A DNA stretch of 64,000 nucleotides from Bacteroidota bacterium (lineage in GTDB: Bacteria > Bacteroidota > Ignavibacteria > UBA10030 > CAVZMI01): positions 9,941-73,940 of the forward strand of contig JBEKIL010000012.1 of the NCBI GenBank assembly GCA_050011775.1, given 5' to 3'. Below are positions 1 through 64,000 of this stretch, in pieces. The notes under the pieces are model-generated. The model did not search any database and had not been told where the DNA came from. It was given only the letters and a program-made list of their open reading frames with translations. How positions within the stretch are numbered: the first letter of the stretch is position 1; each line of letters begins with the position of its first letter. A program made the translations under genes and the position numbers.

Positions 1-1
1 T

Positions 2-931
2 TCCCTGGGTATGAAGCAGCTCCAGCCGCATCCGTGGGAGAAGATCCACGAGAAATATCAGGTCAACCTGAAAGTCACCGGCAAGGTGGTTTCTCTGGCT
101 GATTACGGTGCATTCATCGAGATCGAAAAGGGAATAGAGGGACTCATTCATATTTCGGAGATGAGCTGGACACAGCACATCAAGCATCCCTCACAGATGG
201 TTTCCATGGGGCAAATGATCGATGCGGTTATTTTAAGTATCGACAAGGAAGCAAAGAAAATATCGCTCGGCATGAAGCAGCTCGAGCCGGATCCCTGGTT
301 AACCCTTCTCTCCAAATACCCGGTTGGTTCAAGACATATCGGTGTTGTGCGGAATTTGACAACTTTCGGGGTGTTTGTTGAACTTGAAGAGGGCGTCGAC
401 GGACTTGTTCATATTTCGGATCTTTCATGGACGAAGAAAATACGACATCCCGGTGAAGTGGTGAAAAAAGGAGACAAGATCGACGTAGTCATTCTCGGTA
501 TCGATGTCGACCAGCGTCGTATTTCGCTTGGTCATAAGCAGGTCTCCGATAATCCATGGGATAGTTTTGCCGAGACGTACCGGATTGGCACCGATGTGGA
601 AGGAAAGATCGTCAGAATCATTGAAAAGGGTCTCATTGTTGAGATGCCGCTCGGTGTCGACGGGTTTGTACCGGTATCGCAGCTTTCACAAACGCCGATG
701 AAGAATATTGCCGACTCGTTCAATGTCGGTGATTCTCTTCCTCTCCGGGTGATCGAATTCGATAAAGAGAGCAAAAAAATAGTTCTTTCCGTTCTTGAAT
801 ATATGCGCGGGAAAGATCAAAACACACTCAATGAATATGTGGAAAAGCACAAGCTGACTCCTATGACGTTGAAAGATGTTGCTGTTGGTGCCGAGAAAAT
901 CGATATAAGTGAAATTCCAAGCACCAACTAG
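2..931 (+). CDS. rpsA: 30S ribosomal protein S1, C-terminal part (gene runs off the 5' window edge); repeated S1 RNA-binding domains
   Basis: ORF 11..931 translation shows three or more S1-domain repeats (GxxVxGxVxxIxxFGAFVxL motifs); the reading frame is open back to the window start. Confidence 0.8.
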   Translation, partial: SLGMKQLQPHPWEKIHEKYQVNLKVTGKVVSLADYGAFIEIEKGIEGLIHISEMSWTQHIKHPSQMVSMGQMIDAVILSIDKEAKKISLGMKQLEPDPWLTLLSKYPVGSRHIGVVRNLTTFGVFVELEEGVDGLVHISDLSWTKKIRHPGEVVKKGDKIDVVILGIDVDQRRISLGHKQVSDNPWDSFAETYRIGTDVEGKIVRIIEKGLIVEMPLGVDGFVPVSQLSQTPMKNIADSFNVGDSLPLRVIEFDKESKKIVLSVLEYMRGKDQNTLNEYVEKHKLTPMTLKDVAVGAEKIDISEIPSTN

Positions 932-1138
932 TGTCTCGATTCAAAAATAACTTGAATAAGTCGGAGCGCCATATAATGCTATTCCATCCGATTTCCGTCA
1001 GTTATAATCTTATGAGTTCTTCAAGTTATTTTTGGTACTCGACTCTAGTGCCACTCCAACGTACATAATGATATCGTATTATTTTGGAATGATAGTCGGA
1101 GCGGTACTGGAAAAAGAACGAAGCCAATTGTATTGATG

Positions 1139-1180
1139 AAGGAGTTGGTTCTCAATCAGAGAGGGTCAACTCCTTTTTGT
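1139..1180 (+). terminator. putative intrinsic terminator (9-bp stem AAGGAGTTG/CAACTCCTT followed by TTTTT)
   Basis: inverted repeat and T-run read directly from the sequence, about 200 bp downstream of the rpsA stop. Confidence 0.45.
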
Positions 1181-1208
1181 TCTGTGAAAAAAGACTGGGA
1201 TTCCAGAG

Positions 1209-2516
1209 GTGAAGAAACGAGTCGCACTGCATACACTGGGATGTAAACTCAATTATGCAGAGACATCAATGCTTGCTGAACAGTTTGTCGGGCGGGGATT
1301 TGATCTGGTCGATTCACATCGTCCCGCCGATGTTTATGTATTGAACAGCTGTTCTGTCACCGAACGGGCGAATCGCGAATGCCGTCAGATTATCCGCCGC
1401 ATGCACAGGCAGTCTCCTGATGCGACTATCGTCGTGGTCGGATGCTATGCACAGCTGGAACCGCAGTACATCGCATCGATCGAAGGAGTCGATCTAATAC
1501 TCGGGACGAAAGAAAAGTTTTCGGCTGTTGATTTTCTCGGCGAAGTTAAGAAACCCTCGATGCCCCGGATTCACGTTGGCTGTATAGATGATGCAAATGA
1601 ATTTGGACCTGCGTATTCAACGTCTCGTGGAGACCGTACACGCGCTTTTCTGAAAATACAGGATGGGTGTGACTATATATGCAGCTATTGTACAATCCCG
1701 ATGGCCCGGGGTGAAAGCAGAAGCCAGGATATCCCGACGACTGTTTTACAGGCGGAGAAACTGGTGCAGCAAGGATTTCGTGAAATTGTGCTGACGGGTG
1801 TGAATGTCGGAGATTACGGACGGCCGGTACAGACATCGCTGTTATCTCTTCTCGAAAAACTTGAAACGGTGAAGGGACTCGAACGGATTAGGATCAGCTC
1901 AATCGAACCGAACTTGTTTGATGATAATCTCCTGCAGTATATCAAACAATCGTCCAAGATCTGCCATCATTTTCATATTCCCCTGCAGAGCGGTCATGAT
2001 AAAATCCTGAAAGCAATGCGACGGAGATATCTTACAGATGATTTTGTGAGACTTATAGGTTCGATTCACACACTTTTTCCGGATGCGGGTATAGGCGTTG
2101 ATGTGATAGTCGGCTTTCCCGGAGAATCCGATGAACATTTTGAAGCTACTCATTCATTGCTGGCCGGACTTCCGGTGTCGTATCTTCATGTGTTCAGTTA
2201 TTCGGAACGTCCGAATACCGGTGCAGCAGCATTGATGGGTAAAGTCAGCCCGGCAGTATGTACGCGGCGGAGCAACTCACTCCGCACTCTCTCGATGAAG
2301 AAAAAACAAGAATTTTATACTGCACGTATCGGTCAGTGCGTTCGGGTGCTTGTTGAAGAAACAGCACACGACGGAGTAATGGAGGGGTTTACAGATAATT
2401 ATATAAAAGTCCGTATTCCTGCAAATCCTTTGTATGGGAATCATATACTACCGGTGCGGTTATTATCGTATGATCATACAAAGGGGATATGTTTGGGTGA
2501 AGTTGATGTACTGTAA
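1209..2516 (+). CDS. MiaB-family radical-SAM tRNA methylthiotransferase (MtaB/RimO-like)
   Basis: N-terminal MTTase domain with spaced Cys residues, CxxxCxxC radical-SAM motif (CDYICSYCTIP), C-terminal TRAM-like region. Confidence 0.8.
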   Translation: MKKRVALHTLGCKLNYAETSMLAEQFVGRGFDLVDSHRPADVYVLNSCSVTERANRECRQIIRRMHRQSPDATIVVVGCYAQLEPQYIASIEGVDLILGTKEKFSAVDFLGEVKKPSMPRIHVGCIDDANEFGPAYSTSRGDRTRAFLKIQDGCDYICSYCTIPMARGESRSQDIPTTVLQAEKLVQQGFREIVLTGVNVGDYGRPVQTSLLSLLEKLETVKGLERIRISSIEPNLFDDNLLQYIKQSSKICHHFHIPLQSGHDKILKAMRRRYLTDDFVRLIGSIHTLFPDAGIGVDVIVGFPGESDEHFEATHSLLAGLPVSYLHVFSYSERPNTGAAALMGKVSPAVCTRRSNSLRTLSMKKKQEFYTARIGQCVRVLVEETAHDGVMEGFTDNYIKVRIPANPLYGNHILPVRLLSYDHTKGICLGEVDVL

Positions 2517-2587
2517 CGAAGGGAATCTTCCGGGCGTCTTCTGAAAGGACCGACATATATCAAAAATCATTTAAAAACGAAGGCATA

Positions 2588-3355
2588 ATGAATAAATTGT
2601 TTTTTTTGGCATTTATAGGATCGATCATCTTTGCGGAAGGTATCTGTGCGCAGTCAGCAAATCGACAGGATATTCACCAGCAACTACTGGGGATGTCGAT
2701 GCAAGAAAAATTGCATGACTCAGGTTACAACCCGGCATTCACAGAAATCGATGGGAGTCAAAGAAAATCGGTGTTTCTTGCTGTACTCTATTCGATGATT
2801 ATTCCGGGGGCAGGTGAGTACTATGCCGAGAAATATTCTAGGGGGAAATATTTTACAATTGCAGAAGCGGGATTATGGCTTACGTATGCAGGTTGTCAGA
2901 TTTACGGAAGACACGTCCAGAACGATGCCCGCCTCTATGCCGCACTGAATGCCGGTGTTCAGAGTGAAGGGAAGGATGATGACTACTTTGTTAATATTGG
3001 AAATTTCGATAATATTTATCAGTATAATGAGAAGAAATTGCAGGACAGAAGACTTGACCTTCTCTATGATCCTTCGGCGGGGTACGCCTGGGAGTGGAAA
3101 AGCGCCGTCGAACGGCAGCGCTATCGCGATCTTCGAATATCATCGGGAAATATTCTCTATAATTCACGATTTATTGTCGCGGCAGTCATCGCAAATCATA
3201 TTGTTAGTGCAATCAGCGCCGGGAAAGCAGCCTCTGACTATAACAAGGCACTTGAAGGGACATCAGGGAACTGGCACTGGCGCCTGTGTCCTCAGATTGT
3301 GATGACCTCGGGTATCCCTGACGGCTTTTCTGTGGGAATCGAAACCCACTTTTAG
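2588..3355 (+). CDS. hypothetical secreted protein (signal peptide; DUF5683-like PGAGEYY motif)
   Basis: 255-aa ORF with an N-terminal hydrophobic signal sequence; no catalytic motifs recognised. Confidence 0.45.
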   Translation: MNKLFFLAFIGSIIFAEGICAQSANRQDIHQQLLGMSMQEKLHDSGYNPAFTEIDGSQRKSVFLAVLYSMIIPGAGEYYAEKYSRGKYFTIAEAGLWLTYAGCQIYGRHVQNDARLYAALNAGVQSEGKDDDYFVNIGNFDNIYQYNEKKLQDRRLDLLYDPSAGYAWEWKSAVERQRYRDLRISSGNILYNSRFIVAAVIANHIVSAISAGKAASDYNKALEGTSGNWHWRLCPQIVMTSGIPDGFSVGIETHF

Positions 3356-3415
3356 GAATGGCAGCGTCTCAAGGGCCCCGATTCCTTCGGGGCTTTTTCT
3401 TCTACGGCTATTACA

Positions 3416-4144
3416 TTGAAAACTCTAAAACTGACTATTGAATACGACGGAACGGATTTCGTCGGCTGGCAAATCCAGGAGAACGGACGAAGCGTCCAGG
3501 CTGAAATTGAGCATGCGCTCGATCAAATTCTCCAGGAACGGCATTCGGTTGTCGGGTCAGGGAGAACTGACGCCGGTGTTCATGCCCGCGGTCAGGTCGC
3601 GCACTGTCGTGTGACGGCGTCAGTCGACGTAGACAGTCTCTGTCATTCCCTCAATAGCGTGTTGCCTGACGATGTGGCGATTGTTACTATCGAAGAAGTT
3701 CCTGAAACCTTTAATGCGCGGTATTCGGTAGTCGACCGACGATATAAATATTTTATCTCTACACAGCGAAGTCCACTTCAACGTCGATACGAATGGTGGA
3801 TTAAATATAAATTGGATATCGACCGAATGAACCGATGTGCAGAAGTCATTCAAGGTGAGCACGATTTTGCCTCTTTCTGCAAGACGAAGTCCGAAGTCAA
3901 TAATCACACTTGTACCGTGTATTATGCCGTATGGATCGCCGAGGAGCATCGCTTTATCTTCGATATTACTGCTGACCGATTTCTCCATGGTATGGTAAGA
4001 ACGTTGGTGGGTACCATGGTAGACGTCGGACGTGGATTCATCTCCGTCGAAGACTTTCTTTATATCCTTGATGAGCACGATCGACGGGCTGCACGTATGG
4101 CAGCACCACCCGAGGGGTTATTTCTCTGGGAAGTAAGGTATTGA
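3416..4144 (+). CDS. truA: tRNA pseudouridine(38-40) synthase TruA (TTG start)
   Basis: conserved GSGRTDAGVHA catalytic-Asp motif; size 242 aa. Confidence 0.85.
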   Translation: MKTLKLTIEYDGTDFVGWQIQENGRSVQAEIEHALDQILQERHSVVGSGRTDAGVHARGQVAHCRVTASVDVDSLCHSLNSVLPDDVAIVTIEEVPETFNARYSVVDRRYKYFISTQRSPLQRRYEWWIKYKLDIDRMNRCAEVIQGEHDFASFCKTKSEVNNHTCTVYYAVWIAEEHRFIFDITADRFLHGMVRTLVGTMVDVGRGFISVEDFLYILDEHDRRAARMAAPPEGLFLWEVRY

Positions 4145-4211
4145 CACACTCGTTGATTCTCTCTCCGGATTAATGTACATTTCAATAAAACGTACCAACA
4201 GGGAATAAAAG

Positions 4212-5222
4212 ATGATCTCACAAGCAATGACTCTTCTTGCTCAGGGGAAAAATCTGCAGCAGGAAATCGCTTATCGTGCGATGATTCAGATCCTTTCCGG
4301 TGAAGCAACACCTGTGCAGATCGCCAGTTTTCTCACGGCTCTGCGAGTGAAGGGGGAAAGTGTGGAGGAGATCACAGCCTGTGCAAAGGTAATGCGCGAA
4401 AAAGTTACGCGTATCCAGTCGAAACATCCCGTTATTCTTGACACATGTGGGACAGGTGGAGATGGCGGCAATACATTTAATATTTCCACCGCGGCGGCAA
4501 TTGTTGCCGCAGGAGCCGGGGCAGTCGTAGCAAAACACGGGAACAGGGCAATCTCAAGTAAGTGCGGAAGCTCCGATGTCCTGAAAGCCCTTGGAGTTAA
4601 TGTCGATCAAACCACTCCCGAAAAAATGCAACGCTGCCTGGATGAGATCGGCATTGCGTTTCTATTTGCACCCCTCCTGCACGGTGCAATGAAATATGCG
4701 GCTCCCATCAGACGCGAACTGGGGTTCCGGACGATATTTAATATCCTCGGACCGCTCACAAATCCGGCCGGAGCGACACGACAGCTTATCGGTGTGTACG
4801 AAGCATCATTAATACGACCGATTGCGGATGTTTTACTCAATCTCGGGGTCGAACATGCATTGGTTGTTCACGGCGCAGGCGGTTTTGATGAAATATCGAC
4901 GCTCGGAGCCACGAAAGTCAATGAAATCAAGGATGGAAAAATACTCAGTTATGAAATCAATCCGGAGGAATTCGGTTTCGAAGTTCCAAGGCTTCACGAT
5001 CTCCTTGGCGGTGATGCCGAGCAGAATGCGCATATTCTTCTTAAGATTTTTCAAGGAGAACGGGGACCCTGTCGGGATATCACCGTCCTGAACTCCGGTG
5101 CCGCATTGATGGTCACGGGACTGGCATCAACCATAAAAGAGGGTATTCAACGTGCGCAATCGGCAATTGATGATGGAAGCGCATTGAAGAAACTTGATCA
5201 ACTCCGTGAACATGCAAAATAA
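4212..5222 (+). CDS. trpD: anthranilate phosphoribosyltransferase
   Basis: GTGGDG motif, NISTAAAIV, and KHGNRA(I/V)SS motif typical of TrpD. Confidence 0.9.
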   Translation: MISQAMTLLAQGKNLQQEIAYRAMIQILSGEATPVQIASFLTALRVKGESVEEITACAKVMREKVTRIQSKHPVILDTCGTGGDGGNTFNISTAAAIVAAGAGAVVAKHGNRAISSKCGSSDVLKALGVNVDQTTPEKMQRCLDEIGIAFLFAPLLHGAMKYAAPIRRELGFRTIFNILGPLTNPAGATRQLIGVYEASLIRPIADVLLNLGVEHALVVHGAGGFDEISTLGATKVNEIKDGKILSYEINPEEFGFEVPRLHDLLGGDAEQNAHILLKIFQGERGPCRDITVLNSGAALMVTGLASTIKEGIQRAQSAIDDGSALKKLDQLREHAK

Positions 5223-5350
5223 ATGTATCGTGGAAGGTCTATATCAAAGTGCGTATATTTAATCGATGGGATAAAGCGAGCGGAGTGCAATGAAGAGGGT
5301 ATCAGCAGGAAGGGGAAAATTGGACAAAACATTGTTGGTTAACTTACACT

Positions 5351-6697
5351 ATGAATGACGTCTGGCTTGATATTCTCTTAATATTTTTCCTTATCATGCT
5401 CAACGGATTCTTTGCCGGCAGTGAAATCGCCGTCGTTGCGACACGAAAAAGCAGAATAAAAGAATTGATTGAGAAGGGAATTCACCAGGCAAAGAGGGTG
5501 GAGAAGCTTCAATCATCTCCCGATACGTTTATTGCGACGACGCAAATTGGAATGACGGTTGTGGGATCTCTTGCCTCGGCGCTGGCCGGCGTCACGGCGG
5601 TTGAATACCTGAAACCCCTGATTGCTACAATTCCCATGTTCGCCGGTTCGGCCGAAACAATCTCACTGGTCATCGTTGTTCTGGTTTTATCGTTCTTGAT
5701 GCTAGTATTTGGTGAACTCGTACCAAAGTCAATCGGACTCCGATACTCGGACCGTGTTGCACTAATCATAGCACCGCCGATCGTATTGTTGTCCAAATTA
5801 TTTCATTTCCTCATAAGGTCGCTGACATTTACAAGCAATCTTATTCTGAAACCTCTTCACGATAAGACAAGCTTTTCGGAATCGAGAATCTCCGAAGAGG
5901 AATTCAAACTTATCCTCGATGAAGGAAGAAGAACAGGAATTTTTGATAAAACAGAACACGAACTTATTTCCAGCATATTTGAGTTTACGGATACAATTGC
6001 AAAAGAGGTCATGGTTCCGCGTCCAGACGTTGTAGCAGTTGATGTAGATACCAAGCGAGAAGATCTAATTCATATCGTGACGGAGCAGGGATATTCAAGA
6101 TTACCGGTTTACAGGAATTCTCTTGACAATATTATCGGTGTGATTTATACGAAAGATCTATTGACACTTCTCGAACACAGAGATCTGATCATATTGCACG
6201 ATATAATTCGGCCGGTTCTGTTCGTTCCATCGACGAAAAAAATCAGCCATCTTCTTCGCGAGCTGCAGTCGAAGAAGCTCCACATGGCCATCGTAGTCGA
6301 TGAGTTTGGGACAATCGACGGTATTATTACGATGGAGGATATTCTTGAGGAAATCGTCGGAGAAATTCATGATGAATACGATGAAGAAGTGAAAGAAATC
6401 GAGGCTTCGGCCGACGGCTCTGTCGTGGTCGACGCACGAATAAGTATTGACGATTTCAATAAACGATTCGGTATCGAGATACCCGAGGATGCGGAATATG
6501 AATCGATCAGCGGATTCCTGCTGAAAATATCCGGTAAGATTCCGGAAGTGAACGATGAAGTGCGATATGGTGGAATTTCGTTCATCATCACAAAGAAAAG
6601 TCAACGGCGAATATGGCAAATCAAGGTAAAGGGAATTGCAGAATATCAGGCCAGGAAAAAAGCTGAAACGGCTTCCCCGGAAGTACAACCCTCATGA
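5351..6697 (+). CDS. CNNM/HlyC-CorC family membrane protein (DUF21 TM domain, CBS pair, CorC_HlyC domain)
   Basis: N-terminal 4-TM DUF21-like region, tandem CBS-like region, C-terminal transporter-associated domain; 448 aa. Confidence 0.8.
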   Translation: MNDVWLDILLIFFLIMLNGFFAGSEIAVVATRKSRIKELIEKGIHQAKRVEKLQSSPDTFIATTQIGMTVVGSLASALAGVTAVEYLKPLIATIPMFAGSAETISLVIVVLVLSFLMLVFGELVPKSIGLRYSDRVALIIAPPIVLLSKLFHFLIRSLTFTSNLILKPLHDKTSFSESRISEEEFKLILDEGRRTGIFDKTEHELISSIFEFTDTIAKEVMVPRPDVVAVDVDTKREDLIHIVTEQGYSRLPVYRNSLDNIIGVIYTKDLLTLLEHRDLIILHDIIRPVLFVPSTKKISHLLRELQSKKLHMAIVVDEFGTIDGIITMEDILEEIVGEIHDEYDEEVKEIEASADGSVVVDARISIDDFNKRFGIEIPEDAEYESISGFLLKISGKIPEVNDEVRYGGISFIITKKSQRRIWQIKVKGIAEYQARKKAETASPEVQPS

Positions 6698-6749
6698 TCG
6701 TTTCGAGTGCAGAGTTCACATCGGCGATGAATAGTGCGTACGAGAATGA

Positions 6750-7529
6750 ATGACAACATTTTTAGAAAATATCGTAGCAAATAAAAAAGTCGAGATCGAG
6801 CATAGTAAAGCACAAATTTCTCTAGAGCAGATCAGGCTTAGAGCGGAAAAGAGCGAGCGGCCGCGAGATTTCCGTGGGGCTTTGCTTAAAAATGATATTG
6901 CCTGCATTGCAGAAATTAAAAAAGCGTCCCCGTCGCGCGGCGTTCTGATAAATGATTTTCATCCTCAAACAATCGCCTTTGACTATACAACCGGAGGGGC
7001 ATCGGCAATATCGGTCCTGACCGAACGACAATATTTCCAGGGATATTCGGAAGCTATCCGAGAAGTAAAAAATGCGAGTATACTTCCGGTTCTCAGAAAA
7101 GATTTTGTCATAGATGAATACCAGATCTTTGAATCGCGTGCTCTTGGGGCAGATGCAATACTGCTGATTGTCAATATCCTTGATTCAGCGTCGATTGGAC
7201 AATTCCTTCGACAGGCCAATGATCTTGAGATGCAATGTCTTGTCGAGGTTCACACGAAAAATGAAATCAGTAGGGCTGTCGATGCAGGTGCAGAGATCAT
7301 CGGAATTAACAATCGCGATCTTCACTCATTTAATGTGAATCTCGATACCTCTTTCCGGTTGCGTGAAAGTGTGCCGGACGGACGGATATGCGTAAGTGAG
7401 AGTGGGATTCAAAACCATGAACAGGTGCTTCAGTTATTTCAAGCAGGATTTCAGGCGATTCTCGTCGGTGAACAACTGATGACTGCATCTGACCGGACCG
7501 CGGCATTGCGTTCTTTACTTCGAGGTTGA
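6750..7529 (+). CDS. trpC: indole-3-glycerol phosphate synthase
   Basis: IAEIKKASPS(R/K)G and NNRDL motifs; 259 aa. Confidence 0.9.
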   Translation: MTTFLENIVANKKVEIEHSKAQISLEQIRLRAEKSERPRDFRGALLKNDIACIAEIKKASPSRGVLINDFHPQTIAFDYTTGGASAISVLTERQYFQGYSEAIREVKNASILPVLRKDFVIDEYQIFESRALGADAILLIVNILDSASIGQFLRQANDLEMQCLVEVHTKNEISRAVDAGAEIIGINNRDLHSFNVNLDTSFRLRESVPDGRICVSESGIQNHEQVLQLFQAGFQAILVGEQLMTASDRTAALRSLLRG

Positions 7530-7530
7530 A

Positions 7531-8178
7531 GTGGAATCGATCTATGTAAAAATATGTGGAATTACGAATCTTGACGATGCACTCGATGCCATAAAATACG
7601 GCGCGGATGCCGTAGGATTCATCTTCCATAAAGAGAGCCCTCGATATATATCGCCGGAAGATGCGTCATTGATAGTGCAGAAACTTCCAAAACATATCAC
7701 AAAAATTGGAGTTTTTGTTGATTCTTCACGAAGAGAGATAGAGGCGGTTCTCAGAACTTCAAGTCTGAGTGCAATTCAATTGCATGGAGATCAACATCCT
7801 GAGGATTGCACGGGATATGATGTGGCAGTCATTAAAGCGTTTCATGTAGGCGAAAACTTTGATTTAACCCAGTTAGGATTGTTCGAAGTTCAGGCAATTC
7901 TTCTTGACACACTGCGACCCGGAAAACCTGGGGGTACCGGAGAGACATTCGATTGGAATGTTGCTGTCCAGGCAAAACAGTATGGGAAATTACTGCTCTC
8001 AGGTGGACTAACGGCGAAGAATATCGAAGATGCAATAAGGTTCGTCAGGCCTTACGGAGTCGATGTAAGCTCGGGTGTCGAGAAATCGCCAGGGAAAAAA
8101 GACCCGGTAAAAGTCCGAGAATTCATTATCAAAGCAAAAACAACGACCTTTTATGATGAATCAGATCAAGATTTCTGA
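7531..8178 (+). CDS. trpF: phosphoribosylanthranilate isomerase
   Basis: KICGIT...[10 protein letters not shown]-terminus and LSGGL C-terminal motif. Confidence 0.85.
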
Positions 8179-9367
8179 TTATGCGCTTCCGGATGAGACC
8201 GGACATTTCGGTGTTTTCGGAGGTAAGTTCATTCCAGAGACGTTAATACCTGCCTCGGAAGAACTTCAAGAATGGTATGGCAAACTCAAGAATGATAAGG
8301 AGTTCCTTCAGGAACTTCAATTCTTACTGAGGCATTATGCGGGAAGGCCGACACCGCTATATAAAGCATCTCGTCTGACCGAGTATGCCGGTGGGGCCAC
8401 AATATACCTGAAAAGGGAAGATCTCTGTCATACCGGTGCTCATAAAATTAATAACACTGTAGGGCAGGTCCTCATAGCACGGCGGATGGGGAAAAAGCGT
8501 ATTATAGCGGAAACAGGAGCGGGGCAGCATGGGGTTGCTACTGCAACTGTGTGCGCTCTTTTTGGTCTCCAGTGTATCGTGTATATGGGAGAAGAAGACA
8601 TCGAGCGCCAGGCTCCCAATGTATACCGTATGAAGATTCTTGGCGCCGAGGTCCGTCCCGTAAGTTCCGGAAGCCGGACACTAAAAGATGCAACTAGCGA
8701 AGCGATAAGAGACTGGGTAACGAATGTCAAGGATACTTTTTACATCATCGGTTCGGTCGTTGGTATGCATCCGTATCCCATGATGGTACGAGATTTTCAG
8801 TCGGTTATAGGAAAAGAAGTACTAGATCAATTCAAAGAGTATGAAAATCGACTACCGGATATTTTAATTGCCTGTGTTGGCGGCGGAAGTAATGCGATGG
8901 GGATGTTCTATCCATTTCTTCAGCATGTACCTGCAGTAAGAATGATTGGAGTCGAAGCAGCGGGTGAAGGATTGACTTCCGGAAGACATGCGGCATCGCT
9001 TGTACTTGGTAAAAAAGGTGTCCTGCACGGTGCAATGCAATATCTCTTACAGGATAAAGACGGTCAGATTCAAATAGCACATTCAATTTCAGCCGGTCTC
9101 GATTACCCGGGGGTCGGTCCCGAGCACTGTTACTTCAAGGATGCCGGCATCGCAGAATATGTGGCAATCACCGATAGTGAAGCGCTTGAAGCTTTTCATA
9201 TACTGTCAAGGATGGAAGGGATCATCCCGGCTCTGGAATCGGCACATGCTGTTTCATATGCACTACAGCTCGCAAAAACCCTTCCACGGCAGACGTCGAT
9301 TATCGTAAATCTCTCTGGCCGGGGTGATAAGGATCTCAACACTGTAATGAAATACTCAGCTCGATGA
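8153..9367 (+). CDS. trpB: tryptophan synthase beta subunit
   Basis: [19 protein letters not shown] (PLP Lys) and GGGSNAMG motifs. Confidence 0.95.
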
Positions 9368-10941
9368 ATCGCGTGGGAATTTCTGAAGAAAAACAACAGT
9401 CTGATGGTTATTCAAGATTCTTCGCTGCAGGAAGCGTGATATTTTTTGTTGCTCTCGGGCAGGTTGTGAATATCATTCAGGAGATGCTCATCGCTGCGTA
9501 TTTTGGTACTACATGGATAACCGATGCCTACAAAATGTCGATGGCAGTTCCGACGCTCTTCTCGACCGAATCAATCGGAATCATCAACGCAGTTGTGATC
9601 CCTATCCTTTACACCGGGAAGACATTCGAGGAACAGAGAAGGATTTTTTCAGCACTCCTTGTATTCTTCATCGTTGTAAGCATTACCCTCTGGCTTGTGA
9701 TTCTTCTCTGTGCATCGCCGTTAATTGCTCTTATTGCTCATGGTTTTTCGTCTGAGGGGCAGTTACTCGCTGTTTCACTTCTGACGGTGACGTCGTCACT
9801 CGTCGTTCTCACGATTCTTTCGACATTTGCTGGAAACATACTGAACAGCCGTAATGAATTTGGATTGCCGGCGCTTCAGAAAGTATTCATGTTTGCAATG
9901 ATAATTCCGGCATTGTATTTTGGAGTATCAAGATTCGGAATAGCGGCAGCCGCATGGGGAGCAGTGATCGGAATGATCGTCTTCACGATGATCGTTTTCT
10001 GGCGGCTTAGCCGGCATCATTTCACACTGGTGAAAGGAAATTTTTGGAAAGATCCGGCAATCGTGCAATGTATTGTACTCGCCACCCCCTTGATTATCTA
10101 TTCTCTTTTCAACCAGGTGAATGTCCTTTTTGAAAAAAAGATTGCGGCCGATTTTCCCGCCGGGACACTTTCGGCTCTTGATTATGCGTTAAAGAGCTCG
10201 GTTTTTTTCATCAATTTTCTCGGTGTGGGGATAACGACCGTAATCTTTCCGACACTATCGGAAAAAAATGTCGAGGGTGATACTCAATCGTTAAGGAATT
10301 ATGCAGAACGCTTACTCTCGTTCATCATTCTCCTGGTTACTCCATTTATTCTTTTTCTACTCATTTTCCGCACCGAATTTATTCAGGTTCTATTCGAGAG
10401 AGGTGCATTCACTCCGGACGCAACCGCCGCGACATCGACAATGCTTGGTTACTATGCTCTTGGTCTTCTCGGCCATGCTGTGGTGATGACTTTTCCACGC
10501 TTTTTCCAGGCAACCCGGAATAATACCATCATTATGCGTGTCGGTATTGCAATGGTCGGAGTGAATATTGTAGGGTTGATAGTATTTCCATATCTCTTCG
10601 GTCCGGTTGGAATACCTATATCGTTCATTGTCACCTATATGTTGCATGCATGTATACTTCTTTTTCGGCTTCACGGCATAATTAAATTACGATGGAATGC
10701 CGTGGGCCTACAGGCATTGCGAATTGTTTTTCCGTGCATCCTATTTGCAGTATTCCTTCTTGGAGTTCATTCGATTGCACCATTTTGTTCGATAACATTA
10801 TGGGGCGCCCGCTTTGGAATTCTCGCCGGAACGTGTCTGTTATCAGGAATTTTGTACCTTGTTCTTGCAGCAATGATGAAAGTTATTGTTGCAGAAGAAA
10901 TTATCCGGCGCGGCATTGCAGCAATACGACGATTAATATGA
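9364..10941 (+). CDS. murJ: lipid II flippase MurJ/MviN family (or related MOP-superfamily polysaccharide exporter)
   Basis: 525-aa polytopic membrane protein with the MurJ-like N-terminus ([17 protein letters not shown]). Confidence 0.7.
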
Positions 10942-10949
10942 GATAACCG

Positions 10950-12080
10950 ATGAATATAGTGGTAATTTCACATAGCAGCGTTGTTGGATTGTATCAGCAG
11001 AAGCTGGCCATGATGCATCGGCAGTATCACGATAAATTGTCTCTAATCACTCCTCCATCGTGGACTGAAGGGGGGCGCGAGGTGATAGCCGAAATACATT
11101 GTTATCCGGAACTTAATGTCACGCCGCTTCCGGTCCATTGGCCCAATAAACTTAATCGTCATTACTACTTATGGAAGGAATTGTGGAAGCATCTTCGTCA
11201 ACAGCGTCCTGATCTTATCTACATAGAAGAAGAACCGCGGAGTCTGTGTGCTTTTCAGGCCCATCTTTTTTGTCGTTCCAACAATATACCGTATGTCTTT
11301 TATACATGGGAAAACATCGCCCGGAAGTATAACTTAATCCATGCGATGCTTTTTCGAATAGTCCGTCGTTCGGCAGCTGCGGCAGTTGTTGGGAGCTGGG
11401 ATGCAGCAGAGATTCTGCGGCGGCGATCGTTTAAAGCGCCTATGCTTATTCAGCCGCAATACGGAGTTGATCCTGCCCTTTTTTATCGCCGGACGACTTC
11501 ACGATTTAAAGAAGGGTGGCGTGTGTCGGGTCCGGTGGTCGGTTATGCCGGACGCCTAATTCCTGAAAAAGGGGTCAGTCTTCTCTTACAAGCATTCGAG
11601 AAACTAACGATTCCCGCGACATGCGTTATCGCAGGGGGCGGCCCGGAATTGAACTCTTTGAAAGAATTTGCGGCACGACTTCGTCGCGCACAGGATATTT
11701 ATTTTATCGGCCCTGTTCCGCATGAACAAATGCCGGAGTTGTTATCGGCACTTGACATCATTGTACTTCCTTCACGAACGACAGCAACATGGAAAGAACA
11801 ATTCGGACGAATACTCATCGAAGCAATGGCGTGTGAAGTCTGTGCCGTTGGATCGGATTCAGGGGCAATACCGGCTGTTATAGGAACCGCTGGCTGGATT
11901 TTCAAAGAAAACGATGCCCATGCATTGCAGAAGATTCTTTATGACCTCATTGTCAATGAAGAAGAACGAAAACGATTAGCTGAAGAAGGCCGGGCACGGG
12001 TTCTTGAGCACTTTACAAATGCAATTTTTGCAAAACAGCTGCACGAATTTTTTATGCAGGTAAAATTCCCAAAAGCATGA
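10950..12080 (+). CDS. glycosyltransferase, GT4 (group 1) family
   Basis: C-terminal GT-B E-x7-E-like region (EQFGRILIEAMACEVCAV). Confidence 0.75.
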   Translation: MNIVVISHSSVVGLYQQKLAMMHRQYHDKLSLITPPSWTEGGREVIAEIHCYPELNVTPLPVHWPNKLNRHYYLWKELWKHLRQQRPDLIYIEEEPRSLCAFQAHLFCRSNNIPYVFYTWENIARKYNLIHAMLFRIVRRSAAAAVVGSWDAAEILRRRSFKAPMLIQPQYGVDPALFYRRTTSRFKEGWRVSGPVVGYAGRLIPEKGVSLLLQAFEKLTIPATCVIAGGGPELNSLKEFAARLRRAQDIYFIGPVPHEQMPELLSALDIIVLPSRTTATWKEQFGRILIEAMACEVCAVGSDSGAIPAVIGTAGWIFKENDAHALQKILYDLIVNEEERKRLAEEGRARVLEHFTNAIFAKQLHEFFMQVKFPKA

Positions 12081-12994
12081 AAGTATCAATCATCATTGTT
12101 AATTACAACCGGTTCGATCTGGTCCTTCAGTGTATTCAATCGCTTCTTCCCTGGATCAGAGAGGAAAAATATGAGATTATTGTTGTCGATAATGGATCGA
12201 AAGATTTCGATGAACGGGGTCTTAAGACTCTGAGCGACCGGATAAAAGTCGTCGGCCTGTCGCATAACATCGGTTATGGCCGGGCGAACAATCGTGGGGC
12301 CGAAATTGCTTGTGGAGAATATCTGTTCTTATTAAATCATGATACGATAATGCATGAGGATGTTTTGAACCCGCTTGTGGAATTTCTTGATAAACATCCA
12401 GACGTCGGTATAGTGGGACCGACGTTGTTAAACAGCGATGGATCGTATCAGCTCTCAACCGGAGGAGAGCCGGGACTTTTTGGGGAAGCGAAGACAAGAT
12501 ACTGGAACCGATGTATTCGATCAAAGAACCTGCGAATTCGCACATCGATGGAAAGGTCTTTGCGAAGACAGCGTTCGCTTCTCTGGCTCACCGGAGCTGC
12601 AATGCTTGTCCGTAGGTCGTTGTTTGAATTGGTCGGCGGTTTTGATGAAGATTATTTTATGTATTTTGAAGATTCCGACTTTTGTGCCCGTATCAGGTCT
12701 GCAGGATCGGAAATTGTTTATCTTCCCGGACCATCGCTTATTCATCTTCATGGAAGCTCTATCAACGTTATTCCTGGCCGTATGGCATATGAATACAGAC
12801 GAAGTCAGCTCTTATATTATCAAAAACACCGGATGCTGCCGGCACGAATCATTCTTCGGATATATCTTTTAGTAAAATATCTCGGGAAATACCTTATAGC
12901 AAAAGAGAATAGAGAAATCCTGGGAAAGATTATAGCCCTCTTACTTGAGAGGAACATCATGCGCCACTCGTACGAATTGGGAAAGGCCGAGTAA
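12077..12994 (+). CDS. glycosyltransferase, GT2 family
   Basis: N-terminal VSIIIVNYN, DNGS, and DxD (FEDSD) motifs. Confidence 0.8.
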   Translation: MKVSIIIVNYNRFDLVLQCIQSLLPWIREEKYEIIVVDNGSKDFDERGLKTLSDRIKVVGLSHNIGYGRANNRGAEIACGEYLFLLNHDTIMHEDVLNPLVEFLDKHPDVGIVGPTLLNSDGSYQLSTGGEPGLFGEAKTRYWNRCIRSKNLRIRTSMERSLRRQRSLLWLTGAAMLVRRSLFELVGGFDEDYFMYFEDSDFCARIRSAGSEIVYLPGPSLIHLHGSSINVIPGRMAYEYRRSQLLYYQKHRMLPARIILRIYLLVKYLGKYLIAKENREILGKIIALLLERNIMRHSYELGKAE

Positions 12995-14085
12995 TGGTCG
13001 TCGGTCTTGACATACGGAAGATCGATCATCTCGGTATCGGAACGTATATTTTCAATCTTCTCCGGCATTTTGAAAATGCACCCGGCGATATTCAGTTTAT
13101 TGTTTTTGGTCACCCCGATGTCAGGCGCGACTTTTCATTGAGTAATCGTTTTACTGTAATCAACAACATGACAAAGCAGTATTCATTGGCGGGGATGATT
13201 TCACTCGGGCGGCAGGCCAAGGCCGGACATGTTAACATCTTTCACACACCGCACTATGTTCTTCCGTTGAACATGAAAGCACGAAGCGTTGTCACGATCC
13301 ATGATGTCATCCCGCTTCTTTTTCCGGAATACTTCGGCATCCTTAAGAGATCATATGCGTGGACGATAATGAAGCGAAGCTGTACGAAAGCCGATCGCGT
13401 TCTAACGGTGTCGATGACAAGCGCCAGGGACATTCAGGAAAAATTCGGTATTTCCGATGAGCGGCTGAGGGTCATCCATGTCGGTGTGAATGAAATGTTT
13501 CATCCTCTGAATGAACAGGAAAAATCTCTGGTCCGTAGGCAGTATTCGTTGAGTGAATCTTATCTTCTATACTCCGGGGCACTGAAGCCTCATAAAAACG
13601 TTCCCCGCCTGTTGTCGGCACTTTCTAAAATTCCGGAAAGCCGCAGGCCTCAATTGGTACTTGTTGGCGATGATCTGACGCATGCTGCACCGGTTCGAAG
13701 GGCGCTCGAACGATATCGGCTCTTTTCATCGGTTCGTGTTCTCGGCAAACTACACATTGATGAAGTAATCAAGATTTATGGCGCCGCTTTTGCAATGATC
13801 CATCCTTCATTATATGAGGGATTCGGTTCGATTGTGGTCGAAGCAATGGCTGCAGGAATTCCTGTGGCATCATCATCATCCGGATCATTGCCTGAGATCA
13901 TTGGAGATGCAGCATTATTCTTCGATCCGACTGACGAAGAGAATATCATCGAAGCGATCGATAAAATTACCAATGACACTCTTCTCCGTGAACAACTTAT
14001 AAAAAAAGGAACAGACCGCATCAAATTCTTCTCATGGGAACGGTGTGCTCGGGCGACTCTGCAGGTTTACCGGGAACTTGAATAG
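12994..14085 (+). CDS. glycosyltransferase, GT4 (group 1) family
   Basis: EGFGSIVVEAMAAGIPV motif (E-x7-E). Confidence 0.8.
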   Translation: MVVGLDIRKIDHLGIGTYIFNLLRHFENAPGDIQFIVFGHPDVRRDFSLSNRFTVINNMTKQYSLAGMISLGRQAKAGHVNIFHTPHYVLPLNMKARSVVTIHDVIPLLFPEYFGILKRSYAWTIMKRSCTKADRVLTVSMTSARDIQEKFGISDERLRVIHVGVNEMFHPLNEQEKSLVRRQYSLSESYLLYSGALKPHKNVPRLLSALSKIPESRRPQLVLVGDDLTHAAPVRRALERYRLFSSVRVLGKLHIDEVIKIYGAAFAMIHPSLYEGFGSIVVEAMAAGIPVASSSSGSLPEIIGDAALFFDPTDEENIIEAIDKITNDTLLREQLIKKGTDRIKFFSWERCARATLQVYRELE

Positions 14086-14147
14086 CAGATGTGCCTTGTG
14101 TTTGTTATCAAAAAGTAATACTATTGTTCAGGAAAGGTTGTATTTCG

Positions 14148-14863
14148 TGACAGTCGTACAAAAAAATACCGTGCTCGTGGCGACGCTCCCAAAGATTGAC
14201 GAAGCAATGGCGGCTTCGCTTTTCGACGGGAAATTTACGGTACGTACTATCGAGGAACTCTATCTCTCATATCTTGTCGATGTAGTGGCACAGGTTAACC
14301 GGTATCCGAGAACTCGCATTGTGATTCACTATTATGTTCCTGCGCTGTATGAAATGCTGATGAATCTCTTCATGACACCCGCCGAGTTTCGATTGGTCGT
14401 ACCAAAGGATACAGGCCCGCTTTACTCATCGGCCATCGAGAGGATGTTCAAAAGTGGACGATGCAAAAATCTTCTTCTCCTTCTAACACTTCATCCGTTG
14501 GTGAATTATCATATCATTGAACACACACTTCGCGTATTGAATTTTGAGGATGAAAGCGTAGCAATCGGCACACTATCAAACCACATGCCTTATCTTCTTG
14601 GTATAAAAAATCTTCATGAATCGCTCCTGATGCTGGACGATAAGGAGTTTTATGACAGTGATTCGCTCCTTCGCCGATGCTGTACAATAAACGGACTTAT
14701 CAGTCCGCTATGCCCGCTTCCCGTGATACAAACAACAAGTGATCTTATGATCCTGAAGGAAAAATTGGAGCGACTTTGCGAGACACGGCATGATTATCCG
14801 AAAAGAACTCTTTCGTTGCTCCGACAACTTGGTAGTACTATTAATAACACAAGAGCCATATGA
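14148..14863 (+). CDS. hypothetical protein (start uncertain; ORF opens at 14045 and overlaps the upstream GT gene; GTG at 14148 or ATG at 14210 are plausible)
   Basis: long ORF with a firm stop at 14863, overlapping the nadD start by 4 nt (operon-like coupling). Confidence 0.4.
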
Positions 14864-15438
14864 ATATCGGCCTCTTTGGCGGCAGTTTTAATCCGCCGCA
14901 TAACGGACATCTGCTCCTCGCAGAGACAGTACGGGAACAATTCAATCTCAGTACTATATTTTTCATTCCGTCATATATTCCTCCCCATAAACAACTCGAG
15001 CACCTTGCCCCTGGAAAAGACCGTCTCGCGATGGTCGAATGCGCTATTTCAGGAAACAGGCATTTTAAATGCTCGGATATCGAGATTCGGAAGAGGGGAA
15101 CATCGTACACCATTCAAACAGTTACGGAGTTTGAACAACGTTATCCCAACAGTGAATTATTCCTCATTATCGGCATTGATAATCTTATAGATTTTAAATT
15201 ATGGAAATTGCAAGAAGAATTACTGACGAAGACGACGCTCATCGTATGCGAACGTCCCGGATTCCGCCGCGATGATGTTCCGCGTGATCTTCTACGCTAT
15301 GCAAATTTTGTGTCGGTAATGCTGATCGGGATATCGTCAAGTGATATTCGGTTGAGGGTAAAAACGGGTAAATCGATCCGCTACTTCGTTCCTGAATCTG
15401 TGGCTGAGTATATACGCTCCAACCGGTTATATCTGTAA
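14860..15438 (+). CDS. nadD: nicotinate-nucleotide adenylyltransferase
   Basis: GGSFNPPHNGH (HxGH) nucleotidyltransferase motif and SSSDIR motif. Confidence 0.9.
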   Translation: MNIGLFGGSFNPPHNGHLLLAETVREQFNLSTIFFIPSYIPPHKQLEHLAPGKDRLAMVECAISGNRHFKCSDIEIRKRGTSYTIQTVTEFEQRYPNSELFLIIGIDNLIDFKLWKLQEELLTKTTLIVCERPGFRRDDVPRDLLRYANFVSVMLIGISSSDIRLRVKTGKSIRYFVPESVAEYIRSNRLYL

Positions 15439-15558
15439 TTACACAACACAGTGTATAACGACGGAGTCATCACGGCACCGCCTAACCATTCTATTCCTTC
15501 CATAGTGATTTTTTCATCTTGTTGTAACACAATTTCGTTCTATATGATAGAGAATCCT

Positions 15559-16366
15559 ATGGATCGCTTTAAAGGTATCTATCGTATCGAATCCATCCGT
15601 CTTGCAGGTTGGGATTATGGTTCGACCCCTCGACAAGCTCAGGGCAGGCAAGCTCACCACAAGTGGTATGCCGGGTTGGTATTTTGTCACCATCTGTACT
15701 AAAAACAGGGTAGAATTGTTCGGAGATATTGTGGATGGGGAAATGATCCGGAATGAGATTGGAGAGATAGCACATCAAATGTTTAAAGAAATCCCGACAC
15801 ATTACAAAGATGTCAGATTGGATGATTTTATTATAATGCCGAATCATGTACATGGAATAATTGTGTTGGGAAATAAGTATAATCATGGATTGTCGAATAG
15901 TCGGGGAGAAAGTAGAGACAGATTGCGGGATAGGTGGGTGGATAAATGTAGAGAAAGATGGGGATATAAAAGGGGAAATGAAGGGGAAAATAATTTAGGA
16001 GGTGAGTGGAAAGATGAGTGGGGAGACGCAACGTCTCCCCACATAATAAGGATAGAATGATGATCTCCCTACATGGTGAGGACAGAATGATGATATGGTG
16101 CAGAAAAAAAGAGAGTCTTTCTAAATGGAAAATTGGATTTTGAAATGTCCGAAAAACCGGAAAACTATTTCATGTCAGCAATATCCCCCAAAGGTGGATC
16201 ATTGGGTGCGATTGTACGGTCATTTAAATCTGCCGTTACAAATTATATACATGCGGATGGATTTCGCGATTTCGCTTGGCAATCCCGATTCTACGATCAC
16301 ATTATTCGAAGTGAGAAAAGACTTAACATCATTCGGAGATACATTAGAAATAATCCAAAGCGGTGA
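15559..16366 (+). pseudogene. disrupted REP-associated tyrosine transposase (RAYT / IS200-like Y1 HuH transposase); N-terminus in one frame, HuH core shifted +1, C-terminal catalytic-Tyr segment separated by a ~260-bp insert containing stop codons
   Basis: Fragments SIRLAGWDYGS (frame 1). WYFVTICTKNR...MPNHVHGIIV (HuH, frame 2, ORF 15602..16060). GSLGAIVRSFKSAV...FAWQSRFYDHIIR...IRRYIRNNPKRW (ORF 16133..16366). Together these reproduce the RAYT/IS200 TnpA motif order but are not contiguous. Confidence 0.6.
15890..16150. repeat. purine-rich (GA-rich on + strand) insertion inside the RAYT gene; contains perfect 21-bp palindrome GGGGAGACGCAACGTCTCCCC (16019-16039) and a two-copy direct repeat AGGA(T/C)AGAATGATGAT
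   Basis: read directly from the sequence; the segment separates the HuH and Tyr motifs and introduces in-frame stops. Confidence 0.5.
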
Positions 16367-16455
16367 GATCACGAGGATAATGAAGATACTCCAATGAAAC
16401 ATCTCCGCTCCTTGAAACTTGATCGCACTTTTCGTATTTTCTATTCGAATATACT

Positions 16456-16530
16456 GCCCCTGTAGCTCAGTATGGATAGAGCAGCAGTTTCCTAAACTGT
16501 GTGTCGGGTGTTCGAATCACCCCAGGGGCA
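16456..16530 (+). tRNA. tRNA-Arg (anticodon CCT)
   Basis: cloverleaf parsed by hand: acceptor GCCCCTG/CAGGGGC, T-arm GGGTG-TTCGAAT-CACCC, anticodon loop TTCCTAA. Confidence 0.8.
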
Positions 16531-16648
16531 CATTCAGATCGCAATATTCATTCATAGATTTTCCGCCCCCCCTTTCAACTTGGTGAAAGAATTAGTACAT
16601 TATATCCCATTCAGATCGATCCATCGTATTGGTATCAAGGAGAATAGA

Positions 16649-18655
16649 ATGAAATTTCGTTTTACATATATTATTATAATGACGCTGTCGCTCACGCTAT
16701 GCTTATCCACGGTAATGCTCTGTCAGGATGAGACCGCAACTCTTCGCACCATACTCCGGTATACTGATCCACAGAAACGAATCGATGCACTAAACGAGTT
16801 TCTTCATTTCTATCCACAGAGTAGCCTGACTTCACGCGCCTTATATGGACTATTCAATGCATATATCGAAACAGACAAAAGTGACTCAGCTCTTCTCACT
16901 GCACCACGGTGTGTCGCGTCCTTCCCAGATGCCGCACGCGGTCAGATGCAAATGATGATCGCTGATGCTCTTGCTGAAAAGGGTATCGGACTTGATACCG
17001 CCGAAACGTATGTCGCGTCAGCGGAGCAGTGGGCACGGGAAAGAAAACGGCCGGAACTTGGATCGATTCTCCACATTAAAGCACATATTCTTTACCAGAG
17101 AGGAAATACTCTCAAGGCAGAGGAAATCGAGCGGGAGGCACTTCAAAACGAACCGAACAATCCGGATTTTCTCCTAAGGCTTGGTCGCTACGAAGAGAAT
17201 AATGGAAAAAAAGATATGGCACTGCACGATCTGTGCCGCTCGATCCTTTTTGGATACTCGGATGAGGCACTTCAGAGATTTAATTCATTGATAACCTATG
17301 CAAAATCCGATTCCGAAGCGCTGCAGCTAAAAGAAACAATCGTAAACGAAATTATTCGTGTCTATGTCGATACAACGAAACCGGAAAAAATTATCGAAGC
17401 ACGGAGTACCGCAGCAGCGTTAATGGCACACACCGAAGTCAATCTGAAAAAAGCACGAGAGTGGGCGACAAGCGCAGCCAAATCTCCGGAGAAGGGAGAA
17501 TCGATCGAAGAGTTCGTGAGCTATCAGCAAAATCTTGCTCTTGTATCATTTGCGGAAAAGAAATATACCGAGGCAGTGGCGATTTTGAGTGCGGTCACCG
17601 ATCTCGTCGATCCATGGAATGATGGATTCTGGTTTACGATGGGACAGGCATATGAAAAAATCGGGAAAAACGAAATGGCAAAGGATGCATATTTGAATGC
17701 ATTAATCGGGTCGAAAGTCCCGAGACTAGTCAGTGCATATGCATCCATAGCAAGCGAAGGAGAGCGTACACCTGCACAGATTGACAGCGCGATAGAAAAA
17801 AAACGACAATCACTCATGGATTTTCAACCGGGAAAAGCTACCGCACAGAAATCGAAAACGGGAAAAGTCGTCCTTGTGGAACTTTTTACGGGCTCTGAAT
17901 GCGGTCCATGCCAGTCGGCCGATAAGGCATTCGATTATCTCTCGGAATATTATCCTCGAACGTCAGTTGTTCTCCTTGAGAATCATCTCCATATACCCCA
18001 GCCGGATCCGATAACGAATCCGGATACATGGGACCGATATATGATGTATGGAGGCAATTTTGGAACTCCAACCGTTGTCATAGATGGAACTCAAAAAATT
18101 ATTGGCGGAGGTCCGCTTTATATCGGCCAGAATCGTTTTAATGTGTATCACCATTTCATCAGACGCTCTTTGGGAAAGACTCCACCTCTGACAATCGAAG
18201 GTACCGCACAGTTGACAGGGGGGAAGATCGCCGTCGAGATCCAACTTCATACGGCGAAAAAAAATCAAAAGGACACTCTTTTAGCAAGACTCTATATAGC
18301 ACTTGTTGAAAAATCCATAGACTACACCGGAGGGAACGGTATATCACGACATGCCTTCGTTCTCAGGAAATTGTTTGATGGAATAAAAGGGGCTCCCATA
18401 AAGCTGACCAACAGTGGAGAAAAAATAACACGTTCGGTAGAACTTACACAGATCGAGCGTGAATTACAGAATTATCTCGACAATGTTGCGAAACATCCGT
18501 CTTGGCGTTCTTCATTTGCGAATTTTCCGGGTTGGAAAACACGACCTGACAGGATCAACCAGTCGAATGTCGCGATAGTTGCTTGGATTCAGGATCCGGA
18601 AAGCAGGGAAGTTCTTCAATCATTCTATTGTGATGTATCGACAATGACGAAGTGA
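16649..18655 (+). CDS. secreted TPR-repeat protein with a C-terminal thioredoxin-like domain (CGPC motif)
   Basis: The ORF opens at 16499 inside the tRNA. The first ATG after the tRNA (16649, preceded by AGGAGAA) gives a signal-peptide-like N-terminus MKFRFTYIIIMTLSLTL. A Trx-like FTGSECGPCQ motif lies near residue ~450. Confidence 0.55.
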   Translation: MKFRFTYIIIMTLSLTLCLSTVMLCQDETATLRTILRYTDPQKRIDALNEFLHFYPQSSLTSRALYGLFNAYIETDKSDSALLTAPRCVASFPDAARGQMQMMIADALAEKGIGLDTAETYVASAEQWARERKRPELGSILHIKAHILYQRGNTLKAEEIEREALQNEPNNPDFLLRLGRYEENNGKKDMALHDLCRSILFGYSDEALQRFNSLITYAKSDSEALQLKETIVNEIIRVYVDTTKPEKIIEARSTAAALMAHTEVNLKKAREWATSAAKSPEKGESIEEFVSYQQNLALVSFAEKKYTEAVAILSAVTDLVDPWNDGFWFTMGQAYEKIGKNEMAKDAYLNALIGSKVPRLVSAYASIASEGERTPAQIDSAIEKKRQSLMDFQPGKATAQKSKTGKVVLVELFTGSECGPCQSADKAFDYLSEYYPRTSVVLLENHLHIPQPDPITNPDTWDRYMMYGGNFGTPTVVIDGTQKIIGGGPLYIGQNRFNVYHHFIRRSLGKTPPLTIEGTAQLTGGKIAVEIQLHTAKKNQKDTLLARLYIALVEKSIDYTGGNGISRHAFVLRKLFDGIKGAPIKLTNSGEKITRSVELTQIERELQNYLDNVAKHPSWRSSFANFPGWKTRPDRINQSNVAIVAWIQDPESREVLQSFYCDVSTMTK

Positions 18656-18740
18656 CAGGCAAGGTATCGATTCACTTCATGCTACTTGAACAATTGTACC
18701 GGTTTTTCTACCTTGTTGTGAACCTTCTCCTGGAGGTCTT

Positions 18741-19811
18741 ATGAGCTGTGTCTTTCGAAGTCCGATTCCCGGGCTCATCCTGATATCGCTGATCCTGTCC
18801 TCGTGTACTTCCCATATCTATCATGTCGCATATCCGACGCTTTCAGATGGGAAATATGATTCGGAGTTTCCATATAAAAGTTGTTCCGAACAGCTTGAGA
18901 AAATCGGAGAATCTATCAAGCTCCTTAATTGTATTGCCGGGTATAAAAGCTATACTTTGCCTTCAGGTTCAATGCTGCGGAAAAACGACCTTACAATGGA
19001 TTTAATCGAGAAACAGGCTGTGCACGTGCAGTACATCAGCAATACATCGTCGGGAACAGCCACCGTGATCTACTCACAGGGTTTTAAGTTGGCTGTGCTG
19101 ACGTGTGCACATATCTTCTCATTCCCGGATACAATTATTTCCTATTTCCCTGATAGTGACGGATTACCGACTGAAAATGTACAATCAATAGCATTCCGAA
19201 CATCACTGCTGAGTTACATTGCCGATCTGCCTGAAAGAGGAGAAATGGAAATCCTTGCTGTTGATAAAATCAACGACATTGCCATTCTCGGAAAGACATT
19301 TGAGACACCGAAGCCGGTCCCCGTGTTCAATTATCCCGTCGGTCGTGCGAAAGAATTGGAATGGGGAACGTTTGTCTATATGTTCGGTTATCCATTGGCG
19401 AATAAAATGGTCACAAAGGCAATTGTAAGTAGTCCCAGGAAAGATTCCCGCGGATCGTTCTTGCTCGATGCCGTGTTTAACCGGGGGTTCAGTGGGGGGG
19501 TCATCCTTGCAATACGCGATGGAATTCCAAATTTTGAGCTCGTTGGAATAGTCAGCTCGGTTCCCGCAGATTATGAGAATGTACTGACACCAACGCAGGC
19601 AAATACGGATATGGAGTATGACGCAAACATTCCGTATCACGGCGAAGTGTATGTCAGACGAAAATTAAATATTAAATATGGCGTGACACAAGCCATCTCT
19701 ATGGAGACAATAAAAGAATTTGTGGAAAAAAATAAATCGGTTTTTGAATCAAAAGGATATTACATCAATTCATTTTTCGAGCAGGAACGTGTTCAACCGG
19801 ATCTACCATGA
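18741..19811 (+). CDS. trypsin-like serine protease lipoprotein (His/Asp/Ser triad motifs TCAHIF, NDIAIL, GFSGGVIL)
   Basis: lipobox LSSC after the signal peptide; chymotrypsin-fold triad motifs in canonical order. Confidence 0.55.
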   Translation: MSCVFRSPIPGLILISLILSSCTSHIYHVAYPTLSDGKYDSEFPYKSCSEQLEKIGESIKLLNCIAGYKSYTLPSGSMLRKNDLTMDLIEKQAVHVQYISNTSSGTATVIYSQGFKLAVLTCAHIFSFPDTIISYFPDSDGLPTENVQSIAFRTSLLSYIADLPERGEMEILAVDKINDIAILGKTFETPKPVPVFNYPVGRAKELEWGTFVYMFGYPLANKMVTKAIVSSPRKDSRGSFLLDAVFNRGFSGGVILAIRDGIPNFELVGIVSSVPADYENVLTPTQANTDMEYDANIPYHGEVYVRRKLNIKYGVTQAISMETIKEFVEKNKSVFESKGYYINSFFEQERVQPDLP

Positions 19812-19918
19812 CGGACGAATATGCTGAAGGGGAATGATTATTGTATTTCAATTGATTCCCACCGGATTTTTCTTATATTTTTATTAATTCAATGTATTGC
19901 TGACATATTCTTTTCTTT

Positions 19919-21616
19919 ATGAGAATCAATCAATTATTTATCCCGACAGTAAAAGAAATACCTTCGGATGCGACTATCCCCAGCCACCAGCTGATGCTCC
20001 GTGCAGGTCTTATGCGGCCTCTCGCAGCGGGAGTATATAGTTTTCTCCCTCTTGGCTATCGGGTTATGAAAAAAGTCATGCAAATCATTCGTGAAGAAAT
20101 GGATGCTATCGGTGGACAGGAATTCCATCTTCCTGCACTCAATCCCGTGGAATTATGGGAGGAAACCGGTCGTCTTCAGGCATTCGGTGATATAATTTTT
20201 CAAATCAAGAATAGACCTCTCGTTCTTGCACCGACTCACGAGGAAGTAATATGCTCGATTGCGAAAAATCACATCAGTTCGTATCGTGAACTTCCTCAGA
20301 TCTGGTATCAGATTCAGACGAAGTTTCGAAATGAGCCCCGTCCGCGCTCGGGTGTAATTCGTGGACGTCAATTTATCATGAAAGATTCCTATACGCTTGA
20401 CGCTACATTGGAAGGATTGGACAGAGGCTATAATCTTCACGCTGAAGCATATAAAAAGATTTTTACCCGTTCGGGATTGAGATTCTTTGTCGTTGGTGCC
20501 TCAAGCGGTGCAATGGGAGGGACCGGGTCGCAGGAATTTATGGTCGAGTCGGATTTTGGAGAGGATACCGTTATACTCTGCAATGAATGTGGATATGCGG
20601 CTAACCTGGAGATCGCTGCATCAAATATTGCTGGTGCATCCCGCACTGACGCAAACGATTTGCCGAAAGAAATTCATACACCGAATATAAAAACAATCGA
20701 TGAACTCGCTGATTTCTTGAAAGTCGATGCACACTTATGCGCTAAATCGCTTGTCTATATCAATAACTCAAAACCCGTGCTAATCTTCATGATGGGGAAC
20801 GATCAGCTCAACGAAGCAAAACTCGCAGCTGTTCTGACGGGCGAATTCAGACCTGCACGGCCTGAAGAATTATTAGAGTTGACAGGAGCCGATGCCGGTT
20901 CAATCGGACCGGTCAATCTCCGATTCCCTATGCGCGTCATTGCCGACAGGAGATTGAAAAACGCGAATGGAATGATCAGCGGGGCTAACAAGAACGATTA
21001 CCATATGATGAATATCGACTTTAACCGCGATGTGAATGTAGAGGCGTATCATGATCTGAGGGTCGTCGAAGAGAAAGAGCCCTGCCCGTCCTGCAATAAA
21101 CCGCTGCGGATTGCGAAAGCAATTGAAATCGGGCACATTTTCAAGCTCGGTACAAAGTATTCCGATAGCCTTCATGCCGTATTTCTTGATGAAAATGGCA
21201 AGGAAAAGCCGATTATTATGGGAAGTTATGGAATCGGAGTTGAAAGAATCGTTGCCAGTCATATTGAGCAGAATCACGACGAAAACGGCATCATCTGGGA
21301 TAAAGTTATTGCCCCGTTCCACGTTCATCTTATCGCTGTGAATCCGGGAAATAAACCACTGAAAAAAACAGCCGATACTCTTCACACTACTTTCGAATCC
21401 GTCGGCATCGAGGTTTTATATGATGATCGGGCAGATGCTTCTCCCGGATTTAAATTTAAAGATGCCGATCTTCTGGGAATGCCGTTGCAGGTCATTGTCG
21501 GTGAACGAAATTTCAAAAATGGGCAGATCGAGCTAAAGGAACGCAGGACAAATAAGAGAAAATTAGTCGCAACAGAGAAGGTCGTCGAAGAAGTGCAGGC
21601 ATTTCTTCGCGTATAG
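19919..21616 (+). CDS. proS: proline--tRNA ligase (bacterial type)
   Basis: class II aaRS motifs; the N-terminal 80 aa are highly conserved for ProRS; 565 aa. Confidence 0.95.
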   Translation: MRINQLFIPTVKEIPSDATIPSHQLMLRAGLMRPLAAGVYSFLPLGYRVMKKVMQIIREEMDAIGGQEFHLPALNPVELWEETGRLQAFGDIIFQIKNRPLVLAPTHEEVICSIAKNHISSYRELPQIWYQIQTKFRNEPRPRSGVIRGRQFIMKDSYTLDATLEGLDRGYNLHAEAYKKIFTRSGLRFFVVGASSGAMGGTGSQEFMVESDFGEDTVILCNECGYAANLEIAASNIAGASRTDANDLPKEIHTPNIKTIDELADFLKVDAHLCAKSLVYINNSKPVLIFMMGNDQLNEAKLAAVLTGEFRPARPEELLELTGADAGSIGPVNLRFPMRVIADRRLKNANGMISGANKNDYHMMNIDFNRDVNVEAYHDLRVVEEKEPCPSCNKPLRIAKAIEIGHIFKLGTKYSDSLHAVFLDENGKEKPIIMGSYGIGVERIVASHIEQNHDENGIIWDKVIAPFHVHLIAVNPGNKPLKKTADTLHTTFESVGIEVLYDDRADASPGFKFKDADLLGMPLQVIVGERNFKNGQIELKERRTNKRKLVATEKVVEEVQAFLRV

Positions 21617-21628
21617 CAAGGATAGAGA

Positions 21629-23062
21629 ATGGACCGCGAATGGAAGTTTTTTATCGACGGTGAGTGGCGGTCGTCATCACGCCATCGCCCCGTGGTCAAT
21701 CCCTACACTCGAGAGACCATCGGTACTGTTGCCCAGGCATCGGCGAAAGATATCCTCGATGCATTTACAGCTGCGCACAGAGCATTTGAAAATACGAAGA
21801 AACTGCAGGGATACGAACGAAGCGCGATACTGATGGAGATCGCCAATGCTCTGAGAAACCGTAAAGAGGAGCTTGCACGATTGATAACGGACGAATCGGG
21901 AAAACCGATTCGATTTTCGCGTGCGGAAATTGATCGCTCGATATTCACATTTATTATAGCCTCGGAAGAAGCAAAGCGAATATACGGAGAGACACTCCCA
22001 CTCGATCTGACTCCTCAGTCTAATCAAAGACTCGGAATACTCAGACGTTTTCCGATCGGCGTGATTGCTGCTATTACACCATTCAATTTTCCAATCAATC
22101 TTGTCGCGCATAAAGTTGCGCCTTGCATCGCTGCAGGCAACACGGTTTTATTGAAACCAGCTTCAAGTACCGCGGCGGCGGCTTCGGCATTCACAGAAAT
22201 TATTGCAGAATCATCGCTCCCGAACGGTGCGTTCAATCTTGTGACTTGTCCTGGTGCCGAAGCGGAGGTTCTGGCAACAGAGCCAAGGATTGCTATGTTG
22301 ACATTTACAGGAAGCCCGGAAATCGGATGGCGATTGAAGGAAAAAGCTTGGAAGAAGAAAGTGACGCTCGAGCTCGGAGGAAATGCAGGCATTATCATCG
22401 ACGAAAAAATCGCCCTTGATCCGATCATCCCGCGCATCGTCCAGGGGTCCTTTGGAAATGCGGGGCAGTCGTGCATTGCCGTGCAGAGAATTTTTGTCCA
22501 TCGCAGCCTCTTTGAGGAATTCCGTGAGAAATTCGTTATGGCAACACAAAAGGTTGTTTCAGGGGATCCCACCAATGATTCAACAGTTGTCGGTACGATG
22601 ATCGACGAAGCAGCAGCGATCAAAACTGAAGAGTGGATTAAAGAAGCTGTGAATCTCGGAGCGAAAGTCCTTATCGGAGGAACCAGAGAGGATGCGGTGT
22701 TTGCACCGACGGTTCTCGTCCAAACTACAAATGCAATGAAAGTAGAATGCCGCGAAGTCTTCGCTCCCGTTGTCACATTGACGTCCGTTGATTCTTTCAA
22801 CGAGGCACTTAGGAAATTGAATGATTCACAGTACGGACTACAAGCCGGTATATTTACAAACGATCTCTATAATGCTTTTATGGCATATGAAGTGCTGGAA
22901 GTCGGCGGTGTAATGATCAACGATTATCCGACTTACAGGGTTGATCACATGCCATATGGCGGAGTGAAAGAATCGGGAATGGGACGGGAAGGCGTTCGAT
23001 ATGCTATTGAAGAAATGACTGAACCAAAGTTAATGGTGCTAAACTTGTCGAAGTCATTTTAA
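21629..23062 (+). CDS. NAD(P)+-dependent aldehyde dehydrogenase family protein
   Basis: ELGGN and GQSC catalytic-Cys region, FTGS motif; 477 aa. Confidence 0.85.
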   Translation: MDREWKFFIDGEWRSSSRHRPVVNPYTRETIGTVAQASAKDILDAFTAAHRAFENTKKLQGYERSAILMEIANALRNRKEELARLITDESGKPIRFSRAEIDRSIFTFIIASEEAKRIYGETLPLDLTPQSNQRLGILRRFPIGVIAAITPFNFPINLVAHKVAPCIAAGNTVLLKPASSTAAAASAFTEIIAESSLPNGAFNLVTCPGAEAEVLATEPRIAMLTFTGSPEIGWRLKEKAWKKKVTLELGGNAGIIIDEKIALDPIIPRIVQGSFGNAGQSCIAVQRIFVHRSLFEEFREKFVMATQKVVSGDPTNDSTVVGTMIDEAAAIKTEEWIKEAVNLGAKVLIGGTREDAVFAPTVLVQTTNAMKVECREVFAPVVTLTSVDSFNEALRKLNDSQYGLQAGIFTNDLYNAFMAYEVLEVGGVMINDYPTYRVDHMPYGGVKESGMGREGVRYAIEEMTEPKLMVLNLSKSF

Positions 23063-23248
23063 TTATTAATTAATGAATAACCAGACTATCGGATTTATGG
23101 TGAACACACTGGCTTGTTCTGAGTAACTTACACCGAGCTACTTGCGCTGAGCTGAGTCGAAGCGCGCCGCGGGGAACCGAAGGAAGGAGTGTCGAGCCGT
23201 GCACTTACAGTTCCTTCAGCAATATTGAAATAATCGAAAAGGATAATT

Positions 23249-26200
23249 GTGTCCGACTTCGTTCATCTTCATAATCATACACACTACAGTCTTCTGGATG
23301 GTGCCTGCACAGTAGAAGATCTTATCAATGCTGCAGTAGAACAGAAGATGCCCGCCGTGGCACTGACCGATCATGGTGTATTATTCGGCGCGATTGAGTT
23401 TTATCAGAAGGCAAAAAAAGCGAATATCAAACCGATTATCGGCAGTGAAGTTTATATTGTGACAAAAGGATCTCGTTTCGACAAAGTCACTCCGGCGGAA
23501 GCGCGCGCGAATGGTGGGAAAAGAGGAATCTATCACCACCTTGTCCTTCTGGCAAAAAACCAGACAGGTTATAAAAATCTGGTAAAGCTTTCTACGATCG
23601 GACATATCGAAGGTTTTTATTATAAACCACGAATCGATCTCGACACACTCCGGCAATATTCCGAGGGACTCATTGGACTCTCAGCCTGTTCAGGCGGAGT
23701 CGTCGCAACGCATCTTGTGGATGGGCGGTATGATCTGGCGCGTGAAGCGGCTGTTCTCTATAAAGAAATACTTGGCAAAGATTTCTACCTTGAAATCCAG
23801 GATCATGGTCTTGAGAGGGAAAAAACCATCCTTGCTAACATGCCGAAGCTGGCTCAAGAGCTCGAGATCAAATTGATCGCGACAAATGATTGTCATTATA
23901 TAAAACATGAGCACGCTATTGCTCACAATATCTTGCTTATGATCCCGGAAGCCAGCAGTACGAATATACAGGATTATACTCAGCTCCGGTATGGAACCGA
24001 TCAAATCTACTTCAAATCGAGTGCCGAAATGACGGCATTGTTCTATCAATATCCACAGGCACTTGAATCAACGCTTGAAGTGGCGGAAAAGTGTAATGTG
24101 GAATTGGATCTGCATACGAATCATATGCCCGAGTTTCCTATTCCTCCTGATGCAGGCGTTGCAACGCTGAATGACTATCTTAGGAAATTGGCTCATGAAG
24201 GTATTGGGCGCCGGTACCCAAACATGACGCAGGAAATTAGTGAACGCTTAGAGCATGAGCTTACAGTTATTACGCGAATGAATTATGCGGGATATTTCCT
24301 GATAGTCCACGATTTTATCAGCAAAGCGCGCGAGATGGGAGTTTACGTTGGTCCAGGCCGGGGAAGTGCGGCTGGGAGCATCGTCTCCTACGCGCTTGGA
24401 ATCACAAACGTCGATCCATTAAAATACGACCTTCTTTTCGAGCGTTTTTTGAATCCGGATCGTATCAGCATGCCGGATATCGACGTTGATTTCTCGGATG
24501 CAAAACGAGGAATGGTGATCGATTATGTCCGCCAAAAGTATGGAATCGATTCGGTATCGCAAATTATAACGTTTGGAAGTCTTGCCACGCGTGCAGTTCT
24601 AAAAGATGTCGGTCGTGTTCTCGGTGTTCCCCTGAGCACAATCGATTCGATTACGAAACAGATTCCTGTCATTCAGGGGAAAGTAAAGCCCCTTGCCGAG
24701 GCACTGAAGGATGTTCCTGATCTGAAATGGGTGAAAGAGAGTAAGGATCCGAAAATCCAACAGTTGATAGAGGTTTCGCTTGTTCTTGAAGGGATGAATC
24801 GCAACGCATCGACGCACGCAGCGGGTGTCGTCATTGCCCCCGGTCCTATCAGCGATTACGTACCGCTCTATAAAACGCCCCAGACAGATTCGATGACACA
24901 GTACGCCATGAAAGATCTTGAAGAAGCCGGATTGCTGAAAATGGATTTTCTGGGTCTGCGGACACTTACTGTCATCGAAAATACACTCCGGTTGATCAAA
25001 CAACGTCACGGAATCGATATCGAGCTTGATTCAATCCCGATTGATGATGCGGCCACATTCGAATTATTTGCAAAAGGGCAGACGGTCGCCGTATTTCAGT
25101 TTGAGAGCTCGGGGATGCAGGATTCACTGCGTAAACTCCGGCCGACGAAGATCACCGATCTCGTTGCCATGAATGCGCTTTACAGGCCCGGACCGATGTC
25201 GATGATTGATGATTTCATAGCACGGAAACATGGAACCCAGATTATAGGGTACCTTCATCCAAAGCTTGAATCGATTCTTCATGAGACCTATGGTATCATT
25301 GTGTATCAGGAACAGGTCATGAAGATTACCAGCGAGATTGCAGGATTCACTCTTGCGCGTGCCGATATGATGCGCCGGGCAATGGGAAAAAAAGACAAGG
25401 CATTGATGGCTAGACTGAAAAAGGAATTTGTCGATGGCGCAGCCGGCAATCACATTGATAAAAAAGTTGCCTCCGACATTTTCGATTTGATAGAGAAATT
25501 TGCATCATATGGTTTCAATAAATCACATAGTGTAGCGTACTCCATAATTGCATACCAGACAGCATTTCTGAAGGCTCACTATCCGGCCGAGTTTATGGCC
25601 GCGACACTTTCGAGTGAAATCGGCAACACCGACAAAATTGTATTATTTATCGATGACTGCCGCTCGCTCGGCATCGAGGTACTTCCACCCGATGTAAATG
25701 AAAGTGAAGCCGATTTTATTGTGTCTAAGAGCGGTATTCGGTTCGGACTGGGCGCAATCAAAAATGTTGGCTCCGGAGCAGTGGATACAATCGTTCAAGT
25801 ACGAAATATTGCGGGAAAATTTTCTTCGTTATACGATTTTTGTTCGAAAGTCGACCTTCGAGTTGTCAATAAGAAAATGATCGAAAGTCTTATTCAGGCA
25901 GGAGCATTCGATTCCATACCCGGTCATCGGGCACAACTCCTCGAAAGCGTCGATTCGGCAACGGCGTACGGTCAAAATTTCCAGGAGGAAGCACGGCGCC
26001 ATCAATCAAATCTGTTCGAAGCCGGAAAATCGTCACATCACGGTGTCTTCGGAACACCTTCACTCCCGGCCGTCGAGCCATGGACAGAAATGGAAAAACT
26101 TCGGCGGGAGAAGGCACTACTCGGGTTTTACGTCTCGGGTCATCCCCTGAACCGTTTTAAAGACGTCGTTGAATCATTCGCAACTGCCCGTCTCGGAGAT

Positions 26201-26725
26201 GGAGAGAGTATCAAAGATGGGAGTACAGTACGTGTGTGCGGTATTGTTACATCGGTGAAAAAGAAAATCGATAAGCGTGGAAACACGATGGCCTTTATAA
26301 CAATCGAAGATTTTTCGGGAAAGGGCGAGTGTGTCGTGTTCTCTGATGCATACCGGCGGCATGAACAGACCCTGGTTAATGATGCAATGGTCATGGTGGT
26401 TGGAAAAGGAGAACCCAGCGGAAACAATCTTAAGGTCATCGCAAACGATATTTATCCGATAGAAAAAGTTAAGGAAACTTTTGGAAAAAGTGTTATCTTT
26501 ACAATTAACATAGATGTGGCCGGGGAACAGACAATCTCCCAGCTTCGAAAAATCATGGAACGCTATAGGGGAGGTTCGTGTTCTTGTTATTTTAATCTTG
26601 TAGGTTCAACACTATCACAGAAGCGTGTTTTTTATTCAAAATTATATACGGTTCAACCATCGGAAGAATTTTTCACGGAAGTTCGTCAGCTGCCCGGTAT
26701 CGACGGTGTTAAGATAACGGGTTAA
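23249..26725 (+). CDS. dnaE: DNA polymerase III alpha subunit (GTG start)
   Basis: PHP domain HLHNHTHYSLLDGA at the N-terminus, 1158 aa, OB-fold in the C-terminus. Confidence 0.95.
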   Translation: MSDFVHLHNHTHYSLLDGACTVEDLINAAVEQKMPAVALTDHGVLFGAIEFYQKAKKANIKPIIGSEVYIVTKGSRFDKVTPAEARANGGKRGIYHHLVLLAKNQTGYKNLVKLSTIGHIEGFYYKPRIDLDTLRQYSEGLIGLSACSGGVVATHLVDGRYDLAREAAVLYKEILGKDFYLEIQDHGLEREKTILANMPKLAQELEIKLIATNDCHYIKHEHAIAHNILLMIPEASSTNIQDYTQLRYGTDQIYFKSSAEMTALFYQYPQALESTLEVAEKCNVELDLHTNHMPEFPIPPDAGVATLNDYLRKLAHEGIGRRYPNMTQEISERLEHELTVITRMNYAGYFLIVHDFISKAREMGVYVGPGRGSAAGSIVSYALGITNVDPLKYDLLFERFLNPDRISMPDIDVDFSDAKRGMVIDYVRQKYGIDSVSQIITFGSLATRAVLKDVGRVLGVPLSTIDSITKQIPVIQGKVKPLAEALKDVPDLKWVKESKDPKIQQLIEVSLVLEGMNRNASTHAAGVVIAPGPISDYVPLYKTPQTDSMTQYAMKDLEEAGLLKMDFLGLRTLTVIENTLRLIKQRHGIDIELDSIPIDDAATFELFAKGQTVAVFQFESSGMQDSLRKLRPTKITDLVAMNALYRPGPMSMIDDFIARKHGTQIIGYLHPKLESILHETYGIIVYQEQVMKITSEIAGFTLARADMMRRAMGKKDKALMARLKKEFVDGAAGNHIDKKVASDIFDLIEKFASYGFNKSHSVAYSIIAYQTAFLKAHYPAEFMAATLSSEIGNTDKIVLFIDDCRSLGIEVLPPDVNESEADFIVSKSGIRFGLGAIKNVGSGAVDTIVQVRNIAGKFSSLYDFCSKVDLRVVNKKMIESLIQAGAFDSIPGHRAQLLESVDSATAYGQNFQEEARRHQSNLFEAGKSSHHGVFGTPSLPAVEPWTEMEKLRREKALLGFYVSGHPLNRFKDVVESFATARLGDGESIKDGSTVRVCGIVTSVKKKIDKRGNTMAFITIEDFSGKGECVVFSDAYRRHEQTLVNDAMVMVVGKGEPSGNNLKVIANDIYPIEKVKETFGKSVIFTINIDVAGEQTISQLRKIMERYRGGSCSCYFNLVGSTLSQKRVFYSKLYTVQPSEEFFTEVRQLPGIDGVKITG

Positions 26726-26743
26726 TCGTACAAAGGGGACACA

Positions 26744-27067
26744 ATGAAAGCACTACAAGTCACCGATAGCAATTTTGTATCCGAAGTACTACAATCGTCT
26801 GTTCCTGTTATTGCCGATTTCTGGGCGGCATGGTGCGGTCCATGCAAGATGATTGCACCCATCATTGAAGAACTCGCGGTAGAATATGAAGGGAAAATCA
26901 AAGTTGTCAAAGTCGACGTCGATAATAATCCCAAGATAGCAATGCAATTCGGGATCAGGAGTATTCCGACGCTCCTTATCTTCAAGGAGGGACAGGTTGT
27001 CGAACAAATAGTCGGTGCTGTTTCCAAGAAACATATCGTAGAGAAACTTTTAAAACACACCTCATAA
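26744..27067 (+). CDS. trxA: thioredoxin
   Basis: WAAWCGPCK active site; 107 aa. Confidence 0.9.
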
Positions 27068-27109
27068 AAACTCCGGAATTCCTTATTGGTTGTACGCTTT
27101 GAAATGGAG

Positions 27110-27148
27110 AGAAGCAAGCAGAGAAAAATTGCGGATGCTTCTTTTTTT
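27110..27148 (+). terminator. putative intrinsic terminator after trxA (AGAAGCA...TGCTTCT stem then T7)
   Basis: inverted repeat with a long loop followed by TTTTTTT. Confidence 0.45.
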
Positions 27149-27210
27149 CATTATAATGTATAATGAGAATTCCGGTTCTCTAACCTTCAGAAAGGAACTG
27201 ATGTAGAAAA

Positions 27211-28980
27211 ATGAAGTACAATAAGCGGACACATACCTGCGGCGAGTTACGTCTTCACCATGTCGGAAAGATGATCACATTGACGGGATGGGTGGACCGA
27301 CGGCGGGATCTTGGAGGAGTGATTTTTGTCGACCTCAGGGACCGCTACGGCAGAACACAGATCGTCTTTCAACCACAGCGCAATGAAAAGATCTATCAGA
27401 TTGCCAAGGACCTCCGGAGCGAGTTTGTGATATCGGTGACCGGTGTTGTCGAAAAACGTCCTGACGGAACCGCTAATCCGAATCTAGATACGGGTGAAAT
27501 AGATGTTCTCGTCGATGTTTTGACGATACTGAACAAAGCCGAGACGCCGCCGTTCCCGATCGAAGAGCGTGTGGAAGCTAGTGAGGAACTGCGTTTGAAA
27601 TTCCGGTATCTCGATCTTCGCCGAGAACCGCTTCAACGGAATATTCTTATGCGCCACGCAATGTATCAGATAGCGCGTAAATATTTTGATGAAAATAAAT
27701 TTGTCGAAGTCGAAACTCCCGTACTCATGAAGAGTACACCCGAAGGAGCGCGGGACTACCTTGTACCGAGTCGTATTCACCGAGGGAAGTTTTATGCACT
27801 CCCACAGTCACCCCAGACCTATAAACAAATTCTTATGGTTGCCGGATTCGATAAATATTTTCAGATCGTGAAATGCTTCAGGGACGAAGACCTGCGTGCC
27901 GATCGGCAACCGGAATTCACTCAGATCGATGTTGAGATGTCGTTTATTGATGAAGAAGACATTTATGGCATGACAGAAGGACTTATCGTCCGGTTCATGA
28001 AAGAGATTAAGAGTATTGACATTCAAACTCCGTTCATACGACTGACGTACAAAGAGGCAATGGAAAAATACGGGAGCGATAAACCAGATTTGCGTTTTGG
28101 ACTCGAGTTAACCGATGTCACAAAAATCGTCGCTTCAACTTCCTTTAGAGTATTTTCCGGTAACATCGCCAGAGGCGGAGTTGTTGCGGGATTTGTATTA
28201 CCCGGGGGTGCATCCTATACCCGAAATCAACTCGATAATATTGTCGATTTTACAAAGAAACTCGGAGCGGGTGGATTAATCTATGCAAGAGTCTCCGATA
28301 CCGGCGTTGAATGTCCAATTGAGAAATTTGTCGGAAGCAATGCTCTCCTGGCCATAGCACAGGCGATGAAGGCAAAGAGCGGTGATTTATTCTTTCTTGT
28401 TTCTGATTCATGGCATAAGGCTTATTCAATACTTGGCAGTCTCAGACTCGAGATGGCTCAACGGCTGGATCTTCTGAACAATGAAAAACAAGATTTCAAA
28501 TTCCTCTGGGTGACAGATTTTCCGCTTCTGGAATTCAGTGAAGAAGAGAAACGGTATGTTGCGGTACATCATCCCTTCACGTCGCCCAAATCTGAAGATG
28601 AACCGCTGCTGGATAATGATCCCGGAAAAGCACGGGCTCGAGCCTACGATTTGGTTCTAAATGGCAACGAAATCGCCGGCGGAAGTATCCGAATTTTCAG
28701 CCGTGAATTACAATCGAAAATGTTCTCCCTTCTTGGAATTAATGAAGAAGAAGCATATCGAAAATTCGGATTTATACTCGATGCATTTAAATACGGCGCC
28801 CCGCCTCATGGGGGCATAGCATTAGGTTTTGACAGGATAGCAATGATCCTGGCAGGACAGAAGTCCATCCGTGATGTCATTGCATTCCCCAAGACGAGCA
28901 GCGGAATGTCGCTCATGGATGAGTGCCCGTCGGAAGTGGATCCGAAACAATTGGAAGAACTGCACATTCGTATAAAATAG
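27211..28980 (+). CDS. aspS: aspartate--tRNA ligase
   Basis: OB-fold N-terminus, class II motifs, GGIALGFDR near the C-terminus; 589 aa. Confidence 0.95.
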   Translation: MKYNKRTHTCGELRLHHVGKMITLTGWVDRRRDLGGVIFVDLRDRYGRTQIVFQPQRNEKIYQIAKDLRSEFVISVTGVVEKRPDGTANPNLDTGEIDVLVDVLTILNKAETPPFPIEERVEASEELRLKFRYLDLRREPLQRNILMRHAMYQIARKYFDENKFVEVETPVLMKSTPEGARDYLVPSRIHRGKFYALPQSPQTYKQILMVAGFDKYFQIVKCFRDEDLRADRQPEFTQIDVEMSFIDEEDIYGMTEGLIVRFMKEIKSIDIQTPFIRLTYKEAMEKYGSDKPDLRFGLELTDVTKIVASTSFRVFSGNIARGGVVAGFVLPGGASYTRNQLDNIVDFTKKLGAGGLIYARVSDTGVECPIEKFVGSNALLAIAQAMKAKSGDLFFLVSDSWHKAYSILGSLRLEMAQRLDLLNNEKQDFKFLWVTDFPLLEFSEEEKRYVAVHHPFTSPKSEDEPLLDNDPGKARARAYDLVLNGNEIAGGSIRIFSRELQSKMFSLLGINEEEAYRKFGFILDAFKYGAPPHGGIALGFDRIAMILAGQKSIRDVIAFPKTSSGMSLMDECPSEVDPKQLEELHIRIK

Positions 28981-28988
28981 GAAAAACA

Positions 28989-30090
28989 ATGTTCGAAGAA
29001 ATAACTGAACAACTACGCACACTTACCGAGCGAATTACTTCCCTCCGGGGTTATCTTTGACCTTGATCGAAAAGAAAAGGAAATAGAGGAATTTCAGGAA
29101 AAAACCCACGCAAGCGATTTCTGGAACGACAATATCAAGGCCCAGAAAATCATGCAGGAGATCAGTAAGAGAAAATTGTGGGTCGATGCATGGCAAAAAC
29201 TTCGTTCTCAGAGGGAAGAGATAAATGCAATGATCGACCTCGCAGAGGAATCGAAGGATGAGGCCTTTGCCGCTGAAGCAGCAAAAGATATCAAAGCGTT
29301 GGAGCAGGGGATAGCAGATCTGGAATTTAAAAATATGCTCAGCGGTGAAGACGACCAGCGAAATGCAATCTTACAGATTCATGCGGGTGCAGGCGGTACT
29401 GAAGCACAGGACTGGGCTGAAATGCTTTTGCGAATGTATCTTCGCTGGTGCGATCAACATGGGTTCATCACAGCACTGGTTGATCAGCAGGAGGGTGAAG
29501 GTGCGGGAATTAAGAGTGCAACTATCGAAGTAACGGGGGAATTCGCCTACGGATACATGAAAGCCGAAGTCGGCGTCCACCGTCTTGTCCGCATTTCACC
29601 ATTCGACGCAAATGCACGACGTCATACATCGTTCGCTTCCGTGTTTGTTTATCCTGAAGTTGAAGACGATGTCGAAATCGAGATTAATCCGGCCGATATC
29701 GAGTTTGATACCTATCGATCAGGTGGAAAAGGCGGGCAGAATGTCAATAAGGTGGAAACTGCTGTCCGGATCAAGCATGTTCCCACCGGTATTATCGTCG
29801 CCTGCCAGCAGGAGCGTTCACAATTTCAAAACAGGGAACGGGCAATGAAAATGTTGAAATCGCGCCTGTATCAGATCAGGAAAGAAGAGGAGCAAACACG
29901 ACTGGCCGCGATTGAGGGCACAAAGAAAAAAATCGAATGGGGTAGCCAGATACGGTCTTATGTGTTTCACCCCTATAATCTTATAAAAGATCATCGAACG
30001 AATATCGAGACCTCAAATGTACAGGCGGTAATGGATGGCGACCTTGACGCCTTTATCAAGGGATATCTCCTTGCATTTCCATCGGCATAG
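28989..30090 (+). CDS. prfB: peptide chain release factor 2, requires the programmed +1 ribosomal frameshift at CTT TGA C (29055-29061)
   Basis: ATG at 28989 gives [23 protein letters not shown] then in-frame TGA. The +1 frame continues [12 protein letters not shown]... into ORF 29152..30090, which carries [11 protein letters not shown] (the GGQ motif). A GGGG Shine-Dalgarno-like element lies 4 nt upstream of CTT. Confidence 0.9.
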
Positions 30091-30096
30091 TGGGTA

Positions 30097-31314
30097 ATGA
30101 ATTATTCTTACTTCATAGCACGACGATATCTCCGTACACGCCATCGGGGCGGGGTTATTTCTTTTCTCAGCATCATCTCGATTATTGGAATTACGATAGG
30201 TGTCGCTGCACTGATTATAACACTCTCTATTCTCGGTGGATTTGAAAAGGAGATCAGGGAAAAAGTAATCGGCTTCACTGCTCATATTCAACTTTCAGGA
30301 TTTCAAAATCAGCCCCTTAGGAACGCAGAAGAGACGAAAGTGAGAATTGTCGCCGAAAATCCTGAGATCGCATCAGCCACAGTGTACGTAGCACGGGAAG
30401 TAATGATCCGAAGCCGGAACGGAGTCGATGGTGCATTCCTGAAAGGAATAGACACTCTCTCTGAACTCCCTATGATCCGGCGTCACATCGTTCAGGGTAT
30501 ATATTCATTTTCTACAAGAGACGGGATAGCGTCGCTCATCGTCGGTAGAAAATTGGCACGAAAACTCAGTATTAGTATAGGTGATAAGGTTGTAGTTTTC
30601 GGATTGACGGGTAAAGTTCAATCTGCAGGAGAATCACGTGTGAAGCAATTCCGTGTGACTGGAATATATGAAACTGGAATGGCCGAGTTTGACGATATCT
30701 ATATCTATACCGATATCAGTCAAGCGCAGAGTCTTTTTGAACTCAAAGGACTTGCCACGGGGATAGATATCATGCTTCATGACGTCCAGAAAACAGAGGA
30801 AGTTCTTACACGATTACAGGGTCAGCTGGGTTATCCGTATTATCCGCAATCGGTATTTCAACTATATCGAAATCTTTTTACATGGGTGGAACTTCAGAAA
30901 AAACCGACACCGATCATCCTCGGGTTGATTATCATTGTTGCCGTTGTAAATATCATTGGAACACTACTGATGGTAGTGCTTGAAAAAACCCGATCGATAG
31001 GTGTATTGCGGACCTTGGGTTCGAGACGATCCGGTGTCTGGAAAATATTTTTATATGAAGGGCTGTTCGTCGGTCTGATCGGCACACTCCTGGGAGATAT
31101 TCTCGCATTTATACTATGCTGGATCCAGCTTCAGTATCATCCATTTGCAATCCCCGAGAATGTTTATTTTATGACAGCAGTCCCTATATTGCTTCGTCCG
31201 GAATATTTTATCATAGTCTCCTGTTTGAGCATAGTATTATGTTTTTTCGCGACACTGATTCCGGCCCGACTGGCGGCGCGTGTCAATCCCATTCAGGCAA
31301 TTCGTTTTGTGTGA
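30097..31314 (+). CDS. ABC transporter permease, LolC/LolE (FtsX/MacB-like) family
   Basis: FIARRYL N-terminus, 4 TM helices with a large periplasmic loop; 405 aa. Confidence 0.8.
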   Translation: MNYSYFIARRYLRTRHRGGVISFLSIISIIGITIGVAALIITLSILGGFEKEIREKVIGFTAHIQLSGFQNQPLRNAEETKVRIVAENPEIASATVYVAREVMIRSRNGVDGAFLKGIDTLSELPMIRRHIVQGIYSFSTRDGIASLIVGRKLARKLSISIGDKVVVFGLTGKVQSAGESRVKQFRVTGIYETGMAEFDDIYIYTDISQAQSLFELKGLATGIDIMLHDVQKTEEVLTRLQGQLGYPYYPQSVFQLYRNLFTWVELQKKPTPIILGLIIIVAVVNIIGTLLMVVLEKTRSIGVLRTLGSRRSGVWKIFLYEGLFVGLIGTLLGDILAFILCWIQLQYHPFAIPENVYFMTAVPILLRPEYFIIVSCLSIVLCFFATLIPARLAARVNPIQAIRFV

Positions 31315-31317
31315 GCA

Positions 31318-32541
31318 ATGCAAATTTCTTCATTCATAGCGCGGAGATATCTCGGCTCAAAAAAGCACGCAGGGTTTATTACGGTCATTACATCGATTTC
31401 GATCATTGGAATTACCGTCGGCGTTGCCGCACTTATCATCGTGCTTTCAGTGTTTAATGGATTTAACGGATTAGTATCGTCGATTCTCATCGGTTTCGAT
31501 CCCCACCTTCGTATCGAGTCACGACAAGGAGGGGTTTTTAAGTTAGCCTCTCAGATAACGACATATCTCTCGGATAATCCGGAAATAAAGGGTGCCTCAC
31601 CGTTTGTGTATGGGAAGGCAATGATCGTATCACGAGATCACAACCATGTGATATTCCTGAAAGGCATTGTCCCATCTTTATTCGGATCTGTTTCAGGTGT
31701 CAAAGAAAGAATTGTTCTGGGAAAATATGGATTTGGTGAGAATGAAGATAATGGTATTATCATTGGAATGGCACTTGCCGATCGGTTGAATGCGATGGTG
31801 GGAGATACGATTGCAGTTGTCAGTCCGGGCGGTATCCAGGCAACCCTCACACAAATGGTACAACCAGACGTCAGGAAGTATGTAGTCTCCGGAATATTCG
31901 AATCAAATAATAAAGACTATGACGGCTTATACGGATTTATCTCACTTAAAGCAGCACAACAGCTCTTCGATATGGGAAATGATATTCACGGGATTGAAGT
32001 CAGATTGAACATATTCGAGAATACCGAAATTATGAAGCGTAGAATCGAGGGACAATTTCCACAGACTTCGGTCAGCACATGGTACGATCTGCATAAAGAT
32101 CTCTATACAATGATGAATGTCGAGCGTTGGGCTGCATATATCATACTTTGTTTAATCATCGCAGTCGCTACGTTTAACCTGCTGGGTTCGTTAACGATGT
32201 CTGTTATAGAAAAAACCCGCGATATAGGAATTCTCAGGAGTATGGGTGCGAGTCATCGAAACATTGCGGCGATATTTCTCTTCGAGGGAGCATATGTTGG
32301 TATTATCGGAACTCTCGCAGGGAGTGGTATAGGATACATTATGTGTATTCTTCAACAGAAGTATCACCTCTTTCCACTGGACCCGACAGTCTATATCATT
32401 CCAGCGATACCCGTTGAAGTTCATATTGCTGATTTTATTCTTGTCGGGTTGACGGCAATATTGCTCTCAACTATTGCAGCATGGTATCCGGCACGTCGTG
32501 CAGCGGTACTTCTGCCGGCAGAAGCTGTACAATGGGAATAA
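31318..32541 (+). CDS. ABC transporter permease, LolC/LolE family (paralog)
   Basis: FIARRYLGSKK N-terminus; same architecture; 407 aa. Confidence 0.8.
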   Translation: MQISSFIARRYLGSKKHAGFITVITSISIIGITVGVAALIIVLSVFNGFNGLVSSILIGFDPHLRIESRQGGVFKLASQITTYLSDNPEIKGASPFVYGKAMIVSRDHNHVIFLKGIVPSLFGSVSGVKERIVLGKYGFGENEDNGIIIGMALADRLNAMVGDTIAVVSPGGIQATLTQMVQPDVRKYVVSGIFESNNKDYDGLYGFISLKAAQQLFDMGNDIHGIEVRLNIFENTEIMKRRIEGQFPQTSVSTWYDLHKDLYTMMNVERWAAYIILCLIIAVATFNLLGSLTMSVIEKTRDIGILRSMGASHRNIAAIFLFEGAYVGIIGTLAGSGIGYIMCILQQKYHLFPLDPTVYIIPAIPVEVHIADFILVGLTAILLSTIAAWYPARRAAVLLPAEAVQWE

Positions 32542-32545
32542 TCTT

Positions 32546-33235
32546 ATGACGATCTTACGCGCAGAAAATATCCACAAGGTGTACAGGACGGGAGGGAATG
32601 AACATGGTGTTTATGTCCTGAAAGGAATTTCTCTCAGTATTCTGAAAGGAGAGATGATTGCAATTATCGGACCTTCGGGTGCGGGGAAAAGTACTCTTCT
32701 GCATATCCTTGGTGGATTGGATAGACCGACGGAAGGAAGTGTAACATATGGAGGAGTCAATATTGCCACGATGACTGATACAGCGCTGGCAGAATTTCGT
32801 AATAAAAAAGTCGGTTTTGTTTTTCAATTTCACCACCTTCTTCCTGAATTCACAGCAGCAGAAAACGTCGCGATGCCTGCATTCATCCATGGTGAACGGT
32901 TGACAAAAGCGCTTCAACGAGCGCGCGAGCTTCTGGATGAAGTGGGACTTGCGCACAGGAGTGATCATCATCCATCTGAACTTTCAGGCGGAGAACAACA
33001 ACGAGTTGCAGTAGCCCGATCGCTGATCAATCAGCCGTCAATAATTCTTGCAGACGAACCATCGGGAAATCTCGACTCAAAAAATGCTGCTCAACTGCAC
33101 ACGTTGCTTCATGATCTGAATACCCAACATGGCATCACGCTTGTGATAGTCACCCATAATGCTGAATTAGCGGCAAAAGCCAACAAAATCATCAAACTGA
33201 TAGATGGTCTTATAGATTGGGGAAATTCGCAATAA
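32546..33235 (+). CDS. lolD: ABC transporter ATP-binding protein, LolD/MacB-ATPase-like
   Basis: Walker A GPSGAGKST, signature LSGGEQQR, Walker B ILADEP; start chosen at the ATG after the upstream stop. Confidence 0.85.
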   Translation: MTILRAENIHKVYRTGGNEHGVYVLKGISLSILKGEMIAIIGPSGAGKSTLLHILGGLDRPTEGSVTYGGVNIATMTDTALAEFRNKKVGFVFQFHHLLPEFTAAENVAMPAFIHGERLTKALQRARELLDEVGLAHRSDHHPSELSGGEQQRVAVARSLINQPSIILADEPSGNLDSKNAAQLHTLLHDLNTQHGITLVIVTHNAELAAKANKIIKLIDGLIDWGNSQ

Positions 33236-33278
33236 TTTTTCTTCTGTCATATTTATTAATATTTTTTTATTTTTTTCC

Positions 33279-33307
33279 TTGACAAAAGGAATCTTTTTTC
33301 TTAAAAT
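33279..33307 (+). promoter_or_regulatory. near-consensus sigma70-type promoter: TTGACA - 17 nt - TAAAAT with an AT-rich UP region
   Basis: hexamers and spacing read directly from the sequence. Confidence 0.5.
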
Positions 33308-33359
33308 AGCTGTGACCTTGCAACAGCTTCTCCCCTGACTGTTGCAGAAAAAAGGGTCG

Positions 33360-33397
33360 AGCCCGGCGTTCCCCCCAACCGCTGGGCTTTTTTTTGT
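33360..33397 (+). terminator. intrinsic terminator (AGCCCGGCG / CGCTGGGCT stem with one G-U, then T8) directly in front of the RBS of the next small gene
   Basis: stem-loop plus TTTTTTTT read directly from the sequence. Confidence 0.6.
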
Positions 33398-33413
33398 AAG
33401 AAGAAGGAGAAGC

Positions 33414-33692
33414 ATGACAATGGAAATCAAACAACGATCGAAATTTCAAAAGAAAAAAAGCCGTAAAGAACTTCCCTTAGCCTTTACAAAAACGAACTAT
33501 TTACTACTTGTGGCGGGTGTTCTGCTTCTACTAATTGGAAACATCGCGCTGGCTCAGATGCCGGTATTTTCTGCGATACCGCTTGTTGTAGCGCCAATTT
33601 TGCTGGTAATCGGGTACTGTATCATTATCCCGATAGCCATTTTTTACAGAAAAAAGGAAATTCCTGCGCAGCAAGAACCACCCCAACCTTAA
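33414..33692 (+). CDS. small membrane protein (two TM helices), unknown function
   Basis: ATG at 33414 with AAGGAGAAG RBS; lysine-rich N-terminus then two hydrophobic helices; 92 aa. Confidence 0.4.
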   Translation: MTMEIKQRSKFQKKKSRKELPLAFTKTNYLLLVAGVLLLLIGNIALAQMPVFSAIPLVVAPILLVIGYCIIIPIAIFYRKKEIPAQQEPPQP

Positions 33693-33865
33693 ATGGCAAT
33701 AAAAAGCACTTGCAAATAGTGGTAATTTTTAGTAATTTCACTGTGTAATTGATCGTGGAATCACCCGATGATGACTATTCCTGGCCCGGTTTGATTAAAA
33801 TTTTTGTTTTGCAGGGCCGGGTGCTGAGCCGGTGAAGAGATATCCACAGAATAATAGCGAATATA

Positions 33866-33938
33866 TGATCGCGTAGCTCAGCAGGTAGAGCATCTGCCTT
33901 TTAAGCAGAGGGTCGATGGTTCGAGTCCATCCGCGATC
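33866..33938 (+). tRNA. tRNA-Lys (anticodon TTT)
   Basis: hand-folded cloverleaf: GATCGCG acceptor, anticodon loop CTTTTAA, T-arm GATGG-TTCGAGT-CCATC. Confidence 0.8.
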
Positions 33939-33944
33939 ACTTTT

Positions 33945-34028
33945 TGCGGAAGTGGTGGAACTGGCAGACACACCATCTTGAGGGGGTGGCGCCCAAAAGG
34001 CGTGCGGGTTCAAGTCCCGCCTTCCGCA
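33945..34028 (+). tRNA. tRNA-Leu (type II, long variable arm; anticodon probably GAG)
   Basis: acceptor GCGGAAG/CTTCCGC, anticodon stem CCATC/GGTGG with loop TTGAGGG, variable hairpin CGCC-CAAAA-GGCG, T-arm GCGGG-TTCAAGT-CCCGC. Confidence 0.7.
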
Positions 34029-34155
34029 CACACAAATTCCGCTTCTTTTCGGGATTTTTTGTGCCAAAAGCGGCTGATCCTTCATGAGTTCATGAAAGAC
34101 TTGACTTTCTCATTCTCGAAGTGTATATTTTCAATTACGAAGGATTATAATCTCC

Positions 34156-34578
34156 ATGAAACGAACTTCTCTCCTCATTTTGGTATTTTTTGTCGGTGCT
34201 ATTTCTATTGTGATGGCCGGAGTTATTATCCAGAACATGAAATTGGATACGGAAAACGGCTTCATCACACTTGAATGGACTACATCCCAGGAAGATAACC
34301 TTTCTGCTTTCGATATCGAACGATCCATTGCAAATTACCAGCAGTATAACTCGATTCTTCAGAATAAAATTTCTCCACAGGGCCCCGGAACAACTTATCG
34401 ATATCAGGATCAATCGGCACAGAAAACAAGTACGGCAAGATATCAATATCGATTGGTGATTATTGGAAAAGACGGAAGTCAGGGAGTACAGTACTTTGCA
34501 GGCTCGGCATCGCCCGGGAATAGCTCTCTCTCCAGTGTCAAACGAACATGGGGAAGTATCAAAGCTATGTTCCGATGA
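34156..34578 (+). CDS. hypothetical small secreted protein
   Basis: signal-peptide-like N-terminus; 140 aa; followed by a clean terminator. Confidence 0.4.
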   Translation: MKRTSLLILVFFVGAISIVMAGVIIQNMKLDTENGFITLEWTTSQEDNLSAFDIERSIANYQQYNSILQNKISPQGPGTTYRYQDQSAQKTSTARYQYRLVIIGKDGSQGVQYFAGSASPGNSSLSSVKRTWGSIKAMFR

Positions 34579-34611
34579 AACGAGGTTAAATTTATTTTTA
34601 TCGATAAAAGG

Positions 34612-34638
34612 AGCGACACTTTAAATGTCGCTTTTTTA
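34612..34638 (+). terminator. intrinsic terminator (AGCGACA-loop-TGTCGCT then T6)
   Basis: perfect 7-bp stem plus T-run. Confidence 0.7.
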
Positions 34639-34652
34639 TTATCCATCATGTT

Positions 34653-35234
34653 ATGAATATCCCAAAACGATTAGTTCTTGCATCACAATCTCCGCGACGG
34701 GCTTCTCTCCTTCGTCAGATCGGACTCACATTTGATATCATCCCCAGTCATATCTCCGAGGATCATGTCAATGATCGTCGACCGCATGAAATTGTCCTTA
34801 CGCTATCACGGGCGAAAGCGTACGAAATAGCCCAGAGTGTTCAGAATGCAATCATTATCGGTGCTGATACCGTTGTTGTACTGGACGGAAAAATTCTTGG
34901 AAAACCCATAACTCCCACTGAAGCCATCACGATGTTACATAGCTTGAGCGGCCGGGAACATGAAGTCTACACAGGATTCACGCTCCTTGATACTCCGAGC
35001 ATGCAGGAAGTCAGCTCCTATGAAAAAACACTCGTTCGATTCCGGCACCTTCACGATGAGGAGATTGCTTCTTATGTCGCTTCGGGTTCACCTATGGACA
35101 AAGCCGGGGCATATGGTATTCAGGATGATTACGGAGCTGTATTTGTTGAATCAATCACGGGATGTTTTTACAACGTCGTAGGATTTCCATTGACAAAATT
35201 CTTTGTGACGCTTCAAGAATTTTTATCAACGTAA
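34653..35234 (+). CDS. maf: Maf-like nucleoside triphosphate pyrophosphatase (septum formation protein)
   Basis: LASQSPRR N-terminus and GADTVV motif; 193 aa. Confidence 0.85.
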   Translation: MNIPKRLVLASQSPRRASLLRQIGLTFDIIPSHISEDHVNDRRPHEIVLTLSRAKAYEIAQSVQNAIIIGADTVVVLDGKILGKPITPTEAITMLHSLSGREHEVYTGFTLLDTPSMQEVSSYEKTLVRFRHLHDEEIASYVASGSPMDKAGAYGIQDDYGAVFVESITGCFYNVVGFPLTKFFVTLQEFLST

Positions 35235-35244
35235 GCACTTTCTC

Positions 35245-37590
35245 TTATTCTTCCGCAAGCCAGATCTGCGGATCAGGACTCTCACGCTCATCAAGTGCGC
35301 TTGTAACATCCCGCGTCATTACTACAATCGTGTCGGGTGAAAATCCGAATAGATCCTCCGCAGTAAAGATCGCCTGGTAATCAGCTGGTGTGAAAAAGAC
35401 CTCAAACTTTTCCGAAAGCTCATCAAGACGTTTCAGATAGTATGCCACATTTTCGTCCGGACTGCTTGGAATCCATTCTTCGGCAAGCTTGCACTGTTCA
35501 AAACCACGCGGATCGGGGTCGGTACCAATAATGTAATATGAGATCCGATCTCCCTTCCGATATTTTCCTTCGGCTGCGAGTGCAAGTTCATACGCCGCAT
35601 GACGATTACGTTTTCCGGTTTCTATATTGCTTTTGTATTCTTCAAGAGAATCTTTGAGCTGTTCCGTTCGGGCGAAATCGTGAATATCCAACCTATGCTC
35701 AATGATATCGTGCCTGAGTGTAGTATAAAGCTTATGCAGCGCCCCGATTTTATTTTGAAGAAGACAGTCAATTGCCTGACTCACATAGTTGCGTGCAAAA
35801 CGTTCCATGCCGCGTGAAATGAGCGACGAACCGCTAATATCCACTTTATTATCATACCGTAAAAGGGCATAATTTTTCTTTTTATAGCTGAGCATTTTCT
35901 TATAACGTCCTTCAAATAAAAGGTTAATACCTTCTGGGAGCGCTTCAGAAATTTCAGCTACAAAAACACGTTCGGATTCTTCTCCCTTCATGCCATATGG
36001 AGGTACAAAATAAATGCCATCGGTGTCAACTTCTATGACACGTCCGGCTTTTGTACGGATTGCAGCTATCGCAGAGCGAAGAATTTCCCGACCCGTTGTT
36101 GTTACTTTATCGGCCTGGGCAAAATCGTTAAATAATCCTCTGCTGTATCCCAAATATCCGTAGAATGAATTAATGAGAATTTTCAGCGATGATTGCATTG
36201 CATCGAGCATTGATCGGTGCTGAGGATCATCGCATTCCTTCATCAAACGTTTTACTTCCAAACGTCGAGCGGTGAGCTCACTGAGTATCCTGGAGAATAC
36301 GCCCAAAGCATCGGATGAAGGCGCAATGTTCATTGTCGTCATGATCGAAGGATACAATGATTCCACATCGGCATAAACTATAGGTCCTACAACGCCGGTC
36401 ACCAGGATATCCGTATATCCTCCTGTCGTCTGTGAACCTTCTCGGCGGAGTGGAATTGAATGTCGTTGACGAAGGTATTCACGGAGCAATAGCATTTCGA
36501 TTTTTGCCGCTGATCCGAGTCGTGAAACCAGACCATAATTTGCCGGCAGCATTTGTGTAAGATAGAATGTCGTCTGTGAAAGATGTTCACTTAATTTGCG
36601 GGTTTCACGGATATCGTCTTGGGCATATTTCATGACGATTTCAGGATCGTGATCCCAATACCAAGAAATGCGGTTCCCACGAAGATAGATGCGATCTGAT
36701 GAAGCGAAGCCAAAGAATTGTGCGGCATATTTCAGACTGTAGCTTTCCATTACTCTTTTTGATGCATCGTACGACTGGATAAGATGCATGGTATCGATAA
36801 TATGCCTGCCGTGAATTTCATAGCCCGACGGCTCGCTTTCGCGTTCAGTGTGGGTTCTGCGGGGAGAGAACGAACGGGGCGCGCTTTCGTCGCGCCCGAT
36901 TCCGAATTCAATATGATGCAGATCGCATCGCCGGAGAATATAGGTGAGATCAAAGCCAAATATGTTATGTCCTTCGATGATATCGGGATCTCGATCCCGG
37001 ATGATCGTGATCAGCTCGTTCAGCATTTTCTCTTCGGAAAGCTGTTGTCCGTTTATCAGATATTCCCATCCCGTAGAATCTGCTAATGCAATAAGGATAA
37101 TACGGTCTTCCTCACGAGCGGCATTGCTGAATCCTGCCAGAGAATATGTTTCGATATCGATTTGCATTCGTCGAAGATCTGTAAATTCCATCCCTTTGAA
37201 GAGAGTTCGTCCGCTTTGCATAAGAAATTGTGTCGTGGGATCGGCAATGAAATGAATGAGGTCGGTATCGGTATAGGTTTTCAATGGGGCTTGTAGCTCC
37301 CGTGCGGCATTCCGGAGTACACAACGCATGGCTTCCCAGGTATCCGACCATTTCATGCAGGCGACGAGGTGCCTGTAATAATTCGAGCCGGAGAGTTCCT
37401 TCAACCAATGCTTTGCCTCGAATCCATCAATGTAATGTCCGTCGGCAAGATAGAAGAAAGGATAGAAATCGACTGTTTCACACCTCACCTGATCGGCCTG
37501 GCGATAATAGACGTTCATCTTTGAATCGCCTGCCGGATGGACAGCAACGATTCTTTCATCAGTGTTATGTCCATAGAGGAGTGGATCCAT
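35245..37590 (-). CDS. polB: family B DNA polymerase (Pol II-like) with 3'-5' exonuclease domain
   Basis: Exo I DIETYS; pol motif A DVESLYPSI; motif B KILINSFYGYLG; motif C VDTDGIY; KKKNYA (KxY); 781 aa. Confidence 0.85.
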   Translation of the reverse strand: MDPLLYGHNTDERIVAVHPAGDSKMNVYYRQADQVRCETVDFYPFFYLADGHYIDGFEAKHWLKELSGSNYYRHLVACMKWSDTWEAMRCVLRNAARELQAPLKTYTDTDLIHFIADPTTQFLMQSGRTLFKGMEFTDLRRMQIDIETYSLAGFSNAAREEDRIILIALADSTGWEYLINGQQLSEEKMLNELITIIRDRDPDIIEGHNIFGFDLTYILRRCDLHHIEFGIGRDESAPRSFSPRRTHTERESEPSGYEIHGRHIIDTMHLIQSYDASKRVMESYSLKYAAQFFGFASSDRIYLRGNRISWYWDHDPEIVMKYAQDDIRETRKLSEHLSQTTFYLTQMLPANYGLVSRLGSAAKIEMLLLREYLRQRHSIPLRREGSQTTGGYTDILVTGVVGPIVYADVESLYPSIMTTMNIAPSSDALGVFSRILSELTARRLEVKRLMKECDDPQHRSMLDAMQSSLKILINSFYGYLGYSRGLFNDFAQADKVTTTGREILRSAIAAIRTKAGRVIEVDTDGIYFVPPYGMKGEESERVFVAEISEALPEGINLLFEGRYKKMLSYKKKNYALLRYDNKVDISGSSLISRGMERFARNYVSQAIDCLLQNKIGALHKLYTTLRHDIIEHRLDIHDFARTEQLKDSLEEYKSNIETGKRNRHAAYELALAAEGKYRKGDRISYYIIGTDPDPRGFEQCKLAEEWIPSSPDENVAYYLKRLDELSEKFEVFFTPADYQAIFTAEDLFGFSPDTIVVMTRDVTSALDERESPDPQIWLAEE

Positions 37591-37663
37591 ACGTCACGGT
37601 CGTCAAGTTGACGATAAGAGCTATATACAACACGCCCCGGGAGAATCACCGGGGCGTTTAACG

Positions 37664-38431
37664 TTATTTCTTATTGTCCTTTTCTTTAGCTATAAACGGG
37701 GTCAATAAATCGATCGGGATAGGGAAAATGGTCGTCGAATTATTTTCAGATGCCACCTCAACGAGCGTCTGCAGATATCGCAATTGAATCGCCGTCGGGT
37801 ATTCACCAATGACCTTAGCAGCCTGAGAGAGTTTTTCAGAGGCCTGCAATTCTCCTTCGGCGTTAATAACCTTTGCGCGTCGTTCACGCTCGGCTTCGGC
37901 CTGACGGGCCATCGCACGCTGCATCTCCTGCGGAAGATCGATATGCTTCAATTCGACATTCGAGACCTTGATGCCCCACGGTTCCGTTGACCGGTCGATG
38001 ATAACCTGTAATTCCCGATTGATCTTCTCACGCTCTGAAAGAAGATCGTCGAGCTGCATTTGACCGAGGATACTCCGTAGTGTCGTCTGAGAAATCTGTG
38101 ATGTCGCAAAAAGGAAATTTTCTACTTCTACGATTGCCTTGACAGGATCAATCACTCGGAAATAGACCACTGCACTTACTTTCAACGTGACATTATCCCG
38201 CGTGATGACGTCCTGGGGTGGAACATCCATGACTACCGTGCGGAGGCTGACCTTAACCATCCGATCAATTCCCGGCCAGAGTAAAATTAAGCCGGGGCCT
38301 TTTGCAGCAATGAGACGACCGAGTCGAAAAATAACTGCCCGTTCGTACTCTCGTAATATTTTGATCGCATTGGCGATAATGATCAGAACGAAAAAGGCAA
38401 CAACGAACATTCCGAATACTGTACCTTCCAT
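37664..38431 (-). CDS. SPFH/band-7 (stomatin/prohibitin-like) membrane protein
   Basis: N-terminal TM then SPFH domain; paired with the upstream NfeD gene as in canonical NfeD-SPFH operons. Confidence 0.85.
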
Positions 38432-38452
38432 GAATAACTCCTTTCAGAAAGA

Positions 38453-39793
38453 TTAGTGTTGCTGTGGAACAACCGTTAATACAAGATCTTTTACGACCGT
38501 GACCTTTACTTGAGCCCCTTCACCAATAGGCGGAGAATCAGTTCGAGCAAACCAGAGTTCACCATGAATTTGTATCCTGCCGTCAGGGTCGAGGCGTGTC
38601 ATGACTGTACCGATTTCGCCGATAAGGCCCTCTGCTCCCGTTGTCGGTTTACGAAGTTGAGCTCTCAAGCCCAAACCAATGATAAACAGGAAAAAGAGAA
38701 CTGTAAAGATGATAGTCGGAATAAGAACTTGCCATGAGATCGAAAGAAACTCCATACCAGGCTCCGTTTCAATAAGCATTAGCGATCCAAGAATAAGCGA
38801 TATTATTCCTCCAATTGCCAGAAGGCCGTGGCTTACAATTTTAATTTCAGCTATAAATAGAATGATGGAAAACACTATAAGTCCGAGTCCGGCGTAATTT
38901 ACAGGTAATGTATGAAGTGAATAAAAGGCCAAGATCAGACTAATCACACCTACGATTCCTGGAAAGATCGATCCGGGGTTGTAGAGTTCAAATAAGAGTC
39001 CGTAGAATCCCAGCATCAAAAATATGTATGCAAAGTTTGGATTCGAGAGGAGATCCAGAAATTTCTGCCTCCAATTCATCTCATGTATAATTTCGACTGC
39101 TCCTGCTGTTTGGAGAACATGTTCATGGCCGTTCACATCGATCTTACGGCCGTTGATCGAGTCCAGCAATGATTTTCGATCGCGGGCTATCAGGTCGATG
39201 ATGTTTTTCTGAAATGCCTCGGTTTCTGTAATTGACAGACTTTTTCGAACAGCATCCTCGGCCCAGGCGATATTACGATGCCGTTTTTCAGCGATAGTGC
39301 GTATAAACGCAGCAGCGTCGTTTGTAACTTTTCCCATCATAATTGAATCCGGTTGTTCTCCTTGACCACCGACCGGATGGGCGGCACCAATATTTGTTCC
39401 CGGAGCCATGACAGCAACATGTGCTGCAAGTGTGACAAAAACACCGGCGGAAGCAGCCTGAGAACCGCTTGGCGCGACATATACAATAATCGGAATCGAA
39501 GAAGTGAGAATATCTGTAACAATTACGCGGGTTGATTTCAACAACCCACCGGGTGTATTCAGTTGGATCAGAATTGCTTCTGCGCCGGATTTTGAAGCAT
39601 TTTCGATTGCTGAGTGAATATAGTCGGCCGCGGCAGGATTGATCGCTCCGTCGATTCGTAGGATATAGACAATCGGTTTTTCAGCAAACAGTGAAGAATG
39701 AAGTCCAAACAAGAGCATCCAAATAAATATAAGAAATCTGAATGACATGATATGTCTATGATACGGTGATAATCTCATGATATTCCAGACCAT
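38453..39793 (-). CDS. NfeD-family membrane-bound ClpP-class serine protease
   Basis: periplasmic ClpP-like domain, multi-TM region, C-terminal OB (NfeD) domain; 446 aa. Confidence 0.8.
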   Translation of the reverse strand: MVWNIMRLSPYHRHIMSFRFLIFIWMLLFGLHSSLFAEKPIVYILRIDGAINPAAADYIHSAIENASKSGAEAILIQLNTPGGLLKSTRVIVTDILTSSIPIIVYVAPSGSQAASAGVFVTLAAHVAVMAPGTNIGAAHPVGGQGEQPDSIMMGKVTNDAAAFIRTIAEKRHRNIAWAEDAVRKSLSITETEAFQKNIIDLIARDRKSLLDSINGRKIDVNGHEHVLQTAGAVEIIHEMNWRQKFLDLLSNPNFAYIFLMLGFYGLLFELYNPGSIFPGIVGVISLILAFYSLHTLPVNYAGLGLIVFSIILFIAEIKIVSHGLLAIGGIISLILGSLMLIETEPGMEFLSISWQVLIPTIIFTVLFFLFIIGLGLRAQLRKPTTGAEGLIGEIGTVMTRLDPDGRIQIHGELWFARTDSPPIGEGAQVKVTVVKDLVLTVVPQQH

Positions 39794-39964
39794 CTATTAC
39801 CTTCGTTTTTAAAAAGATCAGTAAGAAAAGGAACAATGAAAATCTTTTTCATAGCGGAGAGAGTGGGATTCTCCGCCGCATTGGATTGAGCGATGGAGGC
39901 GGATCAGCCTCACCGATTTATAATGCGTGGCTGAGAACCCACGGTTAATATTCATCCGCTATCG

Positions 39965-40052
39965 CGGAAGGGGTGGGATTTGAACCCACGTGACGCTTGT
40001 GACGCCAACTCGCTTTCCAGGCGAGCCGATTCGACCGCTCTCGCACCCTTCC
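39965..40052 (-). tRNA. tRNA-Ser (anticodon GGA), type II
   Basis: reverse complement folds: acceptor GGAAGGG/CCCTTCC, anticodon stem CTCGC/GCGAG with loop CTGGAAA, long variable arm, T-arm GTGGG-TTCAAAT-CCCAC. Confidence 0.8.
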
Positions 40053-40479
40053 AATTTTTCTCGAAATATCCACTCAATTTATTAACTCACACGCTCTCCA
40101 GGCGTGCCATCCCGTCCCGATGTCAACGGGACGGGACACTCCTGCATCTCTCCGTTTAATACTCGCTATCTTTTCTTTAAGATTTTATCAAGCCAGAAGC
40201 GACCCGCACCACTCTTCAAGTACCTTTCTCTTTTACGTGCTTCAGATATCGTTGTAAATTCTTCCTGATGTATTAAAACCCAGGGGATTCCGCGACTAGT
40301 GAATGGTGTTTTTCCATGATTATGTTGATAGAGCCGTTGAGAAATTTCATTAATCCTTTGAAAAAGCTGTTTTTCAGTGAATAATTTTTATAAATATACT
40401 AACTCTCATCAGGAAAAGCAATTCCTTGCTTTTTCTTGCACTTTTTCGTAGTATCATTTCGATAATACAATAATAGTTT

Positions 40480-40854
40480 ATGCCCAAGCGCAAAGTACTG
40501 ATCATCGACGATATACCACAGATTGTCCAACTACTAAAATTTTATGTTCAAAAAGCTGGATATGATGCTGTTGTTGCTACAAATGGGTGGGAGGGGCTCC
40601 AGCAGGTTACAACCGAACAACCGGATGTAGTACTGGTCGATGCAATGATGCCTGAAATGGATGGATTTGAATTTATCGAACGTTTCCGGAAGCTCTCTGG
40701 GCCCAATACTGCCAAAATAATAATGGTAACTACATTGAGTGGCGACGAGTTTCGGTCGCGCGCAATAAATGTTGGAGCGGATGATTTTATCACAAAACCT
40801 GTTACAGAAGAAATGATTCGCAATAAAATTGAATCGCTGCTTGGACCATCGTGA
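40480..40854 (+). CDS. single-domain response regulator (CheY-like receiver)
   Basis: DD...D phospho-acceptor pattern (IIDD, VLVDAMMP) and K at the expected position; 124 aa. Confidence 0.8.
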   Translation: MPKRKVLIIDDIPQIVQLLKFYVQKAGYDAVVATNGWEGLQQVTTEQPDVVLVDAMMPEMDGFEFIERFRKLSGPNTAKIIMVTTLSGDEFRSRAINVGADDFITKPVTEEMIRNKIESLLGPS

Positions 40855-40860
40855 TTTACT

Positions 40861-41148
40861 ATGACTGATACCGTCAATGAAGATGAGTTTCTTCGACAGC
40901 TCACTAAGGATTTTCTTCGTGATATGTTGAATCAATTAAATTCTCTCGATTCAAAAATAAAAGGCCGTGAGGCCAATAATATTACAGTTTTTGGCCATAC
41001 CCTTAAAGGAAGCGGCGCAATGTTCGGTTTTCCAGAAATATCAAAACTTGGCATACAATTAGAAGAAGAGGCAAGGGCCGAATACTGGGAAGGAGTACGG
41101 GATACAACAAATAAACTCATTAAAGTTATTGAGAATCTTCTCCGATAA
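40861..41148 (+). CDS. Hpt (histidine phosphotransfer) domain protein
   Basis: HTLKGSGAMFG motif (phosphorylatable His followed by KG); 95 aa. Confidence 0.65.
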   Translation: MTDTVNEDEFLRQLTKDFLRDMLNQLNSLDSKIKGREANNITVFGHTLKGSGAMFGFPEISKLGIQLEEEARAEYWEGVRDTTNKLIKVIENLLR

Positions 41149-41156
41149 TATATTAT

Positions 41157-41534
41157 ATGGCAACTACAATTCTTATTGCAGAAGATGAAGTTCATATCAT
41201 GACTCTCATCAAATTCAAGTTGAGAGATGCAGGATATACGGTCATACCTGCCGACGACGGAAAGAAAGCGCTTGAGCTTACACAGACACTACATCCCGAT
41301 CTCATCCTTCTGGATGTGATGATGCCATACCTGAATGGATACGAAGTTTTCGATATTCTCAGGAAAGATGAAGATACAAAAAACATACCCATCATCATGC
41401 TCACTGCAAAAGGTTTTCAACACGAAATTGACGAGGGAATGGCACGAGGAGCCGAGGATTACATTATAAAACCGTTCAGTCCGAACGATTTAATAGCACG
41501 CGTGCAAGCTGTCCTGGCTCGTAAACAAAAATAA
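41157..41534 (+). CDS. single-domain response regulator (CheY-like receiver)
   Basis: AEDE...LLDVMMP receiver motifs; 125 aa. Confidence 0.8.
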   Translation: MATTILIAEDEVHIMTLIKFKLRDAGYTVIPADDGKKALELTQTLHPDLILLDVMMPYLNGYEVFDILRKDEDTKNIPIIMLTAKGFQHEIDEGMARGAEDYIIKPFSPNDLIARVQAVLARKQK

Positions 41535-41617
41535 TATGTTTTCGTTTTCCTGGAGAATTGAAAAAATCTTACAAATATTTTTTAGATAAATAAACTGAAC
41601 GATATCATGAATCATTA

Positions 41618-43750
41618 TTGAATTACTATATCTTACAGGAGGGTGCAATGAGAATCGGTAAAGTGATAGGAATATTCATAATTCTTTTTGCTTTTATAAT
41701 TCTTTTCCAGAGCTGCAAAAAAAGTGAAAGTTCAACAGGGCCCAATGATCAAACCGTCACTCTTGGGACCCTAACAATCAGTCCTACCGGAGTTATTGTA
41801 AATACCTACACGACTCTTATTATCCGCCTCAATGTTCCGGCAGGAATTCAGCTTTCAGATTCGCTTGTCCAGGTTGTAAAGCTGGATGCCAACGGAAATT
41901 CAACCGGCACTATCGGAGAATTGGCTGATAACGGCAATCTTTATAATGCCGACGAAATAATGGGCGACAACATATACAGCGGTAAAGTTACTATTAATGA
42001 ATCACAAGCTGGAACAATAACCCTTGCTGCTCAGGCAAAAATCAAGAGTGGGGATCAAATAGTCGATAAACAATCGGAAACCGCGTCGATTCAAGTTTAT
42101 ACGCAATTGACTTCCGGAGAATTAAACGACGTACTGAATACTCAATCAAATGCAGCAACACAATTGAATCAATACCTTGCCGGAAACGTTCAGAATCTCG
42201 ATAATGCTATGAGTCAATTGACAACATGGCTGAACTCAAAAGCCGAAGTTCAATCTGCAACCCTGAGTGGATCCACAAGCATAGATATTCAATACAAAAA
42301 CGGATTGAACGGAGAAATAATTGTATCGGTTGAAGATGCCAGCGGCGGTGTAACGCGCGGCGGTTCAGTTGTCGGTAGTGATGAGAGAAGATCAAAGAAG
42401 AGCATACCTCTGAGCAAACAGACCGTTGGTACTACAATAACCCCAAGTAATATGATAAGGAAAGTATCCAACTACACAAGCGAACCGGATCCAAAATTAA
42501 TCGGAAATAGGAACGTTTTGATTTACGCTCCTTTCGAAGCGGCATTTGCACCAAACAATGAAGGTCCGGGTGTAAAAAGTATTTTACAAGATTCCAGTTC
42601 TGGATTTGAGATCGATTACTACAGTAATCAGAATGCCACTGTTGCAGTTTTGAATAACTTGACGAACTACGGGTTGGTCATATTGGCAACGCACGGTTCC
42701 GGAGGCAATTCATTTTTAACCGGAGAAATTGTCGATACAAACGCAACAGCTTATAAGGATTCCTATAAGGCTCTTTTAAAAGCTAATAAACTTAAAATTT
42801 CTCTGAATCTTGTCATTGCTAATAACGGCGGCGTAAAAACGAGAGCTAATGTTTACGGTGTGAAGGCAGCATTTATTTCCGATATTGCTGGTACTTTCCC
42901 GAACAGCGTTATCTTGAACAATTCATGCGAAAGTACAAAAAGCGCCGACTTGCAGAATGCTTTCATCGGCAAAGGGGCAAAGACATATTACGGATATGAT
43001 AAAATTGTAAGCAGCGGTTTCTGTGTTACAAATGCAGATACACTTGTGAAAAGACTGGCTAAAGATATGAAGACTACCGGCGAATCATTCATGGCCGGCA
43101 GCGACCCCGGTTCGCATCATGCAACCTTCCAGATTAAAGGTGAAAACGATATCCGCTATCCGGATGATCTGATCAATGGAGATTTTGAATTCGGAAAACT
43201 GCAAGGCTGGACAAAATCGGGGGACGGAAGGGTCATCAGCAAACTCGGCAGTCAAAGTCCTACAGGCGGAAAATATATGGGAATTATTTCTACGGGTCTC
43301 GGTTATACGACCACTACCGGAAAAATCTTTCAAACGTTCACCATCCGACAAAATCAATCTTCATTGACGGTAAAATGGAATTTCTTGTCGGAAGAGTTCC
43401 TGGAATATATCAATTCTTCTTATATGGATTATTACACGATAACAATCAAAGAAGCCGATGGAACGGAAACGGAATTACTAAGGAAAAACATTGACGATAT
43501 CGCTTCTGATTTCGGTGCACAAAAATTTAACAAGCAGCCCGACGAAGTACCACAACCGGGCGACCTTGTTTATGTTTCCCCCGGAATTGTCTTCGATAAA
43601 GGTGATGTATATATGACCGGTTGGCAGACCGATATATTCAATGTGAGTGCGTTTAAAGGAAAACGCATTACCCTCATACTGGCCGCCGGAGATGTTGGTG
43701 ATAGTATTTATGATACCGCAATCTTACTTGACGATATTACAGTACAATAA
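41618..43750 (+). CDS. large lipoprotein; N-terminal Ig-like region. The central region carries ordered His and Cys motifs (ILATHGSGG ... ILNNSCES) suggestive of a clan-CD (gingipain/clostripain-like) cysteine peptidase. A C-terminal beta-rich domain follows
   Basis: lipobox FQSC; His-Gly then Cys about 75 aa later, each preceded by a hydrophobic strand; assignment is by motif only. Confidence 0.4.
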   Translation: MNYYILQEGAMRIGKVIGIFIILFAFIILFQSCKKSESSTGPNDQTVTLGTLTISPTGVIVNTYTTLIIRLNVPAGIQLSDSLVQVVKLDANGNSTGTIGELADNGNLYNADEIMGDNIYSGKVTINESQAGTITLAAQAKIKSGDQIVDKQSETASIQVYTQLTSGELNDVLNTQSNAATQLNQYLAGNVQNLDNAMSQLTTWLNSKAEVQSATLSGSTSIDIQYKNGLNGEIIVSVEDASGGVTRGGSVVGSDERRSKKSIPLSKQTVGTTITPSNMIRKVSNYTSEPDPKLIGNRNVLIYAPFEAAFAPNNEGPGVKSILQDSSSGFEIDYYSNQNATVAVLNNLTNYGLVILATHGSGGNSFLTGEIVDTNATAYKDSYKALLKANKLKISLNLVIANNGGVKTRANVYGVKAAFISDIAGTFPNSVILNNSCESTKSADLQNAFIGKGAKTYYGYDKIVSSGFCVTNADTLVKRLAKDMKTTGESFMAGSDPGSHHATFQIKGENDIRYPDDLINGDFEFGKLQGWTKSGDGRVISKLGSQSPTGGKYMGIISTGLGYTTTTGKIFQTFTIRQNQSSLTVKWNFLSEEFLEYINSSYMDYYTITIKEADGTETELLRKNIDDIASDFGAQKFNKQPDEVPQPGDLVYVSPGIVFDKGDVYMTGWQTDIFNVSAFKGKRITLILAAGDVGDSIYDTAILLDDITVQ

Positions 43751-43759
43751 CAAAGACTT

Positions 43760-43788
43760 GAGGATGGGCTTCTAAAAGCCCATCCTCT
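43760..43788 (+). terminator. 11-bp perfect hairpin GAGGATGGGCT...AGCCCATCCTC after the lipoprotein gene (weak T tract)
   Basis: inverted repeat read directly from the sequence. Confidence 0.4.
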
Positions 43789-43797
43789 ACGTTAATA

Positions 43798-44271
43798 ATG
43801 AAATCATCGGCCATTCTATTACTACTTTTTTTCTGTTCTACAACATGCGTAGAGGATGCGCATAGAATGAAAATAAAATATTTCAACAACGGACAATCTG
43901 GAATTGTCGAACTTAATAAGGATAATTCAAAAAAAGTATTTGATGAATTAAAGAATTTGATTGAAGGAATCAACGACATGGCACGTCTTGTCGTTGATGA
44001 AGAGAGAATAGATGAATTAAGAAAGAACGATGAAGCACTGGAAATCGAATTCGACAATGAAATTGAATTCAACTCAAAAGAATTCGAACAATTGAAAATT
44101 AAAAAGATATTATTGCCTTTATCCGGCGATCTTGCGTATACCGAAGATGAAAGTGCCGCAGTAATTTTTCTCGGCTCTACCGCTTATGAACCAAATCCAT
44201 ACTTGAATCTAAACGGGAGATCACATATTTCCAATCTTATGAAAATCTTACCGGGTATTAAGAAAAAATAA
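43798..44271 (+). CDS. hypothetical small secreted protein
   Basis: hydrophobic N-terminus and acidic coiled-coil-like middle; 157 aa. Confidence 0.35.
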   Translation: MKSSAILLLLFFCSTTCVEDAHRMKIKYFNNGQSGIVELNKDNSKKVFDELKNLIEGINDMARLVVDEERIDELRKNDEALEIEFDNEIEFNSKEFEQLKIKKILLPLSGDLAYTEDESAAVIFLGSTAYEPNPYLNLNGRSHISNLMKILPGIKKK

Positions 44272-44471
44272 ACTGCTACCGCCTTTCTTCTTCTCTATAT
44301 TTCATACCCGTTCTCATTGCAGCATACGGCACAATTTCGAACGGATATCTGCTCTATCGATATCCGGACTTTATTTTATACATTCACACTTTTCCGTCCC
44401 ATTTTAACGAAATGGAAGTCGATTTGGGCTAGCCGAACGAAGTCCCGTGTGCAATTCGCGGGACGTAATTT

Positions 44472-44810
44472 GGCGACTGACTGCGCTCCTCCCCGGAGCT
44501 TCGTCAGTCAGGCTGATAAAGAGGGCCTGCCAAACGAAGCCTTGGCGTAGTTTGGCGACTGACCACGCTTCTACCGGAGCTTCGTCAGTCAATAATTGAT
44601 TTTTACCTGCTTGACGAAGTCCCATATGTTTCTCGTGGGACGCAGTCAAGCGACTGACTACGCTCCTCTCGGAGCTTCGTCAGTCAGGCTGATAAAGAGG
44701 GCCTGCCAAACGAAGCCTTAGCGTAGTTTGGCGACTGACTACGCTCCTCCCGGAGCTTCGTCAGTCAGGCTGATAAAGAGGGCCTGCCAAACGAAGCCTT
44801 GGCGTAGTTT
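44472..44810. repeat. array of 81-bp structured tandem repeats (three full copies, one half copy, interrupted by a 58-bp GTCCCA...TGGGAC hairpin spacer). Each unit contains two imperfect palindromes, GACTGAC...GTCAGTC and GCCAAAC...GTTTGGC
   Basis: copies at 44472-44552, 44553-44590 (half), 44649-44729, 44730-44810; >90% identical. Confidence 0.85.
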
Positions 44811-44826
44811 GGCGGAGGGGCAGGGA
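44811..44826 (-). repeat. 16-nt direct repeat of the 3' end of tRNA-Ser(CGA) (GGCGGAGGGGCAGGGA = CCA + discriminator + acceptor + part of the T-stem, bottom-strand sense)
   Basis: identical to 45537-45552. Confidence 0.8.
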
Positions 44827-44857
44827 CCGACTACGTCCCGTTTCCACCTACGTTCGC

Positions 44858-45142
44858 CTACAGCGAACTTCGGTGGACAGACCGCGGGACTTCGTCGGTT
44901 AAAATTCTTTTTTTTAATATTGCTTTTCCAGATCCTGTCTTTAAATATTTCTCCAATTCTCTCGCCTTTGATTCTGATTTCACTGCAACATAAGCTGATA
45001 TTTCTAAAGGTCGATATGCTTTGGTCGACTGAACAACACCATTATTATGTTCTAAGACTCGTCGATCCAAATTATTCGTTGATCCTATATAAATAAATCC
45101 CTTTCTGATATTTCTCAGAATATATACTTTCCAAATTAACAT
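44858..45142 (-). CDS. GIY-YIG nuclease superfamily protein, YhbQ/UPF0213-like (94 aa)
   Basis: KGFIYIGSTNNLDRRVLEHNNG matches the GIY...YIG...R...E...N core of the GIY-YIG domain; its C-terminal ~13 codons run into a 70-bp palindrome. Confidence 0.7.
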   Translation of the reverse strand: MLIWKVYILRNIRKGFIYIGSTNNLDRRVLEHNNGVVQSTKAYRPLEISAYVAVKSESKARELEKYLKTGSGKAILKKRILTDEVPRSVHRSSL

Positions 45143-45296
45143 AGCTTGGTCCTATCTCTTGAGGGGGCTTTAATAATAAGAACGAAAAGAGGTTACATAT
45201 GAATGGGGTCGACTACGTTCCGTTTCACGGAACTTCGTCGACCAAGGCCTGCGTAACGAAGTTCCATCCCGTTGTTTCGGGATGGGACGCAGTCAT

Positions 45297-45538
45297 GCGA
45301 CTGACTGCGCTCCTCCCGGAGCTTCGTCAGTCAGGCTGATAAAGAGGGCCTGCCAAACGAAGCCTTGGCGCAGTTTGGCGACTGACTACGCTCCTCCCGG
45401 AGCTTCGTCAGTCAGGCTATAAAGAGGGCCTGCCAAACGAAGCCTTGGCGCAGTTTGGCGACTGACTGCGCTCCTCCCGGAGCTTCGTCAGTCAGGCTGA
45501 TAAAGAGGGCCTGCCAAACGAAGCCTTGGCGTAGTTTG
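45297..45538. repeat. second array of the same 81-bp repeat (three tandem copies) abutting the 3' end of tRNA-Ser(CGA)
   Basis: copies 45297-45377, 45378-45457 (1-bp deletion), 45458-45538. Confidence 0.85.
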
Positions 45539-45626
45539 GCGGAGGGGCAGGGATTCGAACCCTGGGTACTCAGAAGAGTACACCGGTTTTCGAGACCGGC
45601 CTAATCGACCACTCTAGCACCCCTCC
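45537..45626 (-). tRNA. tRNA-Ser (anticodon CGA), type II, CCA encoded
   Basis: reverse complement: acceptor GGAGGGG/CCCCTCC, anticodon stem CCGGT/ACCGG with loop CTCGAAA, variable hairpin GTACTC-TTCT-GAGTAC, T-arm CAGGG-TTCGAAT-CCCTG, then G-CCA. Confidence 0.8.
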
Positions 45627-46179
45627 ATTGAAAAAGGATATATAAATATATTACTTACACTTCCGAAAAACAAGTAATATAACAGCTCGGATTTCCCATA
45701 TTAGACTTTTTTTAAATTCATACCCTGCAAAAGGAACTTCACACGTATTTAATTCTGTTATTTATGATAATGGGGATCTGCGGCTCTTAAGCGCTCAGGG
45801 TATTGTCCGCGAACTTCACATTGGAGACTTTCGGACGAATTATGATGCACAGCTTGAAAACCACCAACATTTTATCTGTACTCGATGGCATTCGATTCTT
45901 GATCTTGAGACTGTCAAAGGGTGGAATAAAGATCAGTATATTGAACGAAAATATAAGTGCAGCATTCTCTCACATTGGGTAAATTTTTTGGCATCTGTTA
46001 TGTCTGTAAGATAGAATCTCGAACGTCTGACTGTTCAGCGACCATAAAAAGAAAACGGCAAAAAGACAAGGAGCAAACTATCTTGAAAGGGAGGTTTTTT
46101 TTCCATATGTTTGGATTATATACTCGCTTCATGGACTCAATGCCATATCTATCACACATCATCTATAGCGAGGTATACA

Positions 46180-46650
46180 ATGCCACTCAAAATCGGGGAT
46201 AAAGCATCATCATTCACATTGATTGATACGGAGCGAAAACCTCGTTCTCTCTCTGAATTCCAGGGAAAGAAACTCGTTCTGGCTTTCTATCCAGGAGCTT
46301 TCACCGGTGTATGTCAAAAAGAATTCTGCACGTTCCGCGATTCAATGACAAACTTGGGTTCACTCAATGCCCAGATTGTCGGCATCAGTGTCGATAGTCC
46401 ATTCGCTAATAAGGCCTTTGCCGCACAAAATAACCTTCCATTCCCGCTCTTAAGCGATTATACACGTGCTGTCTCGGAACAATACGGCGGAGTTTATAAA
46501 GATTTCGCTGGACTAACCGGATACACCGCTTCAAAGCGGGCAGTATTTGTTATTGATCCACTGGGAGTGATTAAATATGTCTGGATTTCAGAAAATCCCG
46601 GCGTAGAACCAAATTACAACGAAATCAACAATATACTCGGCTCTATCTAA
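46180..46650 (+). CDS. peroxiredoxin-family (AhpC/TSA-like) thiol peroxidase
   Basis: FYPGAFTGVCQKEF redoxin active-site region; 156 aa from the internal ATG. Confidence 0.7.
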   Translation: MPLKIGDKASSFTLIDTERKPRSLSEFQGKKLVLAFYPGAFTGVCQKEFCTFRDSMTNLGSLNAQIVGISVDSPFANKAFAAQNNLPFPLLSDYTRAVSEQYGGVYKDFAGLTGYTASKRAVFVIDPLGVIKYVWISENPGVEPNYNEINNILGSI

Positions 46651-46676
46651 TGCCGAAATAAATAAGGATCACTGAT

Positions 46677-47132
46677 ATGCTGACAGTAGGGAAGAAAGCA
46701 CCCGCGTTTACCTTACCCGATCAAGAAGGCAAAAAGGTATCGCTGAAGGATTTCAAAGGGAAAAAGCTCGTACTTTATTTCTACCCAAAAGATGATACAC
46801 CGGGGTGTACAACAGAAGCCTGCTCCTTCCGTGATAATATGAGACTTGTTACATCGAAAAAAACCAATATTGTTGGTATAAGCATCGATAGCGTTCAATC
46901 GCATAAGAGATTCCAGACAAAATATGCGCTTCCGTTTCCACTCCTGAGCGATGAATCGAAGAAAATTGTAAAACTCTATGGTGTATGGAAAGAAAAAAAC
47001 ATGTACGGAAAGAAGTATATGGGAATAGAACGAACTACTTTTATTATCGATGAGAACGGAGTAATTATACATATCTTTATAAAAGTAAAAGTCGATGGAC
47101 ATATCGATAAAGTACTTGAAGTGATATCATGA
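46677..47132 (+). CDS. bcp: thiol peroxidase Bcp (PrxQ)
   Basis: FYPKDDTPGCTTEAC motif. Confidence 0.85.
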   Translation: MLTVGKKAPAFTLPDQEGKKVSLKDFKGKKLVLYFYPKDDTPGCTTEACSFRDNMRLVTSKKTNIVGISIDSVQSHKRFQTKYALPFPLLSDESKKIVKLYGVWKEKNMYGKKYMGIERTTFIIDENGVIIHIFIKVKVDGHIDKVLEVIS

Positions 47133-47173
47133 TTATTAAATATCAGAACAAATTATAATTTTTACTGAAAGGA

Positions 47174-47602
47174 ATGTCTATGGCATCATTAAAGGATTCA
47201 AAGACGCTGGTGAATCTGAAGGAGGGATTCGCTGGAGAGAGTCAAGCAAACCGGCGATACCTGTATTTTGCACGGAAAGCAGATACCGAGGGGTATCCTG
47301 ATGTCGCAGGTGTATTCAGGGATACGGCAGAAGGTGAGACCGGACATGCATTCGGGCATTTCGAGTTTATGGAAGAAATCGGCGATCCTGTGACAAATGA
47401 ACCAGTCGGTGATGCAAAGGCGAATTTGAAATCAGCAATTGCGGGTGAAACATATGAATATACTGAAATGTATCCCGGATTTGCCAAAACTGCGCGGGCC
47501 GAAGGGTTCGATGAAATTTCCGAATGGTTCGAGACTCTCGCCCGGGCAGAGAAATCACATGCAGGACGGTTCACAAAAGCGTTGGAGAGTCTTAAGGGAT
47601 AG
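47174..47602 (+). CDS. rubrerythrin-family ferritin-like diiron protein without a rubredoxin domain (sulerythrin-like)
   Basis: two ExxH diiron motifs ([14 protein letters not shown]) in a 142-aa four-helix-bundle-sized protein. Confidence 0.75.
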
Positions 47603-47705
47603 TTGTAAAATTTTAGTGTAGAGGGTAGGGTTGTGCTTGTGAGTTAATGGTTGAACTGTCCAGTCCAACCCTTTTATTTTATATTTATTCGGAGAAAATG
47701 TATCG

Positions 47706-48974
47706 ATGAATTTCGATCCACAGAAAGAAGAATTCTGGGATAATACTCTTTTCCAAAAAGAGCTGGATAGAATTTTTGATATCTGTAACGGTTGCCGGCT
47801 TTGTTATAATCTTTGTCCTTCTTTTGAAGTGCTATTTAAAAAGATCGATGAATTGGATATAGAAGCTTCAAAAGTTCCGCTCGAAGTAAAGAACGAAGTG
47901 ATTGATCTTTGTTATGAATGCAAACTTTGTTATCCGAAATGCCCTTACACACCACCCCATCACTATGAGCTTGATTTCCCCCGACTTATGCTTCGGGCAC
48001 GTGCAATTCGTACACGAGAAAAAGGTGTACATATTCAGGATAAATTCCTTGGTAAAACGGACTTGATCGGTGCAATCGGAAGTACTTTCCCCGGCATTAT
48101 GAATTGGGCAAACGAGAACCAAATAACACGCTCGTTGATGCATGCGACTGTCGGTATTCATAAGCATAGGAATCTTCCCAAGTATCACGGGGTGACTTTT
48201 ATTGAATGGTATCGAAAACATAGGCGTTCAGAAGATAGGGACTACACAAACGGCAAAGTAGCCCTTTTTTATACATGCACGGTCAATTACAACAATCCGG
48301 ATATTGGCATTGCCACTGTAGAGGTTCTCGAACGAAATAGAATCGATGTCATCGTACCCGAGCAGCGTTGCTGTGGAATGCCTGCGCTCGACGGGGGTGA
48401 CATCGCTGCAGCACAGGAAATGATCGACTTTAATACCCGGTCCTTTCAATCGTATGTCGATGCGGGGTATACGATCGTCGTACCGGGGCCTACGTGCAGC
48501 TATATGATGAAACAAGAATATCCATATCTGGGTAGAATCGAAGGAACGAAGAGAATCTCGGCTAATACGCTTGACATTTGTGAATATTTAATGAAACTTC
48601 ATAAAGAGAAGAAACTCGATACGGCATTTTCTGCCCCGCAGGGAAAGATTGCTTACCACCTTGCGTGTCATCTTAAAGCGCAAAATATCGGATTCAAGTC
48701 GAAAGAATTGATGTCGTTAATCCCCGGGACAGAGATCGAGTTGATCCAAAAGTGTTCCGCAGTGGATGGAACGTGGGGATTGAAAAAGGAATATTATGAG
48801 CTTTCATTGAAGGTTGCCCGATCTCTTTTTGAGAGGATCGAAAAAGCTCAACCGGCGACGGTCGTCTCTGATTGCCCGCTTGCCGGACTTCAGATCGAAC
48901 AGGGGACCGGACATTCTTTCAAACATCCAATTCAGGTGGTTCGCGCCGCATACGGGATAGCCGGCAAAGGGTAG
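47706..48974 (+). CDS. HdrD/GlcF-like iron-sulfur protein with two CCG domains (CxxCxxCxxxCP x2, CCGMP motif)
   Basis: CNGCRLCYNLCP and CYECKLCYPKCP ferredoxin-type motifs plus EQRCCGMPALDGG. Confidence 0.75.
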   Translation: MNFDPQKEEFWDNTLFQKELDRIFDICNGCRLCYNLCPSFEVLFKKIDELDIEASKVPLEVKNEVIDLCYECKLCYPKCPYTPPHHYELDFPRLMLRARAIRTREKGVHIQDKFLGKTDLIGAIGSTFPGIMNWANENQITRSLMHATVGIHKHRNLPKYHGVTFIEWYRKHRRSEDRDYTNGKVALFYTCTVNYNNPDIGIATVEVLERNRIDVIVPEQRCCGMPALDGGDIAAAQEMIDFNTRSFQSYVDAGYTIVVPGPTCSYMMKQEYPYLGRIEGTKRISANTLDICEYLMKLHKEKKLDTAFSAPQGKIAYHLACHLKAQNIGFKSKELMSLIPGTEIELIQKCSAVDGTWGLKKEYYELSLKVARSLFERIEKAQPATVVSDCPLAGLQIEQGTGHSFKHPIQVVRAAYGIAGKG

Positions 48975-48980
48975 GAAAGT

Positions 48981-49565
48981 ATGCAGAAAATAAGCAGAAA
49001 AGACATACTGGATATTCTCGAGTACGAAAAAATACGGCCTGAAATCAGAAAAAAAATCATCGATTTGAAAAAACGCCGCCGTGTCGCCGTGGGACCAAAG
49101 GTTACCATGATGTTTGAAAATAAAGAAACAGTGAAATTTCAAATTCAGGAAATGCTTCGCATTGAACGAATCGTCGATGAAGAGTTCATTAAACAAGAAA
49201 TAGAAACATACAACGCTCTCATACCTAATGACAATGAGCTTAGTGCTTCATTGTTTATAGAAATCACGGAAAAAGAAAAGATAAAACCTGAATTGGATAA
49301 GCTTCTGGGACTTGAGAAGAACTCCGTATTTCTAAAGATCGGACGTCATCTGATCTCCGGGTACTTTGATGAAGCGCAATTCTCAGATTCCCGAATTAGT
49401 GCGGTGCAGTATATTCGATTTCCCTTCACTCCACAGCAAATTCACGAGATGAGTAATTTTAATGAACCTACATCGGTCGTTATCAATCACCCGACGTATA
49501 AATATGACGCCGAGATACCGCTGGCTGTTCGTACCTCGATTATTGATGATTTTGGAGTAGAATAA
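48981..49565 (+). CDS. hypothetical protein (DUF3501-like, commonly linked to HdrD-like/rubrerythrin genes)
   Basis: 194-aa ORF translationally coupled to the upstream Fe-S gene; family assignment from memory only. Confidence 0.35.
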   Translation: MQKISRKDILDILEYEKIRPEIRKKIIDLKKRRRVAVGPKVTMMFENKETVKFQIQEMLRIERIVDEEFIKQEIETYNALIPNDNELSASLFIEITEKEKIKPELDKLLGLEKNSVFLKIGRHLISGYFDEAQFSDSRISAVQYIRFPFTPQQIHEMSNFNEPTSVVINHPTYKYDAEIPLAVRTSIIDDFGVE

Positions 49566-49972
49566 TGATTTATCTCACACGACGTGCTTTTTTTTGTGCC
49601 GGACACCGGCTTCATAATCCGGCATTCAGCGATGAAGAAAATGCCCGTGTTTTCGGTCAGTGTAATAATCCGAATTTTCATGGACACAATTACACGATGG
49701 AAGTTACAATCGCTGGAGAACCCGATCCTCAAACAGGGATGGTGATGGATCTCAAAGATTTGAAAACTCTGATCGATCGGGAAATTATCGATCTGGTCGA
49801 TCATAAGAACCTTAATCTCGATGTCGGTTTTCTCAATGGGATTATCCCATCAGCCGAAAATATCGCACGCGCCTTCTGGAAAATACTTGAACCAAAAATC
49901 AAAAAAGGAAAACTCACCAGTATCCGTTTGCTGGAATCGGAAAATAATATCATAGAATACCGGGGTACATAA
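49565..49972 (+). CDS. 6-pyruvoyl-tetrahydropterin synthase / 6-carboxytetrahydropterin synthase (PTPS/QueD family)
   Basis: CxxxHGH zinc-binding motif (CAGHRLHN ... NFHGHNY); 135 aa. Confidence 0.8.
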   Translation: MIYLTRRAFFCAGHRLHNPAFSDEENARVFGQCNNPNFHGHNYTMEVTIAGEPDPQTGMVMDLKDLKTLIDREIIDLVDHKNLNLDVGFLNGIIPSAENIARAFWKILEPKIKKGKLTSIRLLESENNIIEYRGT

Positions 49973-49975
49973 CCC

Positions 49976-50557
49976 ATGACAACCGAACATTCGAAAGCGG
50001 GATTCGAAAAAGCCATCGAACAGCTTCTTGTGCACATCGGCGAAGATCCTGGCCGTGAAGGGCTCCTTCGTACACCGCATCGCGTGGCAAAAGCATATCA
50101 ATTTCTTACATCTGGGTATTCCCAGGATATCAATGCAATACTCAGCAAGGCGATATTCAGGGAAAAATATAATGAGATGGTGATTGTGAAAGACATTGAT
50201 TTTTTCAGTCTCTGTGAGCATCATCTTCTCCCGTTTTTCGGGAAGGTGCATATTGCCTATATCCCTAAGGGCAAAATTGTCGGACTGAGCAAGCTTCCCC
50301 GGATTGTCGAAGTCTTTGCCAGGCGGCTTCAGGTACAGGAGCGAATGACGCAACAGATCGCCGAGACTCTGTACACTGCCCTGAAGCCAGCCGGCGTGGC
50401 AGTGGTGATTGAAGCCCGGCATTTGTGTATGATGATGAGGGGCGTCGAAAAGCAAAACTCCATTGCAACGACAAGTGCAATGCTTGGAGAATTCCACGAA
50501 GACAATAAAACGAGGGCAGAGTTCCTCAATCTCATAAAGAATTCCTTAATGCAATGA
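49976..50557 (+). CDS. folE: GTP cyclohydrolase I
   Basis: [16 protein letters not shown] and ARRLQVQER motifs. Confidence 0.9.
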
Positions 50558-51264
50558 GTACTCCCGTTGTATGGATTACCGGGGCAAGTCGGGGGATAGG
50601 ACGTGCTACCGCTATTAATTTTGCACGGGATGGTGCGATTGTAGCTCTCACCGCTCGTTCCCACACAGATCTCGACATACTTCAAAAAGAACTTACACTG
50701 AAAGGCTTCCGTGCCGTTGCGGTTCCATGTGATATGACAAGTGCCACCGGGATAAATTCGGCGCATGCATACATCGTTGAGGAAATCGGAACGATCGACG
50801 TTCTTGTTAATAATGCAGGTATATCCGCGTTCAAATCATTCATCGATACATCGATCGAGGAATTTGATGCGATTCTCAATACAAATTTTCGTGGTGCGGT
50901 TATAGCGACTAAGGCAGTACTTCCTTCAATGATCGAGCAGAAAAAAGGACATATCTTTAATATTATTTCGATTACTGCCCGCAAGCTCTTTATCAATTCA
51001 GCTGCCTATGCTGCTTCAAAGGCTTCTCTAGCGACTGCAATGGATGTCCTCCGGGAGGAGGTGCGGGGAGCAGGCATTAAAGTAGTCAACATCATACCGG
51101 GTGCAACAGATACCGCAATATGGCCGCAGAAAGTTCGTGAGAAATACAGGGATAAAATGTTGCAGCCCCAAATCGTTGCCGATACGATCCTTACGATCTA
51201 TCATCAGTCCCCGGAAGTGAGCGTGGAAGAAATCATCATTCGCCCTCCCGGGGGAGATTTATGA
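50554..51264 (+). CDS. short-chain dehydrogenase/reductase (SDR); by context a candidate sepiapterin/pteridine reductase
   Basis: [10 protein letters not shown] Rossmann motif, NNAG, YxxxK (YAASK). Confidence 0.75.
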
Positions 51265-51293
51265 AACGATGAATCCGCGCATCTGTCGATCAT

Positions 51294-52292
51294 ATGGAAA
51301 TCTTCGATATCACGATCATTGGTGCCGGCCCGGTAGGACTTTTTTCTGCCTATTATGCCGGCCTGCGTGGGATGAAAATAAAACTCATTGATACGTTCCT
51401 GGAACTCGGTGGCCAATTAACAGCCCTTTATCCTGAAAAATATATTTATGATGTGGCGGGTTTCCCCAAAATCCTCGCACGTGATCTTGCTGCCAATCTT
51501 ATCGAGCAGGCAATGCAGTATCATCCGACACTCTGTCTCAATGAGCACGTTATCAGCGTCAGAAAGGTCGATAAAGGGGGAAATTCCGTTTTTCATCTAA
51601 CGACGGACCGGCAAAGCGATCATTGGACTCGATCTCTACTTATTACAGCTGGTGTCGGCTCTTTTGCCCCGAAGAAGCTTGAGCTTCCCGAAGCAGCGCA
51701 TTATGAGGGTAAAGGAATCCTCTACTTTATACATGATATCCATCTTCTTGAGGGGAAAAAACTCCTCATTGTTGGAGGAGGAGACAGTGCTATTGATTGG
51801 GCATTGAATCTTATTGATAGAGTGGAATCCATGACTTTAATCCACCGGCGAGACCAATTTCGTGCCCACGACGATAATGTGAAAAAACTTTATTCATCTC
51901 GTGTAGCTGTAAAGACTTTTTCCGAAATACGGCATATATACGGGGGTGAGCATATCGAAAGAGCGACGATCATCAATACAAAAACAGGAGTGGAAGAAAC
52001 GCTGGATATCGATTTTATTCTCCCCAACTTTGGTTTTATCGTAAATATCGGCCCGTTGAAGGATTGGGGGCTTGAAATGGAGCGAAATGATATTAAGGTC
52101 AATCGTACTATGGAAACAAATATTCCCGGGATATTCGCTGCTGGAGATATAGCGACGTATGCCGGAAAACTCAAGTTGATTGCGACAGGTTTTGGTGAGG
52201 GTGTAATTGCCGTCAACAGCGCAAAAGTATCAATCGACCCTCGTGCAAAATATTTTCCAGGACACAGCAGTGCTAAAAAACATCCGCTATGA
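51294..52292 (+). CDS. thioredoxin-reductase-like FAD/NAD(P) oxidoreductase, probably ferredoxin--NADP+ reductase type 2
   Basis: GAGPVG and GGGDSA dinucleotide motifs and no CxxC redox dithiol, as in the TrxR-like FNRs of Chlorobium/Bacillus. Confidence 0.65.
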   Translation: MEIFDITIIGAGPVGLFSAYYAGLRGMKIKLIDTFLELGGQLTALYPEKYIYDVAGFPKILARDLAANLIEQAMQYHPTLCLNEHVISVRKVDKGGNSVFHLTTDRQSDHWTRSLLITAGVGSFAPKKLELPEAAHYEGKGILYFIHDIHLLEGKKLLIVGGGDSAIDWALNLIDRVESMTLIHRRDQFRAHDDNVKKLYSSRVAVKTFSEIRHIYGGEHIERATIINTKTGVEETLDIDFILPNFGFIVNIGPLKDWGLEMERNDIKVNRTMETNIPGIFAAGDIATYAGKLKLIATGFGEGVIAVNSAKVSIDPRAKYFPGHSSAKKHPL

Positions 52293-52388
52293 TGAGGGAT
52301 CGCATTATGATTCTAAATCTATCCATAACATTCATACGGTGAAACGATCCGGATAGGAGCTTTTATACTCTTCCGGCAACGAAAAAAA

Positions 52389-52421
52389 GTGACCCGCATA
52401 CACAAGGTCACTTCCCCAAAA
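52389..52421 (-). terminator. minus-strand intrinsic terminator for the LTXXQ gene (AGTGACC...GGTCACT hairpin followed by T7 on the bottom strand)
   Basis: inverted repeat with an A7 run on the top strand immediately 5' of it. Confidence 0.6.
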
Positions 52422-52455
52422 CTTGCACCAGCTTACAAATTACTTTTCAGAATTT

Positions 52456-53163
52456 TCACCATCCGTTTTCCATTGGATCCTCTGGATCCCCCAATAGATC
52501 ATCATTATTTTCTATGGTACCCGGGGGATTGTCCATTGTATACTCATCATCTTCAAGTATACTCATAGGATTCCCGATCATATCCTCACGATTATCTAAC
52601 GAACCCTGAGGATTCCCCATCTCATCCCTGTGATTCATCCTCAACTCCCGACGCTGTCTGATCATCCCTCGATGATTACCTCTTATATTACCGCCATGGA
52701 GCCACATTCCACGAATCTCACTTTTCATAATCTTGCGTTGTTCGGGTGTGAGCATCTTCTTCACGTTAAGCCAATGATTGATCCTCAACATTTTTTGTTC
52801 TGTCTGCAGTTGTCCAATTTCGTTCAGCTTCTTTTCGATTACAGCTTCGTTCGGCTCGTCCGCTTTGAGAAGTTCGCGAAGATCAATTCTTGCGAGTTGA
52901 ATCTTGCATCGAAGTTGAACGGCATTTCTCTTCATGCTGGTTCGCATTTCATCGAGCTGTTTTTTCTGCGCGTCGGTAAGGTTCAGTTTAGCTCCGATTT
53001 TTTCGCGTGTTGCCTGTTCTTGCTTTTGCCGGGGTGCAGCCGGTTGCGCCTGGAGCGTCAGTGTTCCAATAAGAACAAGACTAACAGTAAGGAGCGCGTA
53101 TACGATTTTCCTCATGATATATATCCTTCCATTTATGACACGATAAGTATTTAATTTTTTCAT
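52456..53163 (-). CDS. periplasmic LTXXQ-motif protein (Spy/CpxP/ZraP family) with a repetitive acidic C-terminus
   Basis: signal peptide, LTDAQKKQL and LTPEQRKIM motifs. Confidence 0.55.
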   Translation of the reverse strand: MKKLNTYRVINGRIYIMRKIVYALLTVSLVLIGTLTLQAQPAAPRQKQEQATREKIGAKLNLTDAQKKQLDEMRTSMKRNAVQLRCKIQLARIDLRELLKADEPNEAVIEKKLNEIGQLQTEQKMLRINHWLNVKKMLTPEQRKIMKSEIRGMWLHGGNIRGNHRGMIRQRRELRMNHRDEMGNPQGSLDNREDMIGNPMSILEDDEYTMDNPPGTIENNDDLLGDPEDPMENGW

Positions 53164-53267
53164 CCTTTTGATGCATATTGTTGTAACAAAGTTTAATTGT
53201 CGAGAGTCTTGAAAATGGGAATAAGAGTGCGTATATTACAGATAAATCAAAGGAATTCTAGCTTTTC

Positions 53268-56096
53268 ATGAATCCCGGCCCAGGTTACTATAATCCCAAT
53301 CGGCGTCTTCCTGTTATCATCATTGTTTCTGTTATCATTGTGGTCACCGGCGTGACAGGATGTTCGGTTTTTTCTCCGATTGGTGACTTCATCAGCCAGC
53401 GGTATGAAAATACCGTTGCATACTTTAACACATATTACAATGCATCAACGGCATTTAACGATGCAGAAAACGAAGTAATACAACAACAACAGACTCTTCG
53501 TGCGAAAGACCAGCCGATCAAATTGGGAGAAATATCATCGACTGCAAAGCAGAAATTTGATATAAGCATTGAGAAACTATCGCGATTGCTCACCTTCTAT
53601 CCAACAAGTAAATGGGTCGATCGATCTCTCGTCATGATCGGGAAAGCATATTACTATGAAGGTAATATTGTTCGTGCAGAGCATAAATTTCGTGAGTTGA
53701 TTACTACAATACCATCGAGTGATTATGTGAATACGGCGAAGCTCTGGTTAGGACGTACACTGGATGCAGCGAATAAATTCCAGAATGCTCAAAAAGAACT
53801 TGTGGACCTAATTCCCCGTGCGTATGAAAATGGAGAAAGAAATATCGGAGGAGAAGCCGGACTGCTTCTCGGTCAGATATGCCTCAAGCTTGATGACAGC
53901 AGCGGGGCATTATCGGCTTTTCAGACAGTGATAGATCAATCGCACGATGACGCTCTAAAAGCTCAGGCTCAACTCTCCATCGCCGAGATCCTTGCCGAAA
54001 ACGGTGAAAAGGAAGATGTCTTTAAGGCTTTCGCCAGGGTACGTGATTTCAATGCAGAGCTTGTGACCGAATATAAGGCACGCTTAAGGTTTGCACAATA
54101 TATGGTAAAAATTGGTCGATACGATGATGCGATATCCGAGTTGCAGTTTCTTCTCGACCATCCTGATTACAGCGAATACACTGCGCAAATAAAATATTCA
54201 CAGGCATATGCATTCCATAAAAAAGGGGATATCACAGAAGCTTGGGAGCGGTATGTAGAAATCGATTCGCTCTATTCTCGCAGCGATGTAGCAGCACAAA
54301 GTTACTTCCAACGGGGGTTGATACAACAAAAAGATTCGGGAAACTATCGGACGGCAATGGCGATGTTTGAAAAGGCGCGTACTGAATATCCGCAATCTCC
54401 AATCACACAAAAGGCAACTGTATATGCCGAGAGTATGAAGCAGTATGTCCAGCTCCGAGCCAGGATTGCTCGCTGCGACTCGCTTCTGAGACATTATTCG
54501 GAAAAACCTGATAGCACACACAAAGATACTGTGGCCGTAGACACTGCCAAAAATAAGAATAAGACAATAAAAGAGTTTGAAAATCCGGAGACAGCAATAG
54601 ATTCTTTGAAGATAAAAACAGTCAAAGCCGCTGAGATGACCGCTGTCGAGGAAAACAAGAATACGAAAGAAACGGACAGTACTAATGTATTGAAAGACTC
54701 AATTGTTGTGAAAAAAGATACGACCAAAATAACGACAAAGGCGTTAGAAAATCCGGAGACAGCAGTGGATTCTTTGAAGATAAAAACAATTAAAGCAGCA
54801 GGAATGGCTGCTGTCGGGGAGATCAGAAATACGAAAGAAACGGACAGTTCTCATGCATTGATAGATTCAACTTTAATTAAAAAAGATACGACCAGGACAA
54901 CAACTAAAATATTAAAAGGTCCGGAGTCAGTAGTAGATTCTTTGAAGATGAAGACAGCCAAAGCAGCAGGGCTGGCCGCCGTCCGGGGAATCAGGAATAC
55001 GAAAGAAATGGACAGTACACGTGTATTAAGAGATTCAATTGTAGTGAAAAAAGATACAACCAAGACAACAAAGGCAGCTGTCCAGGATTCCATAAAGGTA
55101 CTTGGTGACAGGGTTGCAGCACTGTACGAGCTTGGATCATTGCTCTATTTACAGCTTGACGAACCCGATTCGGCAATGCAGATTTTAAAGGATGTAATAA
55201 GTAAGTCTCCGCCGGATGATATCGCTGCGGGTTCTCTCTTTACCATCGGGCAAATCTATCTCACAGCATTCAAGAATCGCAAACAGACGGCAGATTCACT
55301 CTCGGACAGTATTCTTGTGAAATATCCGACATCAAAATACGCGCAGGAAATTCGGCGTCAGCGCGGGCTGCCGCTCCTTGAGATATCCGCGGAAGAAGAA
55401 CCTCATACACTTTTTCTGGAAGCAGAAAAATCCCTGATTAAAAATGATAGTGAAACTACATTACATCTGTACAAGAAAATTATCGAGAAGCATCCTAAAA
55501 GCGAAGAGGCATTAAAAGCCCGGTATGCCATCGGATGGTTTTATGAAAACACCTACAAGAATATCGACAGCGCTATCACATGGTATAGTACTCTGGTAAA
55601 AGATTTTCCTACATCGGCATATGCGGCGAAAATTAAGGGAAAAATTGATGAAGTTGAGGCGGCGAAAAAGAAGCAGGATACAACCGCTGCGACTCAGAAA
55701 CGATCGCAAGTAACAACTCCATCGCAAGCACCTGCGCAAACACATGCACAGGGTGATACTGCTCGAACAACCGTCAAAGATACACTCGCACGGCGTCAGG
55801 CTGTTCCGAAACAGATTGACTCGGTAACAACTGCAACTAAAGATTCACTGTTAAAACGTCCGGCGATACGCCGGCAGTTCGATGGTGATGAAGATCAGCT
55901 CAATCGTCCTGGGGAAAAAAAGGGACAACTCAATGTGCTTTCAAAGCCGACAGGGAATATTAACATTGAAAAAGACACGAATAAAACTGTCCTTCCTGAT
56001 TCACTTTTGAAAAAAGTATCAAAAACTATCGATGAAGAGATTAAATTCAATCAGTCAAAAAAGGATAGTATACAACCAGATACATTAAAACATTAG
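53268..56096 (+). CDS. large TPR-repeat lipoprotein with an internal 3x tandem 57-aa repeat and a Ser/Thr/Gln-rich C-terminal tail
   Basis: lipobox VTGC, multiple TPR-like helices, repeats at 54580-55090. Confidence 0.55.
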   Translation: MNPGPGYYNPNRRLPVIIIVSVIIVVTGVTGCSVFSPIGDFISQRYENTVAYFNTYYNASTAFNDAENEVIQQQQTLRAKDQPIKLGEISSTAKQKFDISIEKLSRLLTFYPTSKWVDRSLVMIGKAYYYEGNIVRAEHKFRELITTIPSSDYVNTAKLWLGRTLDAANKFQNAQKELVDLIPRAYENGERNIGGEAGLLLGQICLKLDDSSGALSAFQTVIDQSHDDALKAQAQLSIAEILAENGEKEDVFKAFARVRDFNAELVTEYKARLRFAQYMVKIGRYDDAISELQFLLDHPDYSEYTAQIKYSQAYAFHKKGDITEAWERYVEIDSLYSRSDVAAQSYFQRGLIQQKDSGNYRTAMAMFEKARTEYPQSPITQKATVYAESMKQYVQLRARIARCDSLLRHYSEKPDSTHKDTVAVDTAKNKNKTIKEFENPETAIDSLKIKTVKAAEMTAVEENKNTKETDSTNVLKDSIVVKKDTTKITTKALENPETAVDSLKIKTIKAAGMAAVGEIRNTKETDSSHALIDSTLIKKDTTRTTTKILKGPESVVDSLKMKTAKAAGLAAVRGIRNTKEMDSTRVLRDSIVVKKDTTKTTKAAVQDSIKVLGDRVAALYELGSLLYLQLDEPDSAMQILKDVISKSPPDDIAAGSLFTIGQIYLTAFKNRKQTADSLSDSILVKYPTSKYAQEIRRQRGLPLLEISAEEEPHTLFLEAEKSLIKNDSETTLHLYKKIIEKHPKSEEALKARYAIGWFYENTYKNIDSAITWYSTLVKDFPTSAYAAKIKGKIDEVEAAKKKQDTTAATQKRSQVTTPSQAPAQTHAQGDTARTTVKDTLARRQAVPKQIDSVTTATKDSLLKRPAIRRQFDGDEDQLNRPGEKKGQLNVLSKPTGNINIEKDTNKTVLPDSLLKKVSKTIDEEIKFNQSKKDSIQPDTLKH
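54580..55090 (+). repeat. intragenic tandem repeat, ~171-bp period x3 (ENPETA(I/V)DSLKIKT(V/I)KAA...KKDTTK units)
   Basis: repeat starts at 54580, 54750, 54920 read directly from the sequence. Confidence 0.75.
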
Positions 56097-56111
56097 AAGA
56101 CTGTTCAATCC

Positions 56112-56894
56112 ATGACACCATCTTCAAAGCGGGTAGACGAGACGGTCACCATTACTTCGCTCGTTAGTGTGGCAAAAGACACATTTATCCTATCATTCGA
56201 TTCAGCGAGTATTGCTTCGACAGCACGACCGGGACAATTTGTGAATATCAAAGTTGATAACTCAACTTCACCGTTGCTGCGTCGTCCGTTTTCTATTTCT
56301 CGTGTCGATGGAGACCGAATAGAAATCCTCTTCCAAAAAATTGGTCTTGCAACAAATGTAATGGCATGCAAGCGTCCGGGTGAAACGCTTGATATTCTTG
56401 GTCCGCTCGGGAATGCATTTCATTATGATATACTTGACGATACGGCAATTCTTGTAGCTGGGGGAGTTGGAATTGCACCGATGCCTTTTTTGACGCAGTA
56501 CCTCGGTAAAAGCGGAAAGAAGATTCGAACCTTTCTTGGTGCCCGGTCAAAAGAATATCTTGTCACTGCTCATCTTCAGAATTTAGTCATTGCAACCGAT
56601 GATGGAAGTCAAGGTTACCATGGAACCGTGATAGAACTTCTTCAAAAAGAATTGAAGAATGCGGTGAAAAAAGGGGTACAAATATTTGCCTGTGGTCCGA
56701 CTCCGATGCTGAGGGCCCTTTCGGAATTCGCTCAGGAAACCGGGATTCCGTGCGAGGCATCTCTTGAAGGAGAAATGGGATGCGGTGTCGGACTGTGTCA
56801 GGGTTGTCCTGTCGAAATGGTGAATGATGAAAAAAAATACCGGCTGGTGTGTCATGATGGAACCGTTTTCCCAATCACATCAATAAGACTTTAA
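56112..56894 (+). CDS. pyrK: dihydroorotate dehydrogenase electron-transfer subunit (FAD/[2Fe-2S])
   Basis: RPFSIS FAD-binding motif and C-terminal Cys cluster CGVGLCQGC. Confidence 0.8.
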   Translation: MTPSSKRVDETVTITSLVSVAKDTFILSFDSASIASTARPGQFVNIKVDNSTSPLLRRPFSISRVDGDRIEILFQKIGLATNVMACKRPGETLDILGPLGNAFHYDILDDTAILVAGGVGIAPMPFLTQYLGKSGKKIRTFLGARSKEYLVTAHLQNLVIATDDGSQGYHGTVIELLQKELKNAVKKGVQIFACGPTPMLRALSEFAQETGIPCEASLEGEMGCGVGLCQGCPVEMVNDEKKYRLVCHDGTVFPITSIRL

Positions 56895-56895
56895 T

Positions 56896-57840
56896 ATGGT
56901 ACGTACTGCTGTGACAATTGCAGGAGTAGAATTCAAGAATCGTATCCTTGTCGCCTCGGGAACATTCGGTTATGGGGATGAAGTGTGTGATCTTGTCGAT
57001 ATTAATGCTCTCGGCGGAATTGTCACGAAATCGCTATCACTGAAACCGAGAGATGGAAATCCACCGCCCCGGATCGCAGAAACGCCGAGTGGAATGCTCA
57101 ACTCGATTGGTCTGGCCAATATTGGTGTCCGGCGGTTCATATCGGAAAAACTTCCATTCCTCCAGAAACTCACAACGAAGATTATCGTAAATATCGCCGC
57201 GAGTTCTATCGATGAGTACTGCGCCGTTCTCGATATCCTCGAGCATGAACAGGGGATTGCAGGATATGAAATTAATGTGTCATGCCCCAATGTGCGCGAA
57301 GGAGGGATGAATTTTGGCATTCGATGCGAGATGACCGCCGAGATTACACGACGGCTTCGTCCGCTCACTAAGAGACTCATAATCGTCAAACTCACACCAA
57401 ATGTTACTCATATTTCAGAATTCGCACGTGCCTGTGAAGCAGAAGGGGCCGACGCGCTGTCGGTCATCAATACGCTTGTCGGAATGAGCGTAAATATCTA
57501 TACGCGTGAGCCGAGAATCTCGTCAGTTACTGGCGGACTCTCAGGGCCTGCCATTAGACCTATCGCGCTGGCAAAAGTATACGAGTGTGCCAAATCGGTG
57601 AAAATCCCGATCATCGGTATTGGAGGAATTTCAAACTGGAAAGATGCCGTCGAATTTCTCCTCGTCGGTGCAAGTGCGGTTCAGATCGGTACAGCGAACT
57701 TCATCGATCCTGCCACGGCCATCCATATCGCTCTGGGAATCGAAAACTTCTGTCGTGACCAGGGAATTGCCGATGTCGGAGATCTTGTCGGTAGAATGAA
57801 AAGTGGAAAGGAAGTTTCGATCGTTCAAAGCTGGTTGTAA
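56896..57840 (+). CDS. pyrD: dihydroorotate dehydrogenase, class 1B catalytic subunit
   Basis: NPPPR, LNSIGL and SCPN motifs; 314 aa. Confidence 0.9.
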   Translation: MVRTAVTIAGVEFKNRILVASGTFGYGDEVCDLVDINALGGIVTKSLSLKPRDGNPPPRIAETPSGMLNSIGLANIGVRRFISEKLPFLQKLTTKIIVNIAASSIDEYCAVLDILEHEQGIAGYEINVSCPNVREGGMNFGIRCEMTAEITRRLRPLTKRLIIVKLTPNVTHISEFARACEAEGADALSVINTLVGMSVNIYTREPRISSVTGGLSGPAIRPIALAKVYECAKSVKIPIIGIGGISNWKDAVEFLLVGASAVQIGTANFIDPATAIHIALGIENFCRDQGIADVGDLVGRMKSGKEVSIVQSWL

Positions 57841-59153
57841 TGATTCCATCCGTACGCAACTCATCTCGCTTGGCAGAGACACTTAGGTATCTCTACACTC
57901 TTCAGAAGTCCGGAATGAAATTCGGACTTCAGAATATCGCTCTGCTTCTTGCGGGCGTAGGAAATCCCCATCATAATTTTTCTTCCGTTCATATCGCCGG
58001 GACGAACGGAAAGGGTTCGACTGCCTCAATGCTCAGCGCCATCATGACCGCTGCGGGCTACCGCACCGGGTTGTATACTTCACCTCACATGCTTTCATTC
58101 TCCGAACGCATTCGTATTAATGGTATACCAATTCCTGAACAGCGAATTGCCGGATACACCGATTTCCTTCGCCCGATGATCCAAAAAATCCATGCAACAT
58201 TTTTCGAGGCGACCACAGCAATCGCATTTATGTATTTTGCCGAAGAGGATGTCGATATCGCAATCGTCGAAGTCGGACTGGGAGGACGTCTCGATTCAAC
58301 AAATATTCTCACCCCGCTTCTGTCTATAATCACAACGATCGATTATGACCACATGGAATACCTCGGGAATACATTATCTGCAATAGCAAAAGAAAAAGCC
58401 GGCATCATTAAGTTCTCGACACCGTGTCTGACTGCCGAAACAAAAGATAGCGTTCTCTCTGTACTTGCACGCACGGCCCGTCAGCGGGGAGCTCCTATGC
58501 TGGTTGTGCGAGAACTCACCGATGCCACCATGATATCGGGCGGTCTTGAAAGAAATACTCTTTCACTCGAAACACCACTTCATTCTTATCGTCATTTGAC
58601 CGTAGAATTATCTGGAATTCACCAGGTGACCAATGCAGCCACCGCCGTTCTTGCAGCCGAATATCTATCAAAATTTTATACGATCACTAAAAAAGCAATT
58701 CGGAAAGGCCTCAGGTATACCTGTCGATTCAGCGGACTCCGAGGTCGTCTTCAAATTCTGAGACGCCGGCCTCTTACAATAGTTGATGTTGCGCATAACC
58801 CACAGGGAATACGAAGTACGGTGGATTCCCTGATGATGTATGGATATCAGCATTGTATAGTCGTTTTCGGTGTCATGTCGGACAAAAATGTAAAGGAAAT
58901 GTTGAAGCATCTCAGGCCCATTACAAGGCTTCTCGTGGCGGCTCGACCGAAGATCGAACGGGCTATGATAGTAGAAAAAATCATTGCAGAGGCTGAAGCG
59001 GCGGGAATTCGGGCTCTCCCGGCTGGAACTACTGAAAAAGCCATTTTAAAGGCAATCAGACTGGCACGAAAGCACCATTGTCCTGTATTGGTGATCGGTT
59101 CTCATTACCTGGCAGGAGAGGTATTTCAAAAAATTCATTCTTATAAAACTTGA
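57840..59153 (+). CDS. folC: bifunctional folylpolyglutamate synthase / dihydrofolate synthase
   Basis: HIAGTNGKGST P-loop and Mur-ligase architecture. Confidence 0.85.
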   Translation: MIPSVRNSSRLAETLRYLYTLQKSGMKFGLQNIALLLAGVGNPHHNFSSVHIAGTNGKGSTASMLSAIMTAAGYRTGLYTSPHMLSFSERIRINGIPIPEQRIAGYTDFLRPMIQKIHATFFEATTAIAFMYFAEEDVDIAIVEVGLGGRLDSTNILTPLLSIITTIDYDHMEYLGNTLSAIAKEKAGIIKFSTPCLTAETKDSVLSVLARTARQRGAPMLVVRELTDATMISGGLERNTLSLETPLHSYRHLTVELSGIHQVTNAATAVLAAEYLSKFYTITKKAIRKGLRYTCRFSGLRGRLQILRRRPLTIVDVAHNPQGIRSTVDSLMMYGYQHCIVVFGVMSDKNVKEMLKHLRPITRLLVAARPKIERAMIVEKIIAEAEAAGIRALPAGTTEKAILKAIRLARKHHCPVLVIGSHYLAGEVFQKIHSYKT

Positions 59154-59367
59154 CAATGTATTGTAGAACTCATATATTTACAACGGGTAAGAAAATGGGC
59201 AGGCAGGTGTGCTGCTTAAAAAGTCACTTTGTTACCACCTCTGAAGTACTCATCAATATACAATTCACGGATCCGACCCAATATTTTCTAATAGTATAAT
59301 CGATGTGGATATGTTGATGCGAACGGGATTGTACGAGGATCATTTCTAATAAAAAGGAAGTACAATT

Positions 59368-60621
59368 ATGCCGATGGACATTGCCGAGCTCAAGTCAAAA
59401 AAGATATCTGAGCTCTCGAAGATCGCCAAAGAGTTGAACATTTCAGGCTTTAGCGATCTCCGCAAACAAGAACTGATTTTTAAAATCCTCGAAGCCCAGA
59501 CCGAGGCTGACGGGTTGAACTTCAGCAAAGGAGTGCTTGAAGTACTCCCTGATGGTTATGGTTTCCTCCGTTCAGTAGACTATAACTACCTACCGTCACC
59601 CGACGATATCTATGTATCTCCATCTCAGATAAAAAAATTCAGTCTTCGAACGGGTGATACCGTCAGCGGTCAGGTACGTCCACCAAAAGAGGGGGAACGA
59701 TTTTTCGCACTTCTCCGGGTTGAAGCGGTGAATGACGAGAATCCTGATACAATGCGCGACAGAGTCCTTTTTGATAACCTGACTCCATTGTATGCCAACG
59801 ACCGGATTCACCTTGAAACCTCACCCGGTGAGTATTCGATGAGGATAATGGATCTTCTGAGCCCAATTGGTAAAGGCAATCGCGGAATGATTGTATCGCC
59901 ACCCAAAGCCGGGAAGACTATCCTTCTGCAAAAAATTGCCAACAGCATTACGCGTAACCATCCTGAAATCAAACTGATCGTACTCCTGATAGATGAGCGT
60001 CCCGAAGAAGTCACAGACATGGAGCGATCGGTCCAGGCCGAGGTTATTGCATCAACTTTCGATGAACCGCCGGAAAGGCACGTTCAGGTCGCTGATATGG
60101 TTCTTGAAAAAGCCAAACGGCTTGTAGAGGCAAAACGGGACGTGGTTGTTCTTCTCGATAGTATAACAAGACTTGCCCGCGCACACAACACGGTTGTCCC
60201 CCATAGCGGAAAAATCCTCTCCGGTGGTGTTGATGCTAACGCTCTACATCGACCGAAAAGATTCTTCGGTGCCGCCAGAAATATCGAAGAGGGTGGAAGT
60301 CTGACCATTATTGCAACGGCCTTGATTGAGACCGGAAGCAGGATGGACGAAGTGATTTTTGAAGAGTTCAAAGGAACGGGAAACATGGAAATTGTCCTTG
60401 AACGGAAGCTCGCCGACAGACGCATTTTCCCCGCAATCGAAGTGAATAAATCCGGTACACGAAAAGAGGAACTCCTGCTTGAAACCGACGAACTCAGCCG
60501 TGTCTGGGTGCTCCGTAAGATACTAAGCGAATTTAATGCCGTCGAGGCAATGGAATTCGTCCTTGAAAAAATGCGTGGTACAAAATCAAATAAAGAATTT
60601 TTGAAGTCGATGAATAGTTAA
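59368..60621 (+). CDS. rho: transcription termination factor Rho
   Basis: N-terminal [15 protein letters not shown], RecA-like ATPase with Walker A GKT; 417 aa. Confidence 0.95.
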
Positions 60622-60709
60622 AGAGGGAAATGGATGAGAGGAGAACCCTCTCATATGAAGCATTTCCCGATGGCGTTCCTTACACAGAACGTGAGAAGGA
60701 ATCCACATC

Positions 60710-61891
60710 ATGCGTAGCGTCGTCATTGCAAGTGCTTGCCGTACACCGATTGGTTCATTCGGTGGAACCTTATCGTCTCTGAGCGCCCCCCAGCTGGGTT
60801 CAATCGTGATCCGTGAAGCACTCCAGCGTGCCCAAATCGGAGCAGCGGACGTCAATGAAGTCATACTTGGCTGTGTTCTTTCCGCGGGCATAGGCCAGGC
60901 ACCTGCCAGACAGGCTGCTCTTCTTGCCGATCTTCCCGCTTCCGTTGAGGCGCTCACGATCAATAAAATGTGCGGTTCAGGATTGAAGGCCGTCATGCTT
61001 GCTGCGCAGGCTATCACCTGTTATGATGCGGACATCATCGTGGCCGGTGGAATGGAGAGCATGTCGAATGCTCCATATCTTCTCGAAAAGGCCCGGAGCG
61101 GTTATCGAATGGGTCATGCACAGGTAGTCGATTCCATGATCAAAGACGGACTCTGGGATGTCTATAGCGATTTCCATATGGGGAATGCCGCCGAATTATG
61201 CGCCAAGGAATATACAATATACCGAGAAGTTCAGGATGAATTTGCTGTCACGAGCTATAAACGTGCTCAAGTGTCGCAACGACGTGGGTTTTTTAATGAT
61301 GAAATTGTTCCTGTGAACGTCATGAATAAAAAGGGAGAGACGACAGTTGTCAGTGAAGATGAAGAACCTTCGAAAACAGATTTTAAGAAAATTCCCACAC
61401 TCCGCCCTGCATTCCAGGCCGATGGAACAGTTACCGCCGCCAATGCATCAAAAATCAGTGATGGAGCTTCTGCTGTCGTTGTTATGACTGAAGAGACTGC
61501 TCGAAAACGTGGCATTTCGCCGCTTGCCCGTATAGTGACGTTCGGTTCGGCGGCAAAAAAGCCTGAATGGTTCACGACTGCACCGGTCGATGCTATTCAA
61601 AAAGTTCTCAAACTCGCTCAAATGACAAAAGAAGACATTGATCTGTTCGAAATCAATGAAGCATTTGCTGTCGTTACACTCGCTGTACAAAAAATACTGG
61701 GGCTCAATCCTTCAAAAGTAAATGTAAATGGAGGAGCAGTCGCTCTAGGACATCCTATCGGCGCGAGCGGTGCACGCATACTCACAACCTTATTGTACGC
61801 CCTTCGTCAAAGGAATGTGCGACGCGGACTCGCCGCTATTTGCATCGGCGGGGGAGAAGCAAGCGCAATGATTGTAGAACGACCGGGTTAA
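60710..61891 (+). CDS. acetyl-CoA C-acetyltransferase (thiolase II)
   Basis: catalytic Cys NKMCGSGL, C-terminal GHP and CIGGG motifs. Confidence 0.9.
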   Translation: MRSVVIASACRTPIGSFGGTLSSLSAPQLGSIVIREALQRAQIGAADVNEVILGCVLSAGIGQAPARQAALLADLPASVEALTINKMCGSGLKAVMLAAQAITCYDADIIVAGGMESMSNAPYLLEKARSGYRMGHAQVVDSMIKDGLWDVYSDFHMGNAAELCAKEYTIYREVQDEFAVTSYKRAQVSQRRGFFNDEIVPVNVMNKKGETTVVSEDEEPSKTDFKKIPTLRPAFQADGTVTAANASKISDGASAVVVMTEETARKRGISPLARIVTFGSAAKKPEWFTTAPVDAIQKVLKLAQMTKEDIDLFEINEAFAVVTLAVQKILGLNPSKVNVNGGAVALGHPIGASGARILTTLLYALRQRNVRRGLAAICIGGGEASAMIVERPG

Positions 61892-62794
61892 ATGATCAGG
61901 CGGAAGGATTTTAATGTGGACATAAAAAATGTCACGGTTATCGGTGCGGGCACGATGGGAAATGGCATCGCCCACGTCTTTGCGCAATATCGATTTGCCG
62001 TCACACTGCACGACATTAAGCAGGAATTTATTGATCGTGGACTCAGAACTATTTCAGCCAATCTCGACCGGCAGATTAAGAAAGGAAGCATTTCTGAGGA
62101 TGTAAAGAAAGAAATTCTTAACCGTATATCGCCGACAATCTCAATTGAACGAAGCACTGAGTTTGCCGACCTGGTCGTCGAGGCGGCAACTGAAGATCTG
62201 GCCATAAAGAAAAAAATATTTGCAGTTCTTGATTCGCTCTGCCGGGCGGCTACAATCCTGGCCACAAATACCTCGTCGATTTCTATCACCGAACTTGCCT
62301 CGGTAACGAAACGTCCGGACAAGGTCATTGGAATGCATTTCATGAATCCGGTTCCGGTGATGAAACTTGTCGAGCTGATCCGGGGTCTCGCAACTTCTGA
62401 TGAAACCTTTCAAATAATTAAGAGCATCACAGAACAACTTGAAAAAGTTCCTGTTGCGGTAAACGATTCTCCGGGGTTCGTAGCGAACCGGCTGCTAATC
62501 CCGATGCTTAACGAAGCGATGTATTGCGTAATGGAAGGAGTTGCAACTCCCGATGCGATTGACACGGTTATGAAACTCGGCATGAATCATCCTATAGGGC
62601 CGCTGGCGCTTGCGGACTTCATAGGTCTTGATGTGTGTCTTTCCGTCATGGATGTTCTGTACCACGAGATGGGAGATTCGAAATATCGCCCCTGTCCATT
62701 GCTTAAGAAAATGGTCGCCGCAGGGCATCTTGGAAGAAAAACCGGCAAGGGTTTTTACGATTATCCGGCGAATATGGCTGCAAGTCCTTTATAG
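61892..62794 (+). CDS. hbd: 3-hydroxyacyl-CoA / 3-hydroxybutyryl-CoA dehydrogenase (true start possibly GTG at 61913)
   Basis: [12 protein letters not shown] Rossmann motif, NTSS, C-terminal dimerisation domain. Confidence 0.85.
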
Positions 62795-62896
62795 GGCGGA
62801 AGTTCCATAATAGTGAAATCATGAATAATTACGGGAGGGCAGGGCAAAATCAGACAGCTTTACTGATGAAGGAAATTAAAAATTTAGAAAGAAAAC

Positions 62897-62925
62897 TTGA
62901 CATCGCACATTTTTTTTTCTATCAT
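62897..62925 (+). promoter_or_regulatory. candidate sigma70 promoter TTGACA-17-TATCAT upstream of the small OMP gene
   Basis: hexamers and spacing read directly from the sequence. Confidence 0.4.
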
Positions 62926-63003
62926 CATGTAGCCGTTATAAACAATCCGACACTAATTCACTTTCATTATTGATATACTAAATTTACTATCGAGGAGGTT
63001 ACA

Positions 63004-63513
63004 ATGAAAAAACTTACACTAGTGTTTACTGTAATTGTGGTGTTGTGTCTTTTAGTTTCAACCGGTAATGCACAATATGAAAAGGGAAAAAGCTATCTCG
63101 GTCCGCGTGTGGGTATCGGAGTATACGGTAGCGGCATTTCTTTGGGAGCGGGATATGAATATGGCGTAACAGATGAAATTAGTGTTGGCGGTCTTGTCGA
63201 TTATTATAAGTATGATTGGGGTTTTGGCTTTACTTATACCTATATCGTCTTCGGTGCACAGGGAAATTATCATTTTGGTAAAACTTTGAAGTGGGATAGT
63301 AAGCTTGATCCATTCGCTGGACTCGTGATCGGCTATGAGAGTGTATCGTGGAGCGGTACGGAATATGCTGGATGGTCATCTGCCTATGGCAGTGGTATAA
63401 TATTCGGCGGTCAGGCCGGTATCCGTTATTTCTTATCGCCAAGTTTAGCATTGTACGGACAGGTAGGCTTCGGGATTACATATCTGAAAGTTGGCGTTGA
63501 TTTCAAGTTCTAG
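63004..63513 (+). CDS. small outer-membrane beta-barrel protein (signal peptide, Gly/Tyr-rich strands, C-terminal Phe)
   Basis: 169 aa; alternating aromatic/aliphatic pattern; terminal F. Confidence 0.5.
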   Translation: MKKLTLVFTVIVVLCLLVSTGNAQYEKGKSYLGPRVGIGVYGSGISLGAGYEYGVTDEISVGGLVDYYKYDWGFGFTYTYIVFGAQGNYHFGKTLKWDSKLDPFAGLVIGYESVSWSGTEYAGWSSAYGSGIIFGGQAGIRYFLSPSLALYGQVGFGITYLKVGVDFKF

Positions 63514-63536
63514 CATTACAATAAAAAAGATTTCAG

Positions 63537-63565
63537 AGGCGGGCATTGTCCCGCCTTTGTTTTTT
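63537..63565 (+). terminator. intrinsic terminator GGCGGG-loop-CCCGCC followed by a T-rich run
   Basis: read directly from the sequence. Confidence 0.75.
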
Positions 63566-63652
63566 CGGCCATTCTCGGCATTTATTGATGTAATTATTGA
63601 CACTTTTTTTATTGCTTTCCCCTCCCAATTCTTGTACATTAATTGAAAGACT

Positions 63653-64000
63653 ATGATTGAATGTCCGGTTTGCACAACTAGAAACGGAGATCTAAGCGTC
63701 GTTTGTTCAAAATGCGGTGGATATCTACAGGCGCGGGTTCAAACGCTGGATCTGTTTGATACCCTCTGGGCATTGACTGAATCGCCCAAAAAAACATTCA
63801 AGCGTATTTGTCTTTCGGAACAAAAAAATTATATCCACTTTTTAGCCGCGGTCAGCGGTATAGGCGTCGGATTCACCTGGCTCTGGCGTGTTCATGGCGG
63901 CTGGTTCTTCGAGAATAATCTGCAACTGCTCATTTTGACAGGGATTCTCGCAGGTCCGGTTATTGGCATCATCCTTTTGTATCTTGTAAGTTTTTTCTAT
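63653..64000 (+). CDS. 5' part of a gene for a zinc-ribbon (CPVC...CSKC) membrane protein, possibly Yip1-like; runs off the window end
   Basis: ATG at 63653, open to the window end; CxxC...CxxC then hydrophobic helices. Confidence 0.4.
   Translation, partial: MIECPVCTTRNGDLSVVCSKCGGYLQARVQTLDLFDTLWALTESPKKTFKRICLSEQKNYIHFLAAVSGIGVGFTWLWRVHGGWFFENNLQLLILTGILAGPVIGIILLYLVSFFY

Follow-up and report, generated by a model that had tools for sequence, protein, structure and literature searches.

The locus described here lies in a 64-kb window, which is the whole stretch of DNA that was analysed, and is composed of a tRNA-Ser(CGA) gene, a gene encoding a 94-aa GIY-YIG nuclease and a set of hairpin repeats (Table 1). 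Six repeat units of 80–82 bp and one degenerate half unit are located 3' of the tRNA gene, on both sides of the nuclease gene. The six full units of the 81-bp type exhibit pairwise identities of 93–99%, and most of the differences between them are TGCG/TACG toggles, which fall on the Y of a CGYAG motif. The initial annotation had aligned these copies by hand, describing them as more than 90% identical, with three of them 3' of the tRNA gene and about 3.5 on the left side. TRF recovered essentially the same 81-bp consensus and the same three copies next to the tRNA gene, which is on the minus strand; the left-side copies resolve into the two units of array A, one full unit and the degenerate half unit, and their succession is broken by a 17-nt AT-rich spacer followed by another kind of hairpin (44591–44652). 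The units lie head-to-tail without unique spacers, which rules out a CRISPR array, as had been argued from the start.

Table 1. Features of the tRNA-Ser(CGA)/GIY-YIG locus, listed in the direction of the tRNA gene, with positions in the window.
Feature	Position	Strand	Evidence and remarks
tRNA-Ser(CGA)	45537–45626	−	Intact, CCA encoded; ARAGORN; Rfam tRNA, 54 bits
Array B, three 80–81-bp units	45297–45541	−	TRF (81 bp, 3.0 copies, 96% matches), hairpins, unit identities
H4 signature hairpin (tgcgtaaCGAAG...CGCAGtcatgcg)	45250–45299	+	10-bp inner stem; one outer-stem mismatch
H5 signature hairpin (ggtcgaCGAAGttccgt-GAA-acggaaCGTAGtcgacc)	45207–45243	−	DNA fold −14.3 kcal/mol, z = −5.7
Leader, hairpins to GIY-YIG start codon	45143–45206	−	Conserved with ortholog L001
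GIY-YIG nuclease gene, 94 aa	44858–45142	−	Pfam PF01541, E = 6e-16
Gene-terminal hairpin G (accgaCGAAGtcccg...cgggaCGTAGtcggt)	44826–44899	−	DNA fold −24.4 kcal/mol, z = −6.5; loop holds a second, nested signature hairpin (44843–44877)
Displaced copy of the tRNA-Ser 3' end, 17 nt (TCCCTGCCCCTCCGCCA)	44810–44826	−	Directly adjoins hairpin G
Array A, two 81-bp units (A + linker + G)	44650–44814	−	TRF (81 bp, 2.0 copies, 97% matches)
H3 signature hairpin (tgcttgaCGAAGtcccat...gtgggaCGCAGtcaagcg)	44608–44652	+	Preceded by the 17-nt AT-rich spacer (44591–44607)
Older, more diverged array part	44473–44590	−	Full 82-nt unit (44473–44554), then half unit (44555–44590) with a degenerate H1 only
H6 signature-like hairpin (gccgaaCGAAGtcccgtg...cgcgggaCGTAAtttggc)	44432–44474	+	Variant 3' motif CGTAA; weak fold, z = −1.9; distal end of the hairpin mosaic

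Both palindromes that had been noted in each unit are real. In the direction of the tRNA, a unit of array B consists of hairpin A (H2, signature on the plus strand), a linker containing GCAGGC and hairpin G (H1, signature on the minus strand), and H1 alternates with H2 in every 81-bp unit. The outer stem of the first hairpin A includes the last 4–5 nt of the tRNA gene (overlap 45511–45542). The arrays belong to a mosaic of about 19 signature hairpins on both strands that extends over 44432–45542, with no signature hairpin elsewhere in the window; six of them carry other stems and are located between and beside the 81-bp arrays. All share the order outer stem, CGAAG, inner stem, loop, inner stem, CGYAG and outer stem, with stems that differ in a compensating manner. 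The two motifs face each other in hairpins A and G as a conserved symmetric internal loop, 5'-CGAAG/5'-CGYAG (G·A, A·Y and A·G), between freely varying stems. A single hairpin carrying this internal loop makes up the basic unit, and the 81-mer, which the initial annotation had taken for the unit, is a composite of two end hairpins. Single hairpins fold as drawn. In an isolated 81-nt unit, however, H1 and H2 have mutually complementary arms, and its minimum-energy structure is therefore not two simple hairpins.

The GIY-YIG gene product is a single-domain protein of the Slx1/UPF0213-like type with intact catalytic motifs. In an alignment of 29 sequences, Y7, Y18, R28 and E64 are invariant and H32 and N33 are nearly so. 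The AF2 model (pLDDT 88) contains one GIY-YIG fold and a disordered C-terminal tail. Profile comparison with the PDB identified 1zg2 (1.2e-5) and 6seh (4.2e-5), and the top ten Foldseek matches are Slx1, HIGLE and 1zg2, with I-TevI and UvrC at E > 0.3. The closest solved structures are those of the structure-specific nucleases Slx1 and HIGLE and of UPF0213, and no NCBIfam model reaches its own cutoff for this protein. Members of the family are 67–130 aa in length, single-domain and without a separate DNA-binding domain, and the subfamily of stand-alone GIY-YIG proteins comprises about 2,000 clusters at 50% identity.

The locus was compared with 80 related loci (418 kb) from at least six phyla, all of them MAGs or metagenome contigs, so that the phylum of a few could reflect binning errors. 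The set includes Ignavibacteriota, Bacteroidota, Marinimicrobia, Fidelibacterota, Terriglobia, CPR lineages, Dehalococcoidales and Victivallis. Of the 74 informative loci, 68 have a tRNA-Ser gene upstream on the same strand, at a median gap of 130 nt, and the linked genes carry the anticodons gct, cga, gga and tga. A hairpin is present at the 3' end of 49/73 tRNA-Ser genes and of 0/13 other tRNA genes. The initial annotation had set a tie to tRNA and nuclease genes against random scatter, and the tie is borne out here: 173 of the 176 signature hairpins lie within 700 nt on either side of the GIY-YIG gene start, with three beyond, while controls returned no hairpins in block shuffles and 0–7 with permuted 5-mer signatures. 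The signature of the A-type hairpin is always antisense to the gene (82/82) and that of the G-type is always sense. The conservation of the hairpins across phyla is accompanied by covariation of their stems, with 26 distinct outer stems of the A-type and 28 of the G-type.

The hairpins also overlap the two genes. Hairpin A abuts the tRNA end, and hairpin G encodes the C-terminus of the protein (LTDE...) and often its TAG stop codon as well. ACCGACGAAG codes for the conserved C-terminal sequence KKRILTDE(A/V), and 30 of the 80 loci have the stop codon within CGTAG. In the window, hairpin G codes for ...LTDEVPRSVHRSSL and the stop codon of the ORF. H1 of the arrays, read as ...FISLTDEAPGGA and a stop, translates to LTDEAPGGA and a stop, which may be compared with the family C-termini TDEAPRGA and TDEAPKGA.

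Directly following hairpin G, the last ~15 nt of the tRNA gene are repeated in 56 loci (repeat length 9–87 nt), and the junction of hairpin G with the displaced tRNA-Ser end in the window is the same. The consensus reads ...GGTTCGAA followed by TCCCTCCCTCTCCGC in the tRNA gene, and ...CGTAGTCGG followed by TCCCTCCCTCTCCGC at the right end. In roughly half of the 56 loci an unrelated trailer stands behind the tRNA-end remnant, and hairpin A is therefore part of the insert. The insert is ~0.4–0.7 kb in length, and the GIY-YIG gene is its sole ORF in all 80 loci; integrase and recombinase genes are absent from it. In the window, the 17-nt duplication of the tRNA end creates a direct repeat of 135 nt (44692–44826 and 45419–45553, 98% identical). 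The initial annotation had connected the arrays on both sides of the gene with insertion or duplication, and the duplicated block does include the tRNA 3' end. Between hairpins G and A, the array units of the window retain only ~5 nt of the tRNA end and not 15, so the arrays are not a simple repetition of the canonical insertion.

Full and mini-cassettes iterate in tandem, and the copies distal to the tRNA gene decay. Tandem full cassettes are found in nine loci, the decayed copy being tRNA-distal in 6/6 cases, and truncated or pseudogenised gene copies are common. An independent mini-cassette array in another locus (L093) has a 98-nt unit composed of hairpin G, a CCTCTCCGC remnant and hairpin A, and reads MQLTDEAP and a stop. 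In one population (P0102), a 63-nt mini-cassette unit is present in 4, 4, 5 or 6 copies beside identical proteins, copy numbers that come from short-read assemblies and may be unreliable; array copy number differs between assemblies in this population. The hairpin modules turn over faster than their flanks, which are 94% identical between the window and the ortholog L001 (blastn aligns 45201–44731 of the window with L001 9943–10411 at 93%). The hairpin content of L001 is different; H4 and H5 are missing from it, and H3 is found both there and in L092. Contigs break at the hairpin arrays (L092, L093, L106–L108), and spurious ORFs of 80–150 aa are called across these arrays.

Taken together, the 81-bp arrays very likely belong to a family of tRNA-Ser/GIY-YIG hairpin elements, for which the compared loci establish both the architecture and the specificity for tRNA-Ser. 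A complete element consists of four successive parts: (i) a left-end hairpin A with its signature antisense to the tRNA and an outer stem pairing with the terminal CCGC of the tRNA, followed by a GCAGGC box; (ii) a leader of 60–100 nt; (iii) a single-domain GIY-YIG nuclease of 80–94 aa from the Slx1/UPF0213 lineage; and (iv) a right-end hairpin G with its signature on the coding strand, encoding the ...LTDE(A/V).. tail together with, in most cases, the TAG stop codon. It is bracketed by the intact tRNA-Ser gene and the displaced ~15-nt tRNA end, which spans the T-loop/T-stem boundary to position 74. Each 81-bp unit is hairpin A, the GCAGGC linker and hairpin G, in other words the two element ends with the gene deleted, a MITE-like composition. 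The arrays are probably gene-less derivatives of a ~0.4-kb selfish element that is specific for tRNA-Ser and driven by a minimal Slx1-like nuclease, with a mechanism that we infer from the sequences.

The nuclease may be expressed by read-through from the tRNA promoter, and it may recognise and nick the DNA hairpins in their folded form. The two facing CNNNG motifs of the hairpins resemble the motif cleaved by the I-TevI nuclease domain, which prefers CNNNG (PMC5009752, PMC4065259), and we treat this resemblance as a lead only. The breaks could promote copying of the cassette into empty tRNA-Ser alleles, with homology provided by the body of the tRNA and by the 15-nt remnant, or the cassette could instead be inserted with a 15-bp target duplication. 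They could also promote unequal repair or slippage between repeated hairpins, which would yield tandem arrays. That the element is, or was, mobile through the action of the nuclease on DNA hairpins appears slightly more plausible than that it was not. It is possible, though doubtful, that the element represents a previously unrecognised class of prokaryotic mobile elements, in which a Slx1-like GIY-YIG protein of ~85 aa would mobilise its own cassette via folded CGNAG/CGNAG hairpin ends without a DNA-binding domain, transposase or integrase, would insert it at the T-loop/T-stem boundary of tRNA-Ser with duplication of ~15 bp, and would leave gene-less end-pairs, the 81-mers, as MITE/BIME-like satellites.

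The cassette could also be immobile, with the GIY-YIG protein a domesticated host nuclease that was fixed anciently and is inherited vertically at tRNA-Ser, and the arrays arising by replication slippage only. Such a protein could serve as a structure-specific nuclease or binder of its own hairpins, for example at cruciforms or R-loops of highly transcribed tRNA-Ser genes, or in autoregulation, and the arrays mostly occupy the interval from the tRNA to the start of the gene, a place in which binding sites could control expression. Two single-copy populations (P0069 and P0094) are invariant over 8–10 samples, with no alternative contexts of identical proteins. In Cytophagales the order tRNA-Ser–GIY–tRNA-Arg–tRNA-Pro is conserved, and much of the element's distribution could be old and vertical in the same way. 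Within one genome, paralogs that sit at different tRNA-Ser genes share only 73–78% identity; they are old and so do not demonstrate recent transposition. A search for occupied-versus-empty polymorphism at one orthologous tRNA-Ser site found none, and a search for the empty site via the 157-aa flanking gene returned only the L001-type variant, whose contig breaks inside the array; the ~70-nt direct repeats around tRNA-Ser(GGA) and GIY2, a second subfamily that is likewise linked to tRNA-Ser, contain no recognisable tRNA fragments in L001. We nevertheless regard a domesticated nuclease as unlikely. The precise tRNA-end duplication that brackets the cassette, often with an unrelated trailer behind it, has the form of an insertion scar, and tandem full cassettes with decaying distal copies also argue against an immobile cassette. 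The family spans distant phyla at 55–65% identity, and common truncated or pseudogenised copies would be unexpected for a needed host function.

It is less probable again that the hairpins act as RNA, either as processing, stability or termination signals of a tRNA-Ser/GIY-YIG co-transcript or as sites for the protein on its own mRNA, with the arrays as an expanded 5'-UTR or trailer. The gene does follow the tRNA closely on the same strand, and no sigma-70-like promoter was found for it. G-type hairpins are sense at the 3' end of the mRNA and also, in the case of the P0102 array, in its 5' leader, and the RNA fold of the region is strong (z = −8.6). The A-type signature is, however, invariably antisense, and the loop of the sense RNA would differ (CUACG/CUUCG, with pyrimidine mismatches); hairpin A would moreover sequester the 3' end of the tRNA itself, and the duplicated tRNA end would be left unexplained. 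Rfam 15, in gathering and E ≤ 1 modes, matched the tRNA only and no structured-RNA family for the hairpins. A T-run (at least five T in the next 8 nt) follows just 2 of the 176 signature hairpins, which rules out intrinsic terminators, and the terminator-type hits in the window are a weak alternative stem inside each unit. A G·T versus A·C wobble test of the folding strand was not significant with tRNA-overlapping positions excluded.

Of the two comparisons offered in the initial annotation, REP/BIME elements and att-like substrates, the second holds in that the duplicated block contains the tRNA end. The first does not hold, although the tRNA-Ser/GIY-YIG element resembles REP/RAYT REPtrons in several respects: both have short imperfect palindromes with a small conserved motif and stems that vary between families, hairpins clustered in alternating orientation as in BIMEs and flanking one linked nuclease-type gene, and a likely recognition as folded single strand. 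A GTAG-like tetranucleotide is also present within CGTAG. REPs, however, are dispersed over tens to hundreds of intergenic sites, whereas the signature hairpins occur at tRNA-Ser/GIY-YIG loci only, with no further copy in the window, three exceptions to the 700-nt distance in the related loci and H1 on a single contig of the metagenome collection. The REP motif is a 5' GTAG/GGAG head and not an internal CGNAG/CGNAG loop on both arms, the partner gene of REPtrons is a Y1 (HUH) transposase (RAYT) and not a GIY-YIG nuclease as in all 80 related loci, and REPtrons are not bracketed by a tRNA 3'-end duplication. That the repeats are a common dispersed REP/BIME family moved by a RAYT transposase and located here by chance is largely refuted and very improbable, a dispersed REP being rejected on the distribution of the hairpins.

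Equally little credence can be given to the duplicated tRNA end as attL/attR of an integrase-mediated island or prophage remnant with incidental hairpins. An insert between direct repeats of a tRNA 3' end has the classical tRNA-att architecture, and tRNA-targeting integrative elements likewise insert at the tRNA 3' end, restore the tRNA and leave a displaced partial copy. This insert is at least 10-fold smaller than such elements or casposons and carries neither integrase nor Cas1; its target is restricted to tRNA-Ser and its ends are hairpins. A search of viral contigs found no relatives, and PHROG and PADLOC gave no match for the GIY-YIG gene, which rules out a phage or defence system. Casposon target duplications are 14–15 bp, similar in length to the ~15-nt repeat of the element.

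Among known GIY-YIG proteins, the free-standing homing endonucleases (T4 Seg proteins and the I-TevI lineage) share with the tRNA-Ser/GIY-YIG element the catalytic domain, a small selfish cassette beside a highly conserved gene that stays undisrupted, and CNNNG-type motifs at the presumed site of action (PMC5009752, PMC4065259). They differ from it in that the element protein has 80–94 aa, lacks a linker and DNA-binding domain and is nearer in fold to Slx1 than to I-TevI. The element is also bacterial-chromosomal, with none found in viral contigs, and has hairpin ends and a tRNA-end duplication; homing is putative here. The minimal nucleases Slx1 and UPF0213 (YhbQ, BH0048) are the best sequence and structure matches, and Slx1, a structure-specific endonuclease, acts on DNA with branches or stem-loops, in keeping with a hairpin substrate. 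The resemblance is remote (E about 1e-5, 26–34% identity), the element protein has no RING domain or Slx4 partner, and the UPF0213 literature reports neither linkage to tRNA-Ser nor a hairpin signature.

Fungal mitochondria contain mobile GC-clusters and double-hairpin elements, short G+C-rich palindromic modules that proliferate locally in A+T-rich DNA. They are often found near tRNA genes and GIY-YIG ORFs, and their nuclease link is likewise unproven. The tRNA-Ser/GIY-YIG element is similar in its G+C-rich palindromes, local spread and neighbourhood (compare PMC7218506), but the fungal elements are organellar, have other sequences and show no defined tRNA-Ser junction or coding overlap.

A 2006 phylogenomic survey of the superfamily listed stand-alone prokaryotic Slx1-like domains of unknown role and regarded the stand-alone minimal GIY-YIG group as the ancestral form of the fold (PMC1564403). 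Neither in that survey nor in full-text searches of the literature outside subscription-only papers was a bacterial GIY-YIG protein with tRNA-Ser or hairpin repeats found to be described, and the tRNA-Ser/GIY-YIG hairpin element is apparently undescribed so far. It provides a concrete candidate substrate and a context for the very large group of minimal bacterial GIY-YIG proteins that stand alone and have had no assigned function until now. It also explains a recurrent problem of assembly and annotation, namely contig breaks and spurious ORFs at the arrays. In the FCB group and outside it, tRNA-Ser genes form a conserved hotspot, which bears on the evolution of tRNA genes and on island-finding tools that use tRNA-end duplications. 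If the nuclease acts on the signature hairpins, we would know of no smaller self-contained, site-specific element, and its protein would be a compact structure- and sequence-specific nuclease with a DNA hairpin target of ~28 nt.

The locus downstream of tRNA-Ser(CGA) carries a compact cassette bounded by signature hairpins in inverted orientation and composed of a tRNA-proximal hairpin (A), a leader, a gene encoding a minimal Slx1-like nuclease and a gene-terminal hairpin (G). It is strictly associated with tRNA-Ser, has a duplication of approximately 15 nt of the tRNA end and shows local tandem iteration. All palindromes within 44432–45542 share one layout, including the two in each 81-bp unit (H1, G-type, and H2, A-type) and six others (H3–H6 and, at the 3' terminus of the gene, a nested pair). 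Each is composed of an outer stem of 5–8 bp, CGAAG, an inner stem of 2–10 bp that begins with two pyrimidines, a loop, the returning inner stem, CG(T/C)AG and the returning outer stem. The stems vary and compensate (tgactga/ctcc, tgccaaa/cc, tgcttga/tccca, ggtcga/ttccg, accga/tcccg, tccac/ttcgc), and in the folded strand the pentamers are opposed as a symmetric internal loop of G.A, A.T or A.C, and A.G. The basic unit is this signature hairpin, not the 81-mer. Approximately 19 are present in this region, on both strands, and none in the rest of the 64-kb window. The secondary structure predicted in the initial annotation is borne out, as single hairpins fold as drawn as ssDNA (-9 to -24 kcal/mol) with z-scores of -3.6 to -6.5 (-1.9 for the variant H6). 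No Rfam family was matched by the hairpins at gathering thresholds or at E <= 1. Nesting of one hairpin inside the loop of another also occurs at L018, L030 and L037, and suggests that the loops themselves are sites of insertion or duplication.

Tandem Repeats Finder recovered the three-copy array beside the tRNA with the 81-bp consensus first described, and the six full units are 93–99% identical, in keeping with the >90% originally noted. The approximately 3.5 copies reported on the other side of the gene hold as a count but are not contiguous, as 17 nt of AT-rich spacer sequence and another kind of hairpin intervene. The arrays lie downstream in the tRNA orientation, and the region forms a G+C-rich island (up to 60%) within surroundings of 31–40%. 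The terminal 17 nt of the tRNA (TCCCTGCCCCTCCGCCA, minus strand) are found again within a direct repeat that joins this end to the adjoining units. As noted initially, point differences separate the units; most are C/T toggles at one position per hairpin. The 3' pentamer (CGTAG or CGCAG) is hypervariable at its central base among near-identical units (starting at 44473, 44650, 44731, 45297, 45378 and 45458) and in the unrelated population arrays of L102–L105. This base faces the middle A of CGAAG in the folded strand (A.T or A.C) and is T in 105 and C in 41 of 146 hairpins, a variability that may stem from deamination of C in the unpaired state or from mere absence of constraint. Spurious ORFs of 41–122 aa cross the window arrays, and those of 106–148 aa in contigs L102–L105 of the population P0102 are called as genes; such ORFs are likely prone to mis-annotation as hypothetical proteins.

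Coordinates of the features in the window
Feature	Position	Strand	Description
Three-copy array	45297–45541		81 bp, 3.0 copies, 96% matches
Two-copy array	44650–44814		81 bp, 2.0 copies, 97% matches
Extra full unit	44473–44554		
Degenerate half unit	44555–44590		
tRNA-Ser(CGA)	45537–45626	-	
Copy of tRNA 3' end	44810–44826		17 nt
Direct repeat	44692–44826 / 45419–45553		135 nt, 98% identity
GIY-YIG gene	44858–45142	-	94 aa
Nested hairpins	44826–44899	-	
Spurious ORF	44404–44649	-	
Spurious ORF	44728–45096	+	
Spurious ORF	45282–45422	+	
GIY2 gene	40196–40345	-	Residues 23–72
tRNA-Ser(GGA)	39964–40052	-	
Fur-like gene	45772–46083	+	
168-bp tandem repeat	54564–55071		3.0 copies, 79% matches
Repeat-containing ORF	53268–56096	+	942 aa

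The cassette gene encodes a GIY-YIG domain (Pfam E = 6e-16), and its relatives, approximately 1,979 clusters (50% identity) at E <= 1e-10, are all single-domain proteins of 67–130 aa. A 29-sequence alignment shows no variation at Y7, Y18, G20, R28 and E64, and the AlphaFold model (pLDDT 88) is confident save for the last ~13 residues. In Foldseek and profile searches the nuclease domain of Slx1, a structure-specific endonuclease, comes nearest to the protein, followed by HIGLE and UPF0213/BH0048, with I-TevI and UvrC much more remote. No family describing the protein was found in NCBIfam, PADLOC or PHROG. The codons ...ACC GAC GAA G.., the 5' arm (accgaCGAAG) of a signature hairpin, specify the conserved C-terminus ...KKRILTDE(A/V); beyond it, translation of the hairpin yields short, variable tails (PRSGT, PRGA, ASQA and so on). 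The TAG of CGTAG provides the stop codon in 30/80 surveyed loci, with TAG used in 54/80. The ORF in the window is nine codons longer owing to a further signature hairpin nested in the loop of the terminal one.

A scan for relatives with one genome per species returned 513, of which the 80 best-scoring loci, a non-random set, were analysed; all are MAGs or metagenome contigs. Hosts include Ignavibacteriota, Bacteroidota (Chitinophagales, Cytophagales), Marinimicrobia, Fidelibacterota, Terriglobia, Peribacteria, Absconditabacteria, Dehalococcoidales and Victivallis. Where upstream sequence extends for 400 nt or more (74 loci), 68 have a tRNA-Ser upstream on the same strand (median gap 130 nt; anticodons gct 30, cga 13, gga 13, tga 12) and one has a non-Ser tRNA. 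The hairpin signature, defined on the window and then applied to 418 kb of related loci, identified 176 hairpins, 173 of them within 700 nt of the gene start; block shuffles gave 0 and permuted pentamers 0–7. Of 73 tRNA-Ser genes, 49 have a hairpin beginning no more than 8 nt from their 3' end, versus 0/13 other tRNAs. The signature of hairpin A is antisense to the tRNA and gene (82/82) and that of hairpin G is on the sense strand (64/64), with 26 and 28 distinct outer stems, respectively. The outer stem of hairpin A takes in the terminal CCGC of the tRNA, and GCAGG(C) follows in 27/57 loci. Six Cytophagales/Cyclobacteriaceae loci (L032, L039, L042, L048, L073, L074) share a conserved tRNA-Ser(GCT)-GIY-YIG-tRNA-Arg(TCT)-tRNA-Pro(TGG) cluster; a tRNA-Ser remnant is not detectable there, and the arrangement looks like an old, fixed insertion within a tRNA operon.

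The tRNA 3' end is repeated right after hairpin G in 56 of the 80 loci. The consensus junction in the tRNA is ...GGTTCGAA followed by TCCCTCCCTCTCCGC, and at the right end of the element ...CGTAGTCGG is followed by the same TCCCTCCCTCTCCGC. This remnant begins at the T-loop/T-stem boundary (±2 nt) and in simple cases stops exactly at ...CCGC. An unrelated trailer follows in about half of the 56 loci, placing hairpin A inside the insert; the remaining loci have a second hairpin A after the remnant, with repeats of up to 87 nt. The window junction matches (hairpin G, the 17-nt remnant, then hairpin A), and the duplication on both sides of the cassette noted initially takes in the tRNA 3' end, which is att-like. 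Between the repeats, the GIY-YIG gene is in every case the sole ORF, and no relatives were found in viral contigs.

Read in the tRNA direction, the 81-bp unit contains hairpin A (H2, which begins in the tRNA GCCA), GCAGGCCCTCTTTATCAGCC and hairpin G (H1). The linker and H1 read in frame as ...FISLTDEAPGGA and a stop, matching real C-termini such as ...ILTDEAPRGA and differing from the resident ...TDEVPRS...; the unit is therefore both ends of a family member that lost its gene. An unrelated higher-G+C contig (L093) has a 98-nt tandem unit of hairpin G, CCTCTCCGC (the tRNA remnant), hairpin A and linker, reading MQLTDEAP and a stop. The P0102 population of Ignavibacteria has a 63-nt unit (A tail, linker and G-type hairpin) between tRNA-Ser(TGA) and the gene, which also toggles CGTAG/CGCAG and is present in 4, 4, 5 or 6 copies across samples with identical proteins, these short-read copy numbers calling for caution. 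Whole cassettes are in tandem at nine loci, the decayed copy being tRNA-distal in 6/6. Since the window units retain only ~5 nt of the tRNA end, unequal exchange or slippage is a more probable route to these arrays than repetition of the canonical insertion.

The ortholog L001/L012 (protein 95% and flanks ~94% identical), with its arrays fully assembled in the contig, follows the same general plan without H4 and H5 and with another hairpin set distal to the gene; its distal flank motif follows the first array rather than the second. Populations with a single hairpin A and no array (P0069, P0094) are invariant over 8–10 samples. Arrays are therefore unstable and single insertions stable. Short-read contigs repeatedly break off inside arrays (L092, ending at 4542; L093, both ends; L106–L108, starts), and the family is thus probably under-represented, and its copy numbers under-estimated, in public assemblies.

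Linkage to tRNA-Ser extends to a second GIY-YIG subfamily, GIY2, which has a PW motif. L001 carries an intact 72-aa copy a short way upstream of tRNA-Ser(GGA) (15100–15745), and both are flanked by ~70-nt direct repeats (15100–15170 / 15675–15745) ending in a tRNA-3'-end-like string, which Rfam did not recognise as tRNA fragments. The window copy, beside tRNA-Ser(GGA), retains residues 23–72 alone (92% identity) and is thus a 5'-truncated pseudogene. Other GIY2 loci lie directly upstream (L017, L019, L036) or downstream (L016, L029, L047, L056) of tRNA-Ser, and no CGAAG/CGYAG hairpins were found with GIY2. The Fur-like gene by the window tRNA has ~94% DNA identity to L001 9066–9386, with a protein only 63% identical in one frame and matches in a second; it is therefore frameshifted in one of the two assemblies, through either pseudogenisation or indel errors. 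The 168-bp repeat presumably represents protein-coding internal repeats unrelated to the hairpin arrays.

Conservation of the hairpin mismatches is confined to one strand, which points to a folded strand, not a duplex palindrome, as the substrate, and the nuclease may recognise the folded hairpin. The motif at which the I-TevI GIY-YIG domain cleaves, CNNNG (PMC5009752, PMC4065259), is matched by both pentamers, which is a lead only. Breaks would drive repair-based copying into empty tRNA-Ser alleles, with the tRNA and remnant as homology, or alternatively insertion with a 15-bp target duplication; they could also stimulate unequal repair among repeated hairpins, generating arrays. The A/G inversion and the insertion scar favour DNA over RNA as the active form; a wobble-pair test for the strand that folds was not significant.

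Membership in REP/BIME-type elements, raised initially, is not supported: a hairpin family with one nuclease-type gene and BIME-like alternation resembles a REPtron, but in the window and the related loci the repeats are not dispersed, and no RAYT accompanies them. The element is also similar to a free-standing GIY-YIG homing cassette, but its protein has no DNA-binding domain, and to a tRNA-targeted integrative element, but it has no integrase. No account of a bacterial GIY-YIG/tRNA-Ser/hairpin association was found in searches of the openly accessible full-text literature or in the 2006 GIY-YIG phylogenomic survey (PMC1564403). The element may represent a new class of mobile element, with an appreciable though less than even probability. 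Missing a defining feature of each of the three systems it resembles, it combines traits of known kinds of selfish elements.

Follow-up and report, generated by a model that had tools for sequence, protein, structure and literature searches.

The phage Seg proteins are homing endonucleases of the GIY-YIG type, encoded by lone genes that lie beside tRNAs and are present or absent between relatives. SegB, for example, sits in the tRNA cluster of phages T4 and T6. It is often tRNA-linked, and it drives amplification of tandem tRNA-segB units through microhomology (PMC13096335). The cassette described here, found behind the tRNA-Ser(CGA) gene in a 64-kb stretch of DNA (the window), likewise has a lone GIY-YIG gene beside a tRNA, and the tandem cassettes and arrays of its family parallel SegB amplification. 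However, Seg and I-TevI carry a long DNA-binding domain, whereas the cassette protein is a catalytic domain only, with a fold closer to that of Slx1 than to that of I-TevI. Homing neither leaves a target duplication nor relies on terminal hairpins, and the cassette has both; in addition, the family is chromosomal, unlike Seg. Two marks of a homing endonuclease gene can be considered: locus presence/absence is found, but a domain that binds a long DNA target is not.

Integrase-type islands and prophages, and their integrase-less derivatives, share with the cassette the tRNA 3′-end repeats, a restored tRNA, tRNA-Ser or tmRNA targets and tandem accretion. In tRNA and tmRNA genes, the stretch on which integrases act runs from the T-loop border to the 3′ end, and integrases are well known for targeting tRNA-Ser and tmRNA. 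The cassette differs in that it has no integrase, is only about 0.35–0.75 kb in length, has repeats that fit each local tRNA, and has ends defined by hairpins. Thus the tRNA 3′-end repeats expected at both borders of an integrase element are present, but the recombinase expected inside is not. Casposons make 14–15-bp target duplications, often at tRNA 3′ ends; the cassette, however, lacks Cas1 and a polymerase.

REP/REPIN-RAYT and IS200/IS605 elements resemble the cassette in having a single nuclease gene flanked by inverted imperfect hairpins, gene-less hairpin pairs, possible vertical inheritance and apparent recognition of folded DNA. The cassette differs in having a GIY-YIG and not an HUH/Y1 enzyme, local hairpins, a 13–17-nt duplication and a tRNA target. 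The requirements for a REP/RAYT system are not met, as the motif is not dispersed in the 64 kb and there is no Y1 enzyme. As to DNA transposons in general, target duplication and inverted terminal structures are present, but a known transposase is not. Integron cassettes likewise consist of one open reading frame with a 3′ imperfect hairpin that has an unpaired centre, occur in one orientation and form tandem arrays, but here no IntI was seen, the cargo does not vary, and hairpins that can be as small as 26–28 nt seem too short for an attC site.

The nearest sequence and fold matches to the cassette nuclease are Slx1 and the UPF0213 proteins (YhbQ, BH0048). Slx1 is an endonuclease with branched and stem-loop DNA as its substrates, in keeping with a role in recognizing hairpins, and it depends on its RING domain and on Slx4. 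In the literature searched, UPF0213 proteins are linked neither to tRNA genes nor to any role in mobile elements. The same literature gave no description of the present arrangement, and no Rfam family matched it; the family is probably a small mobile element that has so far escaped description.

Organization of the tRNA-Ser(CGA) locus

The features of the locus, all on the minus strand, are as follows.

45537–45626, minus: intact tRNA-Ser(CGA) gene (ARAGORN; Rfam tRNA, 54 bits)
45538–45553, minus: DR1, the last 16 nt of tRNA-Ser(CGA), exact 16-mer
45513–45540, minus: HP(+) hairpin (motif scan)
45297–45541, minus: array R, three 81-nt tandem units (TRF period 81, 3.0 copies, 96%)
45205–45296, minus: divergent extra hairpin pair (DNA fold −30.1 kcal/mol, z = −6.9)
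45143–45204, minus: leader upstream of the GIY-YIG open reading frame, conserved with relatives L003 and L216
44858–45142, minus (the tRNA strand): stand-alone GIY-YIG nuclease gene, 94 aa (PF01541, E = 5.7e-16)
44826–44899, minus: HP(−) hairpin, CCGAC-GAAG-...-CGTA-GTCGG (fold z = −6.45)
44811–44826, minus: DR2, second copy of the tRNA 3′ end, also in L003 and in 43 of 67 family loci
44435–44814, minus: array L (TRF; repeat family D1)

A preliminary description, made from sequence alone, had proposed that the 3′ end of tRNA-Ser(CGA) is duplicated beyond the GIY-YIG gene, and this holds. The 64-kb window contains exactly two copies of the sequence GGCGGAGGGGCAGGGA, at 44811–44826 and 45538–45553, and no further match is found when up to two mismatches are allowed (0.02 expected by chance). 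The copy within the tRNA gene had been placed at 45537–45552, one base off. The proposed length of 16 nt is correct only in part. The 16-mer is real, but the full duplicated block is 135 nt (44692–44826 vs 45419–45553, 98% identity), because 81-nt tandem units follow both copies. It had also been suspected that only part of the match is tRNA-specific. This is the case: GGCG is also the end of every 81-nt unit, and the tRNA-specific part is GAGGGGCAGGGA plus a flanking base, about 12–13 nt. DR2 starts at the last base of the T-loop, takes in the 3′ strands of the T-stem and of the acceptor stem together with the discriminator, and ends at CC. Three other claims held, i.e. the position and identity of the GIY-YIG open reading frame, its being the only gene between the repeats, and the absence of a nearby integrase or recombinase, none having been found within ~6–10 kb.

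L003, a 94%-identical relative that was assembled independently, has this duplication of the tRNA end as well, which makes an assembly artefact unlikely. How many 81-nt units the window contains is less certain, since short-read assemblies of this organism break at arrays.

The HP(+) hairpin of the window, GCCAAAC-TACG-CCAAGG-CTTC-GTTTGGC, has an outer stem that begins at the tRNA discriminator G and provides the encoded CCA (45537–45539 by ARAGORN). In L211, a relative with an empty site, the tRNA ends in CCGC followed by att, without CCA. The HP(−) hairpin overlaps the 3′ end of the open reading frame (the ILTDE tail); its base adjoins DR2, and its loop nests a second hairpin at 44843–44877. 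Each 81-nt unit consists of HP(+), a 19-nt spacer and HP(−), and is thus a miniature of the cassette without the gene. Array R has a DNA fold z of −4.3. Array L, which comes after DR2 just as array R comes after DR1, has two intact units (44650–44814) and two to three degenerate ones. The divergent pair consists of an imperfect HP(+)-type hairpin (45245–45296) and an HP(−)-type hairpin (45207–45243). Within the window, a motif scan finds the hairpin motif only at 44529–45540. The mobile unit is likely to be the hairpin-bounded core and not all of 44827–45536, and the 81-nt arrays are likely to be secondary amplifications. Beyond the leader, the upstream sequence differs among the window, L003 and L216; perhaps the leader is the gene's own promoter or 5′UTR, but this is an inference.

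The protein satisfies what is expected of the GIY-YIG superfamily (PF01541), i.e. the motifs, the catalytic Arg and Glu, and an alpha/beta fold. Residues Y7, Y18, G20, R28 and E64 are invariant in an alignment of 21 sequences. The AlphaFold model has a pLDDT of 88, with residues 88–94 below 50, and its best matches among solved folds are Slx1 and UPF0213; the last ~7 residues are translated hairpin DNA, and the tail is disordered. Family proteins are 85–95 aa in length. The dN/dS of the gene is 0.13 relative to L003 and 0.09–0.21 across comparisons, which shows purifying selection on the protein. An exact look-up of the window protein gave no match.

Searches with Pfam, NCBIfam, PHROGs and PADLOC for a transposase (DDE, HUH/Y1, serine or tyrosine, Cas1) found only the GIY-YIG domain, and no integrase or recombinase Pfam match was present within ~6–10 kb in the annotated neighbourhoods of family members. 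The sole exception is locus L212, where an unrelated serine recombinase lies ~3 kb away.

A phage or defence-system origin is unsupported. There was one weak match in phage genomes and none in viral contigs, PADLOC found nothing, and PHROGs gave only weak matches to generic endonuclease families (E about 0.004–0.008).

A family of cassettes at tRNA-Ser and tmRNA genes

Homologues were collected at 80 genome loci, of which 73 could be evaluated and seven are truncated by contig ends. The data show specificity for tRNA-Ser and tmRNA: 72 of the 73 are found directly 3′ of a gene for tRNA-Ser (67) or tmRNA (5), on the same strand, and one has no adjoining gene of either kind. The tRNA-Ser genes are of four anticodon types (cga, gga, gct, tga), and the homologue lies 37–783 nt downstream; the tmRNA target is confined to one clade. 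Some genomes have tRNA-Ser genes that are not occupied. The same layout is found in several bacterial phyla, and the loci show its architecture directly: HP(+), a short leader, the nuclease gene and HP(−).

Further gene copies with tRNA-end repeats had been proposed as a check on the insertion, and the survey is supportive. An exact copy, at least 12 nt in length, of the neighbouring tRNA's own 3′ end is found right after the open reading frame in 43 of the 67 tRNA-Ser loci, compared with 3/67 in upstream controls and 0/67 on the reverse strand. The copied end fits the acceptor sequence of the local anticodon type, and there are four different acceptor sequences. The duplication is 13–17 nt in length and the tRNA is left intact. 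In the majority of family members the duplication is not accompanied by an array. Some loci have perfect repeats of 45–55 nt, and two (L061 and L068) have whole cassettes in tandem. The copy is missing where the insertion looks old, e.g. in the Cytophagales gct clade.

A mature tRNA as the source of the repeat, as with tRNA priming or a retro-element, was considered and rejected: the second copy is sense-oriented, and it has no terminal CCA where the gene has none.

Conserved, asymmetric hairpins close off the cassette at either end. HP(+) is right after the tRNA in 58 of 67 loci, and it starts at the discriminator with a 7-bp stem, followed by T[AG]CG, an inner stem-loop, CTTC and the returning stem. 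Covariation of the hairpins is shown by 15 different outer stems with compensatory changes, the CTTC being invariant. HP(−), the mirror image (...GAAG...CGTAG...), is present in 60 of 80 loci, where it makes the end of the open reading frame and often its stop codon; in 35 of 39 loci it lies −2 to +1 nt from DR2. In other loci the motif is seldom found at distances beyond 400 nt from the gene.

Among 646 stem pairs there are 627 Watson–Crick pairs, three G.T and six A.C. The near absence of G.T favours pairing at the DNA level over pairing at the RNA level, and an RNA-level function of the hairpins was judged unlikely. An Rfam scan of 44200–45750 (E ≤ 1) gave nothing but the tRNA above threshold. 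The outer stems mostly end in AAC...GTT, and some fit the attC consensus RYYYAAC/GTTRRRY. Identity with attC was not adopted, however, because the hairpins are too short, the smallest being 26–28 nt.

Empty sites, which the preliminary description had put forward as a demonstration of insertion, were found in two comparisons. Locus L217 has tRNA-Ser(CGA), a 54-nt spacer and tRNA-Ser(GGA), with no cassette. In its relative L004, a GIY-YIG cassette and a second copy of the 15-nt tRNA end are placed exactly between the tRNA and that spacer; relative to L217 the insertion is ~447 nt with a 15-nt duplication, and both flanks match. The second comparison concerns L211, from the window's own clade. 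Its tRNA-Ser(CGA) is 98% identical and has the same 5′ neighbours, and there is no hairpin and no GIY-YIG gene; homology with L216 and the window ends at the tRNA 3′ end, so that only the 5′ flank is common. The cassette is also absent from the gene order of contig P0150, for which there is annotation but no DNA. Occupied and empty orthologous sites are thus shown among relatives, some from the same metagenome. It should be pointed out that these pairs could equally stem from precise deletion between the repeats, which remains possible.

Two other searches yielded no orthologous sites. Homologues of a neighbouring 157-aa protein were found at the species level only, and a metagenome scan with the last 29 nt of the tRNA reached distant taxa only, with tRNA identity of at most ~80%. 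These distant matches have neither the hairpins nor a GIY-YIG gene of the cassette family, and they serve as a negative control and not as a test for empty sites.

At present, inheritance seems to be vertical for many copies, in some lineages probably for long periods. In a weakly resolved neighbour-joining tree of 84 aligned columns, Cytophagales copies cluster by anticodon and the four anticodon types of Ignavibacteria are intermixed. The order tRNA-Ser(GCT), GIY-YIG, tRNA-Arg(TCT) is conserved across Cytophagales genera. Between the window and L004, the GIY-YIG protein is 73% conserved and the neighbouring peroxiredoxin 69%. The clustering by anticodon, together with the peroxiredoxin-like conservation, suggests that the copies have long been passed on vertically and perhaps have a role in the host.

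Mobility: proposed nuclease-driven insertion and its rivals

The reading favoured here, held slightly more likely than not (probability about 0.55), is that of a widespread family of small insertion cassettes that move by nuclease cutting and host repair. The preliminary description had proposed a selfish element that targets tRNA-Ser and is either nuclease-driven or passively mobilized; this is supported, but the mechanism of mobility is only inferred. In the proposed scheme, the Slx1/UPF0213-type nuclease would read the mismatched hairpins as DNA, and would do the same with the T-arm and acceptor portion of the tRNA gene, which folds in a similar way. It would cut at these structures, and host repair would then insert or copy the cassette. 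Staggered cuts at about tRNA positions 60/61 and 74/75 would produce the duplication, and the process as a whole would combine homing with transposition. The gene-less 81-nt HP(+)/HP(−) pairs arose by tandem amplification on either side of the gene, probably as a side effect of repeated rounds of cutting and repair.

There are objections to this scheme. That the nuclease itself drives insertion is an inference, with no biochemical or in vivo evidence of cleavage or mobility. Nucleases of the GIY-YIG type act by hydrolysis, and DNA integration is not known from any of them. In addition, a ~90-aa protein without a separate DNA-binding domain does not readily account for tRNA-Ser specificity, and the 14-nt duplication that insertion by the same route should leave is missing from the 81-nt units.

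A bolder reading is that the cassettes represent a new class of prokaryotic transposable element, the sole enzyme of which is a ~90-aa Slx1-like, structure-specific GIY-YIG nuclease. The nuclease would recognize the terminal hairpins and the cloverleaf-forming 3′ part of tRNA-Ser or tmRNA and make cuts staggered by ~14–15 nt, with insertion by host repair and local amplification of gene-less hairpin-pair derivatives. This is compatible with the evidence but less likely than not, and it is put forward tentatively.

The strongest rival, possible but less likely, is a passive cassette whose movement depends on a site-specific recombinase of the tyrosine type that acts in trans and has its gene at another place. 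In this case the repeats of the tRNA end would be attL/attR cores, the hairpins folded recombination sites and the GIY-YIG gene selfish cargo, on the model of cis-mobilizable elements, Xer-exploiting elements and integron cassettes. In its favour, the repeat coincides precisely with the stretch on which integrases act, the tandem cassettes resemble accretion, and the 7-bp outer stem, unpaired centre, inner stem and variable loop loosely recall attC. Against it, the annotated neighbourhoods contain no recombinase apart from the unrelated one near L212, and the smallest hairpins are below known attC sites. Moreover, the repeats always fit the local tRNA, for which target duplication is simpler than a pre-existing attP, and the nuclease gene is the only constant one and is under strong purifying selection.

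It is unlikely that the cassette is a domesticated, immobile part of tRNA-Ser loci. The nuclease would have a host role, for example in guarding or repairing a recombination-prone site or in processing, and the duplicated tRNA end would be the fossil of one ancient insertion per lineage. The anticodon clustering and conserved gene order in Cytophagales, the low dN/dS, a protein divergence close to that of the housekeeping neighbour, and the gene's own conserved leader are consistent with this. However, the anticodon types are intermixed in the Ignavibacteria tree, relatives have both occupied and empty orthologous sites, unoccupied tRNA-Ser genes remain within a genome, and the 45–55-nt perfect repeats and tandem whole cassettes imply recent events.

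The view that there was no insertion, and that the 16-nt match arose by segmental duplication or slippage of the 81-nt array or by misassembly, draws support from the 135-nt block being mostly repeat units and from assembly breaks at arrays, but it is very improbable and already contradicted by the end-copy counts, the array-free duplications in most members and the L217/L004 empty site; furthermore, the 12–13 tRNA-specific nt lie outside the repeat unit, and the junction of the GIY-YIG gene with DR2 is unique sequence reproduced in L003.

If the nuclease does drive insertion, the cassette would rank as a mobile element that is self-contained yet very small, and it would be the first case in which a GIY-YIG nuclease domain mediates site-specific insertion unaided by a reverse transcriptase, an integrase or a DNA-binding domain. 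A compact nuclease that reads DNA shape and a short tRNA-identity sequence might also be a potential tool. Should the cassette instead prove to be domesticated or mobilized in trans, its conserved association of hairpins, nuclease and tRNA end would still be a defined system open to testing. Nuclease-driven insertion would also explain the recurrent assembly breaks and tRNA-fragment debris at tRNA-Ser loci of Ignavibacteriota and Bacteroidota, and would give a role to part of a large, uncharacterized group of stand-alone bacterial GIY-YIG proteins, from which a profile search with a cut-off of E ≤ 1e-10 returned 1,909 clusters (50% identity).

The cassette at tRNA-Ser(CGA)

A hairpin-bounded cassette with one nuclease gene, a stand-alone GIY-YIG gene, lies 3′ of tRNA-Ser(CGA). 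Mirror-image hairpin types, HP(+) and HP(-), mark its two ends.

Features of the window cassette and its surroundings, in tRNA orientation
45537-45626, minus strand: tRNA-Ser(CGA), whose 3′ end is the repeat copy 45538-45553
45297-45541: array R, three tandem 81-nt units after the tRNA copy
45205-45296: divergent hairpin pair, after the three units and before the leader
62 nt between this pair and the ORF: leader, conserved in L003 and L216 (two related loci)
45142 down to 44858: GIY-YIG ORF, 94 aa
44899 down to 44826: HP(-), CCGAC-GAAG-...-CGTA-GTCGG, overlapping the last ORF codons
44435-44814: array L, two intact 81-nt units and degenerate ones, after the repeat copy 44811-44826

A 16-mer search finds GGCGGAGGGGCAGGGA in two exact copies (44811-44826 and 45538-45553), with no third match in the window at up to two mismatches (chance expectation 0.02). 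The preliminary description, that a 16-nt repeat of the tRNA 3′ end brackets the gene, thus rests on a real observation: the repeat held and the interpretation is supported overall, only the coordinate of the copy in the tRNA being off by one base. Because tandem 81-nt units follow both copies, the duplicated block extends to 135 nt (98% identity). tRNA specificity is limited to GAGGGGCAGGGA and the adjoining base, as the GGCG part also terminates every 81-nt unit. L003, an independent assembly from another sample (DNA ~94% identical to the window), shows this layout too, the second tRNA end again directly following the gene.

The tRNA 3′ end reads ...TCCCTGCCCCTCC-G-CCA, and HP(+), GCCAAAC-TACG-CCAAGG-CTTC-GTTTGGC, begins at its discriminator G. 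Each 81-nt unit consists of HP(+), a 19-nt spacer and HP(-), here GACTGAC-GAAG-CTCC-GGGA-GGAG-CGTA-GTCAGTC, the mirror-image motif. The fold runs from a 7-bp outer stem through a mismatch, an A-T pair and another mismatch to an inner stem. As single-stranded DNA, all window hairpin segments fold far better than shuffled controls (z -3.5 to -6.9), and a motif scan detected the hairpin nowhere else in the 64-kb window. The base of the HP(-) at the ORF end abuts the second tRNA-end copy, and its loop holds a second hairpin (44843-44877). It should be pointed out that array unit counts are uncertain: short-read contigs of the same organism (L001:1 and the end of L002; SRR7028477) stop inside 81-nt arrays, and therefore the unit number in the window may be an assembly estimate.

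The window protein matches Pfam GIY-YIG at E=5.7e-16, and Y7, Y18, G20, R28 and E64 are invariant across 21 homologues. Its closest solved relatives in sequence and fold are Slx1, a branched-DNA endonuclease, and the UPF0213 protein BH0048; I-TevI and UvrC match far more weakly. In the confident AlphaFold model (pLDDT 88) the seven C-terminal residues, a translation of hairpin sequence, are disordered, and the protein has no DNA-binding domain. A profile search (E ≤ 1e-10) returned 1,909 clusters at 50% identity, nearly all of 70-130 aa. With dN/dS of 0.09-0.21 in close pairs, the protein is under purifying selection.

Two other features of the window may be mentioned. Between the tRNA and peroxiredoxin genes lies a Fur-family gene (~45700-46160) that encodes 176 aa in L216 and is represented in the window only by ORFs of 59 and 81 aa, and therefore may be a pseudogene or frameshifted. 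A 168-nt tandem repeat (54564-55071; three copies, 79% identity) is unrelated to the cassette.

The family in 80 loci, with occupied and empty sites

Eighty loci were compared, from Ignavibacteriota, Bacteroidota (Cytophagales, Chitinophagales, Sphingobacteriales), Neomarinimicrobiota and Fidelibacterota, all in metagenome-assembled genomes. Association with tRNA-Ser and tmRNA 3′ ends is strict: in 67 loci a same-strand tRNA-Ser (anticodons cga, gga, gct, tga) precedes the gene by 37-783 nt, and in five a tmRNA gene precedes it by ~80 nt; contig ends cut off seven loci, and the remaining one has neither a tRNA-Ser nor a tmRNA gene.

The target-matched duplication is 13-17 nt long. In 43 of the 67 the ORF is followed, mostly within 30 nt, by an exact copy (≥12 nt) of the locus's own tRNA 3′ end, against three upstream and none on the reverse strand in controls. 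This copy begins at the T-loop/T-stem border, ends at the discriminator plus C or at CCA, and matches the acceptor sequence of each anticodon type. HP(+) stands behind the tRNA in 58/67 loci; its outer stems occur in 15 variants. Each opens with GC at the discriminator, and positions 3-6 of the stem vary in a compensatory manner. In these HP(+) hairpins CTTC never varies, and AGGC usually comes after the stem. HP(-), found in 60/80 loci, supplies the TAG stop codon in 26, and the distance from its base to the copied tRNA end is -2 to +1 nt in 35/39. Of 646 stem pairs, 627 are Watson-Crick, three G.T and six A.C, a pointer that pairing is constrained in DNA rather than RNA. Hairpins more than 400 nt from the gene are rare. 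Hairpin units commonly form arrays (L016, L036, L048, L070, L071), and whole cassettes are repeated in tandem in L061 and L068.

The tmRNA-associated loci (L058, L071, L079, L082, L084) form one Chitinophagales/Sphingobacteriales clade, with the same GIY-YIG family and hairpins behind ssrA and with tmRNA-end copies short (6-8 nt) or missing. The array unit of L071 is HP(-), TTCCAC, HP(+).

Occupied and empty sites both exist. L004, whose GIY-YIG protein is 73% identical to the window's, reads tRNA-Ser(CGA), HP(+), GIY-YIG, degenerate HP(-), TCCCTCC[35-nt hairpin]CCTTCCGC, a 54-nt spacer and tRNA-Ser(GGA). In its nearest sampled relative, L217 (peroxiredoxins 85% identical, both contigs from one metagenome), the homologous 54-nt spacer begins right at the end of tRNA-Ser(CGA) and leads to tRNA-Ser(GGA), without a cassette. 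L004 therefore carries ~447 extra nt and a 15-nt target duplication, whose distal copy was later split by another hairpin (L004:6296-6330); neither the tRNA itself nor L217 has that hairpin. The motif also occurs nested within other hairpins at window 44843-44877 and in an HP(+) loop of L028; such positions suggest that hairpins may insert independently.

L216 and L211, both of the window's clade, have peroxiredoxins 81% identical to the window's. L216 is occupied, with a single HP(+) and no 81-nt arrays. L211 shares the 5′ flank and a 98% identical tRNA, its site has neither hairpin nor GIY-YIG, and homology to L216 and the window stops at the tRNA 3′ end. Its tRNA gene ends CCGC|att, and thus the window's encoded CCA derives from the HP(+) stem. 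The P0150 contig, a relative known by gene order only (response regulator, Hpt, response regulator, LacI, Fur, AhpC), lacks the cassette, and in L214 a tRNA-Ser(CGA) at another place in the genome is unoccupied. The empty sites that insertion into the tRNA gene would predict are thus found, with two reservations: L211 shares one flank only, and precise deletion between repeats would leave identical empty sites.

A neighbour-joining tree (84 aligned columns, weakly resolved) splits Cytophagales copies into gct and gga clades, and L031 and L051, two copies from a single genome, are divided between them. Members of the gct clade retain tRNA-Ser(GCT), GIY-YIG, tRNA-Arg(TCT) in that order and no longer have the tRNA-end copy. 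Anticodon clades, kept order and lost copy suggest that these insertions are old and were inherited vertically. Among the Ignavibacteria copies, all four anticodon types are mixed together. L012 (cga) and L016 (gct) share a block, ~88% identical as judged by eye in the alignment, from ~10 nt before the ATG to HP(-); their flanks differ, which suggests movement between tRNA-Ser genes.

Proposed mechanism, rivals and known elements

That the loci form an insertion cassette family is very likely. How they move is inferred. The Slx1-like nuclease would recognize the mismatched hairpins as folded or extruded DNA, and likewise the hairpin-forming 3′ part of the tRNA gene; it would cut at stem-loop borders, and host repair would insert or copy the cassette. 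The duplication would arise from staggered cuts near tRNA positions 60/61 and 74/75. The tRNA-end copies end in invariant ..TCCGC / ..ACCGC, reflecting the conserved acceptor end and G73 discriminator of tRNA-Ser, and this end could be a sequence component of recognition. Repeated cutting with slipped repair may have produced the local arrays as a side effect; phage T6 offers a precedent, the SegB-dependent tandem amplification of its tRNA-segB unit (PMC13096335). We hold this reading to be slightly more likely than not (~0.55). No experiment supports cleavage or movement, and that the nuclease itself is the mobility enzyme we hold to fall somewhat short of an even chance.

Two rivals are unlikely. 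One, a domesticated immobile gene with a fossil duplication, is compatible with the favoured reading; the other is trans-mobilization by a recombinase, which would have to be unseen. A local repeat or assembly artefact is all but excluded.

In behaviour the locus is closest to a free-standing homing-endonuclease gene or a very small transposon. It differs from Seg-type genes in lacking a DNA-binding domain and having a target duplication; from tRNA-integrating islands in lacking an integrase; from insertion sequences, REP/RAYT and casposons in lacking a known transposase; and from integron cassettes in lacking IntI and in its hairpins, which are too short. It fails membership tests of every known class compared; the case of integron cassettes is less clear-cut, since in most loci the outer stems close with AAC...GTT and some fit the attC core consensus. 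The arrangement is a family-wide feature, of the selfish nuclease-gene cassette kind, for which no earlier description was found in the full-text literature searched or via Rfam, PADLOC, PHROGs, phage genomes or viral contigs. A bolder reading, a new transposon class, is possible.

Other features of tRNA-Ser loci

A second GIY-YIG type lies just upstream of tRNA-Ser(GGA) in the window (39855-40351, minus) and in L003 (10700-11760); the window copy is 5′-truncated and 92% identical to that of L003, where the tRNA-Ser(GGA)/second-GIY-YIG module is in tandem duplicate with an intact 72-aa gene. The intact tRNA-Ser(GGA) (39964-40052) is nested within pieces of an older, broken one (5′ part ~40087-40152; T-arm and 3′ end ~39855-39942). 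Small palindromic inserts, e.g. TCCCGTCCCGTTGACATCGGGACGGGA, break the D-loop and T-loop of tRNA-Ser pseudo-copies, and resemble a further type of mini-insertion, one that targets tRNA loops.

Palindromic inserts in tRNA-Ser pseudo-copies
Window 40109-40135
Window ~39871-39934
L212:3930-4040

In L212 (3800-4860; peroxiredoxin 75% identical), tRNA-Ser(CGA) lies between two other small GIY-YIG genes, with a duplicated 5′ tRNA fragment upstream and, downstream, an insertion-riddled tRNA pseudo-copy and then a gene-less HP(+)/HP(-) pair. We read this as accumulation of multiple GIY-YIG cassette types at tRNA-Ser loci of its group. Some distant taxa share the tRNA 3′ end. Of these, L138 carries directly behind that tRNA, at 36-257 nt, a GIY-YIG gene of an unrelated kind (38% identity), and L162, L163 and L164 repeat CCCTGCCCCTCCGC downstream (+158 to +160 nt), perhaps as att sites of other elements.

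Follow-up and report, generated by a model that had tools for sequence, protein, structure and literature searches.

Organization of the tRNA-Ser locus

In the window (the whole stretch of 64,000 nucleotides that was analysed), a tRNA-Ser(CGA) gene is followed by a cluster of imperfect hairpins and by a small ORF encoding a GIY-YIG nuclease (Table 1). These features form a cassette in the order tRNA-Ser, hairpin A, GIY-YIG ORF, hairpin B and, last, a duplicate of 13-17 nt from the tRNA 3' end. Hairpin A begins within the final bases of the tRNA, the terminal GCCA of the tRNA-Ser(CGA) forming the opening pairs of the first hairpin A, while hairpin B overlaps the end of the ORF. The 17-nt copy of the tRNA 3' end spans T-loop position 60 to CCA, and a like arrangement was found in approximately 50 of 72 loci. 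In each 81-bp unit, AGGCC and a spacer are located between hairpin A and hairpin B. A role of B plus GCCA as a mimic of a tRNA minihelix was considered and dropped, GCCA being the start of the next hairpin A.

The tRNA-Ser gene and its duplicated 3' end are the decisive context that was missed by the preliminary description of this DNA, which dealt with two long dyads around the GIY-YIG gene. Both dyads are real. Dyad 1 extends from 44827 to 44898, or from 44826 to 44899 at its widest (it had been placed at 44826-44897, off by 1 nt), and dyad 2 from 45208 to 45242, or from 45207 to 45243 counting one extra pair (previously 45209-45243). The inner CCACC/GGTGG reported in dyad 1 corresponds to a hairpin, CCACC-TAC-GTTCGC/GCGAAC-TTC-GGTGG (approximately 44844-44876), which carries the identical mismatch, a point that had gone unmentioned; dyad 1 is a B nested within a B. 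Dyad 1 does overlap the 3' end of the GIY-YIG ORF, its 5' arm coding for ..TDEV. The T8 said to follow dyad 1 is present at 44908-44915, where it begins 10 nt past the stem on the strand opposite to the GIY-YIG gene, but it is coding sequence, the reverse complement of Lys codons (..LKKRIL of the ORF). An intrinsic terminator formed by dyad 1 and T8 was rejected since neither dyad was called as a terminator and the T8 represents Lys codons on the opposite strand.

The further hairpins that had been noticed exist as well. CATCCCG/CGGGATG is the inner stem of the module at 45251-45298, which together with dyad 2 makes up a gene-less A-B pair upstream of the GIY-YIG gene, and the pairing of GGAACTTCG with CGAAGTTCC joins two adjacent modules in an alternative fold. 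An Rfam search with the hairpins gave no family at the gathering threshold or at E values up to 10, except for a chance match to CRISPR-DR48 (E 5.7), and tRNA was the sole family to reach threshold at the locus.

Table 1. Coordinates of the cassette, its hairpin modules and neighbouring repeats in the window
Feature	Coordinates	Strand	Basis or remark
tRNA-Ser(CGA) gene	45537..45626	-	ARAGORN; Rfam tRNA 54 bits; sequence
Three 81-bp units, each a gene-less A + B mini-cassette	45299..45540	-	TRF; module coordinates
Hairpin A of the 81-bp unit, GCCAAA-CT[A/G]CG-CCAAGG-CTTCG-TTTGGC	45513-45540, 45432-45459, 45352-45379	-	
Hairpin B of the 81-bp unit, GACTGA-CGAAG-CTCC-GGGA-GGAG-CG[C/T]AG-TCAGTC	45460-45493, 45380-45413, 45299-45332	-	
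Hairpin A variant, GCATGA-CTGCG-TCCCATCCCG-AAACAA-CGGGATGGAA-CTTCG-TTACGC	45251..45298	-	Missing in the 94%-identical relative L001
Dyad 2, a hairpin B variant, GGTCGA-CGAAG-TTCCG-TGAAA-CGGAA-CGTAG-TCGACC	45207..45243	-	Missing in L001
GIY-YIG nuclease ORF, 94 aa	44858..45142	-	Pfam PF01541
Dyad 1, terminal hairpin B of the gene cassette, ACCGA-CGAAG-TCCCG...CGGGA-CGTAG-TCGGT	44826..44899	-	
Nested second hairpin B, CCAC-CGAAG-TTCGC-TGTAG-GCGAA-CGTAG-GTGG	44842..44878	-	In the loop of dyad 1; shared with L001
17-nt copy of the tRNA-Ser 3' end, TCCCTGCCCCTCCGCCA	44810..44826	-	Exact second copy; abuts dyad 1
Two further 81-bp A-B units	44652..44813	-	A 44786-44813, 44705-44732; B 44733-44766, 44652-44685
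Further modules at the end of the cluster, A	44432..44651	-	A variants 44609-44651, 44432-44474; A 44529-44556
Further modules at the end of the cluster, B	44432..44651	-	Degenerate B 44557-44590; B 44475-44509

Design of the hairpin modules

The two dyads are built to one design, which is also that of hairpins A and B of the 81-bp repeat: outer stem, C-GAA-G, inner stem-loop, C-G(T/C)A-G, outer stem. Once folded, the core has two-fold symmetry, with CGNAG on each arm, and its centre is one A-T (or A.C) pair between two G.A mismatches, the stems being variable and covarying. The interruption had been read as a bulge leaving unpaired or extrahelical bases; it proved instead to be a symmetric 3x3 core (G.A, A-T, A.G). 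The results of our folding check showed that both strands of both dyads fold as predicted, the 3x3 interruption being at the same place in each. The z-scores of the dyads were -4.1 to -5.1 with RNA parameters and -3.9 to -5.7 with DNA parameters, the central A-T pair forming with the latter between two 1x1 mismatches. The 64-kb window was then scanned with a strict motif, X5-GAA-Y4...Y'4-G(T/C)A-X'5; all 10 matches fell within 44477-45491, and 20 shuffles gave none.

Hairpins A and B represent a single module in two inverse orientations (the purine strand of one such hairpin reads GGTCGACGAAGTTCCGTGAAACGGAACGTAGTCGACC). In any one cassette they have no sequence in common outside the core. True terminal inverted repeats were rejected as a description of A and B, the core alone being shared and the outer stems agreeing in few loci (L077, L078). 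The numbers of G.T and A.C pairs on the purine strand, compared as a guide to the strand that folds, were 36 versus 15 in one dataset and 33 versus 29 in the position-anchored sets, and are mutually inconsistent.

The GIY-YIG protein

The protein encoded by the cassette matches Pfam PF01541 (E 6e-16) and no other Pfam domain. In the AF2 model (pLDDT 89), its folded domain consists of residues 1-81, residues 82-94 being encoded by hairpin B and predicted to be disordered. Among 36 sequences, Y7, Y18, R28 and E64 are invariant and H32 is nearly so. The best fold matches were to Slx1 (Foldseek E about 5e-4, 26-35% identity), and a profile match to the UPF0213 structure 1zg2 was obtained with an E value of 3.5e-6; judged from these profiles and from the modelled fold, the protein is an Slx1/UPF0213-like member of the GIY-YIG superfamily. 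Across the loci the protein is 85-94 aa long, and it is a bare catalytic domain devoid of a DNA-binding domain, the C-terminal DNA-binding domain of homing endonucleases being absent (TIGR01453 score of 25 for a cut-off of 56). Neither PADLOC nor PHROGs gave a match for the nuclease, and a protein-profile scan of viral contigs found no relative, which argues that the cassette is not a phage element.

Codon choice at the end of the gene is skewed where it encodes the 5' arm of hairpin B. The Asp codon at this position was GAC in 30 of 31 genes, versus 31% elsewhere in the same ORFs, and the Glu codon was GAA in 30 of 31 genes, versus 54% elsewhere. This skew points to selection on the nucleic acid at hairpin B, where the encoded tail is predicted to be disordered.

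Conservation of the modules across loci

The design is conserved, with compensatory changes in the stems, in about 80 loci belonging to Ignavibacteriota, Bacteroidota, Marinimicrobia/Fidelibacterota and Balneolaceae, and always in one type of cassette. The TAC/GAA mismatch is kept in other copies and in other genomes while the stems covary; its proposed conservation therefore stands, as does the view that the gene is framed by conserved, structured, element-end-like modules and not by ordinary intergenic DNA. An unbiased scan for any hairpin with a 3x3 interruption returned GAA/GTA 66 times and GAA/GCA 29 times, each other loop being found at most 10 times. Hairpins with the motif numbered 227 in the cassette regions (1.9 per kb) versus 14 in 248 kb of flanking DNA (0.056 per kb), and most of these 14 look like chance matches. 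When metagenomes were searched with the hairpins alone, 13 of 13 matches adjoined a tRNA-Ser or a GIY-YIG gene. Covariation was higher than in shuffled controls for both types of hairpins: for type A, 87% of the cells were paired versus 70% in shuffles (score of 0.44 versus 0.15), and for type B 80% versus 65% (0.46 versus 0.21), none of 500 shuffles being as high in either case, while slid controls scored 0.02-0.15.

The position of the modules is just as constant. A tRNA-Ser gene was located on the same strand within 800 nt in 65 of the 69 loci with at least 800 nt of upstream sequence (median spacer of 105 nt), two of the four exceptions being counting artefacts, and the anticodons were gct (28), gga (13), cga (12) and tga (12). 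The distance from C74 to the start of the core of A is exactly 4 nt in 62 of 66 cases. Of the hairpins abutting the tRNA end, 66 of 67 point one way, and 45 of the 47 located at the gene 3' end are the inverse. The tail copy of the tRNA starts in the T-loop and abuts B, which in one locus (L037) lies in the T-loop of a longer tRNA copy. The length of this tail, typically 13-17 nt, was 4 nt in the 81-bp units of the window and 9 nt in L090, and such variability would not be explained by a fixed staggered cut.

These results bear on the suggestion that the dyads are neutral debris, derived from the 81-bp repeat by degeneration and without function of their own. The dyads do sit in the repeat cluster, possess its core and belong to one family with its hairpins, which are gene-less A+B pairs; they are not degenerate copies of them, however, because the differences between their stems are compensatory. 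The conservation of the core with compensatory stems across several phyla, the fixed position, spacing and orientation of the modules, and the codon-level constraint count strongly against debris, a reading that we hold to be extremely improbable.

An action at the RNA level was also considered. A single transcript would then span tRNA-Ser and the cassette (which in Cytophagales is located between tRNA-Ser and tRNA-Arg/Pro), and A at the 5' side and B at the 3' side would be processing or stability signals that release and protect a small mRNA, or RNA substrates of the GIY-YIG protein. The gene indeed lies directly after the tRNA on the same strand, with no sigma-70-like promoter found between them, hairpin A takes in the last bases of the tRNA, in the gct clade of Cytophagales B directly adjoins the following tRNA, and GNA or GNNA loops are frequent in B. 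Moreover, a prokaryotic Slx1-like domain is fused to a TrmH-type tRNA methyltransferase, for which a role in RNA metabolism was proposed (PMC1564403). Against this, A and B are oppositely oriented on the transcript, A presenting U.C/C.U and B G.A/A.G mismatches, so that one RNA-binding factor could not read the same core in both; loop composition is inverted between them too. The sense-strand stems contain fewer G.U (21) than A.C (41) pairs, contrary to the excess of G.U expected from a selected RNA fold. Modules also nest within one another and occur in both orientations within arrays, and no Rfam family was matched. To our knowledge, all characterised GIY-YIG enzymes act on DNA. We consider a function in RNA unlikely.

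Distribution and dynamics of the cassette

The GIY-YIG gene was found beside the hairpins wherever the extent of the contig permitted, and gene-less A+B pairs, nested modules and tandem cassettes, some of the latter near-identical, accumulate at the same tRNA end. Relative L001, which is 94% identical, differs from the window by module-level insertions and deletions, the absence of dyad 2 among them. Gene-less arrays were found at other tRNA-Ser genes (L081, L038, L090). No strictly orthologous pair of filled and empty sites was found at near-identity, and a search for an orthologous empty site by means of the neighbouring 157-aa gene yielded just two homologues, both of the same lineage and both with the cassette. 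Repeat piles appear to break metagenome assemblies, as many homologues lie on contigs shorter than 2 kb and L084 ends inside repeats.

The protein tree showed Cytophagales clades that are isoacceptor-specific, which indicates a long vertical residence that fits a host or domesticated function as well as a selfish one. The locus could accordingly be immobile and beneficial to the host, the nuclease guarding or repairing tRNA-Ser genes, for instance if this hot-spot of frequent integration needed its secondary structures or recombination intermediates resolved, with the hairpins as operator or loading sites and the repeats growing by slippage only. This vertical inheritance, the conserved gene sequence and the Slx1-like fold agree with such a locus, and slippage or unequal crossing-over can make tandem arrays. 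However, most tRNA-Ser genes without the GIY-YIG gene also lack the hairpins. Occupancy shifts among isoacceptors, related layouts being located after different tRNA-Ser genes (L002 after cga, L032 after gga) and isoacceptors being mixed in the Ignavibacteria clades of the tree. Decayed copies and remnants are common (L012, L088 and the second copies in L063/L064), and a second, divergent GIY-YIG family accumulates at the same site. All four are traits of selfish elements, and we judge an immobile locus to be quite unlikely.

The hairpins might otherwise be sites or scars of a recombinase encoded elsewhere, either attC-like or att sites targeting tRNA-Ser, with the GIY-YIG gene as a passenger. 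Integrases that insert DNA into tRNA genes classically leave direct repeats of the tRNA 3' end (e.g. NBU2 at a Bacteroides tRNA-Ser), like the repeats of 13-17 nt here. An outer stem (often ..AAC/GTT..) followed by an unpaired spacer, an inner stem and a variable loop also resembles folded attC sites, and tandem cassette-like units exist. Yet no integrase or transposase domain was detected by Pfam in the 38 ORFs of the window, nor was one present between the repeats in any locus, and the constant company of the GIY-YIG gene and the codon-level constraint that links B to the gene end do not suit a passenger. The modules are also inverted, whereas attC arrays are uniform, and the sequence of their unpaired core is conserved, which that of the attC spacer is not. 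A recombinase acting from elsewhere therefore appears very improbable.

Comparison with known systems

The preliminary description had linked the hairpins to HUH transposases (IS200/IS605 TnpA, RAYTs). This link was not borne out: the sole gene inside the cassette encodes the GIY-YIG nuclease, and a Pfam scan of the 38 ORFs of the window revealed no RAYT, transposase or integrase domain. The cassette nevertheless resembles REP/REPIN-RAYT systems in that a short imperfect palindrome occurs, in inverse orientations, on each side of one nuclease-type gene, palindrome pairs without the gene multiply, the gene is largely vertical and recognition of folded DNA is presumed. It differs from them by its enzyme, which is a GIY-YIG (Slx1-like) protein and not an HUH Y1 transposase (Y1_Tnp was absent in Pfam), by the confinement of its modules to tRNA-Ser 3' ends instead of a dispersal through the genome, and by its symmetric CGNAG/CGNAG mismatch core and tRNA-tail duplication. 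As in IS200/IS605 ends and integron attC sites, structure and a few conserved unpaired bases would be recognised while the stems vary; however, the core of the cassette is symmetric, conserved in sequence and without extrahelical bases. Neither TnpA nor IntI was found in the Pfam scan of the 38 ORFs of the window, the ends of the cassette are inverted whereas those of IS200/IS605 are on one strand, and, unlike integron attC/CALIN arrays, it has modules in both orientations. Elements that target tRNA 3' ends similarly leave the tRNA intact and have their insert bracketed by a direct repeat of the tRNA 3' end, but the insert here is 0.08-0.7 kb long, with a GIY-YIG ORF only and no recombinase.

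Slx1 cuts branched and structured DNA. The Slx1/UPF0213 (YhbQ-like) proteins gave the best profile and fold matches of the cassette protein; eukaryotic Slx1, unlike it, depends on Slx4 and has a RING domain. We know of no report of a dedicated DNA site, tRNA linkage or cassette structure for bacterial Slx1/UPF0213 proteins. The SegB protein of phage T4 is a free-standing GIY-YIG nuclease encoded in a tRNA cluster, and it recognises the T-arm motif GGTTCRANTCC (PMC2330249). The cassette ORF is likewise located between or behind tRNA genes, its tail copy starts in the T-loop, and a spread by break repair, as for free-standing homing endonucleases, is plausible. However, SegB and I-TevI possess long DNA-binding domains while the cassette protein is a bare catalytic domain of 81 aa, and the cassette is chromosomal, with no viral relatives found; Seg elements have neither structured hairpin ends nor gene-less derivatives nor a tail duplication.

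Proposed function and significance

We conclude that the dyads are cis-acting end modules of a conserved, tRNA-Ser-anchored cassette whose sole gene encodes a minimal nuclease. The explanation that we favour, to which we give an even chance, is that the hairpins are DNA-level sites of recognition or cleavage by this nuclease and that the whole is a selfish or semi-domesticated cassette, similar to REP/RAYT but with another enzyme. The co-occurrence of the protein and the hairpins suggests the link between them, and we infer both cleavage and mobility. The nuclease would recognise, and probably nick, the core once the DNA is folded, as a cruciform or while transiently single-stranded; it could plausibly act on such a core as a symmetric dimer, and the core would be compatible with the CNNNG motif cleaved by the GIY-YIG domain of I-TevI (PMC12774661). 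Copying or recombination would mend the breaks made at modules and at hairpin loops (those of resident modules or the T-loop of the tRNA), and would in this way cause the cassette and its gene-less derivatives to spread, duplicate and persist at tRNA-Ser genes. The resulting lifestyle would parallel that of REP/RAYT, with a mostly vertical nuclease gene, inverted flanking hairpins and non-autonomous pairs, using a different enzyme and a tRNA gene as target.

More tentatively, and with some doubt on our part, the cassette may represent an undescribed class of minimal mobile DNA, in which a Slx1-like GIY-YIG nuclease of approximately 85 aa recognises the G.A-mismatched, two-fold symmetric CGNAG core of extruded hairpins and inserts the cassette and gene-less pairs into hairpin loops. 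Its targets would be the loops of resident modules and the tRNA-Ser T-loop, and insertion would leave an intact tRNA and a displaced tail of 13-17 nt. No description of a cassette combining tRNA-Ser, GIY-YIG gene and hairpins was found in the searchable literature, whose coverage leaves out most subscription journals. A family survey of 2006 (PMC1564403) knew of no function assigned to the minimal GIY-YIG (UPF0213/Slx1-like) proteins of bacteria, and our literature search found no later one.

With this cassette, one branch of the UPF0213/Slx1-like proteins gains a precise candidate DNA substrate, the CGAAG/CGTAG mismatch hairpin, which can be made as an oligonucleotide, and a precise genomic target, the tRNA-Ser 3' end, both testable in vitro. 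If this is indeed a minimal mobile DNA, bacterial UPF0213/Slx1-like proteins would have their first dedicated substrate and biological role. A cassette driven by the nuclease would rank with the smallest known autonomous selfish units and be a second, independent invention of the REP/RAYT lifestyle, and it would show how repeated colonisation of an essential tRNA gene can leave that gene active.

Hairpin design and cluster in the window

Both imperfect palindromes (dyads 1 and 2) claimed around the GIY-YIG gene in the preliminary description are present in the sequence, at coordinates shifted by one base. Either strand, when folded, formed the predicted hairpin, interrupted 3x3 in the same place, and the z-scores ranged from -4.1 to -5.1 with RNA parameters and from -3.9 to -5.7 with DNA parameters, the latter folds showing a central A-T pair between two single mismatches. 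On the minus strand, the dyads share the design X-C GAA G-Y-loop-Y'-C G(T/C)A G-X', which is also that of the inner hairpin of dyad 1 and of the two hairpins of the 81-bp repeat, one reading GACTGA-CGAAG-CTCC..GGAG-CGYAG-TCAGTC and the other, in the opposite orientation, GCCAAA-CTRCG-CCAAGG-CTTCG-TTTGGC. In the 64-kb window, a strict scan returned 10 such hairpins, all inside 44477-45491, versus 0 in 20 shuffles. The T8 after dyad 1, read as a terminator tail, corresponds in reverse complement to Lys codons, those of ..LKKRIL, and no terminator was called.

Features of the window; cluster parts are in minus-strand order, beginning at tRNA-Ser(CGA)
Feature	Position	Strand	Remark
tRNA-Ser(CGA)	45626-45537	-	cluster start
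Three 81-bp units		-	directly after tRNA-Ser(CGA)
Variant hairpin A	45298-45251	-	
Dyad 2 (hairpin B)	45208-45242	-	after variant hairpin A
Short AT-rich leader		-	between dyad 2 and GIY-YIG ORF
GIY-YIG ORF	45142-44858	-	
Dyad 1 (hairpin B)	44827-44898	-	after the ORF; second B nested in loop, inner hairpin ~44844-44876
tRNA 3'-end copy, exact, 17 nt	44826-44810	-	TCCCTGCCCCTCCGCCA
Two further 81-bp units		-	after the tRNA 3'-end copy
Four to five more modules	down to 44432	-	cluster end
tRNA-Ser(GGA)	39964-40052		second tRNA-Ser of the window
Partial tRNA copy and palindromes	39855-39963	-	downstream of tRNA-Ser(GGA), ~100 nt after

Each 81-bp unit consists of hairpin A (the module at the tRNA-Ser end), AGGCC and a spacer, and hairpin B (the module at the 3' end of the GIY-YIG gene), and is therefore the gene cassette minus its gene. 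In these units (45299-45540 and 44652-44813) the 5' arm of the core is always GAA while the base at the centre of the 3' arm is T or C (CGTAG or CGCAG; CTACG or CTGCG on the other strand), alternating even between neighbouring, otherwise identical units, so that the core centre stays purine-pyrimidine (A-T or A.C). Two other repeats of the window are unrelated to the cassette: a 168-bp x3 tandem repeat (54564-55071) within a 942-aa ORF (53268-56096), and a 30-bp x2 repeat (16034-16094) upstream of tRNA-Arg(CCT).

The GIY-YIG protein and the cassette in other genomes

The window ORF carries a GIY-YIG domain (Pfam, E 6e-16) with conserved catalytic residues. Its AlphaFold model is confident for residues 1-81 (pLDDT 89) and disordered for residues 82-94, which dyad 1 encodes; among solved structures, those nearest to it are of Slx1 and of 1zg2, a bacterial UPF0213 protein, rather than of I-TevI or UvrC. 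A word-indexed search gave 423 relatives, and a scan in which each species was represented by one genome gave 358 encoding stretches, the best 80 of which were examined as numbered loci; their hosts are Ignavibacteriota, Bacteroidota (Cytophagales, Chitinophagales), Marinimicrobia/Fidelibacterota and Balneolaceae.

In 65 of the 69 loci with enough upstream sequence, the gene shares its strand with a tRNA-Ser gene and lies downstream of it at a median distance of 105 nt, with anticodons gct, gga, cga and tga all represented; this context was overlooked in the preliminary description. The four exceptions include two counting artefacts. Only L057 and L082 have the gene without a tRNA-Ser in the 2.5 kb upstream, and as these are sister branches in the protein tree, their lineage may have left the tRNA site.

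The layout is constant across loci. The tRNA end reads ..CCGC(CA) and is followed by hairpin A, whose outer stem starts with the tRNA's own G73-C74 and whose core begins exactly 4 nt past C74 in 62 of 66 cases, and then by a conserved AGGC. This AGGC (pattern GC-NN-GC) is found directly 3' of the 3' arm of hairpin A at 45508-45518 of the window and at the equivalent place in nearly all loci, with no obvious pairing partner. The ORF ends in ..KRILTDE(A/V) and is overlapped by hairpin B, the TDE codons forming its 5' arm and the TAG within CGTAG often serving as stop codon. A copy of the tRNA 3' end (13-17 nt, from T-loop position 60-62) comes after hairpin B in ~50 of 72 loci.

Conservation of the mismatch core

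When any 3x3 loop was allowed between perfect 5-bp and 4-bp stems, GAA/GTA occurred 66 times and GAA/GCA 29 times, and every other loop at most 10 times. The mismatch, whose conservation elsewhere was the check proposed in the preliminary description, is thus conserved in other copies and genomes, within a wider consensus RAC-GAA-GY...RC-G(T/C)A-GTY, and the stems vary among loci with compensatory changes. In hairpins chosen by position and core only, and not by pairing, paired cells amounted to 87% for A and 80% for B, versus 70% and 65% in shuffles, and covariation scores were 0.44 and 0.46 versus 0.15 and 0.21, respectively (slid controls, 0.02-0.15). Hairpin density was 34-fold higher in cassette regions than in flanks, and all 13 matches of the B pattern alone in the metagenome collection adjoin a tRNA-Ser or a GIY-YIG gene. 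The conserved core, covarying stems, enrichment and context indicate that the dyads and the 81-bp-repeat hairpins are one family; the refuting condition of the preliminary description, that the dyads are degenerate repeat copies lacking conservation of their own, holds as to kinship but not as to independent conservation, which extends across loci. There is hardly any chance that such hairpins are neutral debris.

Orientation rule and probable selection on a folded form

Hairpins abutting the tRNA end have one orientation in 66 of 67 cases and those at the gene end the inverse in 45 of 47, and loop composition inverts along with them; A and B are therefore one kind of hairpin in inverse orientations. 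The constraint is at the nucleic-acid level: in the 5' arm of hairpin B, Asp is encoded by GAC and Glu by GAA in 30 of 31 genes each, versus 31% and 54%, respectively, elsewhere in the same ORFs. Folding gives the core two-fold symmetry, each arm reading C-G-N-A-G, whereas in plain duplex the arms would be systematically unlike half-sites, so that a folded form, cruciform or single strand, would be the more economical object of selection.

The hairpins could also be RNA processing or stability signals, which we regard as unlikely: in sense-strand stems G.T is rarer than A.C (21 vs 41), and this shortage, with the inverted orientation of A and B, argues against a fold selected in sense RNA. As to which DNA strand folds, two datasets disagree.

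Turnover and movement

Turnover occurs at the level of modules. The relative with 94% identical flanks (L001) is without dyad 2 and its partner hairpin and differs from the window in the number of 81-bp units. The entire cassette is present in tandem, in nearly identical copies, in L014, L037, L051 and L046/L065, decayed second copies and remnants are common, and gene-less arrays lie at other tRNA-Ser genes with the gene nearby in the same genome (L081, L038). L090 (1-260) is purely an array without the gene, whose tandem unit comprises B, a 9-nt tRNA tail, A, AGGC and a spacer, and L088 (1123-1214) is a decayed cassette, with only the last codons of the gene and hairpin B after tRNA-Ser. Modules are also nested in loops: B within B in the window and in L001, and B within A in L025 and L012. 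In L037, a hairpin B splits the T-loop of an extended tRNA copy (GGGTTCG-B-AATCCC). The contig of L084 ends inside hairpin arrays (4460-4542) and many homologue contigs are very short (<2 kb); it appears that short-read metagenome assemblies break at these repeats.

tRNA-Ser genes without the GIY-YIG gene are mostly without hairpin A. Where tRNA genes cga and gga form a conserved pair, L002 carries the cassette behind the first and L032 behind the second. In the protein tree, Ignavibacteria clades mix isoacceptors while Cytophagales clades are isoacceptor-specific, and there has thus been both movement and long vertical residence. That the cassette is an immobile locus beneficial to its host is improbable.

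Other occupants of tRNA-Ser ends

A second, divergent family of small GIY-YIG genes (~34-40% identity where measured, L087 and L092) occupies the same position, as first gene after or near tRNA-Ser, in L010, L055, L067, L033, L038, L026, L013 and L087; behind these genes lie other palindromes, which are perfect, and a tRNA copy that is longer, comprising T-arm and acceptor. The same target has thus accumulated two families of nucleases. In the partial tRNA copy beside tRNA-Ser(GGA) of the window, ACCGTGGGTTC and GAATCCCACTCTCTCCGC are separated by 63 nt that hold two plain palindromes (TCAGCC..GGCTGA and TCCGCC..GGCGGA), with no GIY-YIG gene and no CGNAG core in that stretch. Its acceptor strand, TCTCTCC, is unlike the CCCTTCC of the resident tRNA and equal to that of tRNA-Ser(GGA) of L002; the copy resembles a displaced tail, split in the T-loop, from an older cassette of another type.

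Possible mechanism and comparison with known systems

In folded DNA, the symmetric core with its mismatches would be recognised by the nuclease, which would nick there or nearby; mending of the breaks by copying or recombination would keep the cassette and its derivatives without the gene, and increase their copies, both at the 3' ends of tRNA-Ser genes and within hairpin loops. We give this mechanism an even chance, from resemblances. It is made plausible by the fold match to Slx1, a structure-specific nuclease, by the GIY-YIG domain of I-TevI, which cuts within CNNNG (PMC12774661), a pattern that the core CGNAG fits, and by T4 SegB, which recognises the T-arm and is a free-standing GIY-YIG endonuclease located within a cluster of tRNA genes (PMC2330249). 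It is quite improbable, slightly more so than an immobile beneficial locus, that the hairpins are instead sites for a recombinase encoded elsewhere.

In membership tests, the cassette was not an IS200/IS605 element, an integron array or an integrase-borne island, and its hairpins were neither a terminator nor any Rfam family. REP/RAYT systems are closest in lifestyle, with inverted hairpins around a gene, non-autonomous hairpin pairs and much vertical inheritance, but the cassette fails membership because it has no HUH enzyme and its units are not dispersed. Seg-type homing endonucleases share the enzyme superfamily and the tRNA setting; however, their DNA-binding domain is absent here and the cassette adds structured ends. 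The structural intuition of the preliminary description was good and the finding is real, but the enzyme family was misnamed. A full-text literature search, with most subscription journals outside its coverage, found no description of this cassette. We rate it as a selfish or semi-domesticated nuclease-plus-hairpin system, and it may, though we hold this only tentatively, represent a new element class with hairpin loops as its target.
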